A stretch of 33,231 nucleotides of DNA from a virus (taxonomy: Duplodnaviria; Caudoviricetes), in the IMG/VR virus record IMGVR_UViG_3300005058_000153, positions 1 through 33,231 of that record, one strand, 5' to 3'. The notes under the pieces are model-generated. The model did not search any database, was not told the origin of the DNA, and saw only the letters and a list, made by a program, of their open reading frames with translations. A program made the translations under genes and the position numbers. This document shows positions 1 through 33,231 of this stretch, piece after piece. The first letter of the stretch is position 1. Each line of letters begins with the position of its first letter.

Positions 1-468
1 ATGAAACCGTTTTTGATTACATCTGGCACGACTGAAGGTTTTGAAAGCATGGTGCAGAAGGCGTTGCAAAGTGGGTATGCGATTGATAATGCGCCGTTTG
101 TGCATGGTGATTTGCTATGTCAGTGGGTGAAGCCGATGCCGAATTATTACGAGTGGAAACTGGTGGTTGGGGTTTCACTTGGTGATTTGCAGGCTGAGGT
201 GCAAAAGTTTTACGGGGAAGGTTTTGATTTTCTTTATAACCCGTTGGCATTTGCGCGTGAAGATGTGTTTGTGCAGTGGGTGCAAAGATGGAAGGTAGTA
301 GCAGAGCCTTTGACGATTGCGGCAGAACAAAAACTAGTAGAAGGCGTTTCTGCTGAGTTGAAGTTGGTGGAGGACGCTCGACCAGTGCAGTTGGTGGTTG
401 GTGACGGTTTGTTTTCTTCATGGGGAGGGAATCCTTTCACTGTGAACTTTGGGGGTAGCCATGAGTGA
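1..468 (+). CDS. Hypothetical protein
   Basis: 155-aa ORF on the coding strand; overlaps the next gene start. Confidence 0.65.
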   Translation: MKPFLITSGTTEGFESMVQKALQSGYAIDNAPFVHGDLLCQWVKPMPNYYEWKLVVGVSLGDLQAEVQKFYGEGFDFLYNPLAFAREDVFVQWVQRWKVVAEPLTIAAEQKLVEGVSAELKLVEDARPVQLVVGDGLFSSWGGNPFTVNFGGSHE

Positions 469-634
469 TGTTAAGGTTACGCATGTTGGAAAGTTCAACC
501 CTGATTTGTTTGAGCAAACGATGGTGCATTTGATGGAGTGGTTAGAAGAGCAGGGTGTGGTGTTGGTTGAAGAAGATGTGGCAGAGATTGTGGCGCAGTA
601 TGAAGAAGAGCCAGAGTTTGATTTGGTTTCATAG
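461..634 (+). CDS. Small acidic hypothetical protein
   Basis: ATG at 461 after a G-rich RBS (gggggt); ORF track 449..634. Confidence 0.6.
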   Translation: MSDVKVTHVGKFNPDLFEQTMVHLMEWLEEQGVVLVEEDVAEIVAQYEEEPEFDLVS

Positions 635-750
635 TTTTATTTTCGCATGGTTTTTCTGATTTGTCAGAACTTGGAGTGCATTATGAAGAAGATTTCGCCG
701 TTACTCACTCTTTTGATTATTTTTATTTCAACGATTGGATTGGTTGCGAT

Positions 751-1059
751 ATGTCTGTATCTGTTGTTTTCTTAATATTTTTGTTTGGCATTTTGATTGG
801 TGCAGGCGCGATGGCACTGTATGCCGACCGCAGAGATTTGGCGCGACGAGTTTCTGACCTTGAAAAGGTAAATGAAAAATTACGGCTGGCGAATAAAAGT
901 AATTTGCCTTTTGCGACTGCGGAAGAAATAGAGAATGTGTTGGCTGGTGTGGTGCTTTTGAAAAATGAACTTATGGTGAAGACTACTATTTTGGAAAACA
1001 TAGAGGCGCACGCGAAGTTAGCCAGAGAGAATAAGCGTGCTGGTGAAAGTAGTATTTGA
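751..1059 (+). CDS. Hypothetical membrane protein (N-terminal TM helix + coiled coil)
   Basis: VVFLIFLFGILIGAGAMALY hydrophobic helix; ATG at 751 preferred to TTG at 661. Confidence 0.65.
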   Translation: MSVSVVFLIFLFGILIGAGAMALYADRRDLARRVSDLEKVNEKLRLANKSNLPFATAEEIENVLAGVVLLKNELMVKTTILENIEAHAKLARENKRAGESSI

Positions 1060-1107
1060 CCCTCACCCCGACCCTTCTCGAATGAAGTGCGTCATTTGGA
1101 GAAAGAG
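1060..1107. repeat. BoxC-like intergenic palindromic element
   Basis: CCCTCACCCCGACCCTTCTC followed by a TTCTC...GAGAA hairpin directly after a stop codon. Confidence 0.45.
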
Positions 1108-1129
1108 ATAAATTGGAAGGAGTATTGAT

Positions 1130-1315
1130 ATGGCAGTAGCAGTAAACCAAAAACAGGTTGTAGCAAGGGGCAGTGTGATTTGGCGCGGCATTTTTATTTT
1201 TGAAACGAAGTATGGTTGTGAATTTTTTATTGGCTTCAAGAAGTATACAAAAAAGACTTTGGAAGAAGCGACAGCATTTATTGATTGGAAACTTGGTGGT
1301 AGCAGGGTTTCGTGA
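1130..1315 (+). CDS. Hypothetical protein
   Basis: AAGGAG RBS upstream; 61 aa. Confidence 0.6.
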   Translation: MAVAVNQKQVVARGSVIWRGIFIFETKYGCEFFIGFKKYTKKTLEEATAFIDWKLGGSRVS

Positions 1316-1326
1316 GGTCTTGATAC

Positions 1327-1350
1327 AGGGCGAGATGACCTCGCCCCTAC
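1327..1350 (-). repeat. GTAG-type REP element
   Basis: Minus strand reads GTAGGGGCGAG-GTCAT-CTCGCCCT: a GTAG tetranucleotide plus GC-rich hairpin. Confidence 0.6.
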
Positions 1351-1453
1351 TCGACCAACGGCTCTGATATTCATTCTCTTCTCCAAGTGGGACTGTGGCT
1401 TGAGTAACCACAGTCCCCGAAGAGGATGGGCAGTAATTGGTAAAGGAGAAAAC

Positions 1454-1546
1454 ATGAACACAGGTGCTTGGCTTTTGATAGTGATTGCGGTGGTTGGTTG
1501 TTTTGTAATTATTTTTTCGGATGTGATTTTTAGTAAAAAGAAGTAG
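1454..1546 (+). CDS. 30-aa single-TM peptide (MNTGAWLLIVIAVVGCFVIIFSDVIFSKKK), below ORF track cutoff
   Basis: Strong AAGGAG RBS at 1443-1448; hydrophobic core and Lys tail; TAG overlaps next start. Confidence 0.6.
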   Translation: MNTGAWLLIVIAVVGCFVIIFSDVIFSKKK

Positions 1547-1740
1547 TGATGGCAAAGATACCTGAATATTCAATGTTTTCATTCGAGATGGCGTTTGCTG
1601 GTTTTTACCAGACTGTGCCGATGTATTGTTTTGGCGGAAAGTATCTGGTGACACTGCCGAGTGGGTATTTTGCGACCAGCCCGTATAAACATGAGATGTT
1701 GTCTTTTGTAGATTTTTATTGGAAGAGCAGGATGAATTAA
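1546..1740 (+). CDS. Hypothetical protein
   Basis: 64-aa ORF coupled to the upstream stop. Confidence 0.5.
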   Translation: MMAKIPEYSMFSFEMAFAGFYQTVPMYCFGGKYLVTLPSGYFATSPYKHEMLSFVDFYWKSRMN

Positions 1741-1750
1741 GGAGTAACCC

Positions 1751-2185
1751 ATGCACAAGATGAGTGATGAAGAACTTGACAAAATGGTGCTGTATTTTTT
1801 GAGTAGTCACGTTGGCGAGAATAACAAAATTGACCGTTGGGCGTTGGCTGAGCGTGTGTATGGTGTGTCTATCCCTGCGATTGAACGCAACGATAAAAAC
1901 AGTTTAGACCGCAATGTGCGTGAAAGCGTGAGCCGACTTCGTAACAAAGGTGAATTGATTTGTGATGTGGGTAATGGTCAGGGCAGATGGATGGCGGCGA
2001 ACATTGATGAGTTTTGGAAGTTCTATGCTTATTTTGTTTCGCCGATTTCAGCCAAGGCAAACACGGCGCGAATTTTGAAGAAGTCTGCTTTGCAGAAGTT
2101 TAATCAACTGCAACCGAGTTTATTTGGTTCGCTGATTCCGCAACATGAAGCGTTTGAAGATTTGGAAGTTTCAGCAGTCAGATAA
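1751..2185 (+). CDS. Hypothetical protein, probable winged-helix DNA-binding domain
   Basis: AAGGAG RBS; 'LAERVYG...DRNVRESVSRLRNKGELI...G.GRW' wHTH-like pattern. Confidence 0.6.
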   Translation: MHKMSDEELDKMVLYFLSSHVGENNKIDRWALAERVYGVSIPAIERNDKNSLDRNVRESVSRLRNKGELICDVGNGQGRWMAANIDEFWKFYAYFVSPISAKANTARILKKSALQKFNQLQPSLFGSLIPQHEAFEDLEVSAVR

Positions 2186-2199
2186 CGAAGGAGTTTTTG

Positions 2200-2541
2200 A
2201 TGTTGATACATGAATTTAAGAAATGGCAAAAGATTGTGTGTTCCGATTTTCCTTCATCCGTCACTTGCCCTGATTGTTGTGGCTTATCAGCACTATACAG
2301 TGAAAAATGCAATACTTGTGGCGGACGTTCTTTTATTCCGATTGAAGAAATTATCAATGAAACGCTATACGAGCAAATGGTTCGTTTTTACAAAAATAAG
2401 TTTGATTTATGGGCAAACGGACAGCCGAAGCATGTTCCCAAAGGTTGGGGCTTGCGTTATGAAGGGTTTATCTCTCCTATGCTTTATTACCTTGAGGCGT
2501 GGGGGTTGGAAAGCGGCGAATTATTGGAATTTAGATGTTAG
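2200..2541 (+). CDS. Hypothetical Zn-finger protein
   Basis: AAGGAG RBS; CPDCCG...CNTCGG motifs. Confidence 0.6.
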   Translation: MLIHEFKKWQKIVCSDFPSSVTCPDCCGLSALYSEKCNTCGGRSFIPIEEIINETLYEQMVRFYKNKFDLWANGQPKHVPKGWGLRYEGFISPMLYYLEAWGLESGELLEFRC

Positions 2542-2781
2542 ATGCAAGCGATTGAGCAGATAAAGCCTGTGGCTTGGGTTGGGGAGGACAGGCTGGTGTT
2601 GAAGGACATTACGCGCTATGGGTTGAATCGGCGTGTGATTGCGAGAAAGAATGTTGAGCCAGATGTGGAAGCGTGGCTGGCGGTGTGTGAGAAGGAAGCC
2701 AACGGTGCTGAGGTGTGGGGCTGTTTGGTGCAGGTAGAAAATTTTTATGTGTTGTGGATTGTTTGGAAGGAGCGTCCATGA
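2542..2781 (+). CDS. Hypothetical protein
   Basis: Abuts upstream stop; ATGA overlap with next gene. Confidence 0.6.
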   Translation: MQAIEQIKPVAWVGEDRLVLKDITRYGLNRRVIARKNVEPDVEAWLAVCEKEANGAEVWGCLVQVENFYVLWIVWKERP

Positions 2782-4751
2782 AGAAGATTAGTTTGTTAGT
2801 TATGTGGTTGGCTAGTTGGCTAGTTGCTTGCGGTGGTCAGCCATCAGTGGTTAGCGTTCAGCCGACGGTGGACCCGTTTGTGGCGTTGGAATCGGCTCAA
2901 CGGACGAGTGAGGCGTTGCAAGATGAAGCGGATTTTTATGCGCGTCAGTTGACGGCTACGGCTGAGGCTCCGATTGTGGCGATTACGCAAACGGTGGCGG
3001 CATTTGCTATGCAACAAGTTTATGCAGATGCGACATCACAAGCGAGCATGATGACGCAGACTGCGGCAATGACACAAACAGCACAGAGTTGGACTGCGAC
3101 GCCGAATTTGACAGCAACGATGGCAGTGTTGGAATTATCTGCTACGGCGCAGGTGATGGCGAATGATGTTGAAAAAAATAATTTAAGTGTGGAGCAGATG
3201 AAATCTACGAATATGATTCGTGCGGCAGTGCCTTATGTAATTGGTTTCATTTTGTTGTTTGTGGTTGTTATGTTTGGAATTGTGGTGGCTTTACGCTTGT
3301 CAACCAAGCCGACTCCGTTGCAAGAGAATGGCGTACCTCATCCAATGATAAATGTAATTGATGGAACTTGGAGCACGTTAGATAAATCTGTTAATGGCAC
3401 GATTGGATTGAATAAAGGTTTTGTGGCTCAATTACCTGCTATCACGCCTGAACGTCAAGATGTGGTGACGAACCGTGCGCAGTTGATAGATATGCAAACA
3501 CGAGGCAGGAAGTTTCCAAAAAGACTACTTGAAAACTCGAAGGCTTTATCTGCTGGTGAATTGGGCGAGCCGACAGCAACTCCGATTGATGATGAGGATT
3601 TGAATTTACCACTACCTGCTTGGGATTTTATTTACAAGTGGGATGGTTCTGCGAAGCCATTAGGTTTTGGTAGGCAAGGTTTGATTCTCTCGAAAGCAAC
3701 TAGCCCTCATATTTTGGTGGCGGGTACATCGGGTGCAGGTAAAACGAGATTTATATTGAGACCTCTGACTGCGGCAAGTTTGGCAAAAGGTGAAGTAGTG
3801 CTCAATATTGGTTATTCGCAAGCAGGTTTTGGCGTGTTTGAAGCGCATCCGAATTATTACAGTATGCAATTGAGAGACCCACGCGATGTTTTGCAAGCCT
3901 TAGCGCAAGTGTATGACGAGATTCAACGCCGCAAAGCCATGATTGGCGGTGCAGATATGGATTGGGAGCATTGGCAAGGTGGTAAACCTCCGCTTCCGTT
4001 CTTGACCTTATTGGTTGATGAAATGGAGAATATGTCTGAGGAAATAGCAAGCGACTATGACGATGGCTCGAAGGTATGTAAAGAGATGTGGAGTTTGGTA
4101 GCGCGTATAACAAAAGAAGGACGAAAAACAGGTGTGGTGTTTAACAGTGCTTTACAAGATGGTACTGGCAAGAGCATTGATTTACGCTTCCGCCGAAATT
4201 GCACGTTGGTAGCTTTACGTTTGGGCGATGCTAGCCATAGCAGTGCCTTCATTGGGTCAAGTGGCGCACAACATTTGACATTGGGTCGCTTCATGGCACG
4301 CACTGACGAGCTGGTGATTGGGGGCGGGTTTGAACCAAGTGATAGCGACATTATTTCGTACTTAGGTAGATATACCGTGCCTGAACAAGAAACGCCGAAG
4401 TGGATTGAGGGAGTTATCAAGCCGAATGAGCATAAGCAAATATCCGCTAGTGATGAAGCGGGGTCTCTTCCAGTAGTGGAAAGCGGTCAGCAGTCAGTGG
4501 TTAGCAATCAGCCGACTGTAGATAAATCAAAGTTTGATGATGACATTATTGAGAAGGCAGAGGAGTTGAGACCTGTATGGCATCCGAAAATGACGAAGAC
4601 TGAAATTGCAAAGAAACTTTTTAAGCGTGCATACGCTGGTGACTTGGTTTGGAAGATTGGTCAGATTTTGGAGTATCTCTCTACTACTACTTCTACTACT
4701 ACCGAGAAATCGGCTGAAAATGGCGGTTTTGAGCCTGTTTTGGTGCAGTAG
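2778..4751 (+). CDS. Lipoprotein-anchored FtsK/SpoIIIE (TraB-like) ATPase
   Basis: AAGGAG RBS before ATG 2778; MKK...LVAC lipobox; TM helix; Walker A HILVAGTSGAGKT, Walker B LLVDE, GRKTG arginine-finger motif. Confidence 0.8.
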   Translation: MKKISLLVMWLASWLVACGGQPSVVSVQPTVDPFVALESAQRTSEALQDEADFYARQLTATAEAPIVAITQTVAAFAMQQVYADATSQASMMTQTAAMTQTAQSWTATPNLTATMAVLELSATAQVMANDVEKNNLSVEQMKSTNMIRAAVPYVIGFILLFVVVMFGIVVALRLSTKPTPLQENGVPHPMINVIDGTWSTLDKSVNGTIGLNKGFVAQLPAITPERQDVVTNRAQLIDMQTRGRKFPKRLLENSKALSAGELGEPTATPIDDEDLNLPLPAWDFIYKWDGSAKPLGFGRQGLILSKATSPHILVAGTSGAGKTRFILRPLTAASLAKGEVVLNIGYSQAGFGVFEAHPNYYSMQLRDPRDVLQALAQVYDEIQRRKAMIGGADMDWEHWQGGKPPLPFLTLLVDEMENMSEEIASDYDDGSKVCKEMWSLVARITKEGRKTGVVFNSALQDGTGKSIDLRFRRNCTLVALRLGDASHSSAFIGSSGAQHLTLGRFMARTDELVIGGGFEPSDSDIISYLGRYTVPEQETPKWIEGVIKPNEHKQISASDEAGSLPVVESGQQSVVSNQPTVDKSKFDDDIIEKAEELRPVWHPKMTKTEIAKKLFKRAYAGDLVWKIGQILEYLSTTTSTTTEKSAENGGFEPVLVQ

Positions 4752-4811
4752 TAGTAGGACTTGACTTATTTGGGTTGTTACGGCGTAGTTGTGAAAAGGA
4801 GATGATTAAGA

Positions 4812-5012
4812 ATGATTGCAAAAATTAACTTCAAATGGTTTGATTTTTGGATTGGGTTTTATTGGGATGCTGAAAACAAGATTTTGTATTTCTGCCCATT
4901 ACCGATGTGTGCAATATCTATTTCTTGGCAAAGATGTTCAGGGTCTTGCAATAAACCTATATTTTTGAACGAAGGTCTTTTTTGTCATGATAGAGACTGC
5001 CTTCCGTTTTAA
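4812..5012 (+). CDS. Hypothetical protein
   Basis: AAGGAG RBS; 66 aa, aromatic/Cys-rich. Confidence 0.6.
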   Translation: MIAKINFKWFDFWIGFYWDAENKILYFCPLPMCAISISWQRCSGSCNKPIFLNEGLFCHDRDCLPF

Positions 5013-5024
5013 GGCAAAGGAGAA

Positions 5025-5801
5025 ATGATGGCGAATAAAAGTGAAGTGAGAAAAGGCTTAGATATTGGGCGTGTGCTAGTGTATGGGGTTGCTTCGTTCG
5101 ATGCTTATGCGATGGGACGGGCATTTCATGTGTATGACCCTGCGGGTTGGGCGATAGGGAATGTGAATGTTGCTGGCTTGATTTTGGGTGCAGTTATCAA
5201 TTTGATAGTTGCGCAAGCGGCGATTCATTTGCCAGACTTGGCGGCTACGTTCTCTTCCTTAAAAGAGTCATTGCCTACTTTATCTAAAAAGATGGATAAA
5301 AAGCAGGTAGCACAACATAAAAAAGATTTGAAGAAGATGTTGAAGGCAGGCGCACGCAGTTTGTATTCACATATCGGCTATTTTGTGTTGCTGGGTTTAT
5401 CGGTGGTTTTGGTTGCACCTGCAATGTTTAATATTTGGAGTGAGGCTTTAGATTTTTCTGATACTTTCGTGAGCTTTATGGCTTTTGTTGGTTCAGTTGC
5501 GCCTGCTGTGGCAATTACGGTGGGTGGTTTTATCGCTAGCGACGCTGGGAGCGACAGTCAGCGACGCTCAGCGACGCTGGGAGCGACAGTCAGCGACGCT
5601 CAGCGACCAATTCAGCGACGCTCAGCGACCAAACCAGCGACGCTGTCAGCGAAAATTTATCGCTGTGAGTGTGGTGAAGAGTTTGTAAACCGAAATAAAT
5701 ATAGTGGTCACACTGGCAAATGCGTGAAGTATCAGGAAAAGAAGCGTGCGCAATTGGACCCAACTTTGTTGATTGACCCATCGAAGGTGGTGAAGCAATG
5801 A
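5025..5801 (+). CDS. Multi-pass membrane protein with C-terminal Zn-finger-like motif
   Basis: AAGGAG RBS; about 4 hydrophobic segments; CECG...HTGKC. Confidence 0.7.
   Translation: MMANKSEVRKGLDIGRVLVYGVASFDAYAMGRAFHVYDPAGWAIGNVNVAGLILGAVINLIVAQAAIHLPDLAATFSSLKESLPTLSKKMDKKQVAQHKKDLKKMLKAGARSLYSHIGYFVLLGLSVVLVAPAMFNIWSEALDFSDTFVSFMAFVGSVAPAVAITVGGFIASDAGSDSQRRSATLGATVSDAQRPIQRRSATKPATLSAKIYRCECGEEFVNRNKYSGHTGKCVKYQEKKRAQLDPTLLIDPSKVVKQ
5538..5653 (+). repeat. Array of 10 exact AGCGAC direct repeats (+1 variant) spaced 10-12 bp
   Basis: Copies at 5538, 5550, 5560, 5570, 5582, 5592, 5602, 5614, 5624, 5636; AGCGAA at 5648. Confidence 0.9.
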
Positions 5802-6571
5802 GTGGTTTGATTGTTGGCTTGGTGCTTCGCACGCCTATTACGGAAGAATTTAACACAGAGGCGAAGTTTGTTGCCACTGTGTATGCCGACCATGCTTGGG
5901 AAGATGGCACACATGCTTATCCAGCAGTTGATACTGTGGCGGGTATTACTGGCTTATCTTCGCGCACAGTGCAAAGATATTTACGTGTGCTTGAAGAGAT
6001 TGGGATGTTGCGTATTATGGGGAAGGGTCCGCGCGGCACGAATCGGTATGACTTCACTCTTCAAAATAATAAAGATGGTTCGGTTGGCTTGGTTTTGGTT
6101 GGGGGTGACACGGAATCGGGTGACACGGAATCGGGTGACACTGGTGTCACCCAAACAAACAACCCGTCATTAAATCTTGTTGTTAATGGCGCCGACGTTG
6201 CAAAAATTTCAAAACTGTATGAGCGTGAGATTGGCGCACTTACGCCTTTGGTGGCTGATTCAATTCGGGATGCTTTGAAGGATTATCCAGCCGACTGGAT
6301 TGAGGAAGCAATTCCAATTGCTGTTGCTAATAATTCTCGACGTTGGAATTATGTTTTGGCAATTTTGAAGAATTGCAAGGATGCAGGTAAGAGACCGTCA
6401 TTGAATAGATTGGAGAAAGGAAAATCTTATGGCAACAATAGCTCAAGCAATTCAAACGGCACAAAACCCAAGCGACCCACAAAAGCAAACAATACCGAAC
6501 CAAGCGCAGGTGACATCGCCGCCGCAGAACAAGTCAAAGCCAAAAAACGTGCTCAAACAGCAGTGCCCTGA
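5798..6571 (+). CDS. Phage replication initiator (N-terminal HTH + DnaD-like domain)
   Basis: AYPAVDTVAGITGLSSRTVQRYLRVLEEIG HTH; LYEREIG.LTP...WIEEAI..AV.NN.RRWNYV.AIL DnaD motif. Confidence 0.85.
   Translation: MSGLIVGLVLRTPITEEFNTEAKFVATVYADHAWEDGTHAYPAVDTVAGITGLSSRTVQRYLRVLEEIGMLRIMGKGPRGTNRYDFTLQNNKDGSVGLVLVGGDTESGDTESGDTGVTQTNNPSLNLVVNGADVAKISKLYEREIGALTPLVADSIRDALKDYPADWIEEAIPIAVANNSRRWNYVLAILKNCKDAGKRPSLNRLEKGKSYGNNSSSNSNGTKPKRPTKANNTEPSAGDIAAAEQVKAKKRAQTAVP
6103..6152. repeat. Iteron-like repeats, putative replication origin
   Basis: GGGTGACACGGAATC x2, then GGGTGACAC and inverted GTGTCACCC, in the initiator gene linker. Confidence 0.7.
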
Positions 6572-7226
6572 ATGCAATGGTGCAAGATATTTCAGATACG
6601 ATGTTGAGATTTATCACCCCATGTTTGGTAAGTTCTTCCCATGCGAGGCATGTAACAAAGATGCCGTTGCAGAAAGCACAGGATTGAATCCGCTTGAACG
6701 CAAGATTACATTTGCCGACATCGTGACCAATCAAAGACCTGGTGCAGTGAAGATGCTGCAAGCCGCACAAGAGTTCATGCGTACGCAAACAGGTTTTCTC
6801 ACCATACACGGTGGCTTTGGTAATGCAAAGACGACACTGCTCAAAGCCATCATCAACGAATGCGTGAATAAAGGCGTTTCGGCACGTTATGCAACCATGA
6901 CAGAAGTGATGAATTATGCACGTGAAGCTTTTCAGAACACTCAGCAAGGCGATACGGACTATGGTCGCATAGTCAGATTGGCACAAGTGCAGGTGTTGGT
7001 GATTGACGAAGTAGACAAAGCCCGTGTGACTGAATATGCGCGTGAAGTGCAAACCCATTTGTTTGATGTGCGCTATCGAAAGTCACATTTGGTTGGCACG
7101 GTGGTGGCTTGGAATGGCGAGTTTGATGCCATTGATTTGCCGTGGGTACTGAGCCGCCTTAGCCAGTTTATTGTTGTTGAAAACAACGATACCGACATGA
7201 GGCCTTTACTTGGAGAGAAACGATGA
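6429..7226 (+). CDS. DnaC/IstB-like AAA+ helicase loader
   Basis: CPEC...CEAC Zn motif; Walker A GGFGNAKT; Walker B VLVIDEVD; follows initiator. Start uncertain. Confidence 0.85.
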   Translation: MATIAQAIQTAQNPSDPQKQTIPNQAQVTSPPQNKSKPKNVLKQQCPECNGARYFRYDVEIYHPMFGKFFPCEACNKDAVAESTGLNPLERKITFADIVTNQRPGAVKMLQAAQEFMRTQTGFLTIHGGFGNAKTTLLKAIINECVNKGVSARYATMTEVMNYAREAFQNTQQGDTDYGRIVRLAQVQVLVIDEVDKARVTEYAREVQTHLFDVRYRKSHLVGTVVAWNGEFDAIDLPWVLSRLSQFIVVENNDTDMRPLLGEKR

Positions 7227-7606
7227 CCCAGTTATTACACAATATTGATGATGTGCGTGATCGGATTGTGCAACTTGAATCGGCTGAGGTCTTTGATGAA
7301 GATGCTTGGCTTGCAGTGTTGGCTGATTTACGGAGTGCTGGACGTGTGGCAGGTTTGGCTGATGCGCAACGTAGGATGGAAACGGCGCGGGAGAATCAGC
7401 CCTCTCCAAAAGCGGGAGAGGGAGTCAGTGTTGCTGTGGAAACAGGATTTAAATATGGAATGAAACTTTTGTTTACCAATGACAACATGTCTGAGATGCG
7501 CTTTCAATTACAAAACGGTCAAAAGATTTGGTATTCCGAAATGAATGCAATTCAACGTGGTCATGCTAATAAACTTATCCATTCAAACGAAACGGAAGGT
7601 GTGTGA
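7223..7606 (+). CDS. Hypothetical protein
   Basis: GGAG RBS; ATGA overlap. Confidence 0.6.
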   Translation: MTQLLHNIDDVRDRIVQLESAEVFDEDAWLAVLADLRSAGRVAGLADAQRRMETARENQPSPKAGEGVSVAVETGFKYGMKLLFTNDNMSEMRFQLQNGQKIWYSEMNAIQRGHANKLIHSNETEGV

Positions 7607-8124
7607 TGGCGGATCAATTCAAGCCAAGTCAAGAGGCGAAGGTCATTCCTTGTTTTGAGGATGTGAGCGGCAAAGATGGCTGGGAAGGTCATCGCACTCA
7701 GAAGACGATTGATAAACTCCTTTCGGAGATTGCTACTAATTTATCTTTGACTGGTTGCTTGTTTACTGGCTATCAGACGGGGATGTATGGAGACCGACAA
7801 GGTTTTCAAATTCATTTCGCTATGAAAGCGGATGGTGGCGCAATGATGCCTAGCAGGTTGGATATATGTTGTTTGCCGACACGAAGCAATGCAAATTCTA
7901 TCGTTGATGGAACTCGGAAGATGGCTTTGTATATGACTGCACAAGCTATCAAGGGTTCATATTTTTTGACTGTGCTTTCGCCATCGTACATTCCGTTTAT
8001 GTCTTTGATGTTGACGAGTGATGATATGACACTGGGTCAGGCGTGGATGTCACAAGGTAGATTGTCTGCGCTTATGCCGCCACCTGATGCGGGTTTTGAG
8101 GTGGTGGAGGGTGAGGTGAAGTGA
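7603..8124 (+). CDS. Hypothetical protein
   Basis: 173-aa ORF overlapping both neighbours by 4 bp. Confidence 0.7.
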   Translation: MMADQFKPSQEAKVIPCFEDVSGKDGWEGHRTQKTIDKLLSEIATNLSLTGCLFTGYQTGMYGDRQGFQIHFAMKADGGAMMPSRLDICCLPTRSNANSIVDGTRKMALYMTAQAIKGSYFLTVLSPSYIPFMSLMLTSDDMTLGQAWMSQGRLSALMPPPDAGFEVVEGEVK

Positions 8125-8555
8125 TGAACAAATATAACCTTACATGCCCTGATTGTAAGCATTCAGAAATAGACCATCTTGAAATGGGGTGTCAACACCC
8201 TGATTGTGGTTGTGAAGAAAATCTTGAGTCTATTTGCGAACTTCTTCAACAAAAAGCCGAAGACATGATTAGTAAACGTAATATGTATCCAAATGTTTTG
8301 GTTGACGTTTTACAAGAACGATTACGTCAGTTTGATAAATGGGGGGAGCAAAACCATACTGACGAAATTTGGCTTGCGATTTTGAGTGAAGAGATTGGCG
8401 AAGTTTCACAGGCTTTATTGCACAATAAACATGGTGGTCATGCGGCAAGGACTTTGTATAAAGAACTTGTGCAAGTAGCAGCTGTATCAATTCAATGGTT
8501 GGAGTGCATCACTCGTAATGGTGAAGTTGTAACGTCACAGCCAGAGAGCGGGTAG
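8121..8555 (+). CDS. MazG-like nucleotide pyrophosphohydrolase with N-terminal Cys-rich domain
   Basis: WLAILSEEIGEVSQA...KELVQVAAV MazG-like ExxE motif. Confidence 0.7.
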   Translation: MMNKYNLTCPDCKHSEIDHLEMGCQHPDCGCEENLESICELLQQKAEDMISKRNMYPNVLVDVLQERLRQFDKWGEQNHTDEIWLAILSEEIGEVSQALLHNKHGGHAARTLYKELVQVAAVSIQWLECITRNGEVVTSQPESG

Positions 8556-8558
8556 TGT

Positions 8559-8882
8559 ATGTCAGCAAAGAGAAGAACATTTATTCGTTGCGAAGATGGT
8601 CATGTGATTGGTGAGATTGTGCTTGATAGGATTCATCAGGCTGAGGTTAGTGCTTTGTATGTTTATAGAGAAAGTATTGAGAAGGCTGATGATGTTCCTG
8701 AAAACTTGCCGACGAGACAATCTTTATCTTTTGGCTTCTCGAAGCATGATTGCACGATATGCAAAAAAGAAGTGGCGTGGGGTATGACGAATAGGGTAGC
8801 AATTACATTGGTGACGAACCTGTTGAATGGGTTGTATGAGCCTGCGAAGTTTAGTCAACAGATGGTGAAGGAGCAGGAATAA
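8559..8882 (+). CDS. Hypothetical Zn-ribbon protein
   Basis: CEDGH...CTIC; stop 1 bp before intI ATG. Confidence 0.65.
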
Positions 8883-8883
8883 A

Positions 8884-9864
8884 ATGAAATTTTTTGAAAC
8901 TGTGCGAGAGGCACTACGCACGAAGCATTATGCTTACCGCACTGAGAAAACGTATATGCACTGGATACGTCAATATGTGCGATTTGTGAAGCCGATTCAC
9001 CCGCGTGAGGCGGGTGTAGGTGGTGTGAAACGCTTCTTGACTTGTCTGGCAGTTGATAGGCAAGTTTCGGCATCTACTCAAAACCAAGCATTGGCGGCGT
9101 TGTTGTTTTTGTATAAGCTGTATGGCGTGGACTTGGGAAATTTAGAAATTGTCAAGGCAAAGAAATCTGTCTACTTGCCGACCGTGTTGACGCATGATGA
9201 AGCGATGCGTGTCATCGAGCAATTAGAGGGTCAGTATCGCATCATGGCGCAATTGATGTATGGAGGCGGGTTGCGTTTGATGGAGTGTTTGCGTTTGCGC
9301 GTGAAGGATGTTGATTTTGAAAATCGAACTTTGACATTGCGCGAGACGAAATCTAACCGAGACAGAGTCACTTGTTTGCCTGAATCGGTTGTATCTGCTT
9401 TGATGTTGCACTTAGCGAAGGTGAAAGCACAACACACGGAAGATTTTGCGAATGGTCGTGGTGAAGTTGAATTGCCGTTTGCGCTGGATAAGAAATATCC
9501 AAACGCACCTTTTGAATGGGCTTGGCAATATGTGTTTCCTGCACATGGATTTTCTAAAGACCCAAGAAGTGGCAGAGTTCGCCGACATCATGTTTATGAG
9601 ACGAGTGTTCAGAAGGCTATCCGTGCGGGTAGCAGAAAGGCAGGAATATACAAGCATGTAGGTCCGCATACGTTTCGTCATTCGTTTGCAACCGAGTTAC
9701 TCAAGAATCGTTATGACATTCGGACTGTGCAAGAATTACTTGGTCACAAGGATGTAAGAACGACGATGATCTATACCCATGTAACTTTGAATGGGAGCGG
9801 TGTGATTTCACCGATGGATGCGCCATCAGGCGTTATTAAACAGCGCGTTGCTGTTGAATCATGA
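8884..9864 (+). CDS. intI: Integron integrase
   Basis: [34 protein letters not shown], IntI-specific insertion [53 protein letters not shown]; catalytic R-K-H-R-H-Y all present. Confidence 0.96.
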
Positions 9865-9871
9865 GTTCGGC
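9853..9871 (+). other. Putative attI simple site, crossover G|TT at 9865/9866
   Basis: GTTGAAT-CATGA-GTTCGGC (7-5-7); GTTCGGCTTC is the exact reverse complement of GAAGCCGAAC (10032-10041) ending cassette 1. Confidence 0.75.
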
Positions 9872-9893
9872 TTCTTTGTGAAAGGATAAACCT

Positions 9894-10076
9894 ATGGCTC
9901 ATACTTGTCCTGAATGTTGGAAAATTTGTACCTGTCAAGGTGATTGGGATGATATTGATTTTGGCGATTGGTATGGTTGCGAGTGTGATTGTCAAAAGTT
10001 TCCAGATATGAGTGACTTCGTTGGCGATGACGAAGCCGAACACAACGCGCACCTGACAAGTGGCGGTCAGGCGTAA
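9894..10076 (+). CDS. Cassette 1: small Cys/Asp-rich protein
   Basis: AAGGA RBS; 60 aa, 7 Cys; ends inside attC1. Confidence 0.75.
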   Translation: MAHTCPECWKICTCQGDWDDIDFGDWYGCECDCQKFPDMSDFVGDDEAEHNAHLTSGGQA

Positions 10077-10126
10077 AAAATGGATAGGTTCACGCCGCCA
10101 CTTGCAGGTAGCGCAAACCGTTCGGC
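10035..10126 (+). other. attC site 1 (92 bp)
   Basis: R'' GCCGAAC, L'' GCGCACCT, stem CAAGTGGCG/CGCCACTTG, L' AGGTAGC, R' GTTCGGC; unpaired C and A on top strand. Confidence 0.9.
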
Positions 10127-10149
10127 GGCTTCATCCCAAAGGTGAAAAA

Positions 10150-10530
10150 ATGTTTCCACGAAATCACGGCAAAACACAGCATCGTAAAATAATTGCTGGA
10201 GCAGTTATAAAAAATACACTTGATGAAGTAATCAGGCTTCTTGTGAAATTTGGAGATGCTGCATTATTTTCAGACACTCAAATCAGCAAAGCGGCACTTG
10301 AACTAACCGAATTAGAGTTTGAGTTATTACAACTTCGTCAAGAAAATATAGAGTTGAAAGCGCGTCTCGATACGAACCGCGCTCAGGTCAAGGCTATGGC
10401 AACCGAGAAACGCCGCCGAACACAGCGTGCACTGGACGTGTGCCCTGCGTGCGCTGGCAAAGGTAATATTCAAATCGGTGTTTATAGCGAAACGTGTTCA
10501 GCCTGTCACGGTACGGGCACACGCCAGTAA
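10150..10530 (+). CDS. Cassette 2: coiled-coil protein with C-terminal CxxCxGxG Zn-finger pair
   Basis: AAGGTG RBS before ATG 10150; CPACAGKG and CSACHGTG. Confidence 0.75.
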   Translation: MFPRNHGKTQHRKIIAGAVIKNTLDEVIRLLVKFGDAALFSDTQISKAALELTELEFELLQLRQENIELKARLDTNRAQVKAMATEKRRRTQRALDVCPACAGKGNIQIGVYSETCSACHGTGTRQ

Positions 10531-10545
10531 CGCAAACCGTTAGAT
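10415..10545 (+). other. attC site 2 (131 bp)
   Basis: R'' GCCGAAC, L'' GTGCACTG, stem CGTGTGCCC/GGGCACACG, L' CAGTAAC, R' GTTAGAT. Confidence 0.9.
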
Positions 10546-10569
10546 GCTAGTCTTTCCTAAAGGTGTCGC

Positions 10570-10908
10570 ATGAGAAAGTCACTCAAACAGAAACTTCTTG
10601 AAAAGCTCCACAAGGAGCATGGCATAATGCTCGACCCTCTTGATATGGTGAGTTATCGGCGTAATGGGTTTGGTTCCCGAATCGTGTCATGGGGCACAAT
10701 TCACAACAAGCCCGCATATCAGAGTTTTGAAACTATGGCTGATTGCTTGAAATATCCTACAAAACTTGTGCGTGGAAATTTTGGGCGAGACAGAGAAATC
10801 ACTATCGAGATTGATTTTGAAAAGATTGCCGCATCTAACAATGCGTTAATTGACGAGTGGTGGGCTGTGGTTTCGAGTGGACGAGTTATAACCACCACTC
10901 GCAATTAA
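10570..10908 (+). CDS. Cassette 3: hypothetical protein
   Basis: AAGGTG RBS; 112 aa; stop in L' of attC3. Confidence 0.75.
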   Translation: MRKSLKQKLLEKLHKEHGIMLDPLDMVSYRRNGFGSRIVSWGTIHNKPAYQSFETMADCLKYPTKLVRGNFGRDREITIEIDFEKIAASNNALIDEWWAVVSSGRVITTTRN

Positions 10909-10923
10909 CGCTCGCCGTTGGGC
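10833..10923 (+). other. attC site 3 (91 bp)
   Basis: R'' ATCTAAC, GCGTTAATTG-A-CGAGTGGTGG / CCACCACTCG-CAATTAACGC, R' GTTGGGC; GCATCTAAC complements cassette start GTTAGATGC. Confidence 0.9.
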
Positions 10924-10943
10924 GCAGAGGCAAAGGTAACTTT

Positions 10944-11612
10944 ATGCGAGTATTAAACCTGTACGCGGGCGTTGGTTGTAATCGTTTGCTGTGGGAAGGC
11001 GTAGAAGTTACAGCCGTTGAATACAGCGCGGATATTGCCGAAGTTTACAAAGACCTATATCCACAAGATGAAGTCATTGTTGCAGATGCACACGCCTATC
11101 TTTTAGAACATTACAAAGAGTTCGATTTTATTTGGTCAAGTCCGCCATGCCAAACGCACAGCCAAATCCGTTATAACATTGGCTACAAGGCTAATCGTAA
11201 ATACACAAAGGTCAAAGCAAAATATCCCGACATGAAACTTTACGAGGAAATCCTTATGCTGAAATATTATTGTCAAGGCTTGTGGGTAGTTGAAAACACA
11301 ATCCCATTTTATCCACCGCTTGTGGAGGGCGTAAAAACTGGAGGTCATATCTGGTGGAGTAACTTTGAAATCACGCCCATTGAACACGGCACACGCGGAC
11401 ATCGTGGCGGAACAGTTGAAACCCTGCAAGACCGAAAGGCTATCAATCTTAATAAATACAAGATTGGAAACAAGCGTCAAATCTTGCGGAATTGCGTTGA
11501 GCCAGAGGTAGGCAAGCATGTCTTTCTTTGCGCCAAACAAAAGATGCACCCGACCGATGGTGGGCTTTCTGCTTCGGACAGTGAATCCACACCCGCCACC
11601 ATCGGCGGGTAA
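10944..11612 (+). CDS. Cassette 4: orphan C5 cytosine DNA methyltransferase (short type)
   Basis: Motif I VLNLYAGVG, motif IV SSPPCQ, motif VI VVEN, motif X-like LRNCV; AAGGT RBS before ATG 10944. Confidence 0.85.
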   Translation: MRVLNLYAGVGCNRLLWEGVEVTAVEYSADIAEVYKDLYPQDEVIVADAHAYLLEHYKEFDFIWSSPPCQTHSQIRYNIGYKANRKYTKVKAKYPDMKLYEEILMLKYYCQGLWVVENTIPFYPPLVEGVKTGGHIWWSNFEITPIEHGTRGHRGGTVETLQDRKAINLNKYKIGNKRQILRNCVEPEVGKHVFLCAKQKMHPTDGGLSASDSESTPATIGG

Positions 11613-11626
11613 TCCCAACGTTCGGC
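11532..11626 (+). other. attC site 4 (95 bp)
   Basis: R'' GCCAAAC, L'' ATGCACCC, stem CCGATGGTGG/CCACCATCGG, L' GGGTAAT, R' GTTCGGC. Confidence 0.9.
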
Positions 11627-11643
11627 GGCTTCGTGAGGTAAAA

Positions 11644-12057
11644 ATGATTATTCCGAGAGTTGGAGATTTTTGGGAATTTCGGCCTACGAGTGGCAAGAAG
11701 CACACCACAAAGAAACGCATCAAGCGTATCTATTGGTCTGCGAGTAACGTCACTGGGCGCATGTGTCCGTGGATTGAATGGAGTCACACACCGAAAGCGC
11801 GGCACATTGGAAATATCCGTGTGAAATATTTTTTGAAAGAGCGAGCGGTCAGGCGCATCAGTAGCGCCGCCCAACCCGCGCTTGGGTCTATCAAGTCAGC
11901 GCGAAAGGCGAAGTCATCCGCCCAAAACTACGTTGCAGATTTGAAAATCTGCATAACGGAATCCGAAGGAAAATCTTATCCATGCCTACCAAATGAATCT
12001 TGGAAGTGGATAGAGATAGAGCAGGATGAGTTTGCGAAACTCGAAAGGAGCATATGA
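11644..12057 (+). CDS. Cassette 5 ORF A: basic hypothetical protein
   Basis: GAGGT RBS before ATG 11644, just after R' of attC4. Confidence 0.7.
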   Translation: MIIPRVGDFWEFRPTSGKKHTTKKRIKRIYWSASNVTGRMCPWIEWSHTPKARHIGNIRVKYFLKERAVRRISSAAQPALGSIKSARKAKSSAQNYVADLKICITESEGKSYPCLPNESWKWIEIEQDEFAKLERSI

Positions 12058-12290
12058 AAAATGAATTTGTCTTTTGCGAAAGGTGTGGCGCAAAACTAAC
12101 AACCCAAAAAAGTGGTGAATATAACGTCATCTGGCTTGAATACGATCAACGCACAGGAACGTACACCAACAAAGAAGTGCCCGCTGAATTTTCACAAGGC
12201 GGTTTTCCATTCGGTAAAGATTGCGCAAAGATTGTTCTGGGAGAGCATGAAACCGCCGAATCCGAATCCACATCTCAGGTGGTTGCCTAG
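12054..12290 (+). CDS. Cassette 5 ORF B: small Zn-binding hypothetical protein
   Basis: AAGGAG RBS; CERC...FGKDCA; ATGA overlap. Confidence 0.7.
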   Translation: MKNEFVFCERCGAKLTTQKSGEYNVIWLEYDQRTGTYTNKEVPAEFSQGGFPFGKDCAKIVLGEHETAESESTSQVVA

Positions 12291-12321
12291 CGCCCCGCGC
12301 TGGTAAAGCGCCCCGTTAATA
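12291..12321 (+). other. Right half (L'-R') of a disrupted attC5; end of array
   Basis: C-TGGTAAA-GCGCCCC-GTTAATA has the same layout as the attC1-4 right ends; matching left piece at 11869-11884. Confidence 0.6.
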
Positions 12322-12373
12322 AAATACTGAATAAATTTGTTGTATAATAATTTTTGAAAGGAGGCAGAACAAA

Positions 12374-12465
12374 TAAATAGAAAAGCACTTCCTGCAATAA
12401 GCGGGAAGATTGTCGGAAGAATGCGCCCGACGACTCAACTGAGTCGTCGGGCGCATTCTATTTTT
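12374..12465 (+). promoter_or_regulatory. Structured leader copy 1 (hairpin + antiterminator/terminator)
   Basis: CTTCCTGC/GCGGGAAG hairpin; long perfect stem AGAATGCGCCCGACGACTCA/TGAGTCGTCGGGCGCATTCT + T run; near-identical copy at 15908. Confidence 0.75.
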
Positions 12466-12497
12466 AGTAGTTATTCAAATTCAAAAGGAGATTTGAA

Positions 12498-12929
12498 ATG
12501 AAATTAGATATTGAAAAAGTTTTTATCACACTGGGTTTGCCTGTTGGGTTAATCTCTGTGTTTGGCGCAGTACTGATTTACTTAGGCTTGTCACTTGATG
12601 CAGTGCTTACCATTGCAGGTAGTATGGCAGGTCTGCAAGCATTGTTCAGTCTTGGTATTGATGTGTCGAAGTGGACAGGCGCAGTCAATGACGGCGATGC
12701 AGGTAAATGGTCTGCGCTTCTTAACTTGATTGGAGTTGTGTTGATTGCCTTCACACTGTATTGGAATCCAATCTTTGACTTTTCTACATTGGATGCTCAA
12801 TTGGCTGACTTTGCTAAGTTCCTTGCGATGGCGTTTAGTTATGTTATTCAAATCGCTGGCACAAAGTGGGTTCATCAGTTCACTACAAAGGGACTTGGCG
12901 TGAAAGCATTTAGCAAGTCCAGTGCCTAA
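12498..12929 (+). CDS. Four-TM membrane protein (possible holin)
   Basis: AAGGAG RBS; hydrophobic helices and basic C-terminus; function inferred. Confidence 0.55.
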   Translation: MKLDIEKVFITLGLPVGLISVFGAVLIYLGLSLDAVLTIAGSMAGLQALFSLGIDVSKWTGAVNDGDAGKWSALLNLIGVVLIAFTLYWNPIFDFSTLDAQLADFAKFLAMAFSYVIQIAGTKWVHQFTTKGLGVKAFSKSSA

Positions 12930-13299
12930 TAGACCACCGCATTCATGCCCTCGTCATGGATGGGTATTAGTCCGTGATGGTGGTGAACGATGTCATTTAT
13001 GTCCGCCACCATCACGGACACCAGACCGTAGACCCAATGCAAATAAACGTGGGTATGGTGTTGTGCATCAACGCAAACGGGATGCACTGATAAAGAGCAA
13101 GATATACTGCGAAGATCCTTATAGATTACACAAAGGTCGTCGGGTTATGGGAACTATCCGCGACCATAAGCAACCACTTAAACAAGGTGGCACAGATGAT
13201 ACATCGAATGAGATGTTGTTATGTACGCCATGTCACAACATTAAGATATATCGAGATGGTAGCCGTGTCAAAGGTGCAGGGGGGATAAAAAAGTTTTGA
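12922..13299 (+). CDS. HNH endonuclease (terminase-associated)
   Basis: RGYG, DHKQPLKQGGTDDTSN..LLC.PCHN.K; directly upstream of terS. Confidence 0.9.
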   Translation: MPNRPPHSCPRHGWVLVRDGGERCHLCPPPSRTPDRRPNANKRGYGVVHQRKRDALIKSKIYCEDPYRLHKGRRVMGTIRDHKQPLKQGGTDDTSNEMLLCTPCHNIKIYRDGSRVKGAGGIKKF

Positions 13300-13376
13300 T
13301 TATAGGGAGACTAGACCGCGTGGGTATATCTTTTTTAGAAAAATTCCCAATGTGAGAAATTCGTGACGTAAAAACT

Positions 13377-13931
13377 ATGCCAGCTAAGAAACCTAATTCA
13401 ATCAATAATAAACATCAGACCAAAAAAGAATCGCGTGCTCGTGGTGACGCTGAATCTGCAATGGAGCCTAAAACGAAATTGACCATCACACCGCCCGCCG
13501 CGCTGAAGGGACATAAAATTGCGTCCGCTGAGTGGGTGAGTTTGATAACGCTATACAACGAACTAGATGCAACGATAGTGACTAAACTCGATGAGCGAAT
13601 GGTTATAACATATTGTAAGTTGATAGAAGAAGAATTCAACCTTGAAGCCAAAGTAAAAAAACTTGACCAAGCACAAAAGGATATGCTTGCTAACGCCTCA
13701 CGGATTAAACCCAACACTGAAAATTTGAAAACATGGGTTGGGATGTGGTCACAAGTAAACGGATTGACAGCAAACTTCAAAGGCATGGATGCACGCTTAG
13801 ATGGGAAACGTAAGCATAGACTTTCATTGGAGCAATCACTTTACTTAACCCCCCGTTCCCGTGCTGGAGTTGCACCACCCGAAAAAGAAAAAGTACCAGA
13901 GAAAAGTAAAACTGAAAGCGCACTTGAATAA
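13377..13931 (+). CDS. terS: Terminase small subunit (P27-like)
   Basis: PPAAL...A..EW, LD...YC, L.LTPRSRA; position between HNH and terL. Confidence 0.8.
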   Translation: MPAKKPNSINNKHQTKKESRARGDAESAMEPKTKLTITPPAALKGHKIASAEWVSLITLYNELDATIVTKLDERMVITYCKLIEEEFNLEAKVKKLDQAQKDMLANASRIKPNTENLKTWVGMWSQVNGLTANFKGMDARLDGKRKHRLSLEQSLYLTPRSRAGVAPPEKEKVPEKSKTESALE

Positions 13932-13934
13932 TTA

Positions 13935-15548
13935 ATGAGTAATTTAATTTTTGACAAAGCCAAAGCCGAGCGGGCAATACGAATAATAGAATGTCTTAAA
14001 CTGACTGGTGACTTTCACGGTCAGCCGTTTGTATTTGAGGAGTGGAATAAAAAAATAGTATCGGATATTTTCGGGACGATGAACAAGCGTGGGTTACGTT
14101 TGTATCGTGATGTGTATGTGGAAGTGCCAAAGAAAAATGTTAAATCATTTTTAGGTTGTACGATTTGTACCAAGCAACTGTTCGATAAACAAGAGCCGAA
14201 TGGGTTAATTTATTTTGCAGGTGTAGATAAAGAAAGTGCACGCTCTACATTGTATGAGCCTTTGGTTGAAATCATCACGCAAGACCCCGCACTTGAAAAG
14301 CGTGTGAAGATTACTGATAGCATCAAAGAGATTAAAAACAAACAGACAGGCACAATTCTAAAAGTTCTTTCCAGTGATGTAGCCAACAAGCACGGACCTA
14401 ACCCAAGCCTTACAGTGATGGATGAAATTCACGCATGGCACGGACGTGCCTTGTATGATGTGCTTACCTATGGTTCGAGTCTTGCACGCCGTGAGCCTTT
14501 GCGGATTGTATTGACCACCGCAGGTGATGACCCCGACAGAGTAACCATAGGCTGGGAGTTACACGAAAAAGCCAAAACAGTGATTGAGGCGCGAAAGCCT
14601 AATGGCGATAAATCAAAAGATATACCCACGCTTTACCCCGTGATATTTGCTTACGAAGGTGATGATATTTGGAATGAAGAAAATTGGTACAAAGCCAACC
14701 CTATGCTCGACATCGTTTTTCCAATTGAAGCCTTGCGCGAGCTTGCAACCGAAGCAAAACTTAGCCCAGCCAACGAGAGATTATTCCGCTGGTTGAATCT
14801 TAACCAGTGGACAACTACCAAACTAACCAGTTGGCTGCCACTTGATTTGTTTGATGAAACCAATGCAAAGGAATGGTCACGCAAAGATTTACTAGGGAAG
14901 GATTGCTACATCGGTGGAGATTTTTCTACCACCACAGACTTATCTGCTGTTTGCTTGATTTTTCCGCCTCAATCTGGCTTCGACGATTGGCGCGTGATCT
15001 GGGACTGTTGGATTCCTGAAGACAATATGCGTGAGCGTGTAAAACAAGACAAAGTACCTTACGATAAATGGGCGGCAGACGGTTGGATTTATCCCACGCC
15101 TGGCAAGGTGATTGATTACACCATGATCGAAAAGCGGTTCGTGGATTATAAAAATATGTATAACATTATCAACTTGCCTTTCGATTTATCTTTTGCCACT
15201 ATGTTAGTGCAACGCCTGCAAGAAGAACACGGCTTAACCGTGATTGATGTGCCACAACAATATGCCACGCTTACCGACCCGATGAATCAAATTGAAGTAT
15301 TGCTACGCCGCAAACAACTAAGCCACGAAGCCCACCCTGTGGCACGCTGGGCATTTGGTAATTCATCTATTTCAAAGAATGGCAATGCACAAATAAAACT
15401 GGTAAAAGAGCGCAAAGGCAAAGGCGTAGATAAAACTAAACGTATTGACCTTATGACCGCAATGGTGAATGCCATGTCACAGGCTAGGTTTTATGGTAAG
15501 GGCGTGGTGGATTTGACTAGAATTCTTGATAAAGATTGGGGTATGTGA
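13935..15548 (+). CDS. terL: Terminase large subunit
   Basis: GQPF, PKKNVKS Walker A, HGPNPS...MDEIH Walker B, TTAG, W.KANP, GGDFS...DLSA, RID nuclease motifs. Confidence 0.95.
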   Translation: MSNLIFDKAKAERAIRIIECLKLTGDFHGQPFVFEEWNKKIVSDIFGTMNKRGLRLYRDVYVEVPKKNVKSFLGCTICTKQLFDKQEPNGLIYFAGVDKESARSTLYEPLVEIITQDPALEKRVKITDSIKEIKNKQTGTILKVLSSDVANKHGPNPSLTVMDEIHAWHGRALYDVLTYGSSLARREPLRIVLTTAGDDPDRVTIGWELHEKAKTVIEARKPNGDKSKDIPTLYPVIFAYEGDDIWNEENWYKANPMLDIVFPIEALRELATEAKLSPANERLFRWLNLNQWTTTKLTSWLPLDLFDETNAKEWSRKDLLGKDCYIGGDFSTTTDLSAVCLIFPPQSGFDDWRVIWDCWIPEDNMRERVKQDKVPYDKWAADGWIYPTPGKVIDYTMIEKRFVDYKNMYNIINLPFDLSFATMLVQRLQEEHGLTVIDVPQQYATLTDPMNQIEVLLRRKQLSHEAHPVARWAFGNSSISKNGNAQIKLVKERKGKGVDKTKRIDLMTAMVNAMSQARFYGKGVVDLTRILDKDWGM

Positions 15549-15630
15549 TTTTTAACGAAGGGAATGATATACTTATGAACATGGGATTGAAACCTGTAAA
15601 TCATGCGGTGGGGTTTTGGAGTATTGAGTC

Positions 15631-15849
15631 ATGGATATAGAATGTAGAAAACGTGGAAAACCTTTTAATTTTCTTGTAGCATCATGTGGTATTGGTTATT
15701 CGTATGGTTTTTATCGTTGTCCGTTTTGTGAGCAATTACATGCTATGGCGATTTCTGGATTTTCCATTCCTGATGACATTTTGAAAAACAAAGAAATTAT
15801 AGTAATAGAGACATTTCGTCCAGTTGACAAGAATCAATATTCAACTTAA
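15631..15849 (+). CDS. Hypothetical protein (AT-rich, CPFC motif)
   Basis: 72-aa ORF with GGAG upstream. Confidence 0.5.
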   Translation: MDIECRKRGKPFNFLVASCGIGYSYGFYRCPFCEQLHAMAISGFSIPDDILKNKEIIVIETFRPVDKNQYST

Positions 15850-15852
15850 AAT
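15824..15852 (+). promoter_or_regulatory. Sigma70-type promoter
   Basis: TTGACA-17 bp-TAAAAT. Confidence 0.7.
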
Positions 15853-15907
15853 GCAGGTTGATGGTTTGCTAGGGTGCCCCCCTCACTCTGGCGACCATCA
15901 ATAAAAC

Positions 15908-15992
15908 TAAATAGAAAAGCACTTCCTGCGATAGGCGGGAAGGAAATCGGAACAATGCGCCCGATGACTCAATTGAGTCATCGGGCGTTTTT
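15908..15992 (+). promoter_or_regulatory. Structured leader copy 2 (hairpin + antiterminator/terminator)
   Basis: Homologous to 12374-12465; stem CGCCCGATGACTCA/TGAGTCATCGGGCG + TTTTT. Confidence 0.75.
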
Positions 15993-16007
15993 CGTTAAGG
16001 AAAATCA

Positions 16008-16388
16008 ATGTCAGTTGATGTAACACAAGAACAGTTAGATGGATTAGGTGCTCGCTTCGATAAAGGTTTTGACGAAATCAAATCCTTGCTTCGGTCTTTT
16101 GATGACCGTATGCGCGCAGTTGAATTACAAGAAGCCAGTTCGCATCCATTGATTAATTCGCAAATCGTCGCTATTCAAGCGCAACAAATTGCCACACAAA
16201 AAGAAGTAGATGAAATTCGTAGAAACATGAGCAAGCAAATTCAATCACAAACGGTGTTGAGTCAATCTATCAACACCATCATCAATTGGGGTAAGTGGGT
16301 AGCAGGCATTATTACAACACTCGTTTCCGCAGGTCTTTTATTTTTTATTGGTCGTTTGGTTTATGTGGCAGTTTCAGGAAGTAACTAA
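16008..16388 (+). CDS. Coiled-coil protein with C-terminal TM helix
   Basis: AAGGA RBS; WVAGIITTLVSAGLLFFIG. Confidence 0.7.
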   Translation: MSVDVTQEQLDGLGARFDKGFDEIKSLLRSFDDRMRAVELQEASSHPLINSQIVAIQAQQIATQKEVDEIRRNMSKQIQSQTVLSQSINTIINWGKWVAGIITTLVSAGLLFFIGRLVYVAVSGSN

Positions 16389-16939
16389 TGAAAGAGAAAT
16401 TATTGTTATCTGAAATGCAAAATAAATACGCTGGCAAACCAGCGGCTGTTTTGGGTGGTGGTCCTAGTTTGCCTGATGATATGAAGAAATTATCAAAAGA
16501 TTTTCTTTTGATTGCAGTTAACTACCACGCTTTTTATTATTGCGAACCCACCTTCATGGTCTATAACGATAGACCTGAAACCAACACTTTGCAAGTTAAG
16601 GCAGTTGAAGAACACAAAGCTATTCACGTCAGCCCTGAACCATCTACCGATGTGATTTTTGATGTGCCCAATGTGTGGACTGGTTTCTTTAGTTCCAACA
16701 CTGCCACATGGTTTGCGCTTTGGCTTGGTTGTAGCCCCGTTGTTTTGTGTGGCATGGATTGCTACCAAGGTGAAATTAAGCATTGCCCGCCTTCGGATTA
16801 TCACTCAGAGATGTTTGACTTGCCACTTGATTTTTATACCCGCCCGTGGACTGAAGAAGGCTTGAAGCTTTTGCCAAATGTTGAGCGTGTATCGGCAATG
16901 AGTGGACCCTTAGTAAATGTATTTGGTGCATACCGATGA
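16388..16939 (+). CDS. Maf/DUF115 (MptE-like) glycosyltransferase-like protein
   Basis: AAVLGGGPSL, IAVN, GCSPVVLCGMD motifs. Confidence 0.65.
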   Translation: MKEKLLLSEMQNKYAGKPAAVLGGGPSLPDDMKKLSKDFLLIAVNYHAFYYCEPTFMVYNDRPETNTLQVKAVEEHKAIHVSPEPSTDVIFDVPNVWTGFFSSNTATWFALWLGCSPVVLCGMDCYQGEIKHCPPSDYHSEMFDLPLDFYTRPWTEEGLKLLPNVERVSAMSGPLVNVFGAYR

Positions 16940-17121
16940 AATTTGATATTACAGATTACTTTCTTTTATTTGGATCAATCAGCATTGTAGTAGGCGTGGC
17001 GCAAATATATCCGCCTCTTGCTTGGATTGTGGCTGGTATGTTGCTAATAGCATTCGCTTGTCTGATAGCGAACGAACGTAAAAAGGTGAAAGATGCCGCT
17101 TCTGCAAAGCTTGATAACTAA
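16936..17121 (+). CDS. Small two-TM protein preceding portal
   Basis: Hydrophobic hairpin ...IYPPLAWIVAG...; common position before HK97 portals. Confidence 0.65.
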   Translation: MKFDITDYFLLFGSISIVVGVAQIYPPLAWIVAGMLLIAFACLIANERKKVKDAASAKLDN

Positions 17122-18319
17122 TACAGCAGTTAAGGTAGATACCCAAAACCGCCCGCAAGCTGGTTGGGAACCTGCTTACGGCAAAAGAACACAATCTGAT
17201 GAGGTTGTGTCTGTATTGTCGTCTCAATCTATTGCCACTGCATACCGTGCCAAAAATATTATTTCGGATGCGGTGGGATTGATGCCTTTGAAACAATATC
17301 GCCGTGTTGGACGCAATATCGAAACCATTGCCGAAGATGTAGTTACCAGAAACATGCCATACCTGATGCAAATATCCCCGAATCTGTGGGGATGGTCGCC
17401 TTTTTACATGAAGAAAAGCATGATTGAATGGCTCTTATTTCATGGCAATTGCTACCAATGGAAACCCCCCACATCACCCGCACAAGTTTTTATATTGCCT
17501 GCTAATAAGACTAAACCCGTTTTTGATTTAGATGGCAATTTATGGTACGAGCATACTTTTTCAAACTCTAATGGCAAGCCCTCTTATATTCCATCGGTTG
17601 AGATTATGCATTTGATGATTAACCCCGATGAAACAGGGTATATGGGACGCGGTGTGATTACCTTTGCGCGTGAAACCTTTGGGCGTAGGTTAGCGGCAAA
17701 TAAAACCCAATCTATGCTGTTTTCACAAGGCTTTATGCCCGCCGCTTACATGAAATTTAACGGTGAATTGAGCAAAGAAATGCGCGATAAGATTCGCGAT
17801 TCTTACGAACAATCAATGAGTGGGGCAGATAATGCTTTCCGTTTGGCAATTTTAGATAACAAGATTTTGGAATACAAGCCTGTTGAAATGCAATTGAAAG
17901 ATTCTGATTGGCTTGAAAGTATTGACGCTACGGACCGTGACATTTGCAATTGGTTCGGTATCCCTGAGCACATGCTTAACCGAGGTAAAGAGGCATATAA
18001 CTCGAACGAAGAAAAGTATGAGGAGTTTGTATCCATCACACTAGACCCGTTCCTTGTGCCCTGGGAAGAATCAGCACGCATTCGATGGGTGGCAGAGGAT
18101 GAACAAACAAGTACCTATTTCAAATTTAAGCGTGAGGCGTTGTATCGCATGAAAGCCAAAGAACGCGCTGAAATGAATGCAACCAAAATACAAAGCGGAC
18201 AAATGAGTCCGAATGAGGCGCGTGGTATGGAAGAACAAGACCCATACGAAGGCGGCGATCGGTTCTTTATGGCAAGTAATATCGCGCCAGTTAACAAGCA
18301 AGCTGAGGTTATTGAATAA
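17093..18319 (+). CDS. Portal protein, HK97 family
   Basis: LLFHGN.Y, EIMHL, IC.WFGIP.HML, MSPNEAR..E..PYEGGD. Confidence 0.93.
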   Translation: MPLLQSLITNTAVKVDTQNRPQAGWEPAYGKRTQSDEVVSVLSSQSIATAYRAKNIISDAVGLMPLKQYRRVGRNIETIAEDVVTRNMPYLMQISPNLWGWSPFYMKKSMIEWLLFHGNCYQWKPPTSPAQVFILPANKTKPVFDLDGNLWYEHTFSNSNGKPSYIPSVEIMHLMINPDETGYMGRGVITFARETFGRRLAANKTQSMLFSQGFMPAAYMKFNGELSKEMRDKIRDSYEQSMSGADNAFRLAILDNKILEYKPVEMQLKDSDWLESIDATDRDICNWFGIPEHMLNRGKEAYNSNEEKYEEFVSITLDPFLVPWEESARIRWVAEDEQTSTYFKFKREALYRMKAKERAEMNATKIQSGQMSPNEARGMEEQDPYEGGDRFFMASNIAPVNKQAEVIE

Positions 18320-19284
18320 TGTCTTATCTTTTGCAAGCCTTTACTGAAGCATCATGGGCAATTTTGCCTAGCAAGTTGAATGTGATTAAAGAGATTGTTT
18401 CTCGCCATGTGAGCGGTGAAAAGTTGAACGCTGAAGAAGTGCAAACCCGTATTCATGGAGCCGTAAGACCTGCCGAACAGCGTATCCCTAACCCTAAAAA
18501 GAATGGGATTAGTAGTGTGGCTGTGTTGCCTTTATTTGGCACAATCTTTCCACGTGCAAATATGATGACTGAAATGTCTGGTGCTACCAGTGCCGAGTTG
18601 TTTGGGAATCAGTTTTCTCAATTACTAGCAGATGAAAGTATTGATGCCATTATTTTGAATGTGGATAGCCCAGGTGGTGTGGTGAATGGGATTGCAGAAG
18701 TTGCCCAAAAGATTTTTGAAGCACGCGGAAAGAAACCCATTGTGGCAGTGGCAAACACACTTGCCGCTTCTGCCGCTTATTGGATTGCCACTGCTACCGA
18801 TGAATTGATAGTTTCACCTTCGGGAAGGGTTGGTTCGATTGGTGTTTTTGCGGTGCATGAAGATATTAGCAAGGCTTTAGAGAATGAAGGTGTGCGTACT
18901 TCCTTAATCAGTGCGGGTAAATATAAAACGGAAGGCAACCCTTACGAGGCTTTGACAGAAGAAGCGCGGGCTTCAATTCAATCCAGTGTGAATGAGACGT
19001 ATGAAATGTTTATTGAAACCGTGGCGCGTCATCGTAATGTGAAAGTTGCTGATGTGCGTTATGGGTTTGGGGAAGGGCGAGTGGTATCTGCTCAACAAGC
19101 CGTGACTCTTGGCATGGCAGATCGTGTTGAAACGTTGGAGCAGACCATTGAACGATTATTACAAAATTTACCGAGCGAGCAACAATCCAGCAATGTTGTG
19201 AAATCGGAAAATCAACGCAAGGCGCAGAGCCTGCGGGTTCGTGTCGAATCTATATTAAATAAGGAGAGTAACACACATGCTTAA
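18319..19284 (+). CDS. S49-family prohead protease
   Basis: VDSPGG, AASAAYWIA, VGSIGV, AGKYK, GMADRV. Confidence 0.92.
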   Translation: MSYLLQAFTEASWAILPSKLNVIKEIVSRHVSGEKLNAEEVQTRIHGAVRPAEQRIPNPKKNGISSVAVLPLFGTIFPRANMMTEMSGATSAELFGNQFSQLLADESIDAIILNVDSPGGVVNGIAEVAQKIFEARGKKPIVAVANTLAASAAYWIATATDELIVSPSGRVGSIGVFAVHEDISKALENEGVRTSLISAGKYKTEGNPYEALTEEARASIQSSVNETYEMFIETVARHRNVKVADVRYGFGEGRVVSAQQAVTLGMADRVETLEQTIERLLQNLPSEQQSSNVVKSENQRKAQSLRVRVESILNKESNTHA

Positions 19285-19645
19285 TTTCAAAAGTTTGTAT
19301 GATTCTGTTGTTAAAGCAGAAGCAGCTTGGAAAGAAAAAGCCGCCGAAATTCATGCTTTAACTGAATTAGGAACTGATGAAGCAATTGAACAAGCGTTGG
19401 CTCTGCAAGAATCGCTGGATATAGCAGAAGCCGACTACAACAAGTTAAATGTTTTTTACCAAAAGGTGTCGAGAGTAAATGCACCAAGTTCAGTTGCTCA
19501 ATTATTTGTTCCTGCATCCCCCACATCTGCTACTCAGTCTGAGGAAGAGAAGCCTAAAGATGTGATGACACTCAAAGAATACAATGACCTTCACCCTAAA
19601 GACCGCCTTGCGTTTGCAAAAGCGGGTGGTCGTATTCAAAATTAA
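19277..19645 (+). CDS. Probable scaffolding protein
   Basis: Helical/coiled-coil; between protease and capsid; C-terminal 'YNDLHPKDRLAF.KAGG' motif. Confidence 0.55.
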   Translation: MLNFKSLYDSVVKAEAAWKEKAAEIHALTELGTDEAIEQALALQESLDIAEADYNKLNVFYQKVSRVNAPSSVAQLFVPASPTSATQSEEEKPKDVMTLKEYNDLHPKDRLAFAKAGGRIQN

Positions 19646-19670
19646 CAGAAGAAAGAGAGGTATATAAATT

Positions 19671-20822
19671 ATGTCTGCAAATACTTTAACTGGTCTGATT
19701 CCTGAAATTCAAGTTGCTGCAAACAAGGTTTTGCGCGAACAAATTGGTTTCATTCCTTCTGTGTATATGAATGCAGCGGCTGAAAAAGCCGCCAAAGACC
19801 AAGTGATTCAATATCCTATTGTTCCTACAATAGCACTTCAAGACGTTACCCCTGCGGCGGTTCCGACTGAGCCAACTGGAAGAACATTGACTTATGGTGA
19901 AATGACCATAAGTAAAGTCAAGAAGGCTCCGTTTCATTGGAGTGGAGAAGAACAATCTGCTATTTCTGGTGTGTATGATGATGTTACAAAGCAAACCTTT
20001 GAACAAGCATTCCGCACTATTGTCAACGATATTGAGAATGACCTTTTTCTTGTTGCTAAGAAAAATGCTTCTCGTGCTTATGGAACTGCTGGTACTACAC
20101 CATTCGCTACTGCTAACAACCTGACTGATATTGCTCAAATTCGCAAGATTCTTGTGCAAAATGGTGCATGGACGAGCGATATGCACTTTGTTCTTAGTAC
20201 TGATACTGGTGCTCAAATTCGCGGTATTCAGTCTGGTTTGTTCAAGGTGAATGAAGCAGGTGATTCTGCTCTCTTGCGTGAAGGTCGCCTTGGTGATTTG
20301 CAAGGTTTCAAACTTCATGAATCTGGTCAAATTGTTTCTCATACACCTGGCACTGGTACAGGTTATTTGATTAACTTAACTGCTGGTTATGCCGCTGGTT
20401 CTGAATCTTTCGTGTTAGACACAGGTTCAGGAACAATCTTGCAAGGTGATATTCTCACCAATACCAAGACTGGACGCGATACTAACAAATATGTTGTTGA
20501 TTCTGCCCTTGCATCGAATGCTGTTGGCTTGAGCAAGCCAGGCAATAAAGTGGCTTGGGTGAACAATGACCCTGTGGCGGTAGGTGCGGCTTACACTGGT
20601 AACTTCGCTTTTGAACGAAATGCAATTCATCTAGTTGCACGTTTGCCAAAACTTCCTAAAGAAGGTGCACTTGGTGAGCATGTAACTATTACTGACCCAT
20701 TTAGTGGTCTTTCGTTTATGGTTTCTATGTATAGTGCTTACCATGAGGTGATTTTTGAAGTGTCACTTGCTTGGGGCGTTGCCGCCGTGAAGCAAGAGGC
20801 TATTGCTATTTTGTTGGGATAG
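19671..20822 (+). CDS. Major capsid protein (P22-coat-like HK97 fold)
   Basis: 383 aa; ANTLTGLIP start, LREG.LG.L.GF, terminal WGV.AVK.E motif; synteny. Confidence 0.85.
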   Translation: MSANTLTGLIPEIQVAANKVLREQIGFIPSVYMNAAAEKAAKDQVIQYPIVPTIALQDVTPAAVPTEPTGRTLTYGEMTISKVKKAPFHWSGEEQSAISGVYDDVTKQTFEQAFRTIVNDIENDLFLVAKKNASRAYGTAGTTPFATANNLTDIAQIRKILVQNGAWTSDMHFVLSTDTGAQIRGIQSGLFKVNEAGDSALLREGRLGDLQGFKLHESGQIVSHTPGTGTGYLINLTAGYAAGSESFVLDTGSGTILQGDILTNTKTGRDTNKYVVDSALASNAVGLSKPGNKVAWVNNDPVAVGAAYTGNFAFERNAIHLVARLPKLPKEGALGEHVTITDPFSGLSFMVSMYSAYHEVIFEVSLAWGVAAVKQEAIAILLG

Positions 20823-20857
20823 TGGATTGCGCGGTTGCCATTCTCCGCGTGCCAAGT

Positions 20858-20889
20858 GCTGACCAGATACCCTTCCGTGTCTGGTCAGC
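20858..20889 (+). terminator. Stem-loop after capsid gene
   Basis: GCTGACCAGATAC-CCTTCC-GTGTCTGGTCAGC; weak U tract. Confidence 0.5.
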
Positions 20890-20913
20890 TATATCCTTTG
20901 TGAAATAAAACTG

Positions 20914-21927
20914 ATGACCATTGCTCAAATTTTTTGCACATTGAACGACATGGAAGATGATTTGGGTTTGCGTGGTATTGAGCGCGAATCTACGATGTTT
21001 TCTAAGATTGAATCCGCTTCGCAGTTTTTGGTGCGGATGATAGGTCGTTTTTTGCCTGTTACTGAAACATTGGTTTTTGCTGGCAATGGTGCAGAAAAAT
21101 TGTTTTTACCTGCTTTTTTTGGGAGTCCGCTCACGATTATCAACGATGGTACTACTTTGGTGAGTGGTGATTATGTGCTTAAGCCAGTGGGTAAGCATTG
21201 GGATAATGGTCCGTATTCGTGGCTTGAAGTAGCAACCGAAGCGACGAATTTAAGCAAGTGGTCTTGTTATAAAGACGGGATTTCGATTGCAAGCAAGTTT
21301 GGTTTGTACGATAAAAGCGAATCACTCGGTATTACGCTGGGTGCAAACATGACAGATTCGGTTACGACCATGCAAGTAAGTGATGGCAGTAAAGTTTCAC
21401 CTGGCATGGTGGTAGTGATTGGATCGGAGCAGATTTTAGTAAAAGCCACAAGCACACCCACAAGTGCAGTGACCACGCTTTCGGCTGGGTTAGATGCGGA
21501 AGATGAAAATATCAGCGTGGCAAGTGGTTCAGCAATCAAACTAGGCGAGATTATCCGCTTAGGATTTGAGAAGGGCAAGGTCTTGGACATCAACTCTAAC
21601 ACTGCTTACATTGCACGGGCTTGGGGTGGCACACTGAAAACTACTCATGCAAATAGTTCTAATGTGGATGTGTACCGAACGTTTGAAGTTGAGCGTGGTG
21701 TGAATGGCACAACTGTCGCCGCACATACGAGTGGCGATGCAATCTATCAGCAACGGGTGCCAGATGACGTGAATTTTTTGACGCGCAAAATTGCAGGGCG
21801 TATGTTGTTAGATGCACAAGGCGGATTCAAAAGCCGACTTGATGATAACAGTGGTGCGCCAAGTCATTTATATATTTTGCCGCATGAACTTGATGAAATT
21901 AAAAGAAATTATTACATTCCAAATTAA
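20914..21927 (+). CDS. Head-tail adaptor with inserted beta-rich domains
   Basis: N-terminal FCTL.D......IESAS and C-terminal VPDDV adaptor motifs; position after capsid. Confidence 0.7.
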   Translation: MTIAQIFCTLNDMEDDLGLRGIERESTMFSKIESASQFLVRMIGRFLPVTETLVFAGNGAEKLFLPAFFGSPLTIINDGTTLVSGDYVLKPVGKHWDNGPYSWLEVATEATNLSKWSCYKDGISIASKFGLYDKSESLGITLGANMTDSVTTMQVSDGSKVSPGMVVVIGSEQILVKATSTPTSAVTTLSAGLDAEDENISVASGSAIKLGEIIRLGFEKGKVLDINSNTAYIARAWGGTLKTTHANSSNVDVYRTFEVERGVNGTTVAAHTSGDAIYQQRVPDDVNFLTRKIAGRMLLDAQGGFKSRLDDNSGAPSHLYILPHELDEIKRNYYIPN

Positions 21928-21929
21928 TT

Positions 21930-22451
21930 ATGTCACTCAAAGTTGATTTAACTGCCCCTGATATTGATAAGCAAGCCGACTTGCTTAAGTATTACCCCGA
22001 AGTAGTGGTGAAGCATTACAAACCTGCTTTGTTGGATATTAATAAAAGACTTTCAAGTGTGATTGAGCCACGCATACCTGACAGAACTGGCAGAGCGAAA
22101 GATACGTTTGGGTCTAAGGTGACGGGTAAACAACTTAGTACGATTACGTCACGGGTTGGTTGGTATGACAAAGATGACCCTTATTATGTGCGCATTTTGG
22201 AAGCAGGCTCGAAAGCGCATGAAATAAATGCAGGAAAAATTACCAACCAACGATATAAGGCTGGCGGTAAGGCTACCAAAGCATTGCGGTTTATGGATGG
22301 TGGTGATTTTGTTTTCCTTAGCAAAATTTCTCACCCTGGCTTTAGTAAGGTGGGGATGTTGGCGGCGGGGATGGATGCTTCGGGTGCAATTATTGAAGCG
22401 GAGTTGAAGCAAGCAGGGGAAGCGGTTTTGAAAGAGATGGAAGTTAAGTAA
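21930..22451 (+). CDS. Neck/tail completion protein (HK97 gp10-like)
   Basis: P.RTG, Y..ILE.GSKAH.I, HPG motifs. Confidence 0.7.
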   Translation: MSLKVDLTAPDIDKQADLLKYYPEVVVKHYKPALLDINKRLSSVIEPRIPDRTGRAKDTFGSKVTGKQLSTITSRVGWYDKDDPYYVRILEAGSKAHEINAGKITNQRYKAGGKATKALRFMDGGDFVFLSKISHPGFSKVGMLAAGMDASGAIIEAELKQAGEAVLKEMEVK

Positions 22452-22516
22452 GCCCCCTCTGTCGCTAAAGCGACATCTCCCCCAAATGCAAAGAGCAAGA
22501 GCGCATTTAGGGGAGA
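22451..22516. repeat. Intergenic palindromic repeat, copy A
   Basis: AGCCCCCTC-TGTCGCT.AAGCGACA-TCTCCCC...ATTTAGGGGAGA; homologous to 24843. Confidence 0.7.
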
Positions 22517-22632
22517 AATAAAAGGAAAGGAGATTATCTACATGACAAACCCAATATAGAGAACTTCTTGAGTGTGGAAGATTGATTGTTTTATGAATGG
22601 GTTTGTTATCTTGACTATACCCAAAGGAAAAT

Positions 22633-23106
22633 ATGGTTGAAAACTGGATTGATGCTTTGACTAAAGTTTGGGAGTTTGATACGGGTAGAAACCGAAAGGT
22701 TTTTTCTTATCGCTTAAATGAAAAAGCGGAATTTCCTGAAAAGATTAATTTATCAAATTTTCCAATGGCTTTGACAATGCCACCTGCTTTGGATGATGCT
22801 GAATATTCTGCGGGTGGTCCGCAATTTGGTATTTATAAAGGTGTGACGGAGTTTCATATTTCGCAGAATTGCTCGAAAGGTGAATTGCCGTATGTGGCAA
22901 CTTATATTGGCAGAATATGGCGAGCAGTTGCGTTGAATTCAAGGCTTGGTGGTTTGGTTGCTTATTTCTATTTGAACACAGATGAAAGCCCTGTGATTAG
23001 CCAACCTTTGGGCTTGAAGTATGGTGATGAACCTGAGCATTGGGGCGTGCTTGTAAATTGGATTGTAAAAGAACACGTTGAAAGCCAAATTGTTGTTAGT
23101 CAGTAA
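22633..23106 (+). CDS. Probable tail terminator
   Basis: 157 aa directly upstream of tail tube; 'SRLGGLV' motif. Confidence 0.6.
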   Translation: MVENWIDALTKVWEFDTGRNRKVFSYRLNEKAEFPEKINLSNFPMALTMPPALDDAEYSAGGPQFGIYKGVTEFHISQNCSKGELPYVATYIGRIWRAVALNSRLGGLVAYFYLNTDESPVISQPLGLKYGDEPEHWGVLVNWIVKEHVESQIVVSQ

Positions 23107-23120
23107 AAAAGGAGATTGAT

Positions 23121-24125
23121 ATGGGTAGCGAATTTTTTAACAAGGTGCAATATGGCAAGGAAAATCCAAAGGGTACGCCTGTGGCGGCGACTCAAATGTT
23201 TATTGGGCAGATGCAGGCGATTAAGAGTGACCGAAAGCCGACTTACCCGAAAGAACATTTTGGGATGCGTGGTGATAGTTTTCGGTCGGTAATTCATCAA
23301 CGATTGTATGTGAATACTCTTTCGACTGAGCATGGTGCGTTTCAGCACTTGCCTTTGTTTGGGTCGGGTTTGAAAGGTGGGATTACACCTGCTGAGCAAA
23401 ATGCTTCGGAAAGCGATTATTTATGGGATTTAACCCCTAACTTGAGTGCGGCTAATAACCCTGATGCTTTTAGTTTACGTTTTGGTGATGATGCACAAGC
23501 GTACATTTCTGAATACTGTATGTTTGAGCGCATCCGTATTAGTGGGCAAGTGGCACAAGGGATGGAAGCCAGCCCAGTGCGCCTGGAAGGTGATTTTTTT
23601 GGCAGGCAAATTGCGGAAAGCACTTTTACAGCCGATTTGAATCCACGTTTGCTTGAACCATTGAATGCAAAGTTTGCAAGGGTCTATCTTGACAACGCAT
23701 GGGCTGACGTTGGAGAGACTGAACTTTCTAATTTATTACGCACATTTGATATTGAAATTCTGTTAGGGAATCATCCGAAGTTTGCGGGTTCGAGTGCGCA
23801 GACGTTTAACCGCCATGCTGAAGGTGTGATTGGTGTGATGGGCACGTTTGGCATTGAAGGTGGAAGTGAGGCGGCTGATATTTTTGAAGACCATTTGAAT
23901 AACACGTTTAGTGTGTTGCAATTGAATATTCCTGGTTCACAAATTGGCGCAGGTGACAATTACGATTTAACGGTTAACTTTGGTGGAACCTTTGAAGATG
24001 CCTCTCCAATTTCCAGCGCTGACCGTGGTGACAATATTGCCCAGTTTGTTTTACATGGTTACATTGATAAGACCGCTAATAAACTTTTGGAATTTAGTTG
24101 CATTACGAATCACAACACGTATTAG
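23121..24125 (+). CDS. Major tail tube protein
   Basis: VQYGKE..KGTPVAAT N-terminus; AAGGAG RBS; synteny. Confidence 0.75.
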   Translation: MGSEFFNKVQYGKENPKGTPVAATQMFIGQMQAIKSDRKPTYPKEHFGMRGDSFRSVIHQRLYVNTLSTEHGAFQHLPLFGSGLKGGITPAEQNASESDYLWDLTPNLSAANNPDAFSLRFGDDAQAYISEYCMFERIRISGQVAQGMEASPVRLEGDFFGRQIAESTFTADLNPRLLEPLNAKFARVYLDNAWADVGETELSNLLRTFDIEILLGNHPKFAGSSAQTFNRHAEGVIGVMGTFGIEGGSEAADIFEDHLNNTFSVLQLNIPGSQIGAGDNYDLTVNFGGTFEDASPISSADRGDNIAQFVLHGYIDKTANKLLEFSCITNHNTY

Positions 24126-24131
24126 GTTTAT

Positions 24132-24575
24132 ATGGAATTTCAATTGCCGAAAATTACAAAGCCGTTGGATTTGGGTGTGTACGATGAACGCTTGCGGGGG
24201 CAGGTATTGCATGTGTGGGTGAACCCGAATAAAGAATTTAAGCAATACCGTTTGTGGTTGTTGCGTGAATATGCTTGGTATATCAGCAAAGATGTAGATA
24301 ACTTGCTGAAAAAGAGGCGTACACGATGGCAAAACTTCAAGCACAGCTTGTTTTTGTTTGTGGCGAAATATTATTTGAAGCAAGCAAAGATTTCGCTCGA
24401 TGAAAGGCGTGATGCTTGGTTTGCACGGTTGTGGAGCCAGCACGAGGACAAAGATACACATTGTGCGGTTGAGGAAGTGGAGCGATTGAGCATGGAAGAG
24501 CCTGCTTTGTTTGAATGGTTGATGAAGGAATCTGTTTTGTTGCTTGATGGTTTTGCGGCTGATAAAAAAAAATGA
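24132..24575 (+). CDS. Tail assembly chaperone (gpG-like)
   Basis: Between tail tube and tape measure; ends in an A9 slippery run. Confidence 0.7.
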   Translation: MEFQLPKITKPLDLGVYDERLRGQVLHVWVNPNKEFKQYRLWLLREYAWYISKDVDNLLKKRRTRWQNFKHSLFLFVAKYYLKQAKISLDERRDAWFARLWSQHEDKDTHCAVEEVERLSMEEPALFEWLMKESVLLLDGFAADKKK

Positions 24576-24838
24576 TGGAAGAGGCGGTGGATGCGATGTT
24601 TCGTTCGGGTGAAACTCGTGAGCCGTTGTTGGTGGCGATGCTGAAATCGGAACGAATCAATCGCCGACATGGTGGGGTGTTGGTGACACCGTGGACGCTG
24701 GGCGATGTGCCTGAAGATGTGTTGTTGATGTATGACGCTTTGTTCCGTGTGCAGGACCGTGCGCAGGTTGCTCAGCGGCGTGAAGATTTGTTTCGGGCGT
24801 TTCGGCAGAAACACCCTACATATCGGAAGTATCTGTGA
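24572..24838 (+). CDS. Tail assembly chaperone extension (gpT-like, -1 frame)
   Basis: In -1 frame, begins at the A9 run. Confidence 0.65.
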   Translation: MMEEAVDAMFRSGETREPLLVAMLKSERINRRHGGVLVTPWTLGDVPEDVLLMYDALFRVQDRAQVAQRREDLFRAFRQKHPTYRKYL

Positions 24839-24842
24839 GTTT

Positions 24843-24904
24843 AGCCCCCTCGCTTCGCTGAAGCGACATCTCCCCAGAATCAAGAGCATGATTTAGGGGA
24901 GAGA
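24843..24904. repeat. Intergenic palindromic repeat, copy B
   Basis: AGCCCCCTC...TCGCTGAAGCGACATCTCCCC...AAGAGCA..ATTTAGGGGAGA. Confidence 0.7.
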
Positions 24905-24923
24905 TATTTGAAAAGGAATTGAT

Positions 24924-26333
24924 TTGGCTAAGAGCGTTTTAGATATTGTTATACGGACTATCAAAGATGGTGGTGGGGATAAAGAAGTTGTTAAATCTTT
25001 GGTGAGCATTAAAAGCGGAATCGGTACAGCGGTTTCTGCTTTTGCGGCTTTAACTGGTGCGGCGTATGCAGTAGATAAAGTGCTGGATATGACTGCTGGT
25101 AAGGCTGTGGAATATGCGAATAAAGTTGAGAAGGTTGCTAACGCCGAAGGTTTGACTGCGGAGGAAGCATCCCGCACGATTCAAGTGTTGGATGATTTGC
25201 GGGTTTCGTATGATGATTTAACCGCCAGTATTAGCAAAAATGCTCAAAAAACAGATTTTAGTGTAGAAGGTTTGGCGGCGGCTTCTGAAGCCTATTTGAA
25301 TCTTGGGACGATAGAAGAAAAGCAAGCCTTTGCACGCGAACGATACGGCAAGCAGTGGTCTGAATTTATGAAGGTGTTGGAAGCGGGACCTGACAAGATT
25401 CGGGCGATGAGTGAAGCGACGAATGAAGGGTTGGTTTTGACTGAGGAAAATATTGCGCAAGCCAGAGAGTACCAAATGGCTTTGGATGCTTGGAATGACT
25501 CTATTGATGCACTGACGACCTCTTTGGGCAATGATTTTTTACCAACCCTTACAACCATCACAATTGGTTTGGCTGAGAGTAATACTATCCGCGAACGCGC
25601 AAATCAGTTGTTGATGGAAGGTACAGCGGCAAACCGAGAAGAAGCGTTGGCACTTGCAAGTGCGACGGTTCAGGCGGAATATCATGCAAATGCATTAAAT
25701 CAACAAACTGTGGCATTGGATGAATCGGGGGATGCGGCGTTGAGGACTTCGGCAGATTACAGTGCATTGTTGGGGATGATGCAACAATTAAATGATGCGA
25801 CTGAGCAAGAGATTAAGAATATTGCTTATAAGCAATTACAAAGTGATTTAACTAAGAGTGGGAATGAGTTAACTGCTGAAGAAGCAGATTTACTGCGTGA
25901 TGCTGGGATTGAGATGGGAATCTTTACAGAGAAATCTGCGGCACAGGCTGAAGCGATTCAAGACTTGAATCGGCAATTAGCCGAAGGCACTATGGCATTA
26001 GATACTTATATTGCGAAATTAAATGAAATTCCTGACATAGTAACGGTAGAAGTGATTCAAACAGGGAATGTAAACGGGACAAATACTATAACATCACAGG
26101 CGACAGGTGGACCGCAACAAGCAGGTGAACCATATTTGGTGCACCAGGATGAAGTGATTGTGCCTGCTCAAAATGGGTACACGTTGACCCAGTCTGACGC
26201 GAGGCGGATTTTGGAGAGGGCTGTGTCAGGCGAGAATGGAAATCGAAGCGTTGTTATTTATGGTGGGTTGTCGGTGATTGTGCAGGGCGGGGTGCAAAAT
26301 GCTTTAGATGATATTAGCATGATGGTAGGGTAG
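24924..26333 (+). CDS. Tape measure protein (short)
   Basis: Ala-rich helical; C-terminal ATGG....G.PYLVH..EVIVP; TTG start with AAGGA RBS. Confidence 0.85.
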   Translation: MAKSVLDIVIRTIKDGGGDKEVVKSLVSIKSGIGTAVSAFAALTGAAYAVDKVLDMTAGKAVEYANKVEKVANAEGLTAEEASRTIQVLDDLRVSYDDLTASISKNAQKTDFSVEGLAAASEAYLNLGTIEEKQAFARERYGKQWSEFMKVLEAGPDKIRAMSEATNEGLVLTEENIAQAREYQMALDAWNDSIDALTTSLGNDFLPTLTTITIGLAESNTIRERANQLLMEGTAANREEALALASATVQAEYHANALNQQTVALDESGDAALRTSADYSALLGMMQQLNDATEQEIKNIAYKQLQSDLTKSGNELTAEEADLLRDAGIEMGIFTEKSAAQAEAIQDLNRQLAEGTMALDTYIAKLNEIPDIVTVEVIQTGNVNGTNTITSQATGGPQQAGEPYLVHQDEVIVPAQNGYTLTQSDARRILERAVSGENGNRSVVIYGGLSVIVQGGVQNALDDISMMVG

Positions 26334-26337
26334 GCTT

Positions 26338-28539
26338 ATGTTGCTAAATATCAAATCATGGAATGGTACGAACTTAAATGATTCAAATTTTGGGGCGTTT
26401 TTCCCGCATGGTCAACCAATGGGTGCGATGGCAAGACCTAGTTTTTCGGCACGTTCGCGCACGTTTGCTTTTCCTTCTTCTAAAGAAATTCAGGGTGTGA
26501 CTTTAAGTTTTCATGTGTTATGTTACGGAACTTTCCACGACCAATTTGAGACGCTTAAGGCGATGTTCCCTGTGGAGGGTGATGAAGGTTTTGCATTTGG
26601 GACGTTGGTTGTGCAAGACCAAGCGAACTCGAATAAAGAATGGTATGTAAAGGGTTATGCTATTTCTCCACCTGTGGTGGTGGGTGCAGGTGAATATGTT
26701 ATTACGTTGGCTTTGTATGAGCCATTGTGGCGGAGTGTGGCTGTAGCCAGTGCTAATTTAGATGTTTTGACTAGTGGTGATGATGTTAGTTTGAGCGTGG
26801 GTGGTAATTACCCTGCGAAACCAATTATTACTTTAACGATTGGTGGTGCGCGAGCAGGTGGGTTTGCTTATCGATGGTGGTTGCCAAGATATAACCCTTT
26901 AACAACGCGAGAGAGTGCAGAGCCATTATTGCTAACTAGCAGTTGGAATACTGCTAGTTTAATTAATGATACATCGAAGAGTAATCAGATTAATCAAAGT
27001 GGCGGGATTAGTAATACTACTTTGAGTATTCCGATTGATACACCTGTTGGGGGCGGTTTGAACACTGCGGGCGGGATGTGTTACGTTGGGACTGAGCAAA
27101 TTTATTACACATCTATCAACGCAGGTGTGATGACTGTATATGATAATGGAGCAGGTACGACTGGTAGAGGTTGGGGTGGGACGACTGCGACAAGCCACGC
27201 TGACAATGCTGTGATGGCGCAAAGCCAGATGATGGCGAATGGTCAGGATTTGCGGGTACAGGTTAACCGTGCGATTGTAGATATGTGGTTTGATGGAATC
27301 AATACATCTAATACGAAAGTGTGGATTAATCGCAAGTTTGCACCGTTGGTAAGTTTGACCCTTTTGGCAACTGGCTCTGGCAGTATTACGACTTTGAATT
27401 TTGAGAAGGTTGCGGCAAATGCTACGGCTTTGAAGAAGTTACCGAGCATATTCCCACTGTTTGTTGGCAATGAGGCGTTTTTGTGTCATATGCCGAACGC
27501 GGCAACTCATAGTTGTGTGGTGATTGAAAGAGGGTATCGAGGGACAACTCCTACAACTCATGCGGCAAAGGCTGTGGCTCGGTATATTGAGCATGATATT
27601 TATTTGATGTGGGGTAATCCAACTGTGGATGCACAAGTGGTTGATAATAGCCGTAAACCGATGTTAAATTTGAATACTTCGACAAATACATCTTGGGATT
27701 GGGATGAGTTTAGCGATGAATTGGGTTTGCGAAGTGCGGGTTGGATTGATTCATTGATTAAGAGTGCTGGGTTGACCTCACCCACGCCGACTTATTTATA
27801 CACTGAGAGTGAAGGTGGTTTTGCTGAACCTGCTGAAGTGATGGGGATTGCGGCACGGTCGTTTGTGGTGAACAATGCACCAAAAGCAGAAAGTTTTACG
27901 GCGCAGTGGATGATGTATCACCCTGCTGGTTTTACGCATATTACTGCGAGTGGAAAGAAGCGCAGGTTGACGGCGAATTGGCCTACGTTTGCGTTGTATA
28001 AAAGCGCGAATGGAAGCACGTTGACTGCAATTTACACTGAAGCAACACCTGCCAGTGCTGGTTCTTTTGTTGCTCTGAGTAGTCATAGTAATATTGCGTT
28101 GGGAACTGGTAGTTGGTTGTATCTCATCTTCCGTGGTACGGGTTCTTTGGGGGCAATTTTGAACAATGAGGCGGATAAGGAAATTTCAGATTTTACTGGA
28201 ACTATTACAAGCGCGAATGTTATTCAAAACGCTTTTGCGACTACGCCTGAAAATAGTTATTATCTGGATGCGGTGATTGGCATTACTGAAACTGGTGAAA
28301 CTATTCGTTTGCGGGGAACGTGTAAGGTGGGAAGTGTGATTGTGATTGATTGTGATGCTGAAACTTTAACTGTGGATGGCAATGAAAGCGGTGTTGATAT
28401 TGATTGGAATAGCATCCGCTTGGGATGGTTGGATTTGCCATCACCAAAACAATCATCTACTTGTACGCTTTATTACATAGAAGAAGGTGTTGCGGATGTT
28501 GAGATGGATGTTGAACACGAGGACAGGAATACGTTATGA
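26338..28539 (+). CDS. Distal tail (Dit-like) protein with large insertions
   Basis: Follows TMP; EPLW, GNYPAKP.I and IVIDC..ET..VDG Dit-like motifs flank the insertion. Confidence 0.7.
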   Translation: MLLNIKSWNGTNLNDSNFGAFFPHGQPMGAMARPSFSARSRTFAFPSSKEIQGVTLSFHVLCYGTFHDQFETLKAMFPVEGDEGFAFGTLVVQDQANSNKEWYVKGYAISPPVVVGAGEYVITLALYEPLWRSVAVASANLDVLTSGDDVSLSVGGNYPAKPIITLTIGGARAGGFAYRWWLPRYNPLTTRESAEPLLLTSSWNTASLINDTSKSNQINQSGGISNTTLSIPIDTPVGGGLNTAGGMCYVGTEQIYYTSINAGVMTVYDNGAGTTGRGWGGTTATSHADNAVMAQSQMMANGQDLRVQVNRAIVDMWFDGINTSNTKVWINRKFAPLVSLTLLATGSGSITTLNFEKVAANATALKKLPSIFPLFVGNEAFLCHMPNAATHSCVVIERGYRGTTPTTHAAKAVARYIEHDIYLMWGNPTVDAQVVDNSRKPMLNLNTSTNTSWDWDEFSDELGLRSAGWIDSLIKSAGLTSPTPTYLYTESEGGFAEPAEVMGIAARSFVVNNAPKAESFTAQWMMYHPAGFTHITASGKKRRLTANWPTFALYKSANGSTLTAIYTEATPASAGSFVALSSHSNIALGTGSWLYLIFRGTGSLGAILNNEADKEISDFTGTITSANVIQNAFATTPENSYYLDAVIGITETGETIRLRGTCKVGSVIVIDCDAETLTVDGNESGVDIDWNSIRLGWLDLPSPKQSSTCTLYYIEEGVADVEMDVEHEDRNTL

Positions 28540-29573
28540 GTTATTCGAGAGTGTCTTTGCATCGCCGCCAAGATGGGGCTTTTATTACTACGATTCATAC
28601 GGAAACCGTGCGAAGTTGGGTTAAGAACGATTACGGTGAGTGTGACTTTCCTTTATCACAAAGTGATTTTAAGGCGGTGCGGAAGTACCTTGAACTTGGC
28701 ACATTGGTTTATATAGAGCATGACGATTTGCCGCCGTGGGGTGGGAAGATATTGCCACCATTTTCTTTTAATGACGATGGTGAAATTGTTGTAAAGGCTT
28801 ATAGCGGTGAGGCATTTTTTAGGTTGCGACGAACGCCGTGGAGTGTGTTGTGGAAGGCGAATAGTGCGGGTGCTTTGTTTCGGCGATTTGTGGTTGAAGC
28901 AAACCGAGTAGAAGATTTGTTAATTCGACCTGGGGCGATTTGGGAAGGTGGGAGTGCGGCAGAAGATACGCAAGATGGGCGTTTGATGTTTGACCATATT
29001 CAGGCTTTGGTGAAAAACCGAAAGCATGTGTGGAGTGTGGAGCCTGTTTTGGATAAAGAGATAGGTAGATTGTATTGGGAGGCGAATTACGCTGAGCGAA
29101 TGGGCGTGGATTTAGATTTTTGGTTGAAGGAAGGTTTGAATTTAGAAAAGCGATCGCAACCTTTGCGATTGCAGAGATGGCCCGTGAATGATTTGTTTGG
29201 GATTGGGCAGGGTTCGGATGGAAACCGCCCTGTGTTTAATGCGATTGATGCGGAAAGCCGCGCTCGATATGGGTTGATGCAAGGGTCGCAAGATTTTGAC
29301 AATATTGATTTGGCTGGTGTGAAAGCAAATACACTGGCTACTTTGAAGGAAGTGCGCCACCCACGTGAGACTTGGCAATTAACTTTGTTGAATAAAAATG
29401 GTGTTTTTCGACGTGCTCGAACAGGGAATACGTTGCCATTGAAAACGCAGACGATTGGTTTTTTTAGTGACAATGAATATGGTAATGAAGGGCGGGTTGA
29501 GGTTATTGGGATGCGCTATTCTGATAATAGCGACAAGATGGATATTAATACAGACACGGTGTTTTATGAATAG
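28536..29573 (+). CDS. Tail tip/baseplate hub protein
   Basis: WGG.I, DAESRARYG motifs; follows Dit. Confidence 0.65.
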   Translation: MSYSRVSLHRRQDGAFITTIHTETVRSWVKNDYGECDFPLSQSDFKAVRKYLELGTLVYIEHDDLPPWGGKILPPFSFNDDGEIVVKAYSGEAFFRLRRTPWSVLWKANSAGALFRRFVVEANRVEDLLIRPGAIWEGGSAAEDTQDGRLMFDHIQALVKNRKHVWSVEPVLDKEIGRLYWEANYAERMGVDLDFWLKEGLNLEKRSQPLRLQRWPVNDLFGIGQGSDGNRPVFNAIDAESRARYGLMQGSQDFDNIDLAGVKANTLATLKEVRHPRETWQLTLLNKNGVFRRARTGNTLPLKTQTIGFFSDNEYGNEGRVEVIGMRYSDNSDKMDINTDTVFYE

Positions 29574-31098
29574 TTCATTTGATAGAAGTGCTTATGAAGG
29601 GAATGCGTATGATGAGTTGCGGGCTTCGCGTGTGATGGCGCGGAGTGCTTTGCGGCGGAATGTGCGTTTAACAGAACTTAGTAATGCTAGTGATGATATT
29701 GGAGAACTCGCGCTCCGAGCGGTTGATGAAAATGGTATTACACGTTCTATTTTGAGCGCGATTAATTTGATTGAGGAAATTGGGGTTAATGCTTATTTGG
29801 CTTTGCTTAATTCATCGGGGGTGCCGCAGGTGTGGGGGAGTGGGGATGATGGAAGTTTGGCGGCGATGGCTGGGAATTGGAAGGTGGATAGTACGGGGCA
29901 GAGTATGACGGGTTTGTTGTTCCCGCTGTATTTTATTGCTACGAATGATGGTGAGCAGAGGCAGGCTTGGCTTGGGTTGTATTTGCCACAAGGTGGTAGT
30001 GTGCCTGTGTTTGGGATTATTTTTACTGGACCCGATGGTGAGAATTTGGTTACGAATGGGGATGGCAGTGATTTGACGGGTTGGACTGATGCAGAAGGGG
30101 ATTGGGAGGTGACAACGGATAATGCTTATTCGGAGAGTTACCCTTATAGTTTTAGGCATATTGGCGCGGGTGAGTTTCCTGGTTACTTAAAAAAGAATAT
30201 TTCTGTGACTGCGGGTGATATTCTTTCATTTGGGTACGCATCATTTTTGCAATCTGGGATTTTGAGTGGACGGGCAAGGCTCAAGTGGAAAAACGGCGGC
30301 GGGACAGTGATACAGACTGACACGTTGTTTGGAAGCGGTGGGGCTTGGGTTTATAGTCAACAAAGTTATGTTGCACCTGCGACTGCGGCGAGTGTTGACA
30401 TTGAGTTTGATGCGGGCGACCCATTCAATGTTTTGCAAATTACGTTTATACAATTATTTGTGCAAAGTGTAAGTACTGAAATCCGTTTGAGTGACGGCGC
30501 AATTACGGCGATTGTAGATGGTGTGGAATATGATTTATTAGGCGGAAACAAAATTGGCTACATACCTTATGCCTACCCGATTGGATATAGTGGCACAGTA
30601 GTTAATGCTAGTTTAACTGGTGTTACCTTAGCGGCAAATGGTGGCGTAGCGGCTTACCCTGTGATGCTTTCGGCGCGGATGCTTTTAGATTCTGTTACGG
30701 TTACAAACTTAAACACCGCTACACAAAGGGCTTGGAATTGGGCATTATTTAAGGATGCAAACGCAAATACTTTAGATAGAGTTGCTTTTGGTGCGTCTGC
30801 TGAAACATTTACACCATCGGCTATTTCAGCGAGAACGATTACGGCAAATAATGCGCCCGTGACCCTAGAAGCGGGTTTATATTGGATTGTGATTCAATGT
30901 ACTCATGCTTCTAATAATTTTTCGCTTGGCTCGGAGGGAGCGGCAAATACGTTAGGCAAAGAGATGGGACAGAAAAAAACGGTGACCAACCCTGTTGGTT
31001 CAACGCTTGATTTTGTGGCGGCGACTTGGACTAAGAATAATGACCCCGCATCTATTCGATTGAATGGACGTGTATTTGGTCAAAGCGCGGCGTTTTAA
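29566..31098 (+). CDS. Tail fiber/receptor-binding protein with carbohydrate-binding-like domain
   Basis: NLVTNGD...LTGW CBM-like motif; ATG at 29566 overlapping upstream stop preferred to 29455. Confidence 0.65.
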   Translation: MNSSFDRSAYEGNAYDELRASRVMARSALRRNVRLTELSNASDDIGELALRAVDENGITRSILSAINLIEEIGVNAYLALLNSSGVPQVWGSGDDGSLAAMAGNWKVDSTGQSMTGLLFPLYFIATNDGEQRQAWLGLYLPQGGSVPVFGIIFTGPDGENLVTNGDGSDLTGWTDAEGDWEVTTDNAYSESYPYSFRHIGAGEFPGYLKKNISVTAGDILSFGYASFLQSGILSGRARLKWKNGGGTVIQTDTLFGSGGAWVYSQQSYVAPATAASVDIEFDAGDPFNVLQITFIQLFVQSVSTEIRLSDGAITAIVDGVEYDLLGGNKIGYIPYAYPIGYSGTVVNASLTGVTLAANGGVAAYPVMLSARMLLDSVTVTNLNTATQRAWNWALFKDANANTLDRVAFGASAETFTPSAISARTITANNAPVTLEAGLYWIVIQCTHASNNFSLGSEGAANTLGKEMGQKKTVTNPVGSTLDFVAATWTKNNDPASIRLNGRVFGQSAAF

Positions 31099-31349
31099 TG
31101 AAGCGATTTACTATTTCTCTTGTATTGGTTTTGTTTGTGGTCTCGGCGGTATTTTCATATTACTCGGCGGAGTGTATGAAATATGGATTTGATTTTGCCT
31201 TATTTAGCGTGCAAGGCGTGATTTGCACGGCAAATATTCCGCATTTGAAGTACCCGCACATGCTGTTGCGTGATGTGATAGAGCGTGAGAATACACCGAA
31301 GAAATATAACCCGATGCGGAATGACCCCTTGCCAGAAAAGGATATTTAG
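31098..31349 (+). CDS. Small exported/membrane protein
   Basis: MKR + hydrophobic signal-like N-terminus; TAATG coupling. Confidence 0.6.
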   Translation: MKRFTISLVLVLFVVSAVFSYYSAECMKYGFDFALFSVQGVICTANIPHLKYPHMLLRDVIERENTPKKYNPMRNDPLPEKDI

Positions 31350-31351
31350 AT

Positions 31352-32065
31352 ATGGGCGTTAAATTTGATAATAGCGGAACTAAGTATGTAAAGTTTGCTA
31401 CACCAACCAATGCACTTGGAAATGTGTCAAAATCAATTTTCTTGAACTATTACCATGTTGCAACGCCTTCTGGGTTTGGAACTTTGTGGACTATTTTCGA
31501 TGGAACAGGAACAGATTCGGATGAATATAATTTTATTGCGGTTACGCCAAGTGACCCCTTGAAAGTGCGTTTTTTCGCCCATTTCTCGACAACTGGCGGA
31601 GTATGGCGTAGCACAAATAATGTATTGACGGAGGGAGCAGAAAATAAAATAATGATTACTTACAACGGTGCAAGTGTTGCAAATGACCCTATTATCTATG
31701 TTAATGGGGTATCTGTGGCTGTGACAGAAGTTCAAACGCCCGTAGGCACTTATCGCGCTGGTTTGAATACCGATTTATATATTGGTACACCTATAAATGG
31801 ATTTAACCCAAATGGTTATGTTAGAGACCAACGTATTTATACTGGCATCAAAACAGCGGCACAAGCGGCGAATATTGCCAATGAAAACATAAAGACCAAC
31901 GCGCAGATTGACGAAAGTGGACTTGTTTTTCATGCGCCTTTGGTGATGTGTAAGGGGTTGACCTATCCTACTTATGTTGGCTCGACTTTGAGTGCGTCAA
32001 ATGAGTTTATAGACCGAGTTAATGGTTATTTGGGTGTGCCGAGTGGTAGCCCTGTGGGAGCGTGA
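31352..32065 (+). CDS. LamG/concanavalin-like domain protein
   Basis: IMITYNG...IYVNG...LYIG...NGYVRDQRIY. Confidence 0.75.
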   Translation: MGVKFDNSGTKYVKFATPTNALGNVSKSIFLNYYHVATPSGFGTLWTIFDGTGTDSDEYNFIAVTPSDPLKVRFFAHFSTTGGVWRSTNNVLTEGAENKIMITYNGASVANDPIIYVNGVSVAVTEVQTPVGTYRAGLNTDLYIGTPINGFNPNGYVRDQRIYTGIKTAAQAANIANENIKTNAQIDESGLVFHAPLVMCKGLTYPTYVGSTLSASNEFIDRVNGYLGVPSGSPVGA

Positions 32066-33231
32066 ATATGAAAAATAAAAAATCTCTAATCGCTACAATC
32101 TCGACCGTTGCACTACTTAGTGCATTATTCTTTTTCCAGTCGTCAGACTGGACAGGTGAGATACCAACGTCAAACAGCACAAATAACGATATTGTGCTAA
32201 CTGGCACGCAAGTTAATTACACTGTCCCCCAAAGTGGGACGGCAAGTAATCCAGTTGTAGTATATGGCATAAATGCCACTTGTGTAAACGTGGATAAAAA
32301 TTATGTCATTCTTGTTGCCCCGCGTTCTGTGGGATGCACGGGGCATGGAATTTTGATTACGGGTAAATATGTATCCGTGCTGGATGGATACGTTAAGAAC
32401 GCAGAATCAGACTATCTACGAGTAGATAAGTTAGGATGCACGCAAACAGACCAACAACAATGGGGAAGCGGTTTGAAAGTCATGGTTGGAGGCGAGAATA
32501 TCCTTTTGCGCGGGAATACAGTCATTGAGAATTGTGGCGAGGGTATTGCCGTCACTCGTGGCGTGAATGTGATTGTAGAAAATAATTACGTCCGCGATAA
32601 TTTCAGTGTGAATATCTATATAGATAATTCTAAAAATGTGATTGTGCGAAACAATGAATCTGTTTGCACGGGAATATTTTTACGAAACAACAAACGTGCT
32701 GGCGGGATTGTAACGGGCGAGGAGTATTATGCGGGCTGGGGGGCGCAAAGGAATAATACCTTTATTGAGAACAACTACGTTACGGGTTGCCATAACGGGT
32801 TTTCGTCCTCTCTTACAGAACCAGAGATTAGAGACGTGGGCGGGGAGCGAAATTTGACTTTGGTAAATAATGTGTTCGAGAATACCACTGGTAATGTGTC
32901 TATATTCTTGCAAGCAAGGAACGAGAATGTTGTTTTATGTAATAACACAAGAGATAAGAGTTTGTATATCTCTTACCCTGCTGGGGTGATTCAGTCCTGT
33001 GCGCCGTTGACTGGCACGCCGAATGTAACGCCTGTTACATCTACGCCGACCAATGTAACAAATACGCCGACATTTACAATAACGCCAACAAGAACGCCAA
33101 CTAGGACGGTTACAGTAAGCCCGACTTTTACACACACGCCGACAAGCACTTTACCAAGTGCTAAACCTACTGTTTTGTGGGAGTGTGTTGTGACTCCATT
33201 GGTGAAAATTGAATGTAAGGTGAAACCGTAA
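32062..33231 (+). CDS. Exported right-handed beta-helix (pectate-lyase-like) protein with Pro/Thr-rich tail
   Basis: Signal/TM N-terminus; repeated N..V.NN PbH1-like turns; TPT repeats. Confidence 0.75.
   Translation: MNMKNKKSLIATISTVALLSALFFFQSSDWTGEIPTSNSTNNDIVLTGTQVNYTVPQSGTASNPVVVYGINATCVNVDKNYVILVAPRSVGCTGHGILITGKYVSVLDGYVKNAESDYLRVDKLGCTQTDQQQWGSGLKVMVGGENILLRGNTVIENCGEGIAVTRGVNVIVENNYVRDNFSVNIYIDNSKNVIVRNNESVCTGIFLRNNKRAGGIVTGEEYYAGWGAQRNNTFIENNYVTGCHNGFSSSLTEPEIRDVGGERNLTLVNNVFENTTGNVSIFLQARNENVVLCNNTRDKSLYISYPAGVIQSCAPLTGTPNVTPVTSTPTNVTNTPTFTITPTRTPTRTVTVSPTFTHTPTSTLPSAKPTVLWECVVTPLVKIECKVKP

Follow-up and report, generated by a model that had tools for sequence, protein, structure and literature searches.

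In the phage DNA analyzed here, attC2 is probably an integron-type attC site whose loop is at the same time the conserved, in-frame end of a gene and codes for a finger predicted to bind one zinc ion; the bodies of such sites are likely exchanged by recombination at the left arm. Because stem changes are compensatory and Cys/Gly codon positions remain unchanged despite a variable loop, both the hairpin and the protein layer of attC2 look selected at the sequence level. The whole stretch of DNA analyzed, 33,231 nucleotides of virus record IMGVR_UViG_3300005058_000153, is referred to as the window.

Phage, integron integrase and host

The window contains terminase, portal, protease, coat and HNH genes. 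Its integron integrase gene is located just ahead of the packaging genes, and small cassettes follow 3' on the same strand, separated by attC1 to attC4 (Table 1). The integrase scored 407.7 bits against a TIGR02249 cut-off of 265; catalytic motifs and the IntI-specific insertion were located in its sequence. Six viral contigs carry integrases 76–81% identical to it. In all seven phage integrases examined, the sequence is common up to the GTT of the putative attI and divergent beyond it. The layout is identical in the seven as well (the window and L001–L006), with the putative attI over the integrase stop and a downstream, co-directional array.

The phage host is likely a member of the Anaerolineales. 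The right-arm pattern of the sites matches arrays in Anaerolineales/Chloroflexota genomes, and a related integrase (E ≤ 1e-60) was found in 69 of 201 Anaerolineales genomes, the top matches being 52–59% identical. Among chromosomal arrays an arm was seen at 7 of 25 loci, three times on the opposite and four times on the same strand.

Table 1 Features of the integron region in the window, with the parts of attC2.
Feature	Position	Strand	Remarks
Integron integrase gene	8884..9864	+	TIGR02249; upstream of and co-oriented with cassettes
Putative attI	9835..9871	+	overlaps integrase stop codon; core GTT at 9865
attC1	10035..10126	+	bottom-strand hairpin z -7.05; cassette 1 ORF (9894-10076) stops within attC1 loop
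Cassette 2	10120..10539	+	GTT of attC1 to GTT of attC2
Cassette 2 ORF, 126 aa	10150..10530	+	predicted long helices, then attC-encoded tail
attC2, 131 nt	10415..10545	+	sequence, folds, covariation
attC2 R''	10415-10421	+	GCCGAAC
attC2 L''	10425-10435	+	followed by unpaired A at 10436
attC2 inner stem, 9 bp	10437-10445 with 10515-10523	+	
First CxxCxGxG motif (C98-G105)	10441..10464	+	only C98-P99 in stem
attC2 loop, 69 nt	10446-10514	+	unpaired
Second CxxCxGxG motif (C116-G123)	10495..10518	+	only G123 in stem
attC2 L'	10524-10533	+	contains TAA stop at 10528-10530
attC2 R'	10539-10545	+	GTTAGAT
attC3	10833..10923	+	cassette 3 ORF (10570-10908) runs through, stops at L' TAA; no Cys motif
attC4	11532..11626	+	C5 DNA-methylase-like ORF (10944-11612) runs through, stops at L' TAA; no Cys motif

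Anatomy, folding and signs of mobility of attC2

The last 36 codons and the stop of the cassette 2 ORF lie within attC2, and the encoded C-terminus reads ...TQRALDV-CPACAGKG-NIQIGVYSET-CSACHGTG-TRQ*. The initial annotation, made from the sequence alone, was thus right in placing a whole CxxCxGxG pair inside the recombination site. It was also right that the stem codes for V97-C98-P99 and G123-T124-R125, but only one of four cysteines and one of four motif glycines are paired; the 69-nt loop, outside the stem, codes for the remaining six Cys and Gly of the motifs. When the loop centre was shuffled with the arms kept, two motifs in a sense frame appeared in 0 of 200,000 shuffles and one motif in 167.

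The R'' and R' cores contain AAC and GTT, the purine at the third Y position of R'' being a common variant in this attC family, and the L box and the inner stem are paired, leaving a single extrahelical base. In its array form, the bottom strand of attC2 gave a z of -1.06, a stability no better than that of shuffles; the values for attC1, attC3 and attC4 were -7.1, -5.6 and -4.5. The R box is completed only through pairing of R'' with the 5' end of its own cassette (-28.0 versus -21.6 kcal/mol), and complementarity between this end and the R'' region is full, at 10 of 10 bases. Across phage cassettes, R'' likewise pairs better with the start of its own cassette than with that of the following one (5.6 versus 3.7 of 8 bases, n = 125), as it does in Cys-rich cassettes alone (5.8 versus 3.7, n = 25), which is the trace expected from cassette movement at R' in the established integron model (accessible text of PMC5027507). 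All 84 stem cells are paired in the four full attC2 sites, and four pairs are changed on both sides, in a small covariation set of these four sites with the structure taken from the window; some of the compensated changes cost an amino-acid change. An Rfam search gave no matches in 9700-12600.

Different DNA follows attC2 in L005 and in contigs, and contigs cover cassette 2 in four of four runs where cassette 3 is nearly uncovered. One contig from an RNA run spans ORF 10150-10530 and the loop, which cannot show transcription. Loose contig ends near R'' were rejected as a map of junctions, since they may come from other family members with the same arms.

With integron attCs as described in the accessible text of PMC5027507 (hairpins with R''/L''/VTS/L'/R'), attC2 shares the AAC/GTT cores, the L box, the extrahelical base, a length within 57-141 nt, a cognate IntI nearby and the complementarity of R'' to its own cassette start. 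Unlike them, it is coding throughout, with the stop in L' instead of at or before R'', and its variable loop appears to be under protein-level selection. For the ACID annotation tool, the accessible text of PMC2674596 gives 15 bp as the limit of ORF/attC overlap.

A predicted DnaJ-type finger in the tail

The tail is DnaJ-type in its motif and is not a DnaJ protein. By sequence and model it consists of two CxxCxGxG knuckles joined by a beta-hairpin, the arrangement of a DnaJ-type Cys4 single site. Modelled alone, the tail formed a beta-hairpin with a pLDDT of 83; in the full-length model its pLDDT was 50–59. The best rows of a fold search with the tail model were the fingers of DnaJ, UvrA, lambda Q and anti-TRAP, none of them at E ≤ 0.001. 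Comparison with the DnaJ cysteine-rich domain 1EXK gave a phmmer E of 1.1e-4 and 1.6 Å over 33 columns. The tail is alike to this domain and to the CxxCxGxG fingers of anti-TRAP, lambda Q and UvrA in motif, spacing and predicted beta-hairpin. However, the DnaJ domain has four motifs and the tail two, hence one site; there is no J domain, and scores stay below family cut-offs, with 18.4 bits against 32.7 for Pfam DnaJ_CXXCXGXG (PF00684). PHROGs yielded weak matches only, to unknown-function and Q-like families, and the best score in the ESM Atlas was 0.78, with no informative match. Based on its motif, the tail is predicted to bind zinc.

Pfam searches with 30 of the 35 Cys-rich tails found a match at E ≤ 0.02 for 11, one of which reached the cut-off. 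The tails of L599, L647, L695, L089 and L257 resemble RanBP2-type W-x-C-x2-C...C-x2-C fingers, a family assignment that Pfam did not confirm.

Conservation and selection on the tail

Both motifs are present in 31 of 37 homologs, the remaining six having the same N-terminus with different tails. Conversely, 36 proteins with an arm-coded flank and the tail fall into at least 12 N-terminal clusters. This set was drawn from the homologs and a search of 1.84 billion representatives with a filter that itself required the cysteines, so that Cys invariance in this tally is partly built in. An attC-coded tail on many unrelated small proteins suggests that these recombination sites probably also serve as protein modules that can be swapped.

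As a test blind to the protein, contigs of four runs were placed on attC2 by DNA likeness. Here, 26 of the 69 loop positions vary, whereas the Cys/Gly codons of the motifs do not vary at their 12 first and second positions (p = 0.0017). The changes include several at third positions and one Ser AGC/TCN switch.

The dN/dS across the attC, which the annotation had proposed as a check, points in the same direction. For the unpaired loop it was 0.44, pooled over 10 non-overlapping pairs, and 1.61 and 0.97 in the other sense frames. The five Cys-rich pairs gave 0.26 and the five Cys-poor pairs 0.72, not significant (p = 0.18); the window/L005 pair alone is weak, with 8 synonymous changes in 16 sites and 14 non-synonymous in 50. 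Non-coding control loops gave 0.88 in the corresponding frame and 0.73 (p = 0.002) in another, so the noise floor of dN/dS is not 1. Finally, a 1-nt indel keeps one loop family in frame with both frame-1 and frame-2 genes, and frame-keeping one-base indels are also found in L706 and P0042.

A class of phage attCs read through in frame

The coding attC2 belongs to a class of phage attCs that are read through in frame. Sites were collected by arm patterns only, in addition to loci with integrase relatives, and kept if two complementary arms were present, which left 199 viral, 93 metagenome and 55 genome records. The loose viral pattern produced mostly chance matches, and only two-arm-filtered sites were used. 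Of the viral sites, 140 are entered by an ORF that starts upstream and has 40 codons or more; after removal of 13 without a stop triplet in L', 127 remained.

The frame of the entering ORF equals that of the L' stop in 104 of these 127 sites, with one third expected (70 of 80 when counted per family), and 96 of the 127 ORFs stop exactly there. The match was robust to other thresholds and held in a right-arm-only subset (51/67). Elsewhere, ORFs enter only 2 of 55 genome-collection attCs and 5 of 93 metagenome sites. For the genome collection, 45 of 55 loops have an open L' frame as well, though non-coding, so openness alone proves nothing. In 29 of 55 families the ORF frame contains CxxC, versus 12 of 275 other frames, and 37 of 96 tails have three or more cysteines.

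A 131-nt arm-only scan of metagenomes returned mostly non-coding host-type sites and three DnaJ-type loops, with no deep alignment. Other loop-coded tails (L091, L129, L178, L503, L115 and others) are hydrophobic and possibly membrane-spanning, at sites of 123-126 nt, or rich in Lys/Arg, at sites of 105-109 nt. L114 is a perfect-ended palindrome that has a right arm at either side, so that two R'/L' arms face each other; inverted or top-strand recombination may have produced it.

Origin of the loop

Two origins had been put forward by the initial annotation: an attC that arose from a Zn-finger coding sequence, or a variable loop recruited as a protein domain. The recruited loop is supported by purifying selection, by a conserved frame with indels that compensate for shifts in it, and by the fusion of the tail to many genes. 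The former origin, in which the C-P and G-x-G codons of the finger seeded the palindrome, appears very improbable. In its R, UCS and L arms, attC2 has what non-coding sites of the family have in general: its R and L arms are those of the 55 genome-collection attCs, mostly from Anaerolineales/Chloroflexota where arrays were seen, and 53 of these are entered by no ORF. Free CxxCxGxG pairs do have a modest built-in complementarity in this register (mostly 4–5 of 12 pairs, 3 expected), which counts in favour of such an origin. Nonetheless, the 43 free double-motif stretches in the collected loci have no arms, and none of them exceeds 7 of 12 pairs in the register of the stem; four higher-scoring rows proved on inspection to be three variant attCs and one ambiguous case. 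Close tail homologs all have arm-coded flanks, and searches of representatives and collected loci found no close free-standing parent of the tail. Searching 401 genomes from the order of G001 with the tail yielded 39 matches, all of them weak (E 1.7e-4 or worse); the 30 loci retrieved for these hold DnaJ-like proteins or free multi-repeat fingers, and those inspected lack arms. The generic arms, and free fingers that do not have them, thus speak against this finger as the source of the attC.

Where the recruited loop came from is a separate matter. A likeness to host-type loops was not detected for Cys-rich loops (mean z 0.31 over 35 families, p = 0.13), nor did this comparison detect a gradual descent from them. 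The loop may therefore have captured coding DNA, which also gives some room to a finger origin. On the other side, 34 of the 35 Cys-rich families measure a host-like 122-131 nt (46 of 55 host sites are 129-131 nt), and Cys-poor tails keep their likeness to host loops (mean z 1.04, p = 0.002). The attC2 loop may stem from gene capture or may have evolved in place, and the clue to cassette creation that the annotation had seen in it is an indirect one.

L707, L713, L727 and L735 are small free-standing proteins of host-order genomes with four CxxCxGxG repeats and no attC arms; they are possible loop donors. In P0037, L134 and P0074, a relic attC left arm and Cys-rich loop lie inside the gene body, followed by a second attC. 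These relic arms suggest that loops can be absorbed when a new attC is added, with possible gene growth by accretion of attC modules.

Read-through and proposed exchange of tails

We propose the following sequence of events. Bottom-strand IntI recombination at R' would carry gene and attC as one cassette. In compact co-oriented phage arrays, ORFs running through the hairpin would then be selected, probably because translation removes the barrier that attC mRNA poses to downstream expression. According to section 3.2 of a review (PMC8876359, accessible text), the stem-loops of attC are a block to ribosomes that can be relieved by a short ORF inside the site. Both the co-orientation of the arrays and the weak conservation of Cys-poor tails are in line with this. 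An SD-like motif of their own in 50 of 77 downstream cassettes weakens this coupling step. Some loops may have acquired or evolved compact Cys4 folds, kept as modules of protein stability or interaction. Short-homology exchange within the ~15-nt AAC...L'' stretch would finally re-pair gene fronts with tails, and one-base indels would mend the frame where needed.

If only translation through the hairpin mattered, as relief of the mRNA barrier with a compact stop, the peptide would be a tolerated by-product without function. The reported relief by internal ORFs, the Cys-poor tails that are in frame yet weakly conserved, and the tolerance of one gene for several tails would all be expected. We regard this as improbable as a full account, since it leaves the dN/dS of 0.26 in Cys-rich loops and the untouched Cys/Gly positions unaccounted for, and it fails on the CxxC enrichment limited to the ORF frame and on indels that restore the finger frame.

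The place of exchange can be narrowed by comparing pairs of cassettes. R'' is common to 10 of 10 same-gene pairs, and the L'' triplet to 24 of 32 same-loop pairs (random 15%), these junction pairs not being independent. As R'' tracks the gene and L'' the loop, the boundary lies within a conserved stretch of ~15 nt. The spacer (UCS) tracks neither, being common to 4 of 10 same-gene and 12 of 32 same-loop pairs (random 28%). This spread of the boundary fits short-homology exchange, which is our preferred reading over top-strand recombination by IntI.

According to the latter, attC x attC recombination on the top strand, at R'' (AA|C), would give a gene the next attC body and turn the integron into a shuffler of C-terminal domains. 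The gene/body boundary does include AA|C, and natural attCs recombine to a measurable extent at R'' on the top strand (accessible texts of PMC5027507 and PMC9892861). Moreover, the bottom-strand purine skew is lost in Cys-rich loops (0.51 in 32 families versus 0.64 at 55 sites, p = 7e-12), as is the bottom-strand stability bias; both are linked to strand selectivity in the accessible text of PMC5027507. Yet a fixed AA|C cut should move the UCS with the loop, at odds with its matching in so few same-loop pairs and with L005 and L630, whose loops are identical while the UCS differs. Loss of the skew may simply follow from coding, and the 55 control sites are mostly one family. We therefore consider tail swapping by IntI possible but doubtful. 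In its widest and equally tentative form, phage integrons would be natural domain shufflers in which the attC body is a mobile, exon-like C-terminal module (dozens of distinct Zn ribbons, basic or hydrophobic tails); IntI would re-pair modules at R'' on the top strand and reorder cassettes on the bottom strand, spent modules would be absorbed and genes would grow by site accretion.

Relation to known systems

Integrons and CALINs of phages have been described with attC arrays and methyltransferase cassettes, as here, and IntI1 was able to recombine some of the phage attCs (Qi et al. 2023, PMC9892861, accessible text). The present array differs in its phage-specific IntI clade and its downstream, co-oriented position, and a term search of the accessible text of that paper found no mention of 'in-frame', 'VTS' or 'Chloroflex'. 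Synthetic attCs in protein linkers and lacZ likewise let one sequence serve as attC and protein, with module shuffling proposed as a use (Nivina et al. 2020, PMC7439510, accessible text). Those sites are engineered and linker-like with 3-21 nt loops, whereas attC2 is natural, with a 69-nt loop and a predicted folded domain. Translation across a recombination site with a site-supplied stop is also known from short ORFs in attC and from ORF-11 in attI1, which aid downstream translation (review PMC8876359, accessible text); these are separate short regulatory ORFs, while here the main cassette ORF runs through and carries a conserved motif. A literature search of accessible full texts did not find natural attC loops coding for conserved domains.

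The attC loop is treated as an unconstrained spacer. Here, a natural loop appears as a selected protein motif that moves separately from the gene, which makes the coding attC2 a natural counterpart to engineered protein-embedded attCs. Pairings of gene and attC body form a countable record that bears on how cassettes are made, and coding attCs are a direct target for assays of top- versus bottom-strand recombination.

Further observations in the window

Two degenerate attC-like stretches lie at 11867-11940 and 12256-12320; the fold of neither exceeds shuffles, and one of the two is wholly within ORF 11644-12057. An 83-nt repeat, 87% identical and containing a perfect 20-bp palindrome, occurs after the array (12371-12459) and after the terminase gene (15905-15987). 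Short direct repeats of 10, 12 and 22 nt, possibly iterons, are located at 5538-5645 within ORF 5025-5801, beside replication genes.
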